DNA from: Selaginella moellendorffii
Lineage: Eukaryota; Plantae; Lycopodiophyta
DNA: 64,000 nt
Direction of reading: 5' to 3'
Assembly: GCF_000143415.4 (NCBI RefSeq)
Contig: NW_003314268.1
Span: forward strand, 1,720,672 to 1,784,671
The notes below the pieces were generated by a model. That model made no database searches. It was given only the letters and a program-made list of their open reading frames with translations, and was not told the origin of the DNA. A program made the position numbers and the translations under genes. Shown in pieces: positions 1-64,000 of the stretch; within the stretch, counting starts at the first letter, position 1; each line of letters starts with the position of its first letter.

Positions 1-873
1 TTTTTGTCTCTAGGTTCTTTTTGGAACTGACTCGCATAGTTGCACTACTGGAGCGTTTGGACAAATTCGCTACTGGAATAGGAAACACTGATGCTGGTTT
101 CATCATGGGAACTGGAAATTTTTTACTAAAGGCAAGTAGGCGCTTTTTGCATCTTTGTTTCTTCTTACAAGCTTCGCTACTGCCTAGGTGCCCGGAACAT
201 TAAGATTTGTTCTTGATGGAGAAATACCGTCATATTTGCTGGCCAAGGATTTGATACTGCAGGGGTTTTTGGATTTTTAGCGAGAGCTGGCTCCCTGTAC
301 TTGAAGTACTTATATGCGCCTTGAGGCACACAGATCATTGGAGAGATCACTGTTTCCGGTGCAACATACAAATCAATGGAGTTTGTTGGGACAGCTGTAG
401 AACGTATGACGGTCAGTATTTGTTTCCCTTGCCTCATCGAGATTGTCCACCTGATTTCGGGATCGGAACTCACGCAGATGGAGGACAGAATGATGCTGCG
501 CAATATGGCGATTAAAATGGCGTTATGCCTGCGGATGAAGTCACCTATAGTTGTCTGAAGGGAAGTTTTAGTTTATTTGTTCGAAGGGCAAAACACACAA
601 GGAGTTCGAATCCGTGTATAGTGACGCTGGTGCGACGTAAGCATTGAATGTTATGCCTTGCGTCATGTTGATACCTTTGCAAGTTTATACAGGAGTATAG
701 AATTGATGTATCCAAGCTTGAACCAATAGTTGCGAAGGTACTGTAATTGTTTTGACCACTTGCAGTCAGTCTCTTTTTGTGTGCAGCCGCATTCTCCGGA
801 TAAACGAGCATTAGCCAGGGACTGCAAAGATGTGAAGATCGACCGAGTGTACATTGGCTCCTGCACGGGAGGC
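1..873 (+). pseudogene. Partial, degraded inverted duplicate of the isopropylmalate isomerase large subunit gene (middle exons and introns); truncated by the window start
   Basis: Near-identical to the reverse complement of ~7925-8842. Lesions: 1-bp insertion (ggacaaattcg vs ggacaattcg), DSHT>DSHS, 13-bp deletion in the EAGGKNG codons (~513), and two GT donors changed to GG (~263, ~562). Homology stops after GSCTGG at ~873. Confidence 0.9.
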
Positions 874-1090
874 ATAGAAGCAATAGTGTAAAGGTATATA
901 ATAGTTTCCAAGGCACATGAAATTTTACAATCTTTTGATTTTTTTATATTTGCAATAGTCTTTAAAATATACAATATTGTTTGTCCCGTGTTCAAATTTG
1001 CAATCTAACATTGGAATGGAAGTTAACAAAAAAACTTTGCCAGCACTATACAAAAAGAGGAAGCCATTGGGGGGTGGAAACTAGGTAGCA

Positions 1091-2642
1091 ATGTTTTGGG
1101 CAGTCACGCTCTTCCTCTTCTCAGCTTTCATTCTCAGGCAATGGCTCTCCAGCATATCTCTCAATCTTCCACCAGGTCCCAGAGGATTACCACTCATCGG
1201 CCACTTCCATCTCCTGGCCATGGGCAAGCTGCCACACATCGCACTCCAGCAGCTCTCCAAGAGATTTGGACCCCTCTTTCACTTGCGCCTGGGATCTGTC
1301 CCTGTGTTCGTGGTCTCCAGTCCAGCGATGGCCAAGGAGTTTCTCAAGATCCACGACACGGAATTCGCCTATAGGCCTCGTAACAACACAGCCTCCATAA
1401 TCTTTGACTTCAGGAGCATGTCTTTCTCGCCGTATGGAGACTACTGGAAGAAGCTGAGGAAGCTCTGTGCCACGGAGCTATTCACGGCCAAGAGGGTGAG
1501 TTTGAACGCGCAGATCATCCGGGACGAGCTGTGGGATCTCAGTCGCGAGCTCTCGAGGGCTTCCAAAGCTGGCCAAGTTGTGGGCGTGAGATCACATTTG
1601 AGGGCGCTGAGCTTCAATGTCATGACTCGTATCCTTATGAAGAAGACTTATTTTGGGTCCAAGGCGTCTGGTGATCCCGCGATTGCGGAAGACGCCTCGA
1701 ATTTCATTGGGATGATTGATGAGTTTCTTGAGGTGGGAGCTGAGTTTTCGATCACTGACTATTTCCCCTACTTAAGCTGGCTCGACTTGGTTGCCCGCCG
1801 CGCAAGGGTGGCTGGGGATAAGATGAATGGCTTCTTGCAAAAGGTTTTGGACGAGCAGCGCCCTGGTGAGGTTCCCGATTTCGTGGAGATCACAATGTCT
1901 CACATTGGAAACGATGCGGCCAATCTCAAAGCTCTGCTCATGGTAAGTTGCAAACCTAGTAGTTTTTATTTAGTTTTTATTTACTTGATTATTTTGATAG
2001 GATCTACTGCTGGGTGGATCTGAAACATCATCAACAGTGATCGAGTGGGCTCTGGCGGAACTTCTTCACCACCCAGATTGGATGATTAAAGCTCAGCAAG
2101 AGATTGAGAACGTTGTCGGACACACACGCATGGTCGAAGAAGCAGACATATCCAAGCTCGAGGTTTTGAATGCCATCATCAAGGAAAGCTTTCGTCTCCA
2201 TCCTCCCGTTTCTTTGCTCATACCACACGCATCGGTCGAGGCTCAGAATGTTGCAGGCTATGACATCCCCAAGAATGCAACGCTTATTGTGAATGTCTAC
2301 GCAATTGGCAGAGACCCTCAAGTTTGGAGTGATCCTCTGGAGTTCCAGCCACAGCGATTCATTGGCAGCAGCATCGGTGTCAATGGCCAAGACTTTGAGC
2401 TGCTTCCATTCGGATCTGGAAAGAGGTCTTGCCCCGGGCTTCTTCTGGGTCTTAGAAACGTCCAGCTCGTTCTTTCCAATCTTCTACATGGATTCGAGTG
2501 GAAATTTCCTGGAAGCCCAAAAGATCAGCCTATGGATGAAGCTACAGCAGTCGTAAACTACATGGCACACACTCTCAAAGCCAGGATCACTCCCAGACTC
2601 AACGAAAGTGCTTACACCACTCTCAAGTTGACTCAGGAATAG
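1091..2642 (+). CDS. Cytochrome P450, CYP71 clan (A-type), ~497 aa, 2 exons (1091-1942, 2001-2642)
   Basis: N-terminal anchor plus PPGP hinge, WxxxR, I-helix GGSETS, ExxR (ESFR), PQRF and heme motif FGSGKRSCPG. One phase-0 GT-AG intron 1943-2000 at the conserved A-type position. Confidence 0.95.
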
Positions 2643-3905
2643 AAAAAATAAAAAATGTCCAGCATGCTTTTTGATCCACAGAGTAAAACTTTACTAGCAT
2701 AGTGTTTACCGTTCATATGTGCCTGCATGGGACCTAATTTACCTCACTCTCATTCTTAATGATCCGGGCAATAGGTAAACAAGGTGAGAAATTAATACAA
2801 AGATGGATAAAACACACAAAGTTTGGAGATTCATGTCTGATTTCTGTTGGTTCCGACACTTGTCCCTTCTTCCTAGTTTTGGTTTACAAGTTTATAAAGA
2901 AACTAGTCAGCAAATGCTAGGTGGCTGGCAAAGGTTATAGTTAATAAAATCCCAGCAAAGCCAACTGTTATATTATCACCACCCAACCATATTAAAAAGT
3001 GGCCATAACTCTTTGTTATGTTTTCTTTCTACACTGGATTCTGTGCAATTGAAAAGAATTTAAAGGAAAAACTCCCACAGCTCAACACCCTCTTCCCTCT
3101 CGTCAGGGCTACTTGATTGTTAATGTCTAGAGTTTCACTATATAAACATGTAACTGTGTTATAGAACTTTGTAACTCCTAGATTCCAGAGATTTATTCTT
3201 TCTTCTTTTAAATTTTAGTTCCTCTCTCAACTAACATAAATGTCAAATATCTATAGCTAGCACACCCCGAGTTCACCTGTAAAGAAGTGGGAAGTTAAAG
3301 CACATTCATTGCAAGAGCTTGGCGATGGGCACTGTTTTTTGGAGGAGAAATATGCACACTGAGCTGTGTGTTATGCATTAGAAAACGATGTCTGCATGAT
3401 CATTAGCAAATGATCGGTGGAAATGCGCTGGGGAAAGGTTACAATCCAAGCTTCTTCTGCTCTTGTAAAGGTGAAAGAACAGAAAAATTAAAAAAATCAA
3501 TGGTTCCAATCATCAAACACGGCCATCCCCTGTTTGTGGGAAAGAATAAACGCTCACCAGTCTCCAGTAAGCTTTAGGTTGCAATCCCACGTCCTAGTGT
3601 GTTCAGGATGCCCAAACGTCTTTGCAAAATAAAAATGTATTTACACTGCTTTCAGTAAAGAACTTGTGTGGGATTGCCACACAATAAACTTAACAGCATT
3701 TGTTCCTCTAGGAATTCATCCCATTTGAAGAAATTACATAAAATGTAGGGAAGAAAAAGGTGGAGAGGACTGGTCTACTGCAGTCTTGCCTTCTGCCTTC
3801 TCTAGGCCATGGCGAGCCTCTGGTTAAATCTGTCCCCAGCTGAGATGGACGTTTGCAAATTCTAGCTCCTTTTGGTTGCAAGATACATCTGGAAAAAAGG
3901 GAGCA

Positions 3906-3925
3906 GGGGGGGGGGGGGGGGGGGG
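3906..3925 (+). repeat. Poly-G tract (G20)
   Basis: Directly visible homopolymer. Confidence 0.95.
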
Positions 3926-4387
3926 TTGGTTTGTTAATACATCTTTTGCATATAAATTATGACCCACTATATAGTAGAAAAACTACATAATTTTACTTAC
4001 TACCTCTCCCATGTTATTTTTCTTGCAAGTCCAAGATCCTTGCCAAGACTCCTTTTCATCATTATCACATTGAACCTCTATTTGGATGTGAGGGGCCTTC
4101 AACTCATGTTGTGGATTCCCCTCCATATCACATAAAGGAGGAACCTCATTTTGATATGGAACCTCCTCATGAGAACCTTCTACTTTGTCACTTTCAACCA
4201 AGGCCCCTCCATTTAGTGTGGAGGAGGAACCTCATCCTCATATAGGGCCTCCTCATGGAACAAGGTTCCTTCTCCACATGAGATGGAAGAGGAGGTGGAG
4301 GTAACTTAGGTTAGAAGTGATGAGATGGATATGATATCAGGTTACCTCCACCACCTTCATCTTACATGGAGAAGAAACCTCCCATCT

Positions 4388-4615
4388 TAGTGTTTGCACC
4401 ACCTCATTGCTTGGAGGCACCACCTCTTTCTCCTCCATCTCCATTATGCATAGTGTTTGCACCACCTCATTGCTTGGAGGCACCACCTCTTTCTCCTCCA
4501 TCTCCATTATGGATAGTGTTTGCACCACCTCATTGCTTGGAGGCACCACCTCTTTCTCCTCCATCTCCATTATGCATAGTGTTTGCACCACCTCATTGCT
4601 TGGAGGCACCACCTC
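4388..4615. repeat. 63-bp minisatellite, ~3.6 copies
   Basis: Unit tagtgtttgcaccacctcattgcttggaggcaccacctctttctcctccatctccattatgca starts at 4388, 4451, 4514 and 4577; nearly identical copies. Confidence 0.97.
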
Positions 4616-5500
4616 CATCTATGCATAGGGTTTACACCCCTTTATTGCTTGGATCTATTTTGGAGACTGCATCCACATCCTTGTTTGGAAGCTTTATTTT
4701 TTCACGTGATGGCTCCTTGTATAGAGATTTATCATAACTGTATTTGTGTTGTGTCTTGAGTTCAGTGTAAACTTGAACTTTTTGGGAAGTCATTATTACT
4801 TAGACTCAAGAACATTTAACTCTCCCAAAACTCTTAACCAATCATTCTCTTTAATTAATTGCATTGGGTAAAGCCATAACAAGAGTCACATAAACTTCTT
4901 GAAGTTGCTAGACAAAGGCAAGAATGACTTGTTGCAAAGAGATTAAAATTTAATATTAAAATTTGAAAATAAAAATCATAAATAATTAATGTCCCACACT
5001 ACAGGATAAATATGCCACTTGGCACATCTTTTGGCACATCTAGATCATTTGGTTTCACTATTGTTGCTTATATCCCCTCGTTTATCTTCATGAGAGCATC
5101 ATCTAGCATGGTTAGATGTTACTCTGTTCTACTATTGTTGTTTGTATCCCCTTTTCCAACTCATGGAAACTAATGGCATTGTTAGTAGTGGAGGAGTTAC
5201 ATTATGCATACTCCATAGATGAATTCTCTTCACCCACCTCAATGTAGTGAGAATGTTTCTCAATGCAACAAAAATGAAAGACAAATTATAAATTAATTAA
5301 AATGTAAAATATTTCACCTATATCATGCTCACGAAAATGTGTCAATATGATTTAATGAGCCAAATCTCCATTTTCCTTCCAAATCTCTATTTTCAAGTGA
5401 GGTAACTAGTTATCCACCCGTACTATAGTCCCACTGTGGTGGATACCCATAAGAGGAAAAATATATATATGGATGCTCAATACGTACAATTTTAAATTTA

Positions 5501-5696
5501 AGGGTAGGAATATATTTTGTTCAAGGGTATATTATATTTTTTAGTAGCCACTAATAAATGGGAATTAGGGTAGGAATATATCTTGTTCAAAGGTATATTA
5601 TATTTTTTAGTAGCCACTAAAAAATGGGAATCGGGTAAGAATATATTTTGTTCAAGGGTATATTATATTTTTTAGTAGCCACTAATAAATGAGAAT
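5501..5696. repeat. 65-66-bp tandem repeat, 3 copies
   Basis: Unit agggtaggaatatattttgttcaagggtatattatattttttagtagccactaataaatgggaatt starts at 5501, 5567 and ~5632. Confidence 0.95.
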
Positions 5697-7300
5697 CTAA
5701 CTCATGTTATTTGCTTTGATGCCACATCTCTCTCCCTTTAATGTAACTAGAAATAAAATAATTGAGCCTTTAGTGACTGTTTTATCCTTATTTATCCATA
5801 AGGTTTCAAGGATCCATGGTGACAATATATATAAATTTCATCCCATGATTACATGTGTTATACACAATATATAAGAATGGTGTTTACAATTGATCTTTGC
5901 CCTTTTACTCTTTGAAACCTATATGCACATGAGAAGTTGTGATGGCTAGATAAAAAAAAAGAACTACCTTGTTGCAACACCCATGGTATACTACAAGAAA
6001 AAACTTGTGCTCTTTACTAGCCTACAATCAATCTTTATTAATGTCAATTGGTCCTCAATCACTAATTTTAGCTCTTACACATTGCAACACCTATGCCCAT
6101 GAGAAAAAACCTTGGTACTAGTGCTGCCCACAATCAATGACACTTACAAAAACCCTAGCCATATTTACTATGTGCTGGAGAGAGAAGCCAAGAGTTTGAG
6201 AGAGAATAAAGTAAGTAGAAAATGGGTGGCAAGCAAGAGACAAGTGCCAAGCAAGAAAATGGCTAGGTATGCCAAAACTAGTGAGAGATATGTGCAGCAA
6301 TGTCAGTTATGCAAGCACACCAATGGCAAATGTCACAAACTTGTACAATAGATGTCACTCTCACTTTAGGAAAGAGTTAAAGAAGCCCTTGTAATTTTTC
6401 ACTTTACCTTTCTTGATGTAGTGGTCTAATGTGGCATTAGTCTTCCCTTCCATGTGTTTAATGCAGGGCATGATGATGTGGCAGAGCCCATCTAAATATA
6501 TATATCACTTACCAATCTCTATAACAATTGAAATACGATGTGAGTATGTTTGCAAACTTTGTAAATAGCAACAATAAAAAATTGTATAAACTCTTCTTCT
6601 AGGCCTTAGCAGTAGAATCACTTTTTAATTAATTAATTAATGCCCTCATTAATATAACCGAGACCTAAATAAAGTGAATGCATTATATTTGCAAAAGTTA
6701 AAAATCACTTTTTAATTAATTAATATAATTGATAATAATAATACTTAATATATTAATAAAGGGTGATTTATCCATGGCTGAGATCTACTATCTTATTTCT
6801 TGAGCAGCCAGGTAAGGTTTTGGGCAAATGAATGGACATTTGATCACCATTGACAGCAGGTGGAAGTAAGGTTTTGAGCAAATTCACCATTGGATAACAG
6901 TGGAAACCAGCCTTCTGTTTCAGAACTGTATTTTTCTTTGCGGTGGGAACTTTGCATACACTGGATAAAATTTGAGGCAATCGAGAGGCAGTTTAGCTAC
7001 CACCATTACTCGAATGTGCTCTGCAATCACCAGTGATATATGCATGTAAGAGAGGAAAAAGTAGTCGCTGCCTGTGCTCCCTTCCTATAGACGCTTAGCA
7101 TTGCAAAATAGCTTGACGTGGTGCATGTGAGCCCCAGCCAAGAGAGCCAGCAGCATCTCTCGGTACAAAAGACAGCACTTTGATCCTGCCCGGGAGCAGA
7201 AAACGCTGCTAGAAGGCAGTTATACATGAGACTTTCGTGTTCTCCCTAGATCACGTACATGCTCATAATAAACTGCTGTGAGGAGCCTTTCAGTCTCTAC

Positions 7301-7324
7301 ATATATATATATATATATATATAT
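7301..7324. repeat. (AT)n microsatellite in the 3' region of the isomerase gene
   Basis: Directly visible. Confidence 0.9.
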
Positions 7325-7356
7325 TTCGTGCTTCCTTTCACATTTTCTGCAAAAAA

Positions 7357-9573
7357 CTACAAGAAGTCGCGGCAGTCCGAGACAAAGCCCGTGAGAGCCG
7401 AGGCCGCGGCAGTGTATGGAGACGCCAGATAAATCTGCGCTTCTTTGTGGCCCATGCGTCCAGGAAAGTTGCGATTCGTGGTTGAAACACACACCTGAAG
7501 GTTCTCTAAGGCAAGAGGACAAAGGGAGAACTTAAACAACATTACCTTGGGCTCATTCATTCGAGCATAGGTGTCTTTGGGACCCCCCAAGCATGCGGCA
7601 CACGAGGGAGAAGCGGGAGTGTCGCATCCAGCCTCCTCGAAGATCTGTGCGCACGTTTTCCCGTCTGCCTCGGGGAGTGGCATTGCGTACAAGTCCACCC
7701 ATACCTGTTGATCCATTAGTTTTGGATGAACTAATAGGGAAACGAAAAAAGAATGAATGAACCTTTTGTGTTGCCGGCACGAGGAACGTTGGAACTTTGA
7801 CTTTTTGGCCCTGCGGAAGTTAAACAAAGAAAGGAAATGTAAGCCGCAGGGAGCTAAAAAAAAAAAGCTCTTTTACTCACGGCTTTGTTGAGGAGCTTGG
7901 CTGCAGCTACAAAGTCCTCCGTCTTGCCTCCCGTGCAGGAGCCAATGTACACTCGGTCGATCTTCACATCTTTGCAGTCCCTGGCTAATACTCGTTTATC
8001 CGGAGAATGCGGCTGCACACAAAAAAATTATAAACAGACCGAGTGCAAGTGGTCAAGACAATTACAGTTACCTTCGCAACAACTGGTTCAAGCTTGGATA
8101 CATCAATTCTATACTCCTGTATAAACCTGCAAAAGTATCAACATGACGCAAGGCATAGCATTCAATGCTTACGTCGCGCCAGCGTCACTATACACGGATT
8201 CAAACTCCTTTTCTGTTTTGCCCTGAAGAATCAAGACAGGTCGTCTCCTCGAACAAATAAACTAAAACTTACCTTCAGATAACTATAGGTGACTTCATCA
8301 GCAGGCACAACGCCATTTTTGCCTCCAGCTTCAATCGCCATATTGCACAACGTCATTCTGTCCTCCATCTGCGTGAGTTCCGATCTCGAAATCAGGTGGA
8401 CAATCTCGATGAGGTAAGGGGAAAAAGAACTGACCGTCATACGTTCTACAGCTGTCCCAACAAACTCCATTGATTTGTATGTTGCACCGGAAACAGTGAT
8501 CTCTCCAATGATCTGTGTGCCTCAACGCGCATATAAGTACTTCAAGTACAGGGAGCCAGCTCTCGCTAAAGATCCAAACACACCTGCAGTATCAAATCCT
8601 TGGCCAGCAAATATGACGGCATTTCTCCATCAAGAACAAATCGCAATGTTCCGGGCACCTAGACAGTAGCGAAGCTTGTAAGAAGAAACAAAGATGCAAA
8701 AAGCGCCTACTTGCCTTTAGTAAAATTTTTCCAGTTCCCATGATGAAACCAGCATCGGTGTTTCCTATTCCAGTAGCGAATTGTCCAAACGCTCCAGCAG
8801 TGCAAGTATGCGAGTCAGTTCCAAAAAGAACCTAGAGACAACAACTGAACCGTCTCTCACGCAATACAAGACATCAAATATCAGACTCACCTCGCCCGGA
8901 CGGCAGTGACCTTCTTGAGCAAGAGCAACGTGGCAAACACCCTTGTAGTCGGGATTCGCCTGCATCAAATCCGGGTTAGAGCGACAGAATCACGTACAAA
9001 CACCGCAAACGTACCCGAAAGTCACTCCTGTCAGTGATATCGTAAAAATACTTGATACTTTGCTCTTTTGAAAAGTCCCGCAAAATATCCACATTTCGAT
9101 TAGCGCGCTCGTCCGCAGTAAAGATGTAGTGATCGGGGATGATCACAATCTTCTCGCGATCCCAAACCTGAGGGCACAGATCTAGAAAAGAGAAAAATGT
9201 GTAGCATACGTACTTTAGCGTTAGCACCGAATTCCTTCTTGAAGATCCCAATGGTCCCAGGCCCGCAAACATCGTGTGTCATGAGAACATCGGCATTGAC
9301 CCACACATTCTCCCCAGGCACCAATTTTGTCTTCTCGGAAGCGCGAGCGAGAATTTTCTCAGTCAGTGTCATTGCGTGCTTCACCTGAGAGAAAATCCAG
9401 GACGAAATCCACAAACTGTAGCTCGAATGCGGGGAAAAACTTACCGCTCCAGTGGAAGCAGGGGCTCGCTGTTGCTGCGGCGGCGCCATCACTGCCGAAA
9501 TGGTGCTGCTGCGCCTGCTCATCGGCCTGGCGTTCACGGAGAAATAGGACGAATGCAGCATCGCGCCTTCCAT
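7357..9573 (-). CDS. IIL1: 3-isopropylmalate dehydratase/isomerase large subunit, plastid (multi-exon, apparently intact)
   Basis: Spliced exons give [67 protein letters not shown] and [12 protein letters not shown] (aconitase-family [4Fe-4S] ligands). Transit-peptide-like exon 1 (9573-9445). One GC-AG intron (8659-8714). Confidence 0.95.
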
Positions 9574-9807
9574 GATCCACAAACCCTAAACCCTATTTCG
9601 AGGCTCTCAAATTTGACGGCTGAGATAGAGTGACACGTGGGGAAGAATATCCCTAGGAAGATTCTATTTTATCTTTAAACTTCGCAGCGCTCTAGAAGGT
9701 TTTATGTTTATGGTCAAAGTCCTCCGGTCATTGTCCTACTTTACACGCACTTTGACCGATCCCGTGACACTCAAAGAAACGTAAAATCGAATCGACTTGA
9801 GAAGAGG
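9574..9807. promoter_or_regulatory. Compact divergent promoter between IIL1 and the RLK, with telo-box and G-box motifs
   Basis: aaaccctaaaccct at ~9581-9594 and cacgtg at ~9634. Function inferred from position only. Confidence 0.45.
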
Positions 9808-10976
9808 ATGATCATCCTGGCACTCGCTGTCGATGCAAACGCTACACAAATCGCTCCTCCACTGAGTGGTTACGATCATGGATTGAACCACCCGCTCCAG
9901 AGACACCTTCTCGTAGGTATTGAACGATCCATTCATCCAAGGGAAATTGATACGTGTTCTTGGCAGGATTTGCGTGCTTCCTGGCGGTTTTCACCTTGAC
10001 AATGATCATCATCTACGCCAGGAAAGAGCTCCACCGGCAGTGTAGCAAAACGCAGCTCGAATTGGGCCAGTCGGCGCGCAAATCCCTCTCCCAAGTCCGC
10101 CAATTCTCCTTCCAGGAGATGGAGCTCGCCACGAACGGATTCTCCGAGAATCGCCGGCTGGGCGATGGTGGATTTGGCACAGTCTACGCAGGAACCCTTG
10201 GCGGTGGAGGCGACGTCGTCGCGGTGAAGCTCCTCCACCGATCGCCCCAGCAAGCATCGCCCCAGTTCATGGCGGAGATCGACATCCTCTCGCGATTCAA
10301 GCACCCAAATCTCGTCCAGCTCCTGGGCTGCTCTACCGACGGCCAATCCCTCCTCCTCGTCTACGAATTCGTGGGCAATGGCACCCTCGCCGATCACCTC
10401 CACACCAAGAAATCGCGATTGCCGTGGCTCACACGGCTCGCCATCGCCATCGACATCGCCCAGGTCCTGGCATACCTCCACTCCTACTCGATCCTCCACC
10501 GCGACGTCAAATCCACAAACGTCCTCCTGGACGAGGGCTTCCACGCCAAGCTGGGCGACTTCGGGCTCTCCAAAGCGGCCGCCGCCGCCGCCGCGGTTGA
10601 AGGCCACGTGTCAATCGGGGCGCAAGGCACGGCGGGATACCTGGACCCCGAGTACCACCAGTGCTACGCGCTCACGGACAAGAGCGACGTCTACAGCTTT
10701 GGCGTGCTGCTCATGGAGCTCATCACCGCCAAGCCGGCGGTGGATTTCTCGCGCGAGCGCGTCAATCTCGCGCCCTACGCCGTGGGGATGCTCCAGGCCG
10801 GCGCGTTCGAGCAGATTATCGATCCCCACCTGGAGGCCGCCAGGAATTGCATGGTGAGGGCGATGGCGCTGCGCGTTGCCGAGATCGCATTCCAGTGCCT
10901 GGCCGCGAATCCCGAGGATCGGCCGCGGATGGGGGAAGTGGCTGCCGCCCTAATCCATGTCGCGGAAGAACCCTAA
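9808..10976 (+). CDS. Receptor-like kinase (LRK10L/WAK-like kinase domain) with a very short extracellular part; exons 9808-9916 and 9967-10976
   Basis: TM segment followed by GDGGFGTVY, VAVK, HRDVKSTN, DFG, GTAGYLDPEY and DVYSFG. A phase-1 50-bp GT-AG intron joins the short first exon in frame; exon 1 is less certain. Confidence 0.85.
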
Positions 10977-11726
10977 TTTCCGATCCCAAGAATCCTTTTT
11001 ATTCGTTAAAAATGCGATGTTTGATCGGAGCTGGATAGCTTTCTTTTTGTCCTGTTGCTTATACACGTGTGACCATTTTGCGGCTGGGATTGCGGTTGGA
11101 ATGTAGCCCTCGGGAGCATATCCGGTAGAATATGCTCGCGAGAGAATGTAGTACATGGCAAGTTTTAGGGCTCTTGGGCCCCCCGGTGAGATGATTGATC
11201 TGGGCGGGGAGGAATTTCTCTGGGCTGGTGTGGAGGCCATGTCGCTCCTTAAATGAGAAACCGCCAGTTGTGAGAACGAGTGTGGAATGAGGCGGGGCCC
11301 CTACGACTGCGTGAGAGATTTCCATTGTTCCTGTAAGGGGTAGTGAAGATTCCAAAGGTTTTCGATGGAGGAATAAATTTCCTGCCCAAGAATTTTTCTC
11401 ATCCTCGCGAGCTGGACGAATGCTGCTATACTGCTGCTGCTGCGAAAGTGTGAGATCGAGATGGCGGATCTTTTCCAGTAAATGGGGGGATGAAGCCGTG
11501 GCGATTTGGCTGCCTGGATCGAGCTGGCTAGGGTAGAATCGCGGGGATTAATCTCGCGGTGGAGTCCCAAGGATATATAGCCTCGATCGACATCGCAGTA
11601 GGCAGTAGAAAGCGCCAATCGATCCTTTCTTCGTCGTCGAAGACTTTCTTCCAGCGCTTCTTTCTCTGCACGAACTCTTTCTTTTCTTTGATCTTTCTAC
11701 CTCATTCAAATCTTTCCTCTTCGGCC

Positions 11727-12488
11727 ATGAAAAGAACGCATTTTAGCTTCTCGCGTATGGCGAGGTCCTGGAGTTCCAAAGATCTATCACCGAAATCCAA
11801 AGCAATGGATCAGCCAGGGGAGAAATTGTCTGCCAAAACAGGGGAATCGCTGGACGCCAAGAAAATCGAGGAGCAGCTAGCGCGGGCAACGGTGCCAATC
11901 GAGGCGCGCATTGCCGACGTCGAGAAGATGTGGGATCTGGAATTCTCGTCCATGTCGAGCTACGGGAGCCGCGACCTCGACGTTTGCGCGCTCAAGAGCA
12001 GGCTCGAAATCTCGGGATTCGACTGCTGCGACGCTACGACTATAGCACCAAGCGCTGGAATCGAGTCATCTTGCAGCGAAATCGAACAAGGGGATCCAGA
12101 AATCGCGCATTGGGATCAAGAATCCGGGCAAGCATGCACAAAGAAAGAAGAAGACCACACCAAAGATGAATATCTTGCCAAGATCACGAGGCAGCGACGA
12201 AGAAATCACAGCTTGTCCGCGGCATTGCCTCCAGATCTGCGCGGCCCAGCCAGCAATGCCATCCCTCTAGTGATGGAATCCTGCGACCCCTACAACGATT
12301 TTAGGGTTTCCATGGAGCAAATGGTGCGCGAGAATGGAATTTTCGAGTGGCCCGAGCTCCAGGAGCTGCTCTACTGCTACATCGCTCTAAATTCGCCAGA
12401 CCAGCACGAATCCATCAAGCTCGCATTTGCGGATTTGGTGGCAGAGCTCCATCTCGAGGACGACGATTTCTTCTTCGATTGCTTGTAG
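11727..12488 (+). CDS. OVATE family protein (transcriptional repressor), intronless
   Basis: C-terminal OVATE domain VMESCDPYNDFRVSMEQMV...LQELLYCYIALN...HESIKLAFADL. First in-frame ATG at 11727. Confidence 0.9.
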   Translation: MKRTHFSFSRMARSWSSKDLSPKSKAMDQPGEKLSAKTGESLDAKKIEEQLARATVPIEARIADVEKMWDLEFSSMSSYGSRDLDVCALKSRLEISGFDCCDATTIAPSAGIESSCSEIEQGDPEIAHWDQESGQACTKKEEDHTKDEYLAKITRQRRRNHSLSAALPPDLRGPASNAIPLVMESCDPYNDFRVSMEQMVRENGIFEWPELQELLYCYIALNSPDQHESIKLAFADLVAELHLEDDDFFFDCL

Positions 12489-13330
12489 AAAGTGTTTGTT
12501 CGTTTTGGATTGAAATGGGAAAAATGTCCCAGCCATTTGCGTTGATATTCTTGATACGACCATGGCGGATGCGGATGATATTTTCCTCGATTTGCTGGTT
12601 TTTCGCGGCATTTAAAACTTTCCACGGGTGGTGGTGGCTGTTGTAATCTGGGCAGTGAATGAGTGGATCCATGAAAGCATTCATCCATCCATAGAAAAGG
12701 ACGTACGAAGAGCGTACGACACTCGACATAAAAGAATGGACCATCTTGTAAAGAAAAGCGAAAGGGAAAGGTGGCGCCTTTAAATGGTGGTGCCCTAATT
12801 TTTAGGATTTTAGGGGAGGGATTCGAACCGTGGCAGCGGTTTGAAACGGGCGAGTATATTCGCGTCACGGATTCGCTCCATGTGGGCCAGTGGCACAAAT
12901 CCAAAAGCGGGCGGTACGGCTGGCCACAGTCTAGCTACCGTGGGAAGGGTTGGTAAGCTTGGAGCGGCCAGCAGCGAGCTTTTGTTGACCCCGGTTGCTT
13001 CAAAAGCCCCAGGGCGCGCCTACTGCGTCTTCGTGCCGCCCCAATCTCCTCCTCCTCGATCCGCCGCGCAATCCATCGCGCACCACCGGCAGCAGCACAG
13101 ATCTCGCGGCGGCGCCTCCAGATCTGCTCGCATTCCAATCGAGGTAAGTGAGCCAGGGGTTTTCCCCGCTTGAATCTTCGTGTTCTAGGACTAGGTTTCC
13201 CAGATTTATTGCTTCTCTCTTCTCGCCTAGGTTTCCTTCGCATTTTCTCCCTAGATTCTCCCTAGATTGTCGCCGCTCACAGGGTTTTTGGTGGCGCTTC
13301 TCACAGTTTGATTCTTTTGTGAACGTACAG

Positions 13331-14512
13331 ATGGATTCCTTCTTGTACACCTCGGAGTCCGTGAATGAGGGTCACCCGGACAAGCTCTGCGACCAGGTCT
13401 CGGACGCCATCCTGGATGCGTGCCTGGAACAGGACCCGGACAGCAAGGTGGCCTGCGAGACGTGCACCAAGACCAACATGGTGATGATCTTCGGCGAGAT
13501 CACGACCAAGGCCAACGTCGACTACGAGAAGATCGTCCGCGACACCTGCCGCGGGATTGGATTCACCTCGGACGACGTCGGCCTGGACGCGGACAAGTGC
13601 AAGGTGCTCGTCAACATCGAGCAGCAGAGCCCCGACATCGCGCAGGGCGTCCACGGCCACCTCACCAAGAAGCCCGAGGAGATCGGAGCCGGCGACCAGG
13701 GACACATGTTTGGCTACGCCACGGACGAGACCGAGGAGCTCATGCCGCTCAGCCACGTCCTGGCCACCAAGCTCGGCGCCAAGCTCACCGAGGTCCGCAA
13801 GAACGGAACTTGCAAGTGGCTCCGCCCGGATGGCAAGACCCAGGTGACCGTCGAGTACCGCAACGAAGGTGGAGCTATGGTTCCAATCCGCGTCCACACC
13901 GTCCTCATCTCCACCCAGCACGACGAGACCGTGACCAACGATCAGATCGCCGCGGACCTGCGAGAGTACGTTATCAAGCCGGTGATCCCCGAGCAGTACC
14001 TGGATGAGAAGACCATCTTCCATCTCAACCCGTCCGGGAGGTTCGTCATCGGCGGCCCTCACGGCGACGCTGGCCTGACCGGCAGGAAGATCATCATCGA
14101 CACCTACGGCGGATGGGGAGCTCACGGAGGTGGTGCCTTCTCCGGAAAGGATCCCACCAAGGTGGATCGCAGCGGTGCCTACATTGTGCGGCAGGCGGCC
14201 AAGAGCGTGGTGGCGGCGGGGCTGGCTCGCCGCTGCATCGTTCAGGTGTCTTACGCCATTGGAGTTCCGGAGCCGCTGTCGGTGTTCGTCGACTCGTATG
14301 GCACTGGCAAGGTTCCAGACGGTGAGATCCTCAAGCTCATCAAGGAGAACTTTGACTTCCGGCCGGGAATGATCGCGATTCATCTGGATTTGAAGCGTGG
14401 TGGGAACAAGCGGTACCAGAAGACGGCGGCCTACGGTCACTTTGGTCGGGACGACCCAGACTTCAGCTGGGAGACGACAAAGCCACTCAAGTACGACAAG
14501 GCTGATGCTTGA
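13331..14512 (+). CDS. SAMS: S-adenosylmethionine synthetase, 393 aa, intronless CDS with a 5'UTR intron (13144-13330)
   Basis: [24 protein letters not shown] and GGGAFSGKD signatures. Donor gag|gtaagt and acceptor tacag|ATG directly before the start codon. Confidence 0.98.
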
Positions 14513-14744
14513 GACCTGGCCAACAAAGAACAAAGTACGTGAGAATGAAGCACAGGAACGACGACGAAAACAAAGGAAAAAAGAACAAAAAAAAAAAAAA
14601 AAAACAAACTGGAAAAGATTGGTTTGATCATGCGTATTTTGCTAGTTAGCTCCTAACAAGCATTGATGTACCTCCCAGCCCCTCCGCTGTGTCCCATTTG
14701 TTATACTGCTTTTGCTCGATAATAAGAAAAAGACAACTCTTCTT

Positions 14745-15755
14745 CTATCCTTGTGTTGGAACTCGATAGCTCCGGTCGAACATCTTTAGCACGAACAAGT
14801 TTCCCCGATCACCGCGAGAGACGCTGCAACAGCCAGGAGTTGATCAGAGCATGAAACGCAAAAGACGTTCAAGCTCACCGCAAATCTTCGTCCAGGTAAG
14901 TTACATCCAGTTCTCCTCGTGCGCGTCCTGGAGCCTTGATTGGAATCTGAATTGCACGTTTTTTTTAGAGTTCCTGTACATACACTAGCAGCGATTGACA
15001 CTTTACCAAGCCTGCGATTTTGAAGAAATCAAAATTGACCACCACTTTGGAAGAGCTTGCAGGGGTTAGATTTGCGGTCACCTACAACGCAAGTATAAGG
15101 AATCGGATATCATGAAATACTGACTGACGTCAACCTGGTTGAAGAAGGGCCAGGTTTCTAAGTTTTGAGCTCTCAAAGTGTCGTTGTTGATCGCCTGGTA
15201 GATTGGTCCATTCGGCCGCAGCAGCTTTGGACGCTGCACGTGAGGAACAGTTTACAACGTCAGCCGTAGCAAAGACAGAGTATACGTACGTTCGATTTGA
15301 GTATGGATTGTGATGTCGTGTATAAAAGCTCCCACTTTCCGTTGAGTAGAGGCGACTTCAGTGGTGCTTTGGTGGGATTTAAAGCCTCCAACTTCTGAGC
15401 AAGCTGTTTCCAAAGATAAATACATTTTTTTGCCAGATATGAAGCTCTTCCATACCTTGTCGATACGCATTCGATCGTCTTCCGTGGCTGCTGCCCCTCT
15501 GTCCAGCGGCTCAATCTCTGACAGAAGCTCCTTTTTCACCGCATCTTTATCACCTTGCTTCAGAAATGGCAATACCTCGCTGAGCCTGTTTGTAGCTTGC
15601 ATTCTACGCGCTACATCCACACGGTAAGAGAGAAATTGACGTTTCCTACCGATCTCAGGCATGATAAACACGCTTGACTTCCCAAGGGCTGGTGACAGTG
15701 TCGCTGAAAGTCGCCCATTCCTACTGGAAGCTGTTTGAAAACTCGCCAACGCCAT
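14745..15755 (-). CDS. Plastid lipid-associated protein / fibrillin (FBN3-like), multi-exon
   Basis: Exons give [46 protein letters not shown] and [12 protein letters not shown]; N-terminal transit-peptide-like region. Confidence 0.9.
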
Positions 15756-15937
15756 GCCTAGGGCCTATCAGCGAAATGTCTTGATTTCTAAGAGAAAATC
15801 TCTGCTTACCTTGAAGAAATCTAAACGTGACGTTAAGTTTTACTGCTCAAGCTCAACTTTTCTTCTGCTTGACCCGCTCCTGGTGAACCAGAGTGAGGTT
15901 AAGAATCAGAAATTATGAAACAAAATTTCTACCTTTG

Positions 15938-17973
15938 CTAGAATTTGTAGACCTCAGCGGTATCGTAAGTCTCGATGATGTAGTTGAGCTCATCCGAGAC
16001 CTCCTTCATTGTCGGACGCTCGTCTTTGCTCTCCCGAAGACAATTAAGCGCCAACATCACCACACCAACAATGGTTTCTCTAGTCACGACTTCGAAGGCG
16101 TTATCACCGTTGTGAAAATCAAGCAGCCTTTTGTCAACCACATCCATGACGTCCCCTCTCTCGGTTCTCGCAATGACATACATTGCCAGGTTGATGTCAT
16201 CTTGGTCCCTGGAGAAATCGATGGCTTTTTGAGACGTAACCAGCTCCAGTAGAACGACACCAAAACTGTAGACGTCACTCTTGTCTGTCAGCTGATACTT
16301 CCTGTAGTACTCCGGGTCTAAATAGCCCAAAGTCCCCTGTGCACAAGTCGAGACGTGACTTAAGTCTGGCTCGGCTAACCTCGACAGCCCAAAGTCGCAA
16401 ACTCTGGCAACCAAAGAGTTATCGAGTAGTATGTTGCTGGACTTCACGTCTCGGTGGTAAATCGGTGGATACGCTGCTGAGTGGAGATAGGCCAGACCTT
16501 CGGCAGTTTGCAAAGCTATTCGAAGCCGAGATCTCCAGTCAAGAAAACCTCTGCCCACATGAAGCCATTCGTAGAGAGTGCCATTGGGAATGTATTCGTA
16601 GACGACTAGAGGCTCGCCAGTATCAACGCAGCAACCCCAGATCCGGACCAAGTTCCTGTGATTCACTTGCGAGAGAACGCGCACCTCGTTGATCACCTGG
16701 TCCCTGCCTTTGATGTTTCCAAGCTTGGCCAGCTTGATCGCAACGACCACTCCATCATCGAGAGTTCCCTTGTAGACTTCTCCAAATCCACCCGTTCCCA
16801 AGAGCCTCTCCTTGGAAAAGTTGTTCGTGGCACGCTTCATCTCTCCCGCGGTAAAGATCCTTGAAGTTTTTCCTCCGCCAGCATTGGACATGATCAGTGC
16901 GAGCTCTTGTGCCCTGCTTGCCCGCTTCATCGCCCTCCTAGATCTTCTTTTGTGGACAACGAAGATCGCAGTGGCTAGTATTGCTGCCAAAACCGCGCCT
17001 CCCGATGCAAGACCTGGAAGAGCGAGCATTTTATTGTAAGAGAATCGAGCAAGAAATCTGTCCCTACCTGCGATAAGGATCGCGTTGTTGGATCGCGAAC
17101 AGCCAGCGCCATTGCAAGCTGAGAGACATGAAACGAAGAACCCTAAAACTCCGACGAAACGAAAATAATTCTTGATCACATACCTGTGCTGGAGCAAACC
17201 CCTTCGTCGGAATTCCAGACGTAGCCTGGATCACACAAGCACCGGAAGCCCCCGCTCGTAGAATCCATCCTACACGATGAATCCTCGGTGTCGCAATCGT
17301 CTCCCTCGCCGCCACACTGGAGCTCCCTGGGCGGCGCCCATCCCAGCTCCACACCATAGCTCCATTGCCTGGGATCTAAGCTCTGATCCATACGCACGAC
17401 GCTCACGTATGCCGAGCAGCCCAATCCATCGGTTCTCGTTCGGATAGTGTGGGATGTGCTAGATCCCCCAGCCGTGAAGCTACAGCAGAGATTATCGCCC
17501 CGGCAGGCGCTGGCGCTGGGCGTGGAATCGATGTAGCGGTGGCAGACGCTACTGGAGGAGCAATTGAGCGGCGATCGCAGCAAGATTGAAGAACAGTTGA
17601 GGAAGAGGATCGTGTTGCTGCTCGTGACATTGAATGCCTGGCTTTGATTGAGCACCAGGCCGCCACTGCCGCCGCTGGCCGGCGAGGGATTGATCGCGTC
17701 CAGCGTCGTGCAGCTCGCCGGCGCCAGCGGCATGGAGGAGATGACGATATTTCGAGACTCGCGGTCAATGCGCTGGATCGAGTAGCGGCCATTGAGCGCC
17801 TGGAGCTCGAGATTTCCCTGGCGGCACAGGATCGCGTAGTCTGGCCTGCCGCAGGATGGATCGGTGCTGAGAGGAAATGGCACCGTCGCGTTGCCGCAGC
17901 TAGGGCATTGATAGGGAGAAGCGCCATCGCAGATCTGGGAGAAGTAGAGGAGAAGAAGGGAGAATGCTAGCAT
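15938..17973 (-). CDS. Wall-associated receptor kinase-like protein (WAKL15/20-like), at least 3 exons
   Basis: Signal peptide, Cys-rich GUB_WAK-like ectodomain (CGNATVPFPLSTDPSCG), EGF-like CLCDPGY, TM segment and RD kinase. The start could be upstream (18045), and a short extra 3' exon near 15855-15881 is possible. Confidence 0.9.
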
Positions 17974-18359
17974 CTTGGAGACGATCGCCGCTGGGGCGAG
18001 GGTTTGGAGGATTCCAATCCTCCTGCATTGAAATGGGAGCGCCATGGATGAAAATTTCCTGGGAAGACAATCAGGAAGAGAATGCTGCTGGTCTAATGGA
18101 TCGCGGCGCTGCTTGCCAGCCAAGAAAGCACCGAAATTTCTTCTCGCTTCCACTGCGCCGTTTTCTTGAATTTGTCTTTATATGCGGGTCAAGGCGAGCA
18201 TACAAACATAGGTAGTATTCTCATCATCATCATCATCGGTTCGCGAATCACAAGCACTGTTTCGCAGAAGTTCCCAGAATCATTTTAAACTTGTAAGAGA
18301 ATTGATAGCCGTACATTATAATTTACATTTACTGGGAGTACGACATTGCAGTTTAACTT

Positions 18360-19184
18360 TTACTTCCAGTCGAGGATGTCGAGGAGCAAGAGGACCTCAT
18401 CGTCGGAGCTAGCCGTGTCAAGGAAATCCAGCTCGATCCCAAACACCTCGGCCATCGTATTTGGCGGCCTCTCCACAAGTAGCAGCGCCACCCAAGCCCT
18501 AATCTCCGAGAGGAACGGGTACAGCGGCGAGATGTGGAGGTAGTCGTAGGCGTGCGCGCGCTTCTCCAGGCCGTCCACGTACGTGAACCGCGAGCCGTCG
18601 ATGATGGTAGCGATCTGATCACTGTCCTTGCGCCTCACGAGCATGGACATGCTACAAACGCCATCGTCGCTGTCGCTGACATCGCTGCTAGGGCTAAACT
18701 GGAAATAGGGCAGCACTGGGACGCTCATCTTGTACTCGCTGCTGAGAAGATGCTGTCGCATGCTGTCGCAGATTCCCTCTGGCGGGTCCTTGATCCGCGA
18801 CTGTACGACCGGCCCAGCCACAATGGCCGAGTATACGGACTTCCGCCCTACCCACACGTCGACGTAGAACTCCAGGTCCCTGAAACACAGCTTGGGCGCC
18901 GGGAGTGCCCGGTTCCTCTTGCTCCTCGCGATTGTGGAGAAGAGATTGCGGTAGCCGCGAATTGCCCCAATTGTGGATGATCCGATTGTGGATCGCTGGT
19001 GGGAATTGCTGGAATTGAGGCAGATCGATGGCCAGCGGCTAGCGCAGAGGCGTCGCCAGAGGAAATCGTCCCTGCCCACGTCTCGCCACTGCCGGCACAC
19101 GCAAATGCACGCCGCAAGATCCCTCCCCGTGAGGAGGGGGAAGACTTCCTTGAGCACTTCGCCCATCTGGCCCTCCTCGTCCAT
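18360..19184 (-). CDS. F-box protein (At5g39250-like), intronless
   Basis: N-terminal F-box (EVLKEVFPLL...CVCRQWRDV...LWRRLC); C-terminal LLDILDWK. Confidence 0.88.
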   Translation of the reverse strand: MDEEGQMGEVLKEVFPLLTGRDLAACICVCRQWRDVGRDDFLWRRLCASRWPSICLNSSNSHQRSTIGSSTIGAIRGYRNLFSTIARSKRNRALPAPKLCFRDLEFYVDVWVGRKSVYSAIVAGPVVQSRIKDPPEGICDSMRQHLLSSEYKMSVPVLPYFQFSPSSDVSDSDDGVCSMSMLVRRKDSDQIATIIDGSRFTYVDGLEKRAHAYDYLHISPLYPFLSEIRAWVALLLVERPPNTMAEVFGIELDFLDTASSDDEVLLLLDILDWK

Positions 19185-19264
19185 GGCGACGACGACCCTG
19201 TTTTCTCTCTCTTTTCCTTCCTTGACCTAACCCTAGGGCGGGTTTACATTTTAGGGCTCTTGCG

Positions 19265-22200
19265 ATGGCGATGGCGATGGTCATGCCGGGACCGGCGAGC
19301 AGGGAGAATGCGGGGTGTGCAGATTGCAGCGCGCACGGGTTGCTGGCCTATGGAGCCGGTAGCGCGATCGTTCTTGTGGATGTTCGATCCATGCAGCTGC
19401 TGCTCGTGCTGCCAATGCCCGCGCCCCGGCCATCGCTCCCGGCGTCCTATGTCTCAGCATTGCAGTGGCTGCCCCAGGGATTGCCCCATTCTGCCATGGA
19501 AGATCTCTCGGCCCCACAAAAGCTCCAATTGGCGGCGGGCGATCGGCAGGGGAGGATCGCAATCTGGGATGTGAGCTCGGGTTTGGTCGCGACCTGGCTC
19601 GGGGACGACAAGAACACCGGTTCTAGCAGCGGTGGCGTTTATAATCTCTGCTGGATCCATTCGCATCCGTCGTGGTTGCTGGCGGCAATCCATGGCGCGA
19701 ATTTGCTCGTGATCTGGGATCCTCGCTCGAGATCCGCGATCTGGAGGTATGACGCCGCGGATACTCTCACTTGCCTGCGTTGCGATCCTTTGGATTCTCG
19801 CCAGCTCTGTGCTCTGGGAGTCAAAGGTTTACTTCTCTCGATACTGGTTACTGGGACCGAGAACAATAGTGTTTTATCCAAGAGTTATCAGCTGGAAGCT
19901 AGAAGCATTGGCGATCATGACGAACGCGACCGATCGTCCAGTAGCGCTAGCAGTGCCAGTGGAACAGGGGGAACTCCGTCTTCGGGTGGTGGAGGAGCTT
20001 CCAATTCCACGACTGCGGCTGCATTGCCTTCCATGGTGATGGGAACCTCTGCTCGATGCCACTTCTCCTCGTCGTTTGGAGCCAGCCGGGGCATTCTCTA
20101 CGTGGTTCTTCCCAGAGAGATTGTGGTCTTCGACTTACACTTGGGGATGACACTCTCGTCCATGCCGCTACCCCGCGGCTGTGCAAAGTTCCTTGACTTG
20201 GTGGCGGACGTGGGTGGCGAGCTCTTGTTCTTTGCTCACGTCGACGGCAAGCTCAGCAGCTGGAAGAGAAAAGAGTGAGTATAAAACGTCTTTCTGTGTT
20301 TTCTCATACTAATTCTTCTCGCTTGAACGTATGATTGCAGGAACAGCCAGGTTTTTTCGATTGTACAGATTGACAGCCTCATGCCCTCGTTTGGGACCCC
20401 GGTTCCTCCGCCTTCCGTGCTTGCCGTCACCTTCTGCCCGATTGGAATGCCCCATGGCGTCGAGCTCGAGCCTCCGAAGCAGCAAGCTCATATAACGTTC
20501 GTCTCGGTTTCAGACGATGGGAGACTATGGGAGTGGCGCATGAAGCACGATTCTTTGCATCAGCTAAGCGAAAACTCTAATGTTGAGTTCGCCTTTCAAG
20601 TAAGTTTTTCTGTTCCTTGGTTGCATTGGAGTTTAGGTGTTGGTTATGGTTAAGTACGGCATGCATGAACTTAGCAAGCAGCTAGGTGTGACTTTCATGC
20701 TCGTTGATTAATCTAGCTACACGGAGTGGTATCCTTGCAGCCGTGACAGTGGGATTTGCTCTTCTTCTTGAGCTGCAGCTAGAATTAACTGGACAACTAC
20801 ATCTCCTGCCATCTTCTGTGATAACTTTAGCGGTCGCCGTGCCTTCCTTGCTAGCAACCATGTCAGGTAAAACTTTTTGTGTCGTAGGCTCTTTAACAAG
20901 CGGTTTTCCATTTCGTCAGGTGGTGGAAATGCGGCGGCACCATCTGTCCCACTTGCTGCTTTAGCCACACAGTCGGGAACTTTAGAACTTCATGATCCCT
21001 CTGCCCATGCAATCACATCCTCGTTCTCTGTACATAACAACAATGCTGTTCGAGGAATTCGTTGGCTGGGAAATACGCGTCTCGTTTCTTTTTCATATAC
21101 GGAGGTAAATTTGTCAACCTTTCATCACGATTTTGCTCACTATAGCGCAGGTGAAAGGAAAAGGAGGTGGATTTATTAACAGACTTGTTTTGACTTGTAT
21201 ACGGAGTGGCCAAAGTCGATGCTTTCGCGTTCTTCAAAAGCCTGAGAGAGCGCCAATGCGAGCTCTTCGGACTTCTCCTTCTGGAAGGTAGCCTAGTTTT
21301 GCTTGTGTTACTCCTACTTAAAGTGCCTTTTTAATCAGATACATGCTGATTCTGTTCCGGGAGGCTCCAGCAGAAGTATGGGCTATGACGAAAAATCCTC
21401 AAATGGTATTTTCCTTCGTTTTCTCATTTGCTTTTTAGTGAAAAATATTTCTGTTCTGATAGCTTCGATCTTTGGCGTTGCCGTTTACTGTGATGGAATG
21501 GGCATTGCCACCAGCACCGAAGCCTTCGGACCCGCCGCAATTACCATCGCATCGACCATCTCTTGCATATCGAGAACGCCCGACTATAGCTTCCACTGTT
21601 GCTGCAGCTAACGCATCTCCGGCTGGTGATGATCAAGGTCAGGACAATCAAAGCACCTTCATTGTGATCACTTAGTTCGGTTATTTATTTTGCCAGCGGA
21701 CGCATCGCAACAAGACGAAACAGCCGAAAGTTTTGCATTCGCTTTAGTAAATGGTTCACTAGGAGTGTTTGAGCTTCGGGGCAGAAGAGTTCGCGACTTC
21801 AAGTAAGCGTTTCCACTTCTGGTTTCCAATGTAATTGAGTTTTATCTGTCTGGCAGGCCCAAATGGCCTGTGTCATCTTTTGTATTGACGGATGTTCTGG
21901 TCACTGCAATGGCATATCGGATGCCCCATGTGGTAAATGTTTTCAATGTCATTGTCGATGCACATTACCATCTTGTGTTTCTTTCACAGGTTATGGGAGA
22001 TCGTGTTGGAAATCTTCGGTGGTGGGATGTGACATCTGGTTCATCATCTTCGTTCAACACCCACAGGGGAGGTATTCGAAGAATTAAATTCGCCCCAGTG
22101 TCCGCAAATGACTCGACTAGAGGACGCGTCGCAGTTTTGTTCAATGACAACACGTTTGCGGTTTATGATCTGGTAAACATACCTTCTGGAAGGTTTTCTT

Positions 22201-24146
22201 TCCTAACTTGTTAATACAGGATACACAAGACCCTGTGGCCAACTCGCTTGTACAACCTCAGCTGGCTGGAATGCTTGTGCTAGAGCTTGACTGGTACCCT
22301 TTGCGCATAGAGAAACAGGATCCGCTACAATTATGCCTAGTTGGTGCTGACGGGAGCTTTAGGATGCTTGAGATTCAAACCACGAAGTGAGTTTTTCGTG
22401 TTTGCATATCGAATTAAACTTTGTTATGATCTCTACAGAGGCCGTGGATCAAGGTCGATGGTGGCATCTTGGGAGAAATCAAGACCAATGCCAGTTTATT
22501 CGCCCGCGCTACTTCCTTATCCACAAGCTTCGGTAATACTGTTTCCAACCTAGAGTTTGTAACTTCAATTCACGAATTGCAGGCTCTTCGTATACTTCTA
22601 CAAACCGGAGTTTCTGCTTCGTGGTTTGGTACATCACCTGTGGACAGATCCAAAAGTTTGGTTGAATTTTCTGGAGATTTACGCCAGTTTCTCCTGGAGA
22701 CCAATCTTCCCGCTATGGGAGACTCTGTGGTTTTGGAAATATTGTTGAAGGCACTAGAACCATTTCGTAGGACAGGCAAGCTCTCGTGTTTTTGTTCATT
22801 TTCTACATGCTAAAATGGTGTATGCAATCAGGACGGTTGCTGGATGCTCAAAGTATACGTAATTACACAGCTTTAAGCAAACAAGGATGTGCTTCCCGGT
22901 TGGCATTTGCGGCTGCACATTTTGGAAATTACTTAGAGGCGTTATTCTGGCTACAGCTTCCGAGAGCGCTTGCACTCTTGGTTGATGGACCCACTGAGCC
23001 TGCTCCAACTTTGAAAGAAAGTTTAAGTTCTTTCAGGGAGCAGGGGTCTGCCAAGCTATCAAACGATAACGAGAATTCGCGTAAAGAACAAACTTGGTCG
23101 ACGAAGAAGATGGTCTGCCTTACGTTCATACTGTAGACATTATGATGCCTAAATTTGTTATGCAGGCAGCTTTTGCCTGCGATCGAGCTACTGTCCGTGC
23201 GGTATCCGAAGAACGAATATCATGGCACAAAACGCTTGGGGGAGATGAGGCAGCACAAAAGCTAGTACATGAGTAAGTCTTTTCGTGACTTGTGCTTCGG
23301 TTTTCACACGTTTGATAGATATGTATCTGCTGGAGATTTCGAAGCTGCTGTTACACTGCTCCTGGCTACACCTCCAGAGAATCCTCACTTTTATGTTGAC
23401 GCTCTTCGGGCTGTAACTCTCGCGGCAGCTGTCTCTCCGGGACTACATGAGCTAGCAATCAAAGTAAGAACTAGATGGTCGTAAACATCTATGTATAATT
23501 CTACTTGAACGCAGGTTGTTGCCGCGAATATGGTGGCCACGGACGATTCACTTGGTGGCACACATTTGCTTTGCGCTGTTGGGCGTTATCAAGAAGCATG
23601 CTCACAGGTAATCCCCTGGCACTTCCATTTCTGTAATTTACCTTTTTTTCTCCAGCTCCAAGATGCTGGTCGTTGGGAGGATGCCTGCACTCTTGCTGCA
23701 TCGAAACTAAGCGGGCCAGAGCTCTCGAGGTAGCCTGGCGCTTTGGATTTTGTTCTTGTTTAACTCAAATCATTTTGCAGAGTTTTGGAGCGTTGGGCGG
23801 AGCATGTTCTACAAACAGAGCATAACATCTGGAAGTGAGTTATCTCCAAGTCCCTCATTTTTTCTCATGCAACTTCCATTCGCAATGCAGGGCTTCGACA
23901 CTATTCGTGGCGGCAGGGGCATTGTCCGAGGCGCTTCGAGCTCTGAATGCTCAATGCCCGGACGTTGCAGCTCTTTTCCTCCTTGCTTGTCACGAAGCAA
24001 AAGCCGGGGTCGGGTCGAAGTTGGATAGTCTAGATTTGCCTGGTGACTTAGCCCAACACATGGAAGATGTCAACGCAGTCTGCGAGTTCTACGCGCATCA
24101 CCAACGCCGCTTGTCTCAGCAGTGCAGTGGTCTCAACTTCTACTGA
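19265..24146 (+). CDS. WDR11: WD40-repeat protein WDR11 homologue, multi-exon
   Basis: MPGPASRENAG, LAAGDRQGRIAIWD, GIRWLGN, MGDRVGNLRWWD, GIRRIKFAP, LLLATPPE and LQDAGRW across many short introns; includes a GC-AG intron 22776-22831. Confidence 0.9.
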
Positions 24147-24249
24147 CAAGATCGAAAAAGATTTCCGAGCAGCACAAATGCGAGGTACAGATTCGTTTCT
24201 CGACAATAAGATTTTTTGGCGCTGATCTTGACGGTGGTTTTCAAGTTTA

Positions 24250-26172
24250 TCAGTGCATTTGAAGCACATTTGCTTCATCGAATTCAAGCTCTTCATCTCT
24301 GTTATTCGAGACGGATTTTCCAGTGTCAGTATACGTGTTCGCCAGCAACACGAAAGCCGCAGCGTCCTCCTCGTGTGCTAGAGCGGATTTGGCCGCCATA
24401 GCCCCTCGAGCAGTGTCATTGAAACTTCGACACGCACCGAGAAAGCATCGCCACTCGAGGCCGTCGGGCAGGAAGGGCATGTTGGCGATGAGATCTTTGG
24501 CATGCCGCAGATGCCCAGCTCGTCCCAGCAGATCCACCATGCACCCAAAGTGCTGCTTCGTCAACTCGACGTGGTAGTCCATGCTAATCGACTGGAACAC
24601 AAACTTGCTCGTTTTCACGTTTCCTGCTCGACTGCAAACCAAGAGAACAAGCACCAGGCTCGTGTCGTCGCACACCTCCGTCATTTGCATCGTGTGAAAC
24701 GTCTCCAAAGCCTCGGAGTGATGGCCGGTTTGGGTATTTGCTGCAATCAGTGCGTTCCATGTAGCGGTGTTTCGCTCGGGAAGTCTGGCAAACATATCCC
24801 TTGCAAAGTTTAGATGACCCTTTTGGGCATAAGCAGAAAACATAGCGTTCCACGACACTATGTTCTTCTCAGGCATTTGATCGAATAGCTGCTTGGCTTC
24901 TTCTAAACAACTACATTGCGCATAAGCCGCCACCATTCCAGTCCATAGTATGATCGTGTGCTCTTTCAGGCTTTGGAACAAAATTTTGGCTTCGTCCATA
25001 TACCCGTTTTGGGCATAAGCAAATAATAAGGCACAGGCAGAGATGAGATCCTTCTCAGGCATGCTTTCAAACAAGCACCTAGCCTCCTCGACTTTCCCGC
25101 TTTCGGCGTAGGCGGCAATCACTGCCGTCGATGACACTACGTTGTGCTCCGGCATCATTTCGTAAGTTGAGATGGACTCGCGCAGAAATCCGCTTTGCGA
25201 ATATCCCGCCACCATGGCATTCCACGTTACCAGATTCTTCTCCGGCATTTTGCTAAGAATCTCCTCTGCCTTTTTAAGATTCCCTGCCTGGGCATATGCC
25301 GAGAGCAGAGCATTCCAAGATATCACTTCCCACTCGGGCATCTCGTCGAATACTTCCTGGGCTTGCTCTAGATACCCATCACCGGCATATGCTCCAATCA
25401 TAGACGTCCAGGCAACGAGATTCCTTTGCGGCATCTCTCTAAACATTCTCTTAGCATGGTCCAGATGCTCGTTCTTAGCATATGCCACCAGCATTGACGT
25501 CCACGACACCATGCTCCTCTGCGGCATTTTATCAAACAAGGCCTTAACTTCTTGAAGATTCCCATCCTGAGCATATGCAGAAATAAGCGCGTTCCAGGAA
25601 ACAGGATCTCTCTCAGGCATCTTGTTAAACAGACGTAAGGCATCTTCCAGATGCCCGTTCAAAGCATATGCCGCAACCATACCAGTCCAAGACACAAGAT
25701 TCCGAAGTGGCATGGCTTCAAAGATGCGTTTGGCCTCTTCCACTTGCCCACTTTGGGCATATCCAGTCAGCATTGCGGTCCAGGAAATAAGATTCCTCTC
25801 TGGCATGCGATCAAAGAACTGCTTTGCCAGAGCAAGATTCCCGTTCTGGGCATATGCTGCCATCGTGGCAGTCCACGACACCAGTGTCCGATTTGGCATT
25901 GTGTCAAACAGCAGCTTGGCTTCGTCTAGCTGACTGTTTCGTATGTATACGGATATCATAAGATTCCAGGAATAACAGTCTTTCTTGCCGAGAGCATCGA
26001 AGATCGCTTTGGCTTGCTTTAAACCCCGGCATTTCCCATAGGCTTCGATGAGCTTGTTTGTGAGGAACAAATCGTGAGATCCAACTCGGTTTTCTATCTT
26101 CGCGTGGAAGCTCTCCAGAAAAGGAAGAGTTTTGCAAGATTGAATCACCGCAAGGCAGTCGCGACGATCCAT
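24250..26172 (-). CDS. PLS-class PPR protein (run of 31-aa SS repeats, then P2-L2-S2-E1 and truncated E2), putative organellar editing factor, 640 aa
   Basis: Tandem VSW(N/T)AMxxAYAQNG repeats, HFGCMVDLLGRAG and E-motif WRCFLGAC; no DYW domain. Confidence 0.95.
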   Translation of the reverse strand: MDRRDCLAVIQSCKTLPFLESFHAKIENRVGSHDLFLTNKLIEAYGKCRGLKQAKAIFDALGKKDCYSWNLMISVYIRNSQLDEAKLLFDTMPNRTLVSWTATMAAYAQNGNLALAKQFFDRMPERNLISWTAMLTGYAQSGQVEEAKRIFEAMPLRNLVSWTGMVAAYALNGHLEDALRLFNKMPERDPVSWNALISAYAQDGNLQEVKALFDKMPQRSMVSWTSMLVAYAKNEHLDHAKRMFREMPQRNLVAWTSMIGAYAGDGYLEQAQEVFDEMPEWEVISWNALLSAYAQAGNLKKAEEILSKMPEKNLVTWNAMVAGYSQSGFLRESISTYEMMPEHNVVSSTAVIAAYAESGKVEEARCLFESMPEKDLISACALLFAYAQNGYMDEAKILFQSLKEHTIILWTGMVAAYAQCSCLEEAKQLFDQMPEKNIVSWNAMFSAYAQKGHLNFARDMFARLPERNTATWNALIAANTQTGHHSEALETFHTMQMTEVCDDTSLVLVLLVCSRAGNVKTSKFVFQSISMDYHVELTKQHFGCMVDLLGRAGHLRHAKDLIANMPFLPDGLEWRCFLGACRSFNDTARGAMAAKSALAHEEDAAAFVLLANTYTDTGKSVSNNRDEELEFDEANVLQMH

Positions 26173-26256
26173 CGTAGAAGCCCATCATGTAATCGACCAG
26201 CAAATGCCCAAGAACATCTCCCCGCCCAGACTCTTCGATTTGAATTTGAATTTGAA

Positions 26257-28422
26257 ATGGATGCGCAGGGATATGCCTCCCTGGTCAGTGCGTGCGGTAG
26301 GGCGCGCGACCTCGACACGGGAAGGCTAATCCATGCCGATCTCCTGGCGAGCCCACACTCGAGGAATCGTTTCCTCTGCAATCGCTTGATCGAGATGTAT
26401 GGGAAATGCGGCAGCGTGAAAGATGCGAAGCTCGTCTTTGATGGGATCGCCAATCCAAACATCTTCTCGTGGAATTTGCTGCTGGGAGCCTACGCCCAAA
26501 ACGGGCATGTCGATGAGGCAAAGCTGGTGTTTGACAGGATTTCTCGGCCAGATCTCGTGTCCTGGAACTCCATGCTCACTGCTTACGCACAGTCCGGGAG
26601 AATTCAAGAGGCAAAGTGCCTGTTTGATCGAATGCCTCACAAAGATTCCATCTCCTGGAACGCCATGGCCACGGCATATACCCAGAATGGGAATCTACAA
26701 GAGGGGAAGAGAGTCTTTGACAGCTCTCCAAATCAAACCGTTGTTTCGTGGACGGTTATGATCACAGCGTATGCGCACAATGGGCAAATCGAAGAGGCCA
26801 GGAAATTATTCGATAAGATGCCACAAAAGAATGTGGTGACGTGGAATGTTATGCTTTCGGCATATGCCCAAAACACGGATTTTGCGGAGGCAAAGAATAT
26901 CTTTGACAAGATGCCCAAGCGTGACGTAGTGTCCTGGAACGCAATGTTATCGGCATATTCGCAAAACGGGCTTTTGTCACAGGCAAGGAGCCTTTTTGAT
27001 GCCATGACTATTAAAGATCCGGTTTCATGGAACATTCTTCTCACGGCATATGCCCAGAACGGGCAAATGGACGAAGCGGAGGAATTGTTTAATCGGATGC
27101 CTGAGAAGGACGCTGCCACGTGGAATGCCATGATTGGAGCTTACGCAGCGAACGGTCAGCTTCACGAGGCGAGAGAATTGTTTGATCGGATGACGCAGAG
27201 GAATGTGGTCTCGTGGACGGCTATGATGACGGCGTATGCCGAGAAGGGGGACTTTAAAGAAGCGATGAGCATATTCATGGAGATGCCACAGAGAAACGTG
27301 GTATCTTGGAATGCCTTGGTTTCGGCATATGCCCAGAAAGGATTCCCGGAAGAAGCAAAGAAGCTCTTTGATTTGATGCCTCACCACGATGTCTCGTCCT
27401 GGACTTCCATGGTTGCGGCCTATGCCCAAAATGGACATATCGACCAAGCGAGAGCTCTGTTTGACAAGATGCCAAATCGCAATGCCGTGTCTTGGAATAC
27501 TATGATCGTCGCTTACGCAGAGGATGGCAATCTGGAAGAGGCGAAGAGATTGTTTGAGAAATCTCCCAATCGTGATATTGTTTCTTGGAACTCTATGATC
27601 ACAGCTTACGCATCAAATGGTCGCCTCGAGGAGGCCAAGGCATTGTTTGACGAGATGGAAAGAAGAAACACTGTGTCCTGGAATGCGATGATCGCGGGAT
27701 ACTCCCAGAACCATCGCTGCAAGGATGCTATTCTCTCGTTTCGAACGATGGACATTCAAGGCGTTCAGGTGGACGAAGTTACGTTTGCGGTGGTTCTGGA
27801 GGCTTGTGCAAATCTACACTTGCTCAAGTTTGGAAAGATCGTTCACTCGGAGATCCAGGGCCGGCGATTCAGGCTAGACAAGTCACTGCTCGGGAGTGCT
27901 CTGATCAATCTCTATGGAAAATGCGGGAGCCTGGACAACGCGAGGAAAGTTTACGATGATCTCGGGAGGAAAGACGTGGTGGCCTTGAACTCCATGATCG
28001 CAGCCTATGGACAGAACGGGCATGTCGACGAGGCTCTCGAAATCTTCGATTCCAAGGACTTGGAAGGCATTCGACCCAACGACGTGACGTTCATAGTTGT
28101 CTTGTTCGTGTGTAGCCATGCAGGGCTCTTGAAAGATGGCCAGGAATACTTCTCCTCAATGGTGAATGACTATGGCATCCAACCTTGCCAAGAACACTAT
28201 GGCTGCATGGTTGATCTCCTGGGACGAACGGGAAGGCTGGAAGGAGCCGAAAATCTCATCAAAGAAATGCCGTTTGAAGCCGACGCTGTTACGTGGATGA
28301 CACTGCTGGGCGCCTGTAGAGTTCATGGGGATGTTAAGAGAGCGAAGCGAGCGAGCAAGAAGCTCGATCGCTCGAGAAATTCATCACGGTATTTGCTCTT
28401 GTCTAACACAGTCGCTTCATAG
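26257..28422 (+). CDS. PLS-class PPR protein (SS-repeat run, P1-L1-S1-P2-L2-S2-E1, truncated E2), ~721 aa
   Basis: Tandem SS repeats, HYGCMVDLLGRTG, WMTLLGAC and YLLLSN followed by stop. First ATG at 26257. Confidence 0.95.
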   Translation: MDAQGYASLVSACGRARDLDTGRLIHADLLASPHSRNRFLCNRLIEMYGKCGSVKDAKLVFDGIANPNIFSWNLLLGAYAQNGHVDEAKLVFDRISRPDLVSWNSMLTAYAQSGRIQEAKCLFDRMPHKDSISWNAMATAYTQNGNLQEGKRVFDSSPNQTVVSWTVMITAYAHNGQIEEARKLFDKMPQKNVVTWNVMLSAYAQNTDFAEAKNIFDKMPKRDVVSWNAMLSAYSQNGLLSQARSLFDAMTIKDPVSWNILLTAYAQNGQMDEAEELFNRMPEKDAATWNAMIGAYAANGQLHEARELFDRMTQRNVVSWTAMMTAYAEKGDFKEAMSIFMEMPQRNVVSWNALVSAYAQKGFPEEAKKLFDLMPHHDVSSWTSMVAAYAQNGHIDQARALFDKMPNRNAVSWNTMIVAYAEDGNLEEAKRLFEKSPNRDIVSWNSMITAYASNGRLEEAKALFDEMERRNTVSWNAMIAGYSQNHRCKDAILSFRTMDIQGVQVDEVTFAVVLEACANLHLLKFGKIVHSEIQGRRFRLDKSLLGSALINLYGKCGSLDNARKVYDDLGRKDVVALNSMIAAYGQNGHVDEALEIFDSKDLEGIRPNDVTFIVVLFVCSHAGLLKDGQEYFSSMVNDYGIQPCQEHYGCMVDLLGRTGRLEGAENLIKEMPFEADAVTWMTLLGACRVHGDVKRAKRASKKLDRSRNSSRYLLLSNTVAS

Positions 28423-28674
28423 CTTTGCAAGGTTTTAGATCTTTTTCCCAATTGCCAGTATCCGAAAGAAAGCAACTCTATGCTGTTAAGCATCACCAAC
28501 AAAAGCAAATGACGAGCATCACTAGAAATCACTAACACAGCTTTGCCACCAACAGTGTAAAAACCACACGTTGCAGAGGATGATTACCATGAGATGATGC
28601 GATTTGGCACTCATTCGCTATTACCCATGATATAGTTGTGTGTGATCACTACACAATCAGAGAAAAAAAAAATT

Positions 28675-30183
28675 TCACCACCATTGATGAGCAAGGACCC
28701 CAGAGGCCCTGAGAGACTGGAACAAAGCCAGGCATTGAGTGTAAGTGCGATTGTACTTTGCGCTCCGCTCGCCCGGGCAACACTTTTGCCAGCGGTTATA
28801 ATGGCACTCGAGGAAGAGCTCGTCCACCAGGCAAATCGCGCCACTCTCGATAAGCCTGGGCAGCAGCTCAAACTCCGTGCCCTCCACGTCCATCTTCATC
28901 ACCACGTAGTCGCTGGGCGCCACCGTGTCCGCCAGCCAGGCAGCAAAGTCGAAGCCCTGCACCGACGTGGACGTCCGACGCGGCGCCGACGAGGACGCCG
29001 ACTGTATCCTCCCCATGCTGTCGTCGCCCGCCGTACCGAACATCAGCGTCTCGTTCCTCGTCCACGCGGCGTACGGCAGCAGCGTCACGTCCCGGCGCTT
29101 GGCGTAGCCAGCGTGGAATGCCGCGTCAGCCTCGATGGCGTACACCGCGAAGTTCCTGCCGTACGTCGGGTACGCCTTCTTGAACCAGCCGCCAATGCTG
29201 GAGCCGTACGTGCGCGCGCCAACGTCCACGTACACGTGGCGGCTCCGGGCGTGGAAGTCCGACGTGTCGAGCAGGCGTGGCAGGTACTGGATCTTGGCCA
29301 CGTTGCGCTTGAGCACTATCCACGGCTTGGCCGGCTCCTGGACGATCAACGGCTCCGCGAGGCGCATCGTGTGACGCGAGATCTTGGGCGTACAGCTGGA
29401 CGGCTGGATCGGCCTCTTCCTCATCACTAGCTCCGTGTCTAGCCCAAACGCGTCCACCGCCCGGACTTCCACGACCTCGGATCTCTCGAAGAGCGCCACC
29501 AGCGGATCCAGGCTGCGCAGCTGGTTGGCGGAGAAATTGTCGCCGCGGGCGTGGACGATGGCGTGGATCACCGCAATTCCCCCTGGCTTGAGCGTGCGCT
29601 CGATCTCCGACACGAATCGCGATGGCAAGAGAGCGTGATCGAAGACGTTGGAGAATTCGAAGTCGAAAGTGTCGCTGGGGAAGGGATGGCTGTGGATGTC
29701 GCCACGGATCACCAGCGGCGGCGCCGGCACGAGATCGATGCCGGTGGAATCCACCACGCCATTCTCCCTGAGAGCGAGGACCTCCTGCCCTACCCTGGCG
29801 CCGATGCACAGCGCCTTGGATTCCCGGCGGAGGAGATCGCGCTGGATGAGCCGCCGGAAGATTGCCCCAAACGCATCCACCTTGCGCCGCCAGTCCCTGC
29901 TCGTCCAGATCTTGCGCAGCTTGGCGTCGCTCGTCTTGCGCAGCTGGAGCTGGAGGTACTCGTCGTAGGAGGAGAAGCGGTGGCGCAGCGTGAGATCCTC
30001 GCCCGTTGCCGCGAATTCCTCCGCGATCATGAGCTGCTGCCGCGGCTGCCACTTGATCTTGGCCGCCGCCGCCGGCCGCGCCCCCGGATCATAGACGAGC
30101 TTGATGGAGAGGAAGGAGACTAGGGTAAGAATCAAGGCGAGGAAGAGGGGGCGGAGGAGAGAGCCGTGCCTGATCCACCCCAT
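28675..30183 (-). CDS. Membrane-anchored SAM-dependent methyltransferase (type-11 plus FkbM-like domains; At5g01710-like), intronless
   Basis: N-terminal TM, ALCIGARVGQEV, TFDFEFSNVFDH, RTLKPGG, YVDVGARTYGSSIG and VVMKMDVEGTEF. Confidence 0.92.
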   Translation of the reverse strand: MGWIRHGSLLRPLFLALILTLVSFLSIKLVYDPGARPAAAAKIKWQPRQQLMIAEEFAATGEDLTLRHRFSSYDEYLQLQLRKTSDAKLRKIWTSRDWRRKVDAFGAIFRRLIQRDLLRRESKALCIGARVGQEVLALRENGVVDSTGIDLVPAPPLVIRGDIHSHPFPSDTFDFEFSNVFDHALLPSRFVSEIERTLKPGGIAVIHAIVHARGDNFSANQLRSLDPLVALFERSEVVEVRAVDAFGLDTELVMRKRPIQPSSCTPKISRHTMRLAEPLIVQEPAKPWIVLKRNVAKIQYLPRLLDTSDFHARSRHVYVDVGARTYGSSIGGWFKKAYPTYGRNFAVYAIEADAAFHAGYAKRRDVTLLPYAAWTRNETLMFGTAGDDSMGRIQSASSSAPRRTSTSVQGFDFAAWLADTVAPSDYVVMKMDVEGTEFELLPRLIESGAICLVDELFLECHYNRWQKCCPGERSAKYNRTYTQCLALFQSLRASGVLAHQWW

Positions 30184-30252
30184 GGATCGATCGATGGGGG
30201 GAAAAAAATCTTGGAATTGCTGTACAAACCCAGGGGGACGATTTGGAGTGGC

Positions 30253-30408
30253 CTAGCGAGCACAGAAGCGGGCGGCGGTGTGATTCCCACCCACGAGGAT
30301 CAAACAGCGAGGATGAATCAACTGTAGCGGCATGATTGCTGTTCGCCTCTCAACCTCATCCCATTCACGACGACGCCGATTCCGCCACCGCCGCGCCACT
30401 CCTATCAT
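30253..30408 (-). promoter_or_regulatory. 51-aa upstream ORF (probable conserved-peptide uORF) in the methyltransferase 5' leader
   Basis: ATG 30408 to TAG 30253 encodes MIGVARRWRNRRRREWDEVERRTAIMPLQLIHPRCLILVGGNHTAARFCAR and stops 69 nt before the main ATG. The Arabidopsis homologous methyltransferase family is known to carry CPuORFs. Confidence 0.75.
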
Positions 30409-30807
30409 CGCACCAACCGCCCACAAAAAGATAAAAGACCTTTCCCCCCTGCGCTACTGCAAACCCTAGAAAAACAGGAAGCCGCGTTGCCTCCTCTTTC
30501 CCCTGCCATTTAGTTTCCGTTGACTATAACGAGAAGATTAAACACCGAAAATTCCACGGTAAGGAGTAAAAGTGAAAGGTAAAAGCAAAGTTGGTAGAGT
30601 AAAAAAGCACTCCAGATAAAGAATCAACTTTCTCATCAAATACAAAGCGTCATCTGAATGCAGATGGTAGTGTCTACTACAAAGTGAAAAAAAGAGGAAC
30701 ACAAATGGATGATCAGAAGCATAATGCTACCGGAAGAATAATGCGAAGAGAATGGGCCACAAAAAAAAAAATATTTGAAAACTCACAAGCATCGCTCGCG
30801 CAGTGTA

Positions 30808-33310
30808 TCATATTAGGCCCGGATTCCCGAAAGGATTGTTTTGGAACTGTGGATTTGCATTTGGCGGCGCGGGAACACCGAAAGGATTGTGAGGATTGCG
30901 ACTCATCATCTGTTGCTGCTGCTGCTGTTGCTGCTGCAAGAAGAGTGCCTGCTGATGTTGAGCCATGGCTGCCATTTGTACATTCGGCGGAGGGGCAAAC
31001 TTGCCAGAAGCCATGAACGGGTCGTGGTTCATTGTGTCGAATGGATTCATCATCTGCGGTGGTCCGCCGTAGCTCGTCCCCGCCCCTCCTGCGTACTGTT
31101 GCTGCGGTCGTCTGGATAGCGCGTCGTCGTACAGGCTATCAAGCGTCAGCTTGTCAAAACCACCGGCCTGTGAAACGAAGAAGCAAAAGTGTGTGTTAAG
31201 GGATGCACAGAAAAGTTGCAAACAAGGTTACCATACCAGTCTGCTCGAGCTGACAGCATTCTCGTTGCTGCTGGGATTGGTCACTAGAGCCAGCTCCCAA
31301 CCGGTCGTGCCACTCTCTGGTGCCCAGGCTCCATTTGACTCCGAAGTGCCATTTGCCGTTGGACCTGGCCGTATATATTTCGTTCGTTCGTTACGATGAA
31401 CTGAATGCTAATCGCTTACCGGAAGGAACAATGGCTAGTGCCAGCGCATTGCTTTCGTCCAATGCTGAAGGGCTTGGAGCCATCTCTCCCAGGCCCTGTG
31501 ACCATGTCAATAATGAACGAGAGACAAGCCATTAAAGTACAGCTTACCAGAAGATCATTGCTCTCGAACGCGGAGCTTTGAATTGGTTTTGATGGTGGTG
31601 GTGGTGGTGGTGGTGGAGCTTCTGGTGCGGGTTCTTCAACAGGCTCTGGTTCTGTTGGAGCCGCAGCGATCCGATTAGATATGAGACGTTCTCCATTATA
31701 CTCGAGCTTTCAAACCAAAGTAGACTCATCAGCAATGGAAACGCTGCTATTTCAGTTAGCTTACCGCAAGGTCCTTTGGTACTATAGCGAGGCGAGGTGC
31801 ATCTTTAACATACTCTTCCATCGTGGTCAGAAATGATTGAGGAGGCTAGAAACCAAAAAAGAAGATGTATAGTCAACGAAGAGCTCATTGTTGGATACCT
31901 GTTCAAGAGTAGGAAACTGGAAGCTCCTAGCGAGATCCAACCCTTTGCAGATTTCGTAAAATTCTGATAGCCTTTCTGCCTGTAATCACTGTGTAGATGA
32001 TACTTTGACGACAACAATAAACTTGAATTTACCTGCTGCCCTGCTCTTTTGTAGACTTCCAAAGCCTTTATAGCGTCATGCCGTTGCATCTCAAAGAACT
32101 AGAGCAGAGAGAAAAACAATTACGAACTAGAATACTACAAAGCAGATTATTACCAACCTTGTCTACAAGATTAATAATCCCGTCATTTATTGCTCTGTAA
32201 AGCTTGAAGCTCTCTTTGAAAACCTGCGATGATTTAAAGTCATGATCAACAACTACAAATGTTTCAGACTGAATCAAGCATACCAGACCCAAAGCGTACT
32301 GGATCACGTGGTTGCTCGTGGCAGCTCCTTCGGGCTGAATTTTTTTCAAGAATTACGGACTCGTATTTTGTAAGCACGAATGAAAGTAAACCTGGCATCC
32401 CATAAGGCGATGCAGAAGCTGTTGTAGAGAAGGTAACTGTTCTAGTAAGTCGATTGTGTCGAGCTCCCTGGTTCTGCTGTGACCCTGTTCCATCAAAGCT
32501 CACTCATTGTACCGGGGAAAACGAGTGCGAGGACTAACCGATGAGCGCTCTGACTCGACATCGTATTTCAAAATCCGAAAGCACTCGAGCCGCTCCTCGA
32601 GAAATAATGCGTAAGTTCGGACCCAAGCCGAGTAGTCCCATGCTGGTAAGTTCAAAGTATAGTCAGCATCTACAAAGAAGATGAACAGATTGCCTTGCGT
32701 ACCGTTGGGACTAGAATCGTCCTTGAAATTGGACAGGTTGAGGATATGCGCTCGGTTCCGTGAATAATTAATGAGCTCCTCGCGAAACGTTGGATCCCCC
32801 TCTCTGAGTGTCCGGTGGATCACCATGAGCGCCTTGAGGGCCACCTGTGAGCAAAGAGCAACACAAACATAAGTCCCGGATTCGTGTGTTTCTCAACTAC
32901 GAGCTTACTTACGGTCCAAGTGTGCGTCTTGGAGATGCGCCTGGCAAGAGCGTGAATGCAGTAGGCAACGTCTGCCCTGGGCCTGGCGGCCGAGGTGGCA
33001 AGGAAGATCGCTGCGGCGAGTAAGAAAAAAGAAATCGATTGAGATGATCCAATCCAATTCATGCTAAGAAACTAGATGGCTAAATCTCACTTACTTCTGA
33101 CATGCTTCTCTTTGGGAGGGCACTCGACATGATTCGTCGCCTTGACCACTGCAATGTCCAAGTCCTGGGAGGAGAGAAATCGGCATCGATCGATCGGAGA
33201 GACCGCAATAAGAGTACCTTGAATTCGCTGTTAACCTTGGCGAGGCCGACTTTGGTGGAATCCTTGAGCGCGCCGAGAGCTTTGCGAATCGTCTTAGATC
33301 CACCGGCCAT
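30808..33310 (-). CDS. ANTH-domain clathrin assembly protein (PICALM/AP180-like), multi-exon
   Basis: [78 protein letters not shown] and C-terminal NPF motifs with poly-Q. Confidence 0.93.
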
Positions 33311-33507
33311 AGCTCTGAGCTTACCCTAGCGACGCGATCTAGTGACCTAGGAGCTGCGCAAATCCAATTGCGCGCTCATCCTCCCCCGCCATGCTCCTCC
33401 ATGGATCTGAGACCTAAATAAAAACAAACACTCTCCATTTTCTCATTCATAAAGCCCACACTGGCATTTGGCCAGGGTTCGAGTCCTGCCCTAACGGGGG
33501 AGCGCGG

Positions 33508-36500
33508 ATGATTCTCCATGGCTGGGCATCCGCGACGGCAGCGCTATCTCCTCCGATCACTCCTCCAAGAAGAAGAATCGATCGTCCGCCGCATTGCCTG
33601 CTGCCGAAATCCAAGCTCCGAAGCTGGCTATGGCCCCATCGGAGAAGAAAATGGAGCATCCTCGCCGGCAACAGCAGTGGCAGTGAATTCTGGCAATGGC
33701 GCCCCGGATCGTCTCAAGCGGCAGGGGGCAGCAGCGCCAGATTGCTGCGCCTGATTGCGAGGTCAGTAGCAGTGGTGATCGTCACGATATTGTCTGGGGT
33801 TGTGGCGCTGCGAATTCGAGGTCTAGCGCAGGATTACATCGAGACAAAGCTCTTGCCACCGATCGCGATGCTGCTTGGGGAGCGGCTTTCCAGGCAAGTG
33901 GAGCTGGGAAAAGTGGCTGGGCTTTCGCCGCTGGGAATCAGCCTTAGAGATTGCTCCATCGGGCCTCACGACCAGGACTTTTCATGCGCGCAACTTCCGG
34001 TTCTAACCATCCGCATAAATCCGGTTCGTAGCTTCCAGCGCCGCCAGCTCGCGGCAGACTTGATCTTAAGTCACCCGCATTTGCTCGTAGCACAAAGGCA
34101 GGACTGGACGTGGCTGGGGCTTCCAGCGGTTCCTCCCGAAAACATCAAAAGGTTGCTACATGATGGTGGTAATGACGAGACTGTGGATTCGAGGACACGA
34201 ATCCGGCGGCTTGCCAGGGAATCGAGCGCGCTCAAGCAGGCTGACGAGAGGATCACGGCGGCCCGACGCTCGGCCAACCTTGGGTACAAGCCGGCAGCAT
34301 TTGGAAACGATAACTTGGAAGCAGCGAACATAGCAGTGGGAGAAGATGGCACTGCGGCTATGAGGGGGCCTTTGCACGGTGCAAAGTCGTGGGTGAAGGA
34401 ACACTTGCCAAGGCAAACTTCGTCAGCGTCGGACAAGGCTTACTTCCAGAAAAAGAATCTTCGAGCTAGCGCTGCCAAAGCTCGCACGTTTTTCCAGAAG
34501 ACAGGCGGAGCTCCGATTGGCAGCCACCGTATTCCACCCTCGATGTCGCAATCTTACAAGACTACAGAGTTTGAGCGAGTCCGGAACAGTATTGCTGTTG
34601 ACTTAACGAGGCAATCGTCCACAGCAGCAGCAGTCGACAATCTCCAGCAGGACGGAAAGTCGAGCAAAAGTCCCGTGACAATTGAGTCTGTTTACATCAG
34701 GGATGGAACCTTTTTACTACTTGCGTTTGGCGACAATGAACCAAGGTAGGAGAAACGGCACTTTTTTTCTTTTAATGCTGCTGATGCTTTCTCTTTTGAT
34801 CTTGACTTAGAGTCCTGGATCAGTTTAATGGACGTGTCGACTTTGCTAGTGACTACCAAGTTATAGACGCGCAAGTCTCTGGTGTTCCGAAAGTTTGGAG
34901 ACGACCCGCGTCAGAGCATGATGCAGGGTTGCTAAATGTGGTCGTCCATTCTGACATCAAACAGCAACAATGGGACGTCAAGATCAAAGCTCGAAATCTT
35001 TTTGTTCCAGTAAGTCCATTGCGTTTTCTTGTTTTTGTCCTGACGCGTGTGCTTCCCTCAGCTTGTAGAGAGGTTGCTTGAGCTGCCAATCGATTTGTAT
35101 AGTGGAACGGCACACGGAGAGGTAGTGCTCGATCATATGCCAGCTCATTGACCTGTTTGTTTTTGCAACGTAGGTTCACGTTAGAATGAACAATGAAGAC
35201 AATTTTCCTCAACTTGGTGGGAAGGTGGATATAAAGAATGTCAGCTTCAAAATCGTGGAAGCTCCAGCTGCATTCAAGGTAAGGTAAGGGTGGTGTTCTT
35301 GTCTCATGAGGAGTTTTCTTTCTTTTTCTTCGTCTTTTTGTCCTAAAATTATCTACCTTCAGGAAGTAAATGGAACAATATTTCTACAAGGGCAGCGAGC
35401 TTTCCTTCACAATACTAGTGGTCTATATGGTAAAATTCCCGTCAATGTTTCAGGAGACATGGACGTAAATCCTGAAAATGGAGAATTTCGTCTTAGCTGT
35501 CAGGTATTTTGGCACCACTAATAAGTTTCTATCTATTTTCACTTTTTTGCAGGTTCCTGGAGTGGAAGTGAACTCTCTTATGACCACACTCAAAGTCCGT
35601 CCGCCTCCATTTCCAGTAAGCTTGGAATAGATTTTTCTGTTGATATGTTATAACATGGATGTATCAAAGGTTGCTGGCGCCGTCAAGGCTGTGGTGTACT
35701 GTCGTGGACCCTTGGATGCGCCAATATTTGAAGGAAGTGCTGAAACGTTAAAGAACCGAACGGATTTGACATTCAATGCATCACCTTCTAAAGCTATCGA
35801 TTCAATCCGAAACAACCTTCACAAAGGTGCAGCAGCTGCTTACGATAACGTTGCTTTTACGATGGCTTCTGGAAGTTTTACTTTTGATACCGATGGTGCC
35901 GTGAGTATTTGCAAGCACTTGTTTTCTCAGCCTGCCTCTTCATCTTGACAGACGGCAAACATATATGGAATCAGAGCGACGCCAGTCGGTGGAGGAGAGA
36001 TTCGCGGTGCGGGCGACATGTGGATCTGTCCCGAGGTAACACTATTGCATTTTCATTTCAACTTTCACACTTGTAATAAATCAGGGCGAAATTGATCCAA
36101 CGGCCATAAGGATCGATTGTTCAGGATACGTGATGATCAATGATATTATTGGAAGCTACACAACTAATGAAATGAAACTGCCGCTTTTTGGCGCGATGCA
36201 CGGGGAAGCTAAAGTTCGTGGATCACTTCAAATGCCGTAAGTGTCACTCATACGGAAAGTATGACCTTTACGTTTTTTACAGGGTATTTGACATCAAATG
36301 GGTTATGCCGGATGCAAAGGGATCATTCACCGGATCACGAGGGGATATTTCTATATCGGACGAAGCCATTGTCTTAAATTCCTCTTCATTTACTTTTGAC
36401 GTGAATTCTAAGATGTCTACGGTACCGGTTGCAGTCAGAAAAAATAAGAGTATACCGACTCTAGAAGGTTTAGAGCTCGACGCACGATTTCGAGGATTTG

Positions 36501-39500
36501 ATATACTGGATTTCCTACCTTCTGCGCCTTCTATTTCACCTGACAGTACACAAATGAAGGCCACCTGTAAGCTTAAATTCCAGGGCCGTTTTGTTTCCGA
36601 CAAAGATACTAAGATGTCTGGGCTGGTTGGTGACGTTTCTCTTTCGGGATTGAAGTTGAATCAACTTCTAGTTGCTTCTCATTCGAGCGGATTGCTAGAC
36701 GTGTCAGGATCTGGCTTTAAGGTAAGCCAGTTCATACATCAGATTGTTCCCCTTGCGTTAACATTTTGTGCAGCTGATTACAAGTGGAAGAGGAAAGGAG
36801 CATCTTACTGTTCAATTATCAAAGAATGGTCATGAGCCATCGTCGTTTTCGTTGCAGAGAGGCAAACTTCAAGTTGATGCTTCTCATTCGCCGCATTCTT
36901 TGGCAAAGTTAGAGGTAAGATACTGACTCCTTGTGTACAACGTTTTAATCAAGTGCTTCATTTTCAGATCCGTAATCTTCCACTGGATGAGTTGGAGCTA
37001 TCGTCATTGAGGGGTATGATGCACAAGGTACGATGCAGTCAGTACGTTACTATGCTCATTACAATGCTGCTACAGGTTGATATACAACTTAACCTTGACA
37101 AGCGAAGGGGCCATGGTTGCTTGTCAGTCGGACGACCAAGGTTTAGTGGCATGCAAGGCGAGCTTCTTGATGTATCAGCCCGGTGGTCAGGCGACGTGGT
37201 AAGCATACTGGCTAATGCCCCTCTGTTCTTATCATGCATTCACCTTGAAGGTTACGTTGGAGAAATCTCTGCTTGAACAAGCGGACAGCACATACGAGCT
37301 TCGGGGTGAATACGTGCTGCCAGGCCCTCGTGAAAGGGCTGTCGTATCGGGCAACAAAAGACACCTGAGTGACGGAATGTGGCAGAAGTTGATGGCAGGA
37401 CATCTTGAAAATGCCATCAGCTCCTTAGGGAGGTGGAGGCTTCGTCTGGAAGTACCTAGAGCGGAGCTGTCGGATATGCTACCTGTTGCTCGTCTTCTGT
37501 CTAGGAGCAGCGACCCTGCAATTGTAACAAGATCTAAGGTATTTATATGTTTTTTACCATCTCCGTAGTGACGTTGCTTTGTGATGCTAGGAATTGTTTT
37601 TACAAGAGGTGGAAAAGGCTGCTTTTCTTGCACACAATTTGAAACAGCAAATGGAGGTACCTTGTTTGCTTTTCTTCGTTTGTTTGTTTTGTTTACGTAC
37701 TGTCGTGTTTGTGGTGGATCTTTTAGTTTTTAAAGAAAGAAAGCGCTACGTCTCCTCAAGATCGAAGCTCGGCGGATTCGTTGCCTTTGCCGGGTCTTGC
37801 AGAATTGAAGGGCCGTTGGCATGGTACATTTGAAGCAAGCGGCGGTGGAAACAGTGACATGACAGTAAGATCGTCAGTGCGAGTTTTTTACCATAGTCTA
37901 AAATGCTATTACGTACAGGCAAGTTTGGATCTTCACGGCGAGAACTGGGAATGGGGTGTATATAACATACAAAGTGCTGTGGCGACTGGAAGCTACTGTT
38001 ACACGGACGGTCTCCGGCTTGAGAAGGTCTTCTTACAGAAGGATACTGCAACACTCCATGCCGATGGGATGCTCGGGCCAAATTCGAACCTGCATTTTGC
38101 TCTCTTGAACTTCCCTGTGGAGCTTGTGCCGCCCCTGACGCAAGCCATCCAATCGTCCTCTGTCGAACCTCTCCAGTCTTCGGCACCGCATGCTCCATTG
38201 AACGGAGTCCTGCATATGGAAGGGGACCTCAGAGGAGATTGCAACAAGCCAGAATGTGATGTTCACGTAAGATTGCTCGATGGGGCTATTGGCGGTATCA
38301 ACTTAAGCAAGGCGGACTTGGCTGCATCGGTAACATCCGGGAATCAGTTTGTTTTCAACGCTCGACTTGAACCTGTCGTGCATGCGGGCCATGTCTACGT
38401 GAGAGGCAGTATACCGTTGGGGTCCAAGGCTTTAGATCCACAGTCGAAGTCGAGAAATGCTGCTGTGAAAAAGTGGATGGGCGCTAGTATCAACAACAGG
38501 GGCCATGGCAACAGTGAGGGGCAAACTGATTATAGTGCATCATCGGAGTGGGATTTCATCGATGCAGGAGCTTTATACGTTGACGTTGTTGTCAAGGACA
38601 GTGGGATGATGCTGCTGACAACAATTACACCAAGTATGAAATGGCTCCAAGGAAACGCGGACGTGAGGCTTCAGGTATTTTCGTTTTCTTTCTCGGTTTC
38701 GCCTTTTTACTCTGAGAGCAGGTTCGAGGGGCATCCGAGCAACCGAAGTTTGATGGAATGGCTGTCTTTCACAAAGCGACTGTCTCGTCCCCTATACTAC
38801 CAAAACCAGCACATAATATTGGCGGAACTGTCACCGTGAAGAATAATGAGCTGATTGTTGATGCTATCGAAGGCAAAGTTGGGAAGAGAGGAAGGCTTCT
38901 GATTAAAGGTAAACTACCTTTGAAAGCTGCTGTCGATAGCAGTGACTGCAGTTTGGAAGTGAAAGCCGATTCTCTGGAGGTCCGTGCAAAAAATATGTTG
39001 AGGTATGTAATGCTTTTAGGCGTCAGGAAGTTCACATGGCGTATCTGTGTGTAGTGGACAAGTAGATGGACAGCTGTCTGTCATGGGAAGCCTTTCAGAT
39101 CCCGAACTTACAGGTGTCGTCAAGCTCAGTCGGGGCGAACTGTATCTTTCTCAAGAAAAGAATTCGAAGGCGGCAACCTCGACTATCCCTCGTGCTTTGT
39201 CAGGTCTGTAGATCTGTTTTGTAACGTATAGCTGACATAATTTTCAGATCTCGAGTTGGTCAAAGAAGAAAGCCACGAACGTAAACTGCCAGTGGCCGTA
39301 CGCTTGAAAGGCTTGAAGCTGCAATTTGGACCTGAGTTGCGAATGGTTTACCCTTTGATATTGAATTTCGCGGTAAATGGAGAGCTGGAGTTTCATGGAT
39401 TTGCTGATGCCGAGCGTGTCAAGCCCAAGGGAGTGCTGACGTTTGAGAATGGTGATGTAAACCTTGTTGCTACTCAGGTAAGCTAAGCTGTTTCTTGCGC

Positions 39501-40241
39501 CGCTAATGATGTGTTTCAGGTGAGATTGAACAAGGATTATCCAAACCGTGCCAAGTTCGAACCGGAACAGGGTCTCGATCCTAACTTGGATTTAGCATTG
39601 GTCGGTTTGCATTTCCAGCTGAAAGTTCAAGGGCGTGCACAAAATTGGCAGGACAGCATTGTTTTGACTTATGCTCGCTCTGGAGAACAAGACACATTGA
39701 CTCGTATTGAAGTAAGCTTCTATTGTATATTATTTATCTCGCTGATGCGTGCGATCGTGCAGGCCGCTAAGCTGTTTGAAAATCAACTTGTGGATTCGCT
39801 GCTCGAAGGCAACGGTCAGTTTGCTTTCAAGAAACTTGCGGCTGCTACGGTCGAGACACTCATGCCGAAGATAGAAACCAAAGGAGAGTTTGGACAGGCT
39901 CGTTGGCGGCTTGTTTATGCACCACAGATTCCAAACCTCCTGTCCCTGGATCCCACAACAGACCCGTTCAAGTCGCTTGCAAACCTCTCCTTCGGTACGG
40001 AAGTTGAAGTGCGACTCGGCAAGCATCTACAGGTTGGTGTCGTTTTATAAACGTTTTCCTCGTTCCTGAAGACGTGTGTCATTCGTTCACTGCGCAGGCA
40101 TCAGTGGTGCGACAATTGAAGGAGTCGGAAATGGCGACGCAGTGGACACTGATCTATCATCTCAACAACAAGTTGCGCCTCGTCTTCTCGTCAATTCCTT
40201 CGGTTGACAACAGGCTACTGCTCGAGTATTCGGCGTCCTAA
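33508..40241 (+). CDS. TIC236: TIC236 (TamB-like chloroplast inter-membrane bridge protein), multi-exon
   Basis: Transit peptide plus TM, CSIGPHDQDFSCA, LLAFGDNEPR, GEYVLPGPRER, ISSLGRWRLRLEVP, GPELRMVYPLILNFAV, KKLAAATVETLMPKIE and terminal LLEYSAS. Confidence 0.92.
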
Positions 40242-40493
40242 AGTAAAAACAGGCACAGGGTTCGCCGTCGTCACAGCACAGGGACAAGGCTCCAAATCCT
40301 CAAATCCCCGAGTCCTAGCATAGCAGCGCACAAATACGCAGGTCGGAGGAGGTGCAACCGGAAGAAAAAGAAATAAAAACGCTGGAGAAGGTTAGTGGCA
40401 ATCAGCATCATCCAGCAGAAGCAGAGCCGAGGGGAATTGCGTGTTTGGATCGTAGCAGCCCAAGAATCAAGGTGGTCCGTACATTATGAACAT

Positions 40494-41963
40494 ATGAAAA
40501 AGGTGAAGGTGCCAGTTTTTCTTCATCGCCTCGTTCAACCTTTTAGCGCTTGCTCGGCTAGTAGGGCGCTACCACCGCCACCGCCACCACCAGCAGCAGC
40601 AAAGGGAGACATGGCGGCGTCGAGTCAATTGCCAGCGTCGACCGGCTTCGACAGGCCCGAGATGTACAAGTCCCCGCTGGCGGGGAGCGTGTCTTTCTAC
40701 CAGAGGCACTTGTTCGTGTGCTACAAGGATGCTCTCAGCTGGCCGTCGCAGGTGGAGAGTGCGGAATTGGGTGGCCTTCCGCACGCTCTCTTCGCTGCGT
40801 TCAAGGCTCGCAAGAACGATATGCCCAACAAGGTGCTGCTGGCTCTTTTTAAAACAGGATTTCTTTGTCTGATCTCCTCTCTCGCGTGTTCTTGCAGATC
40901 CGGTTGACTGTTTGTGAAGCATCTGATTCAACGGAGGGAGACATTTTTGTCTTTCCAGATCTCGTGCGCTACAGGTCTCGGGCTTTGTTTCTTTTCTTTT
41001 CTATCTGGATCCAAAGTTGCATGCACTTACTTTAGTATTTCGTTTTTGCAGAGGTTTGAGAGCCTCTGACGCGGAATCATTTGTAGAGGAAGTGGTGGTC
41101 AATGAGCAGATATGGAGCCATGGTGTCGAGGAGCCTCTCAGTGGCAGCCATGTCTTCATCTGCGCTCACGGAGCTCGCGACGCACGCTGCGGAAGCTGCG
41201 GCCCGGTTCTGGTCGACAAATTCCGGGACGAGATTGAAGCCAGGGGTTTGAGTGGTCGTGTCACAGTCAAGGCTTGCTCCCACATTGGTGGTCACAAATT
41301 CGCTGGCAATGTTATCATCTACGCCGCTAGCGGAGGAGGCGGTCCAGTCTCGGGGCACTGGTAAGTCCTCACTCACTTTTTCTTCGTTTCAAAGCTGACT
41401 CGTTCTCTTTGCAACGCAGGTATGGATATGTCACTCCCAACGATGTTTCGGTGCTCCTGGAGCAGCACATAGAGAGAGGCCAGATAGTTGACAAGCTGTG
41501 GAGGTGAGTGTTACTACGTTGTTGGTGTTGTTTGATCCTGGTTTTTACTCCTTTTGGCAGGGGTCAAATGGGCCTCACCGAGGATCAACAGCGCCAGTCT
41601 CAAGTTTCGAGGCAAACCGCGGACGAGACAGTGTACGCCTGTCCCTGTGGCGTGATAGGAGGCGTTTGCGGAGCCAAGCAACAGAAGCGTGCTGTCAACG
41701 CGAGAAGCGTCACTGTCGCGGCTAAAGCAAAAGGAGGAGGGGATGCTCAAGACAATGCGGAGGACGGACAAGCAACAAAGATGGCTCCCACAGAGGACGA
41801 GCCGCTGCAAAAGAAGAAGACGACGACCAAGAACAAGGCTCGGGGAAACGACAGCGGATGGAAGACGAAGATCACGCAAGACAAGCTGGCGGCTGCCGTG
41901 CTGGTGCTGGTTGCTGCCATCGCCACTGGAATGTGTTTCTACGCGTCCATCCCAGCGTTTTAG
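40494..41963 (+). CDS. Sucrase/ferredoxin-like (Apd1/Aim32-type thioredoxin-like [2Fe-2S]) protein with C-terminal TM, multi-exon
   Basis: FICAHGARDARCGSCGP...CSHIGGHKFAGNVIIY...GHWYGYVTP, LWRGQMGL. Start could be 40611. Confidence 0.88.
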
Positions 41964-42261
41964 CGTAGCACTTGAGTGTCTGTCACTCACGCTACTCTTT
42001 AACCATTACTCTTCTCAAAATTTCTTGGCAAAGATTTTCCTTTTCTATGTTCTTCGAATGAAAGAAAGATGGGAGTTTGTTATGGAAGTCCAAACGACAT
42101 GACAATCCGTAGACGTTTCGTACAAGCCAGCATGTTACATTTTTAATATATGAGAGGAAAACGCTACTAGGAAAGGCTAGCTATTTACACACTCAGGAAA
42201 TGGTACACAGCGCGCAATACGAGAGAGGAAAAAAAATAAAAAGGCGGCGGCTTCCAATGTA

Positions 42262-43659
42262 TCATCGCCACCACGAGCAGCACTTGGTAGACTTGGTTAT
42301 CGACTCGGTTGCGTTCCTTGCAGCGAGGCACGGGCCAGCAGCTTCATGGTCGGGAGGAAGATTGTAGAAACGATACGGTTGCGACGCGCAGCAAAACTCG
42401 GTTACATTTCCACAACCTCCTTTGCTGAAGGGGTGCGCATCCTTCGGAAGGTTGCTGCAAAAACCCAGTCTTTGTGAGCTGCGTTACGAGAAATTCCTGC
42501 TCACCGGAGGTATGGAATTCGTGTGCGACGTGTTTTCTCATACGTCGTTTGGTTTGTAAGCACCAGATAACTGCAAACAGAAGTTAGCGATCACTCTTTT
42601 TCCTATCTTTACCTGTGGAAAACGAGCAGGGTGGTAAGAAATATAGAACAACAGAGGAGGCCCACGAACGTCACCAGCAGCAGCAGATTCTGTGGCCTGT
42701 GGAGCGAAATAAGTGTGAATTGCAAACCAAGCGCACGACAAGAGGGCACTTACCATGCCGAGCTCTTTTGCAAGTGGAAGGCAAGAAAGTAGAGGACTGT
42801 CGACCAGATGCACAAAAAGGTCTCCAGAAAAACATACCACCTGCGTGCTCCACAGTCAGAATCTGGGACGCAATGAACACAAGGAGCCTGTGAAACGTAC
42901 CAGAATCTGCGATGATTGTACTGTCCGATGCAAGTGTCCAGCCAGACGCAGTGATGATCAAATCTCAGCACGCATTTGTTACAATCGTGGCAGTGTTTTG
43001 TTCTGGGAGGCTGCAATGGAAGAAAACAAAGCAAAATGAGATTTTTAGCAAGAATAGGTCAGAAGAACTTGGTTTCTTACCTGGACAACGCGACAGGTAC
43101 TGCAGTGAGAACTGAAAGTCGCAATCAATGAGGAAAGAATCTAAGCGAAGAGAAAACAAAAAGGAAAACTCACAATGGAGTGGAGCCGGCTACAGCTTTA
43201 ATTCCCGCTTCGAACTCTGGATCGTTTTCCAGATCCTCCACGTAGCTTCCAATCACTGAAATCGTGACAAGAATCTCGCGAGGATTTTTTGCTTACCCCG
43301 GTGACGAACCAGCAACCCGGTAGTACTGAATGACAGTAACAACGATCAAGACGAGATATAGCAACGCATACCTGAGAGTGAGAGTGTCAACGAATGAGCA
43401 GTGAAAGAGTGCACAAAAACAAAAAGGGATCTCGTTTTTGAGGCTTACCAAGTGTAGGAGAAGATCTGGTGTTGCAATTCCTCGTAGAGAAGGATGAGCA
43501 GCCCCACACCGACGGCGTGAGCAAGAAACCAGCAAATCTTACCCCCAAAACCTGGGAAATGGAGTGGAATTGGAGTAAATTGGAGTGGAGCGCGACTGAG
43601 AAGAGAGCTTACCTACCTGTGCTGCAGCTGCCACAAGCATCGCTGGTGAAGCACCGCAT
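42262..43659 (-). CDS. DHHC protein S-acyltransferase (PAT10-like), multi-exon
   Basis: [36 protein letters not shown] motif, SSPG and four TM segments. Start and stop were assembled by splicing. Confidence 0.9.
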
Positions 43660-43784
43660 CGGGGCAGAGAGGAAAAGGGGAGAGTTCTCTCACTCTCGCA
43701 TAAGCCCTAATTCGTTTTTGAGAATCTTTTTTGTATTAGACTTGAGTAAAGGGAAAGGATCGGTTAGTTTGTTTGTAGGTCAAA

Positions 43785-44447
43785 ATGAGATTGGTGCTGG
43801 GATTCGTGATCGCTGCGCTGGTAGTCGCGAGGATTGGAAGCGCGACGCCGAGGCATGGATTGGATGAGAGTGCTGTGGATCGCGAGAAGGACAGGAGCGA
43901 TCCGGAGCTGAATCGAGCGCTGGATGAGTTTATGGATCTGGTGGCGCAGCACAGGGTTGTCATCGTCGGGAAGAAGGATTGCACGTAAGTTTACATCACA
44001 AATGCAAGTTCTAGCAAGCTTAAAGGAATGAAAAGGCTCTGTTTCCTTGATCTGAGGAAGTGAGAACTTCCACTTAGGATGACGAATCGCGTGAAAGCGG
44101 CGATGTCGGAGCAAGGAGAGAAGCCGCATTTCATTGACATCGACCATACGAAATCAGGTAGCGCGTCTGTTCTCTTTTCTTTCTTTCGTTCATCTCTTTG
44201 CTTTTGCTTTCCAGACGAAGCATGGATGATACAAAAAGCTCTCCGGAGGTGGCTCGGCTACTGGATCACTCCACAGGTGTTTGTCAATGGAATGCACTAC
44301 GGAGGAGCGGAGTGTGAGTTCTTTCTCTAGTTCCAAGCTTGCATTCTGTTTTCTAAGTTTGCTGCTACTCTTTTCCCAGTGTTGCTTGACAACCATAAGA
44401 CCGGACTCTTGGCGGACCACTTGAAGGAAATGAAGACCGAGCTTTGA
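43785..44447 (+). CDS. Secretory-pathway glutaredoxin-like protein (GRXC3/C4-related), 4 exons
   Basis: Exons 43785-43984, 44078-44157, 44215-44313 and 44380-44447 give signal peptide, KKDCTMT, ITPQVFVNGMHYGGAE and C-terminal KTEL. Confidence 0.8.
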
Positions 44448-44554
44448 GCTACAGGGACTTTGTTTTGTGTGATCTATCCAAGAGCATATTTGCGATTTGG
44501 CTCTTTGTTTGCGTGAGTTCTTCTTGTGTTGGCAAGTGGTTTCCTCTTGCAGCT

Positions 44555-45066
44555 ATGGAGGTGTGCCGGGCCGAAGTTGGTCTCGACGTTTCAGCGTGGG
44601 AGGCGTGGCAAACGTTCAGGGATGCCAAATCACTGGCGGGCATCATTCCTGGTGTGATCCAGAGCGTGGAGTATCTGGTGGGAGGCGGCGAAGCTGGTAC
44701 CATCAGGCTTCTTGGCCTCAGTAAGTAGCAACTCTCAAGTTTGACGCTTAATGGCTTTCTGGATTTGCAGAGCAAGATGGAAGCTCCAAGGTGGTGTTTG
44801 CGAAAGAGAGACTGGAACTGGTCGATGATGCTTCCATGACGATTCGATACACTATGCTGGAAGACTGTGACTTTAGTCACTTGTACAGTCACTACGTTGG
44901 TACGCTGCGTTTCCATCCGATTCAAAGCGAGCCAAGCAAGAGTGTGGTCGTTTGGGAGATTGAGTGTGTGCCACTCGGCTCCGCTCCTCCTCCCCGCCCC
45001 GCAGCCTACGTAAGAATCTGGAAAGAGATTGAGCAACACTTGGTCGAGAAAAGACACGTCAAGTAA
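44555..45066 (+). CDS. Bet v1/PR-10 (START-like, polyketide cyclase) family protein, 2 exons
   Basis: IPGVIQSVEYLVGGGEAGTIR glycine loop, AKERLELVDDASMTIRYTMLE and VVVWEIE; intron 44721-44770. Confidence 0.85.
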
Positions 45067-45352
45067 AGGTCCATCACAAACTACAAAAGTGCATCTCCTT
45101 GTATTTTTTACAGTCCTTTCAATACAACACCATCAAGAATATGAAAAGATGAATGTACAATGTTCCGCTTCTCTTTGCTTTTTGTTTTTTTTTTTTTGTT
45201 TCGATTTTCTTTTTTCAACTTTTTTGCTTTTACCTGTGTATAAAGAATCAATCCGAATGGAAAAGAATAGTGTTGAGAGGAACCTGGCTCGAGCTGAAAT
45301 CGAAGCTTCAAGCATGCTTTTCTTGCTGGCCTTCGAAGACGAGCTGTGTTGC

Positions 45353-48300
45353 TCATTCCGACTGAGGCTGCAAAAAATGGAATGCACTGCTCTCTCTCAA
45401 AAGCGGTGGCAGATCGATGTCGTTGAGGTCCATCTCCTTCATCGACTTGGATATGTCGTCAACCGAAAATGGAATGCTGAAGCAAACGAAGAAGAAACAT
45501 TCATCAGAATCTTATATGCCTGAGACAGAATTCGCATGCTCACCTTGAATCATCGTCCAGCAAAAAGGAGTTGCTCACAGCATTGTTGGAGTCTTCAGTC
45601 ATAAGAACTCTCATATTTGCAATAACCTGCGACCAGCACCCATGCGTGTTACAAGGGAAACAATAACAATACCCACGCACCTCTGGAGAAACACTGTGGG
45701 TGCCATATTTATCATCCCAGTACATGGTGCTGATACGATACAGTTGCTGGATGCTTAATGCCTGCACATCAGCGATAATATTTCACGATCCTACACATAT
45801 TGTATGTCTTTATGTTACCGGACAGAGGTCATGTGTAATCTCGTCGAGTGACTTTTTGGGCTTTTGATGAATGACCTGGTAAATTTTGTCTTAGAAAAAG
45901 TTCTGTGAGCTTGTAAGTAGCTTACCAAGAAACCAACCGCTTGGCGGATGTATTTTAATTCGTCCCAAGATGCCCCAGCGTACTGCACAGAAAGATCCGT
46001 ATTACACACCCAAAACGAATCCCGTAAAACGTCCTCACCTCTTCGGTGGCTTCATAAACCCAGTGTTCCAGCTCTGCCAAACCAGCTTTGACATACTCTC
46101 CATTTGAAAAAGAACAGCATTCCCGCCTCAAAAGAAGACTGGAAGTACAAAAAGTCAAAACACAATCTTAGTGTGAAGCTAGCAGATTACCTGTTGAAGA
46201 GCTGAACATTAATGAACGAGAATATTTGCGTGAACAGCTTTCGAACAAGAAACGGTGGAGCCTGAAAGAAGAAAATTAGAAACTAAACGATAATTGTCCC
46301 TTTCTCACATGATTCGCTCTCAGCGTGTTGAGCAGACCGGTCAAACTCTTGATTATACTGTGCCAGTGACTCAACATTTGTTGCGCTGCCAAGGCCATAT
46401 TTGGAGACCTTCCCGCTTTGCCTAAAGAACGCGCAGTTCTTGGGGTCTGCAATAGAACTGTAGCACAAATCTATCTGGAAAGGTAGTAAAACTACCTGAA
46501 TGCAAAGCGCGAGCAATGACGTTATTTCCTTTTTCAGGTTGTCACGCAGTATTCCGTAGATCTTTTCAACGTAGGCCGTAAGCTGCTGCTTGAACAGCAA
46601 AGCGGGGTACTTGGCTTCCACTTGTCGAGACGCATCCAGCCCCCCATTGCCAAATGATCCTGGAGATGATTTAATAAAACCCTGAAACAAAATGTTGTCA
46701 ATAAGCGGTTCAAGTCGAGAGATATTGTAACCTGAGTCATCCTCCCAAACAGTGTAACAGATGGTGCACGTCTTCTTTGAGGACCAGAACCACTGGCCTT
46801 GAGTGTGCGTTGCAGTAGGAACAACAATGTAGACGTGTTAGACAGCCAGTACGCCAACACGTCATTGTTTTCTTGGCTCTGCAGTACCGTTGTCGAAAAC
46901 ATAAAGATCAGGCCACTCAACAACAGAAACGTACTTCAATTGCAGCTCCAACAGTTTGAATGATCCGGTCAAAGACATTAGTCCTTTCGGCTTCAAATGA
47001 CCGCCAATGTAGGAGAGACTTGTATATTACAACGGCCGCAACAGGTCGATTTTGGCTGAAACCGACATCCTTCATCACACATTGCAGCAGAATGTCCTGG
47101 TTTTCCTGTGAGAGTAACAGCCAGTTGATCAATAATATTGGTAACAAAGCTGACCTGCTGCCTGTCCGTGAGTTGCTTCTGGCGTTTTTGCTCGGTCTCG
47201 GTATTTTCCTTTTCAGCTTGTATGGCGACAGGGGTTTCCTGCTTGTTTTGTAAAAAGTATATGACACACGTAATTGAGGCCCGAGAATTTCAAGACTTAC
47301 CGGCATGATTTTGTTATCACCATTTGCAAGGTGCCCGTTTTCCGGAGTCCTCTGCACGTGATTCGCAGCTATAAAGTGATCAAAACCTTTGGAGGCATAC
47401 CTGGAACACTGGTGTTTTGAACCGGTTGCTGAGTGTCCGTTGTGGTGACATAACAAGCGCTTGCTGCCTCAGAACTTGATTCTCGGACTCCAGGTTAGCC
47501 AGCTTCTCCTCCGACCTATAAACACAAACATAGAAGCTTGCTCCGCAAAATGTTCTAACTAACCTGTGCTGTAGGTCCTGTAATTGCTCAACTTTGGACA
47601 ATGCATCAGTAAGTTTCCTGAGGTTCTCTTCAGCTTCTCTCTTGGTCGATACTAAGTTGTTGTTGAGCTCAGTAGTCCGCTTCTCAAAAGATTCAACCAA
47701 GGCCTACGGAATCGGATCAACGTCAGTGTGGTTCGTCCCAGCGGAGAACAAACAACGAACCTTCAGTTTTTCATTTTCGCTGGCGAGTTGGTCCACTTTG
47801 GAGTCGGGCACTTCTGAAGCAACAGACTGCCGGGCTGCGTTCACTGCGTCACCTATAGCTTTCTTGTTCTGTGTTCTCTCCTTCACTAACGAGGCATTTA
47901 GCATATCCATCTGACTTTCCAAGTTCTGTATTGCCGCCTGTAGCTTTGCAATATCCTGATTCTTTGATTCTTCAGAGTCAACCTGCTCAGATTTATCAGT
48001 TCAGTTTACCAAACTACAACAAAAACCGATTATTTACCCGCAAACGTTTTTCCAGCTGGAGACGCCAAGTCAACTCCTCACAACGTTTCTCTAGCTTCGT
48101 TTTAGCCTCTTGTAAAGCACCTGTTTCCTTTGCCGCCTGAAAAAAAATGTCAAGTATTTCATCCTGATGCGGCTAGTAGTTCCCTACCATCTTGAGCTTC
48201 TTGAGTTCTTTGCGGGCAACACGTCCTCGCCAAGCGCATTGCGTTGTAAGCGCCGCTTTCCGAAGATTCCTGTAATATCTTTTTGCTGTAAAGCCTCGCC

Positions 48301-51300
48301 ACCGGGACTTCAGCATAGTTTAACAGTGAGAAATTCAGTATAAGGCTAAAACGCGAACTACAAATACCTGAATGACTGTCGCAGCCTTTGTTTGCCTTTT
48401 GAAACGATACTCCTTACGAGCAACCATCCCACGGACGCCGGACTGTACAAATATTGCTGCCTTACGAGTCCTCTGGAATTCCTTTTGATGGTGCCACCTT
48501 CGAACATGTTTCTGTATGCAAATAGCTGCAGCCTCCCGTCGCATGCTTTCGTATAGCTTTCTCGCACATCTTCCTGTAAAAATGCCAACAACAATACAAT
48601 GACAGAAAGAACAAATCGTTATGTGTTACCTCTCCAGTGAGCTTGAACACAGACGGCAGCCTTACGGATTGCCAAGAACTCCTTACGCGCAAGGTATGTA
48701 CGGACTTGCCTCTGTATCACTCTTGCTGCATTGCCTAGCAGTTCCGCCCTCCGAGCATCCAACTCTGCCATTTGGCCCGCACGAAGAAAAACTTTGGTTT
48801 TACCAATCTGATATTTAGTCAGATTCAGCTTTTGAAGCAGCTTCTCAGTTGCCGCCCTTTCGTCGTACCTACAAACACAAACGAATCTTCAATGCAGCTT
48901 AGAAAGAGAACAATAAACATACCGGCCATCTAGGAATTCCGGTGCAAGTAAGCTGAAACGATCCAAAAATTCGTCAAACAAGCGTCTACTTGGATAGCCA
49001 GCGCAGCTTATCCGCACAGCCTCGAGAACTCCCTGTATTTACCGGACAGAAGTTAGAATAAAAACGTGGAGAACCCGAAGTAACATACACCACATCGAAG
49101 CTGTTGTAAGACGTTGGGGTTCTCAAAACGCCCGGGCTTGTTGAACATGTTTGGTTTAACGCACCGTATATAATGTGGTTGTGTAGAGCTCAATGTCTCC
49201 ATTAGAAATCCCAGTTGTTGCTGCAACGTCAAAAAGGAAAAAAAAAAAATTAGATAAACAGTCACAAGAAAATAAGAGCTTACCTTGAAGCTAGTTCCTA
49301 TGGAGGAAAATTTATAGGAAGATTTCATAAAGTCGTCTGAGGACAGCGGAAACAGTCCCGCAACAAAAGAACATTTCGACGATCCTAGCAATGCTTGGTG
49401 TTCAGCCACAACATAGTCTTTATTTTTATCAAGGAAAAGGTCGGTTTGGTAAGTGACCTGCCAGGAACAGTAAAAAACGAGTAAACCACAGCAATGGTGC
49501 ATTACCTCTCCAGCGTAATGTGCAACTGTAAAATCAGTTCGAGAAAGTTTTGGCTTGCTGAACCTCTTATGTGCTTTGAAAGTTTGGAACAGTTTTGTAG
49601 CAAACGTTTCATGGGTTGATTTTGGGAACATGCTGCACAAGACGATAAAGTCACAGGCAATCCGAGAAAACCCTGGCCTTACCAAGCTTCGTCGAGAAGA
49701 GCAATGATACCCAGTGGTTTCTGAAAAGTTTGCATGTCATATCAGAAGCATGGACAAACTCAATGACCTTACTTTTTCAATAAGGTCCAGAACATCTTGA
49801 TTGTCAACAAAATCTATATAGCTCCAGTCTATTGCTTCCTTAGTGTATTCTTCTTGCTCCATTTTGAACACATGCTGCAGTCAAAACAAACAATTAGCAG
49901 CTGTCTCAACTTCACAACGGCGTTAGTTCACCTGATTAAAATGCTGCTGTAATTTTTCATTAGCAAGATTGATGCAGAATTGTTCAAAGCTGTATGATGA
50001 GTTAAGTTAAAATGCTAATCTAATGCATTCAATAAGAAGCGCACCTGTTTGTTTTGAAACTTTCAAACCCGTATATATCAAGCACTCCAATCAGCGTCTT
50101 GGATTTGGAATCCTGGCCAATTGATTTGTTGACCTTCTCTACAAGCCTGCAGCAAATGCAAACATGTTAGCGTTAAGAAAATGCTACTCGGGCGAGGAGA
50201 TAATAGACCAATCAAATAGCCGTGCGTAGATAGTTTTTGCAAGAGTGTCACGGTTGACTGTTGCTGCCATGGGGTCGAGGGTTTTGGTAATAGTTTCGTC
50301 CCGCGTTACTATAACACGCGTACATAATGAATCTCCAAGACCCTTTACGTCGCACCTGAAAATGTCCAAACTTAAATACTCACTATTGGATGGCAATACA
50401 GACCTGAGGAGCTCCGCCGCAGCTTCAAGATGAAACTTCGACTTGTCATCCTTGAGCTTGGAAGAGTCTGATTCCTTTCCGTGAACAAATTCAACGTTTC
50501 CTAAGTGCAGGATGGACGCTACGACTCGGAAGATGGCTTCCTGAAACATCACCAATAAGAGAGTGCTCGATCCAAACCAGCCATTCGAACCTGTTCGACA
50601 GGACTTATGCCAACAACATCCATAGCTCTCCTTGTTTTGGCGTAATCTCTGCTATTGTTGACCCCATTTAGATCATAACAGTTGCTTTGATTCAAGTAAT
50701 GGAAGGTTGTCGGATCGCCAAGTTTATACTTCTCAACATCCTGTAGAAAAGATTTTGTCAACAAACGCCACTGTCATCAACAAGAAACGATAGTTTCAAC
50801 CTCAGGTGACGCACAAAGCTGATAAAAACAGTGGTAATTCCTTTCAGGATCAGCAATCTGAACAACCCGGGATCTTTCCAGCAAGTATGTCCGGACAGCT
50901 GCTCCAGAGATTCTCCCGCTCTGGTCAAATTGAATCTCGACAAACTTGCCAAATCGACTACGAACATGAGCGAAGTTAGTATTTGTCGATTATTGACATG
51001 GGCTGCCTACCTTGAATTGTCATTCCTAACAGTCTTGGCATTACCAAAAGCTTCGAGAAGCGGATTGGACTGTCGACGGTTAACAAAAGCATGAGAAAGT
51101 CGACACCACCAGCAAAAACAATTACCTCCAAAACTTGTTGCTCGACTGTTCTGCCATCCGTTGCAGCACGGCCACCCATGTAAGCAAGATACTGCATGAT
51201 AAGCTTTGTCGTCTCTGTCTTCCCAGCCCCACTTTCTCCGCTTACGAGAATCGCCTGGCTCTTGTTCTCATTCAGCATGGCTCTAAAGTTTATGGGACTT

Positions 51301-52117
51301 GGCACGGAAGCATCATTAGAGTAGGGAAAAGGTACCTGAACGCCGAGTCAGCCACCGCAAAGACATGCGGACTTAGCTCCCCAAGAGGGGCACCCTTGTA
51401 CTGCTCCATCATGTGAACATCGTAGAGATGCGGGAGCTTGGCGAATGGATTCACAGCAATGAGAATGTTTCCTGTGTACGTCTGCAGAAGCACAAAGATT
51501 TGTTACAGCTGTCTCTAAGACACAATGCTTTTGCATAACTCACGTAGATTTCGTCAAGCTCGTATCTGCTGGAAAGATTGTAAAGAACCCCAGGCTCGTG
51601 CAGGTATGCCAGCTTTGTCATGTCGTCCACTCCTCCAGGCTTTGTATCGGTATCTTTGGGGTGTGCATGGCCGACGTCTACCGAGACCTGCAAACAGCGA
51701 GAGTGATCGCAAAGTTTGTTTCTTTTCTCCCTCCGTTTTGTAAAATCTTTCTCGCCTCACCGTGGTTCCAGAGCTCGTTCGAGCTGTGATCGTATTGCCG
51801 GAGATTCGCACCACTTCCGCGTCCACCCAAGCGAGCCGAGCATCCTCGACCCATACTTGAGAGCCAACAGTGATGTTGGCAGCAGCCTGAAAAACAAACA
51901 CAGAGGATATTCACATGCACATTGCGGAGGAGTGACCTAGAGAGACACCAAAGGAGCCAAGACAATGTCAACAATGCCATTGCCAATGCTAATCCAAGCA
52001 CGCAACCAGCTCGAAATTTTCCCAGTCGTGGATCTGCTACAGCTTCCACCCCTCGAAATCAATCAATCCGACAAGCAGGAAGCGATGGAATCCAATCAAT
52101 CGCAGCAAACGTACCAT
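45353..52117 (-). CDS. Class XI myosin, many exons; first coding exon is ATG only (52115-52117)
   Basis: [18 protein letters not shown]-loop [27 protein letters not shown] repeats, coiled coil and DIL domain ([13 protein letters not shown]). Confidence 0.97.
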
Positions 52118-52735
52118 TGCCGCAACAGGCTTAGCGAGCGACGCCTTGTTCTAGATCGATCGCTGCGCGGCACATTCCCTCCGAATTGGCGACAGCATGC
52201 GCAGCGCGCAGATCTGATCGCGGCCCGGCGCCTCGGCCCCCAAATCTTCCCTTCCCCCAAGCTCGCTAGGGCTCTTGCTCGCGAGAAGAGAGTTACTGCT
52301 ATGCTATTTTACTCGGTCACTGGCAGGGAAACGAGGGCTTTGCTTTGGGGGGCTTTTGGGCCTTTTGAATAAAGGAAGAAAAACAAAAACGAGGGCTTCT
52401 TCTTTCCTCCCTTTGGAAGGTTTTGGCCCTCTTTCTTTCCCTCTTTCTTTCTCGGCAGCGCAGCGATCGCCACCGGCGGAATGGAATGGATCATCCGGGG
52501 AAGACCGCTTGAATCGATTTCTTGGATTGTAACGCGCGCATCACTGTTGCTGTAGCTCCCCCATCGGTCTCTTCATTACTTACGCCACTAACAACAAGAT
52601 CTAGGAGGCATCGTACAGCGACTTAGCGGCGTGGTGTGTGGCCTTGCGAGTCCCTTTCATCCAGAGGTAGGCGATCCATCCAGTCGGGGCTAGCGGCTTC
52701 TTGTGGCCTGGCGGGGCTTGTAGTTAATTTGGTAG

Positions 52736-54980
52736 ATGGGCGCGACGAGTTGGTTAGTGGGTTCTTCCGTTTGTGGCCCCTCGTCTCCGGCATTCTCTCG
52801 TCCCAGCTTCCATGACGCCAGGATTTCACGCGCGGCCGCCACGCTCGTCCGCGCAACTCCAAATTCACGCCCTCCCTGCCTCCATCCTCGACGCCTGCTG
52901 CTACTCAATGCCACTCCTGCCGATCGCAGCAGCAGTACTAGCACTAGCACGGATGATGATGAGCACCAAGGAGGCTACGAGGTGAGATTAAGTTTGCTGT
53001 AGAGTTTCTTTACTGTTTGTATTAATGCACAGGGATCACCGTCGGGAACTTGCGACCCTCTGTGCTCGGTGGATGACATGAGCTCGCTCGAGTATGAGGC
53101 CAACTACAAGCCCAAGACGGATCTGTTCAAGGCTTTCGCCATTGGTGCTGCTGTTCTTGCTGGCGTTGCTGTCATCAACCAGTCTTGGGTGGCAGAAAAT
53201 CAGGTCGCTAATTCTACTCTTTTTTTCTTTTTTTTTCTGATCCATGGCTGCTGTGCAGAATTTAGCCCTGGTGATTGTTTTCGTAGCAGGCTACGCGGGA
53301 ATAGTTTTTGAGGAGTCTCTTGCATTTAACAAGAGCGGAGTTGGCCTGTTGATGGCTGTTACATTGTGGGTGATAAGAAGCCTCGGGGTAAGCTCGGCTC
53401 GGAGAATCTTCACTACACTTCCTAGTTCTCGTTTTTCGTTTCTTCCAGGCCGACTCCCCCGACGTCGCTGCGGAGGAGCTCTCAAAGTCGTCCGAGGAAG
53501 TTAGCGAGCTCGTCTTTTTTCTTTTGGGAGCAATGACGATCGTGGAGCTCGTCGACGCGCACCAAGGCTTCAAGCTTGTCACAGATTCCATAAGCACACG
53601 AAACCCGCGCACACTCTTCTGGGTGGTAAGCGTTTCCATCGTGGTGAAAGCTTTGTTCAAGAGTTTCTCAAGCAGACACAGCTATCATGTCTCAGATAGG
53701 CATTATCACCTTCTTCTTGAGCTCCATCCTGGACAATCTCACGTCAACTATTGTGATGGTGTCCCTCTTGCGCAAACTCGTCCCCGACCCGGAGCAAAGG
53801 AAGTACGTAAACTTCCAGACTTTTTTCACCGCAATATATCCTGCTCGTTTGTAGGCTACTCGGCGCCGTAGTTGTCATTGCTGCGAATGCAGGTGGTGCC
53901 TGGACGCCTATTGGTGATGTTACGACCACCATGCTTTGGATCCATGGACAGATCTCAACAGTGAAAACGATGCAGGTATAGCTGTGTAGCTCTTTGCTGC
54001 TGACTGATACATGGTATGGACTCAGGGTTTATTCATTCCGTCGGCTGTATCTCTAGCTGTTCCCTTGCTCTTGATGTCTGTTTCGAGGTAACCGACCCAG
54101 GTTCATGTTGCAACGTTCTAAACTCTCGTGCGTTTGTTTTGCAGCGAGGAATTTCGCAAAGAAGCACCTCCGGAGCCAGTCATGTCTAGCGAGCAAATGG
54201 CTCCTCGAGGGAAGCTTGTCCTCGCGGTAGGAGTGGGAGCTTTACTGTTCGTGCCCGTGTTCAAAGCACTCACGGGCTTACCACCTTACGTCGGGATGCT
54301 CTTCGGACTGGGAGTCCTCTGGATTCTGACGGATGCCATTCACTATGGTGACGAGAATCGCCAGAAGCTTAAAGTGCCGCAGGCACTGTCGCGAATTGAC
54401 ACTCAAGGCGTCCTGTTCTTCCTGGGAATCCTTCTCTCCGTGGGAAGGTCTGTGAAACTTTCGCTCCTCATTAGAAGCTCACACCCCTTTCTTGTTTCTG
54501 GCACAGCTTGCAATCCGCTGGTGTTCTCCAAGACCTGGCGACGTTCCTAAACTCCCACATCCCGGGAGTGGAACTCATTGCTACTGCCATCGGTTTTGCA
54601 TCAGCCATCATCGACAACGTTCCACTGGTTGCAGCCACCATGGGAATGTACGACGTGTCCTCCTATCCCATGGACTCGGAGCTGTGGCAGCTCATCGCTT
54701 TCTGCGCCGGGACTGGCGGTTCAATGCTCATCATCGGCTCCGCAGCTGGTGTTGCTTTCATGGGGATGGAAAAGGCTGACTTCTTCTGGTACTTTAAGAA
54801 GGTGAGATCTCCTCTTTCTCGCGTTTCCATTCGGCTCAACTTCGTTTTTTTTTTTTTGTCCAGGTGAGTGGCTATGCGCTCGCTGGCTACGTTGCAGGCA
54901 TCGCCGCCTACTTGGCCGTCAACCATCAACCCGTGGCAATGCTCAGTTCCGCCATTCAAGACGTACCAGCGATCATGTAA
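52736..54980 (+). CDS. NHD1: Plastid Na+/H+ antiporter of the NhaD family, multi-exon
   Basis: FEESLAFNKSGVGLLMAV, GAMTIVELVDAHQGF, LDNLTSTIVM, GGAWTPIGDVTTTMLW, IIDNVPLVAA and GTGGSMLIIGSAAG. Confidence 0.95.
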
Positions 54981-55009
54981 AAGCTTACGAAACTTTGATA
55001 CAGACACAT

Positions 55010-56050
55010 TTAAGCGACAGGCTTGAGCTTCTTCCGAGCCAGATACCGTTGCCTTGCTTCCACTTCTTTCCGTTTCCTGGATTCTTCCGCGCTCTCCTGC
55101 TGCTGCTGCTGCTCCTGCTGCTCTTGTCCTTCGACGGATGGCTCTTGCGTTTGCAGTTCTTCCTGGTCAGTGTCTTTTGAGACTCGTTCCTCCTTGTTTC
55201 CTGGAGTTTGGTCTGCAGCCTCTGTGGTGTTGTTCGGAGATGCATTCTCGGACGCCGAGCGTTGATCTTGGCTTTCAGCTCTATCTGCGCGTTGAGAGCT
55301 TTCAGCATTACGGTGGGATCCGCCGCCACCAAAGGCAACGTTCCTTGACAGGTTCCTGTAGAAGTCGCTGAGGTCGTCACGCTTGGTGACCTGGAAGTTA
55401 CTGTCAAATAACAACATCGCAGAATCGATAAACATACCTCCTCCGCAGTTTCCTTAAGCTCTCTCATGCGCTCTTCTGCCAACCATTTCTCTTGCTCTGC
55501 GAGCTTCTTCTTGTATGCGGAGGTCACGAATTTTTCTTTGTCACCATACAAATGATCCTCCTTTGCTCGTTCCTTGGCTAGCTGCTTCTCGTAGATTATG
55601 TCGTGCTCCCGTTCCCGGAGCTTAGCCTTCTCGATCAAGTGCGGAATGTATTTGGACTGAAGCACAAGTAGAAGATAAGAATTCTTTTCATAGGATTAGA
55701 ATCAAACACCATACCTCACGCTTCACAGCTCGTTGTGCCGGACGAGCTTGGCTCGACTTCATACTATCATAAACTCCATCGTAGTCGAAAGCACTTGGGT
55801 CCTGTTCTAAAGCTTGCTTCTGCTGCTTCTCCGCCTGTTCGATCCCACACAGCGTAAACCTCCAAAATTCCTCATGGAGTGCTACATTTCGTACCTCTCG
55901 AATGCTCCTCTGCTTGGCAGCCTGGCGGGCAATCTCCCGCTCGACATTATCGTCGTCGTCGTCATCGTTGAAGACTGCTGGAACCGACTTGGCTGCCGCC
56001 GGCTTGGCCAGCGTTTTGGATCCACGCAGCTGGAGACCATACTTCGACAT
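55010..56050 (-). CDS. Nuclear speckle splicing regulatory protein 1-like (CCDC55/DUF2040), 4 exons
   Basis: MSKYGLQLR, ALEQDPSAFDYDGVYDSMK, SKYI..L, DKEKFVTSAYKKKL and ARQRYLARK. Confidence 0.9.
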
Positions 56051-56087
56051 ACCCTAAATCTCAGGAACCCTAAAACAGGGGCCGGCC

Positions 56088-57677
56088 TTAAATTTGCTTG
56101 CTCTCGTTGCACAGAGTTGTGGACACTACCACCCCTGTCGTGTCGTAAGTCCGAATGATCCGTCGCCGCTGGTTGGGCGACTCGATCCACGCAAACTCGA
56201 GGAAGAAGGAGCGACTCTTCTTAACGCAATTCCCGACACTGATGGGAGCAGTGATGCACATTCCACCGGGAAGGAGAGTCGACTGCAAACCATCTGTGAA
56301 TCTCACCAAGTTACCCGACGCCATGCCTTTGACTGTCAGGTTCGTCTGCTTATTCGTTGCCCCGGCCTCTGAATTCGAGCTGCTGGAGCTCGAGATTGTC
56401 TGAAAGCTCTCGTTGGGAAAAGAAAGAAAGCGAACTCATCTCCATCTTACCTGCGTGATCTCGCTCTTGTCATTCATGTCAACCCGAAAGTCCAAGTACT
56501 CCTCAGCGATTGTGGAACCATACATTCCTGTTCTTTGGGTGACTGCGCGGCCAGACCATACTCCAACCAAACGATCCAAGCCGGTACAATCGTTCTGTGC
56601 ACCAAACCAGATCAATACTCCTGAAGAAAAGGAGGAAATGATTTGCTCACCCGCATGGATTCCGGAGCTTCGCCGTCTTTGTTCTCGTGGAACACACCGA
56701 TCATGTCGAGCAGGCCTTGAGGATTCAAGACGTGGAATGCACGAACTCGGCTGTTCCCACTAGCCGAGAACATACAGCTCTCGTTAACCAGAGCTGGCCT
56801 CCGACATGGAAGCTTGACACCCCTGCACGGATTTAACAAAGACTCAGTCACTTCCATCACTTATCTAGAGAACTTACGGGAAATAATCTTGTTCCTCGTC
56901 GTCATTCTCTCCAAGTACTCCAGCTCTCAGCACCACGTCCAGCACCTTGGCAGTCAAATGCGACAGACAGTATGCTTTCTCGTCGCCAAAGTATCCAACC
57001 TGTGATCCAAACAAGCCTCTAGTTTACTCAGCACTTTCAAGCCTTGAGCTTACCCGGTGGCGCTGGTTGATTGTCACCGAATCTAAATCTGCAAGATTGA
57101 ATTCAAGCCATTGTACATCCTCAGCATCCCCAGAGAACGATGTCGACGACTCTGCTTGCTTCACGCAAAGACTAGAAATGCAAAGATAATAAACGATAAG
57201 TTCATAAGCAATTGGGCCATAGCCATGGCGCTTACGTTTGGTAGAGAGCAAGGTGCTCCCCTTTGCCGTAAACATTCGCTCTCAGCTTGATGGGAATGCA
57301 CGCTAGCACCTTGCCGAGACAGTCGTATTGCTACTGCCCAACAATTAAAACTTTAGAGCTGAAACAAAAAACAACCATACCGTGAATGTGCCACTCCAAG
57401 ACCCGCGATTTAGCTCGATATACTGCTCCAGCCTTTCAAACGCCTTCTTATCATCATCGTCATCTTCATTTTCCTCATCGTCATTTGGCTTCGGTTCTGC
57501 TGTAGACTCCGCTGCATTACTGCTGCAATGCACAAGCACTGGTGAGCGCATCGGCCTCAAAACGACTGACCACTCTACTCTACGAAGAAAGACGGCTCTA
57601 CTGCCCCTGGTTCGGACAGAATGGTTGAGAGCACGAGATGGCAGCAAGCATCCACACGAGGATGTTGCTACTGCCAT
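56088..57677 (-). CDS. DUF3598-family plastid protein (At2g44760-like), multi-exon
   Basis: Transit-peptide-like N-terminus, RGSWSGTF, ESCMFS..RVRAFHVL, LLPGGM and FFLEFAWIESPNQRRRIIRTYD. Confidence 0.8.
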
Positions 57678-57767
57678 GCCGGTATTGAAACAAAGCCTTG
57701 GTACCTAGCAACTTATGACCACAATGTAATGCAATTACATTACCAAACACGGCATATGTTCTTACGC

Positions 57768-60700
57768 TCAGGAAGAAGCTCTTGGAAGAACAAGGAGCTC
57801 GTCGCCCGCCACCCAAGCTAGCTTCTCCGACTTGTTGGGAGGATTCGTCACCCACTGGTTCCCATTAGCTGCGCATTTGTGAGCAACTATAATCTCCCCT
57901 TTCTGGACCGCTCGAGCTTGCAGTTCCCAGAAAGTGAGTTTCTCTGATTCGACATCGCCCTGGAGGTAGCTCGTCACCTGCTGTAGCACCATTGTGTTCT
58001 GCGAATCCCCCACGACCTTGTCCAGGACGGATCCCACGTCCACGTCCTCGGCAAGGTTGGCAAGAACCATGGCTTGAAGGTAATCTGGATCGACTGTATC
58101 GTCCAACCACGCACCATGCACTTCCTGGAGTGCAGTATCTTCCAACGTCGGTAACTCGGCCACAATTGTCGAGTCCTTTCGGCCTCTTTCAATCTGATTC
58201 CACACGAAGACAGAAAAAGAAAACTGAGCTAGCTGAATAAGAAGGATAACACCAAACCTGTATATGGCGGATGAACATCGCGGTTACTGCCGTGTTATTG
58301 AGATCCGGACCCTTGTCTTCATCCATCAATATTATAACTTTGTCAAAAGCTTCTACCGGCAACTCTTTAAGAACTTTAAGAGACAATGGATCTCCGTATA
58401 CTGAGAGAGAGGCATGTTAGAGACAAAGTGGATCTCAGATGGGCTTACTATGTCGAATGCTCGCATGTTTCAGCTTGAAATCGTCCTCAAGCAGCTCCTG
58501 CGGTTTTACAATTGAGAGGACAGTGACTTGACTCCCTGCACAACAAAGCCTCCATTTTTATACATGGGCTTTAAAACAAAAGTCTTACCTCTTGAAACAG
58601 ACGAATCTATCAGACGCAGCACGTCGTCAAGGTCGTTTCTCCATCCAACAATAAGCACGTTGAGACTCGGCTTCTTGTGGCTGGCCTTTGTAGTCAAGCT
58701 CGGTACATGGGGAGGCACGTACAATGTTGCAGCAGGCTTGTAGCTTTCATCGTTCTCTGAAATCACCAGCAACCTATCACCTTCCTTCACACATTTTAGA
58801 TGATTAGCATCAAAACCATCCAGCACAGATCCAACCTCGATGACAGTTTCTGGTGGAGGATTTACAAGTGTACAGCTCTGGCCAGACGGAAGTGTCTTCC
58901 TCAAACCGCAAGGGATAGCATCCGGAAAAAGAAAAATCATTTCTGAAAATTTCCTCCCCACGAGCTCCGGCCTACAGACAAGTTTGTGAACCGCAAAAAA
59001 GTATTCCAAACACAGTACCAATATTTAAGACGGAATTCGCAACCTTCAAACTGTAAAAGCTCTTTCAAAACTTCTACAGTTCCTGGTTCAAGTGCCCGTT
59101 TCACCATTATTCGTAAAGCCATGTCACCCGTAGCAACCGGCACCATTTTCCGTCGTCTGCGCAACCATACTTTCAGATGGCAGTTAGAGCTCTGTAATCA
59201 GCTTAAATACCTCATGTAAGGGCTCGTAGATGCCTTCAGCATCTTAGACTGGCCGAAAGGAAGAAGGGTGCCAATAATTCCTTGCAATTCAGACACATGA
59301 TCAAGTTCTGCCAGTTCTGCAATTATGTCAGCACGTATCTCTGGAGAGTTTGCAAGTAAAATGCATGTCTGGATAACCTGCATTGCAGTAAACGTTTTCA
59401 ACGAAATACACTTGAAGCTTGCAACATACTTACAATAGCATCTGCTTTTAGCGGGCTCAATGCGGGTGACAAAACGACAATGGTTCTCGCCAAGGATGCA
59501 GAGCATAGCTTTAAATCATCTATCGATGCAGCAGATCCACTCCTGGTAACCACCTGATGTGAATGTGAAAGAAATCCGGAGAAATTGTCAAATACAATAA
59601 CTAGAAGCTCACTTTCGTCCCGAACCGATCAGGCAGAGGAAGGTTCTGCTTTAAATCACCATCCATCTCCTCTTTTGGAGCATCTCCTAAAATGACGATG
59701 CTTCTCTTGTTTCCCCGAGTTTTATTTGCTATCGCGAGCTCCTTCACTAGTGGTATTGTTTTCTTCGTCCATCCTAGAATCGTTAAAGCTTGTTGAAGTA
59801 AACAGTAAACGTAATAGGCTTGACTCACCGATAATCAGCGTGTGGTTCTCCTCAAGTACTCTACTCTCTCCTTTACTCAACTGGTCCACTTTACTGGCAA
59901 CGGCATCGGTCATCAGCCCGACCAGCAGCGCGAAGAAAAACATTCCCCCTATGCTGATCGGAACCGCGACAAGTCTCTTACGGAAAGTGTCCTGAGTGCA
60001 CTAAAGAGTGAGGAACAACGCACGCAAGGCGAAAGCAAACGTTGTCACCTCGCTCGCATGAGCACCGGAGTCTGCAATGAACGTCCAGGCCGTCCAGAAT
60101 GACTCTGGCAAGTCCTTGGATGTCTGTGGAATTGCAAATTGGAAATAGAGAAAACCTGCACACTAAAACATTATCTCCAACTAGAAGACATGCATATCTA
60201 TCTAACTTGTCATGCATACCACCGAGAGCCGTCATGAGCGCGCATATGGCAATGAGCATGATGGCCTAGCTACAAAGAAAGACGCTGCGTTAGCACGAAA
60301 ACAGCGAGGTTAACGAGATTTTTTAAAAAGTCTCACCTTTCCAGCCGGTTTCGTGGCGAAGAAATAATCCAGCGCGTACATGGCTTTGTCTTTCAGCGTA
60401 GCAATCTGATTTGGAGCTTGAACAGGCGCCGTAGTAATCACTATCTGTTCTTCGCAAGGATCTGTGTCATACATGCTAATGCGATGAAAAGCAAGCCTAC
60501 CTCCGCTGTAGCAGCATAAGCCAGGTGGTCCCTTGCCTTGATACGGCCCGGAAATCCGAGAGCTCCCATGGCGACACCCAACGAAATGCATGCTAGTAGC
60601 TTAGTGAATCGAGTTTCCTTTTGACAATAGAAGAAAGAAAATATAACAAGAAGCAAAGTTGCGGTAGAAGAGAGCTACCTTGTAGTTTGATGTCTTGTCT

Positions 60701-60891
60701 TGCTTGCACAGGACCAGCAAATCCGCCTGAGAGACACGCGCCGATGAAGACGCTCGCTGCCTGTGGACGAGAGTGAGAATTGGAGGCTGCGGCAGCAACC
60801 TACATTGCTGCAGCTGCCCGCCGCGTGGCGTGCAGAGCGGCACAACGCTGCAAACGCGGCCAGACATATATGCCCTAAATTTGCCTCGCAT
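57768..60891 (-). CDS. Divergent CASTOR/POLLUX/DMI1-like cation channel with tandem RCK domains, multi-exon
   Basis: YALDYFF, WTFIADSGAHA pore, ISIGGMFFFALLVG, VLEENHTLIIGW, RSGS and ILIVGWR-like motifs, and a C-terminal LTFWEL..RA..NPP. Start codon uncertain (60891 or 60867). Confidence 0.85.
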
Positions 60892-60994
60892 CCATCCCCT
60901 CTCTTGTGATCAGTTTCAAGTACGCGCACCATGGAGGGACGACTTCCAAAAACTTAAAATACGGTATACAATTATGAAAACTGCGGCTGTACAC

Positions 60995-61022
60995 GTCGTC
61001 GTCGTCGTCGTCGTCGTCGTCG
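60995..61022. repeat. (GTC)n trinucleotide microsatellite
   Basis: About 9 GTC units in the short spacer between the glucanase and channel genes. Confidence 0.9.
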
Positions 61023-61074
61023 CGGATGAATCATACTACCTAGAACAAACTCGTCGCGGTCGCCGGAGGCCTAC

Positions 61075-62597
61075 TTAGAAAAGCAAGAAGAGAAACGCCA
61101 GGGAGGCGGCCAACAGTGACGATGCCGCCGACAACCCGGGAGGAGGAGACGCGGCCGTCACAATCCCAATCCTAAACTTGCAATCCCCTTGCGACGGATC
61201 CACGTCCGTGACTTTGCCGAGGCCATCGAAGTAGCAGCTGTTCCCCATCTGGCCCTTGAGCTGGTAGTAGCTGTTGAAGGCATACGACGCATTGCCGTCG
61301 CCACCGATGCCATTGCAGGAGCCGCCATACATGAGCGACGTGCAGTCGGCGTACATGCAAGCGTAGGCCACATTGTCGCCCAGCCGCGTCCTGTCCGCCG
61401 CCGGATCCAAAACACACCACTTGCGCGGCAAGTAGTCCACGCCGGGGGCATTCACCAGGCTCGCGATGGATCCGCTCCCGCTCAGGTCCAACTGGTACTT
61501 GGCCTGGCCATCGAAAGTGTAGATCCCCCAGTGCCGCTCAAAGTTCCCCGGCGCGATGCTCTTCTGGTCCTCGTCCGTGAGCGAGAAGAGGTACACGTCC
61601 AGCGGCCGCGGGGACAGCGGAGTCCCGCGGCCGACGTGCGTGGCCAGGCCGCGGTAGAACCTCTGCGCGCTGGCCATGTTGGCATTCGGATCGCCATCCG
61701 TCGGCCACCCCACCTCCCCGACCAGAATGCTGACGTTGCCGAACCCGTTCTTCCGCAGCGCCGATACCAGGAGATCATACGACGCGTCGAAGACGTTGGT
61801 GTAGGAAAGAGCGCCGTCGACTGTCGGTGGCAGGGCCCCGTCGAAGAAGGCGAACTCTCGCGGGAAGTTTGCATCCTGCTGCAGGCTGAGGAAGGGGTAG
61901 AGGTTGATGGTGAAGGGGCACTGGTTCTGATCGAGGAATGCCACCAGCTGGGACATGATGTCCTGGATGTCGGGCCGGAAAATGCCCGCCGACGGGACGT
62001 TCACTCCGCCATTACTCAGCACGTCGGCGTTGAGCGGAACCGTGACCTTGATCTCGTCGGCCACCTTGTGCTTCACCAGCGCCTGGTGGATGTTCACCGC
62101 CGCCGGCAGAGTGGAGCTTATGAAGCTCCCGTTGTAAGCCGTGAGGAAAGGCTCGTTGCCCACCGCCACGTACCTGCGGCAAGGCAAGCAAACAACAAAG
62201 ATGTCAGCTCCACCGCGCTCGTCAGCTGCGAGCAAGAAAGGACTCACTTGATCTTGACGCCACCATCGATCAAGAAGCGGGTGACATTGCGCTTGACCCA
62301 CCTCTCCGCGGCGTCGGTGCTAGTGGCCATCATTTCAAGCATGTCATTGGGGATTGCAACCATGACCTCGATGTCAGTACCTGCGAACGCCCTCACCATT
62401 GCGAAATCCGCATCGAACAGCTTCACCCGGGTGATGTTGTTGGCCCTGAGCAGCCGCGCCACAACCTTTGGGGGCAAAAGGTGCGACGACATTGTGCCAT
62501 AGTTCACCCCGAGCGCTGCCTCTGACACGCCCATCCACGCCACCACCGCCACCATCGCCACCAATCCCAGCAGCAGCTGCTGGCCAAGAATCGCCAT
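61075..62597 (-). CDS. GH17 beta-1,3-glucanase with X8 (CBM43) domain and GPI-anchor-like tail; exons 62597-62248 and 62173-61075
   Basis: Signal peptide, LGVNYG, YVAVGNEPF, VGEVGWPTDG, GNFERHWG, WCVL...ADCT...NASYAFNSYYQ X8 motif and hydrophobic C-terminus. Confidence 0.96.
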
Positions 62598-62886
62598 CTT
62601 GGGCGCCTCACACCACTTTCCCTTGGCTACCTAGCTGCGTACAGGAAAAGAGGGTCCCCTGTGGCACCGCCTCCTCTTTAGGTCAACCTCATGGTTTGAA
62701 AAACCCCCCGGAACGGTCGGCTGTGTCTGAAAACGTCAGGCTGACACGTGGATCCTTGTCACTAGCCGAATTGCTTGCCCTTTTTCCACTCACAATCATC
62801 TTCTTCTTTAGTCCTAGCTGAGCCTTGATCATGGCAACCAGTATCTTTTAAGACTAAGTTCTTGTCAATTTGCCCTAGCTTATGAA

Positions 62887-64000
62887 ATGGAGGTTTTGAG
62901 CGAGGTGCATCTGGAATGCGGATCTGGATGCGTCGTGTCCTGCTTCACAATCAGCAGCGCCAAGTCAGGTACACTCTCTGGGCTCGGATCGTCCACCCAA
63001 ATATCTTCCTACGCAGACAGTGACAAAGTTCCATCGGCTCAAGGGCGCAGCTCGGCGGCGCATCAAGTGGATACAACGAGTGGAGTGGACGACGATGGTG
63101 ATCTCATTGTCGCTCGGAGAAGCACAGCAGTTTTGGTTCCAGGTAACCTTTCCAAGTTCCGGGAGTGTTGAGTGCTATCTAAAGGGACTGTGCAGACAGG
63201 CCGAGAGAGTCCATACTGATATATCACAACATGGCCACCGCCATCCCTCTAGTAGGTTTGCAGGTACAGCGGGCGCGCCTAAGCTTGCAGTGTGGATGAA
63301 TTCCGGATGCCTCCTCAGGTGTGGAGAGGAGCACTACTCCTTGCCGACTTTATAATCCACAAGTGCAAGAACACCTCCGACTTTGAGAATGTCACGGCTC
63401 TGGAATTCGGGTGCGGGACAGGTAAAGGTGCTTCCTTCCTGCGTGTGTGAATTTGTTTCCCCATCTGCAGGACTAGCAGGCATTACCCTTGCACGCCATG
63501 CCAAGCTCGTTTTCCTGACGGACAGGGGTGCGGATGTGCTTGACAACTGCTCTCGGAACGTTTTTGCAAACCGCGAGTCCTTTCTTCGGGGCGAGTCCGG
63601 CGTTAGAGTGCGAGAGCTGGATTGGGAGGAAGGCTGGCCACCCCGGACGACAAACATGCAACAGGCAGCGTGAGTTTGTGTTCCCCAATTGTTCTTTCAA
63701 TCCGCTTGACGCTTGCTTTACTCCACAGGACGAGCTCTCCGTACCTTTGGAGCCAACAGGATCTCAAGGATGTGGAGGACGCCACCATCTTTCTGGCCGC
63801 AGATGTCATCTACAGCGACGACTTGACCGATGCTTTCTTCCGAGCTGTGTCAAAGATGCTCCTTCCTGGATCAAACAAAGTTGAGCCAAAGTCCTACCTT
63901 AAAGCTCTCGAGTTCCTTCTCACTCCACCTGGTGCACAGGCACTCTACCTTGGACTTGAGAAGCGCTACAATTTTTCCATGGACGCGCTGGACGTGGTAG
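62887..64000 (+). CDS. METTL22-like protein-lysine methyltransferase (family 16), 3' end outside the window
   Basis: MEVLSEVHL, DDDGDL, VGLQVWRGALLLADF, LEFGCGTGLAG, VRELDW, AADVIYSDDLT and LEKRYNF. Confidence 0.88.

Follow-up and report, generated by a model that had tools for sequence, protein, structure and literature searches.

What is the 51-codon reading frame that ends 69 nt ahead of a methyltransferase gene in the lycophyte Selaginella moellendorffii, and does it belong to a known family of upstream open reading frames (uORFs) with conserved peptides? The frame lies on the minus strand of the 64-kb stretch of genomic DNA analysed here, which we call the window and to which all positions refer. 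A first-pass annotation had already proposed its coordinates, strand, peptide, and 69-nt spacer, and all of these were reproduced from the sequence and the list of open reading frames. The uORF starts with an ATG at 30408-30406 and stops with a TAG at 30255-30253, with 51 sense codons in between. The elements of the two cistrons are as follows.

30253..30408, minus strand: probable HG17-type conserved-peptide uORF, 51 codons plus TAG (sequence, ORF list, tail-profile match, second haplotype).
30304..30408, minus strand: residues 1-35 of the uORF, an N-terminal part that is variable and rich in arginine (14-sequence alignment; all haplotype and RNA variants fall here).
30331..30333, minus strand: second in-frame ATG of the uORF, Met26, a putative start (ATG list and sequence contexts).
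30256..30297, minus strand: conserved core of the uORF, residues 38-51 (LVGGNHTAARFCAR), with the stop directly after; presumed arrest segment (alignment, homologues, haplotypes).
30184..30252, minus strand: intercistronic spacer of 69 nt, in frame with the main ORF and free of any further stop.
28675..30183, minus strand: main ORF, a 502-aa DUF7870/Methyltransf_11 protein encoded by a single exon (Pfam matches, homologues, tree).

The length of the uORF was dropped as evidence, as 30-55% of shuffled leaders yield an ORF as long: an ATG-to-stop frame of at least 51 codons arose in 604 of 2000 dinucleotide shuffles of the proximal 337 nt (30%) and in 1103 of 2000 shuffles of the whole 624-nt intergenic region (55%). 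What lies far beyond chance is the C-terminal sequence of the uORF and not the existence of the ORF.

The protein encoded downstream is recorded exactly on Selaginella moellendorffii scaffold GL377572.1, and a copy with 99% identity bears the name LOC9636243. Homology search and tree identify the main ORF as an orthologue of the At5g03190/At5g01710 group. Homologues occur throughout the land plants, and in Amborella, the fern, and the gymnosperm the orthologue is likewise preceded by a uORF at the corresponding position. The fern main ORFs (P0006, P0012, P0013, P0015, and P0016) encode 550-552 aa, with an N-terminus about 50 residues longer than that of the 502-aa Selaginella protein; in the fern transcript L007, the N-terminal extension of the main ORF is separate from the uORF, whose stop lies 172 nt upstream. 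Upstream of the Selaginella gene lies an ANTH/ENTH clathrin-assembly gene (30656-31400, minus strand) whose product is rich in glutamine at its C-terminus. Two intron-less PPR-like ORFs of 640 and 782 aa (24250-26172, minus strand, and 26074-28422, plus strand) are arranged head to head with a 5' overlap of about 100 nt. These ANTH and PPR neighbours are unlike those of the moss-clade loci, where the orthologues keep their gene order, with Peptidase_C12 upstream (L003, L005) and Glyco_hydro_28 downstream (L005, L010).

The first-pass annotation had named four Arabidopsis homologues as carriers of conserved-peptide uORFs. This was correct: At1g58120, At3g53400, At5g03190, and At5g01710 constitute homology group 17 (HG17; Hayden & Jorgensen 2007, PMC2075485), and their peptides are given in the ESUCA supplement. 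HG17 comprises Arabidopsis CPuORF45-48 and rice OsCPuORF38, which are class I conserved-peptide uORFs; it is described by Hayden & Jorgensen (2007, PMC2075485), by Takahashi et al. (2020, PMC7106846), and by Causier et al. (2022, PMC9305500). According to the ESUCA supplement, the uORF peptide of AT1G58120 ends in ..LTGGNHTAARFCTR / ..GGNHTAARFCTR, those of AT3G53400 and AT5G03190 in ..LVGGNHTSSRFCTR / ..GGNHTSSRFCTR, and that of AT5G01710 in ..LIGANHTSARFSSR / ..GANHTSARFSSR. Decoded by hand, the reverse primers that have been published for CPuORF46, CPuORF47, CPuORF48, and rice specify the same peptide ends. Cluster look-ups returned no "CPuORF" names, so the link to HG17 rests on the ESUCA supplement and these primers.

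The Selaginella uORF has the corresponding tail, ..LILVGGNHTAARFCAR. Upstream of the Amborella orthologue, the uORF at L004:5168-5308 ends in ..LVGANHTSARFCSR and is identical to the Amborella entry of the ESUCA HG17 alignment. The gymnosperm transcript L008 contains a 35-aa uORF ending in ..LVLVGGNHTAARFCSR, which differs from the Selaginella tail at 2 of 16 positions, and the fern transcript L007 contains a 5'-truncated ORF ending in ..ALVGGNHTSARFCTR. Absence of peptide conservation from orthologous leaders had been named in advance as evidence against a conserved-peptide uORF; the Amborella, gymnosperm, and fern leaders all share the tail. Alignment of 14 sequences reveals invariant columns at G40, N42, H43, T44, A46, R47, F48, C49, and R51. 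The conserved segment is therefore C-terminal, as the first-pass annotation had it, but it does not extend back to the "MPL" proposed there: it covers the last 14-16 residues (L/I-L-V-G-G-N-H-T-A-A-R-F-C-A-R), and the "MPL..PRC" part of the uORF is variable and holds two of the three haplotype substitutions. The broader reading of the frame as a conserved-peptide uORF ahead of a methyltransferase is supported by the shared HG17 C-terminal motif together with the orthologous main ORF.

A profile of 22 columns was built from 27 tails, none of them from Selaginella, and compared with the 2,335 six-frame ORFs of the window. It matched a single ORF, the 30453-30256 frame that contains the uORF tail, with E = 3.2e-12 (42.8 bits), the next best match having E = 0.57. 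The same profile matched the uORF of the second Selaginella haplotype with E = 6.6e-12. A mild circularity attaches to these values, in that the library representatives in the profile had been retrieved with a query alignment containing the Selaginella peptide; it is offset by the independently published sequences of the ESUCA supplement, which show the same motif. When 1.84 billion representative proteins were searched exhaustively with a profile, 26 matched at E <= 0.001, and in all 23 of these that were retrieved the motif is located exactly at the C-terminus. Word-indexed protein searches, whose index is sparse for such short ORFs, found no match with the single Selaginella peptide and one 38-aa protein only with a two-peptide alignment.

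Codon comparisons indicate at which level this tail is conserved. Over the last 15 codons, Selaginella and the gymnosperm differ at 14 nucleotides, 11 of which are third positions, corresponding to 10 synonymous and 2 non-synonymous codon changes. The same stretch shows 6 synonymous and 3 non-synonymous changes relative to the fern, and 7 and 4, respectively, relative to Amborella. Because the codon changes separating Selaginella from these other lineages are mostly synonymous, selection must be acting on the amino-acid sequence of the tail. Codon evolution of the uORF had been suggested as a check, and the peptide-level conservation that it brings out, with synonymous exceeding non-synonymous changes in all three comparisons, relates to 15 codons only. 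An RNA-level element was also considered and is contradicted by the third-position turnover; a scan of the leader against Rfam matched no RNA family.

Variation within the species follows the same division of the peptide. The start codon, reading frame, TAG stop, and final 18 codons of the uORF are all the same in the second haplotype (GL377618, L009), where the 51-nt tail plus stop is without any substitution. The uORF differences, D17H, L30S, and P33S, are all non-synonymous and all lie in the variable part, and the same sites vary in the RNA. From 30509 to the main ATG (327 nt) there are 6 substitutions and no indel, as against 17 substitutions and 23 indel columns (a 14-nt and a 9-nt indel) in the 298 nt at 30510-30807. 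This is the haplotype pattern expected of a class I CPuORF, in numbers too small for a significance test.

Two further elements on the 5' side of the uORF bear on its transcription.

30418..30464, minus strand: 5' contig-end zone, the likely and approximate transcription-start zone (contig ends at 30418 in run X4 and 30464 in run X12).
30405..30509, minus strand: 34-codon ORF with its ATG at 30509, whose TGA overlaps the uAUG (ATGA) (sequence).

RNA contigs from four runs of four studies each place the uORF and the main ORF on one contig, collinear and without a joint. In all four runs the 69-nt GT..AG intron of the neighbouring ANTH gene (31167-31235) has been spliced out, which shows that the contigs derive from RNA, and this intron is the only joint in the 3-kb stretch. 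The occurrence of uORF and main ORF on one mRNA, which the first-pass annotation had asked of full-length cDNA, is thus borne out by spliced RNA contigs, which are not 5'-end maps. The uAUG is present in the contigs of 4/4 runs. In X4 and X12 coverage is zero from about 30465 to about 30655, and this suggests a transcription-start zone 10-60 nt upstream of the uAUG, although contigs cannot fix a start. In X1 and X7 the contigs extend into the ANTH 3' UTR and connect it directly to the methyltransferase gene, a continuity that may reflect either read-through transcription or a join introduced by the assembly. The start site is the weakest link of our argument: the X4 contig reaches just 10 nt above the uAUG, and some mRNAs may lack the uAUG or be scanned past it. 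Given transcripts that begin downstream of 30408, initiation at Met26 would yield a 26-aa peptide with the entire conserved tail.

The second haplotype retains the 34-codon ORF, with a single substitution. The X4 and X12 contigs stop short of its ATG, which the read-through contigs from X1 and X7 include; the ORF probably lies upstream of the main start site, and its membership in the system is doubtful. It is also worth noting that the uORF TAG is the only stop between the two cistrons, which share a frame, so that its read-through would make an N-terminally extended methyltransferase. This may be chance. In the gymnosperm transcript L008 (285-392) the uORF is likewise in frame with the main ORF across a stop-free spacer of 105 nt; the fern and Amborella arrangements differ.

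We propose, with a probability of about 0.8, that the 51-codon ORF (30408-30253) represents HG17 in Selaginella moellendorffii, where it lies in the 5' leader of the methyltransferase mRNA, and that it exerts, by homology, repression of the stalling type. The C-terminal peptide homology, the orthology of the main ORF, the selection on the peptide, and the collinear transcription are established by this analysis. Stalling on the Selaginella UAG and low translation of the methyltransferase are expected because the HG17 relatives behave in this way. In these, repression of a reporter requires both the uAUG and the conserved C-terminus, in wheat-germ extract as well as in plants, and has been demonstrated for CPuORF46, CPuORF47, and OsCPuORF38; PARE/degradome peaks at -16 and -46 nt from the stop correspond to a ribosome stalled at termination and one queued behind it (Causier et al. 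2022, PMC9305500).

By analogy with the Arabidopsis and rice members, scanning ribosomes would begin translation of the uORF at its AUG. Once made, the terminal ~14 residues of the nascent chain (LVGGNHTAARFCAR) would hinder termination at the UAG, leaving the ribosome stalled on the stop codon, where it would block those behind and lower reinitiation 69 nt downstream, with low methyltransferase synthesis as the predicted outcome. Stalling may also expose the mRNA to nonsense-mediated decay. The repression may lift under abiotic stress, as it does for CPuORF47, which is relieved by mannitol or drought (water limitation), and for CPuORF46, which is relieved by heat (Causier et al. 2022, PMC9305500). 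In Arabidopsis, rice OsCPuORF38 acted as a repressor without responding to mannitol (Causier et al. 2022, PMC9305500), and conditional relief, which varies between members even among the angiosperms, is for this reason not a general property of HG17. The first-pass annotation had suggested that a metabolite or stress might be sensed; within HG17 such sensing is demonstrated for Arabidopsis members only. When over-expressed in Arabidopsis, the At5g03190 main ORF made plants tolerant of drought at the expense of growth (Causier et al. 2022, PMC9305500).

Four other explanations deserve consideration. The uORF could be a relic, an HG17 descendant no longer translated in Selaginella since transcripts start below the uAUG or ribosomes bypass it. 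The contig 5' ends at 30418 and 30464 lie near the uAUG, and so short a leader would favour leaky scanning; the length of the ORF, moreover, is within what shuffling produces. Yet the amino acids have been kept through some 400 million years of third-position turnover, and start, frame, and stop are intact in both haplotypes, which implies that translation of the peptide is still under selection. With the uAUG inside the contigs of all four runs and Met26 available as a second in-frame start, we regard the loss of translation as unlikely. That the peptide is both conserved and transcribed would equally suit a 51-aa micropeptide acting in trans from a bicistronic mRNA, its position reflecting co-expression rather than cis control. 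Conservation, however, is limited to the last ~14 residues and the exact position of the stop while the remainder varies, which is the signature of a class I arrest peptide, and the Arabidopsis element represses any downstream ORF in cis, also in cell-free extract (Causier et al. 2022, PMC9305500); a trans-acting product is accordingly quite improbable.

A different origin of the conserved frame was put forward when the group was reclassified as an alternative N-terminal coding exon, "aNT25", on the strength of an EST of At5g03190 in which the uORF is fused to the main ORF (Jorgensen & Dorantes-Acosta 2012, PMC3426882); the frame would then be kept because a splice variant joins the two. The Selaginella uORF is in frame with its main ORF, the TAG alone standing between them, as such a fusion would need. 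The At5g03190 fusion omits the last four uORF residues, which suggests a donor at the R-F junction. This junction reads AGG-TTT in Arabidopsis, as decoded from the primers, but CGC-TTC in Selaginella, which has no GT donor there, CGC-TTT in the fern, and AGA-TTT in the gymnosperm. The four residues outside the fusion and the position of the stop are thus conserved and the donor is not, and the contigs of the four runs, which can miss rare isoforms, have no joint in or near the uORF; for these reasons we reject the coding-exon explanation for Selaginella as very unlikely. The ESUCA fusion ratio for HG17 is also below the threshold used there for spurious uORFs. Finally, a chance ORF with a chance resemblance would be in keeping with the abundance of ORFs this long in shuffled leaders and with the empty word-indexed search of the single peptide, but is refuted by the match to the Selaginella-free profile (E = 3.2e-12 against 0.57 for the next best) and by the mostly synonymous codon changes; a motif that sits at the exact C-terminus, ahead of an orthologous gene, in both haplotypes also speaks against it.

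Taking the uORF as an HG17 member, its position in a lycophyte lies beyond the published taxonomic range of the group. Outside angiosperms, only groups 3, 8, 13, and 15 were originally found (Hayden & Jorgensen 2007, PMC2075485). In the ESUCA table, the HG17 rows count 4 in gymnosperms, 2-3 in ferns, and 0 in "Embryophyta other than Euphyllophyta"; ferns have been the deepest HG17 lineage, giving an age of "at least 350 million years" (Causier et al. 2022, PMC9305500). The terms "CPuORF" and "Selaginella" were not found together in the searchable literature. The first-pass annotation had placed peptide control of this methyltransferase in a non-seed vascular plant; ferns already figure in the published group, and it is the lycophyte that is new. 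The lycophyte member is new to the searchable literature and is an incremental extension of a characterised element. It pushes the minimum age of HG17 back from the last common ancestor of seed plants and ferns to that of all extant vascular plants, and it identifies G, N, H, T, A, R, F, C, and R as the residues fixed over that time.

On the other side of the vascular-plant stem, the tail profile had no match in four bryophyte-clade loci with 1-8 kb of upstream sequence (L002, L003, L005 from Ceratodon, and L011); a further locus, L010, with only 54 nt upstream, was left out of this count. The moss leaders have no uORF of their own in common. Because these four orthologous loci lack the tail, an origin in the vascular-plant stem is hinted at, and presence in a lycophyte together with absence from the sampled moss loci bounds the time at which HG17 arose. 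We tentatively suggest, at somewhat less than even odds, that HG17 is a vascular-plant innovation that followed the split from bryophytes, a brake dating to the tracheophyte ancestor, with the tail G-x-N-H-T-x-A-R-F-C-x-R-stop kept for more than 400 million years and the Selaginella form, marked by its arginine-rich N-terminus and by Met26, possibly a distinct early variant.

The Selaginella uORF can be compared with known systems. Like the other HG17 members, it has a tail that fits [LIV]-[VIT]-G-[GA]-N-H-T-x-[AS]-R-F-[CS]-x-R directly before the stop, a variable N-terminus, an AUG start, a DUF7870/Methyltransf_11 gene downstream, and selection at the peptide level, with size and spacer of the same order. 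It differs from them in residue -2, which is Ala in Selaginella and Ser or Thr in all other members seen; in its length of 51 aa versus a usual 34-45 aa (36-45 aa in the members for which a spacer is also published), with an arginine-rich extension of ~16 residues and a second in-frame Met; and in its spacer of 69 nt, slightly shorter than the published 72-184 nt. It also differs in being a lycophyte member, known here from sequence and RNA contigs. Few plant uORF families have been shown to exert control that depends on the peptide and is conditional on stress, and HG17 is among them. The Selaginella member brings no new mechanism to it; its Ala at -2 and its long N-terminus are natural variants that arrest assays could use directly. 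With the aNT25 class (Jorgensen & Dorantes-Acosta 2012, PMC3426882) it shares the gene family and a uORF in frame with the main ORF, and it differs in having neither a splice joint in the contigs of four runs nor a donor at the equivalent site. The sucrose-control uORF of the S1-group bZIPs (HG1) and the AdoMetDC uORF resemble it as cis-acting nascent peptides with a conserved C-terminus beside the stop codon; their peptides and downstream genes are unrelated to those of HG17, and they respond to defined effectors, sucrose and polyamines, whereas none is known for HG17.
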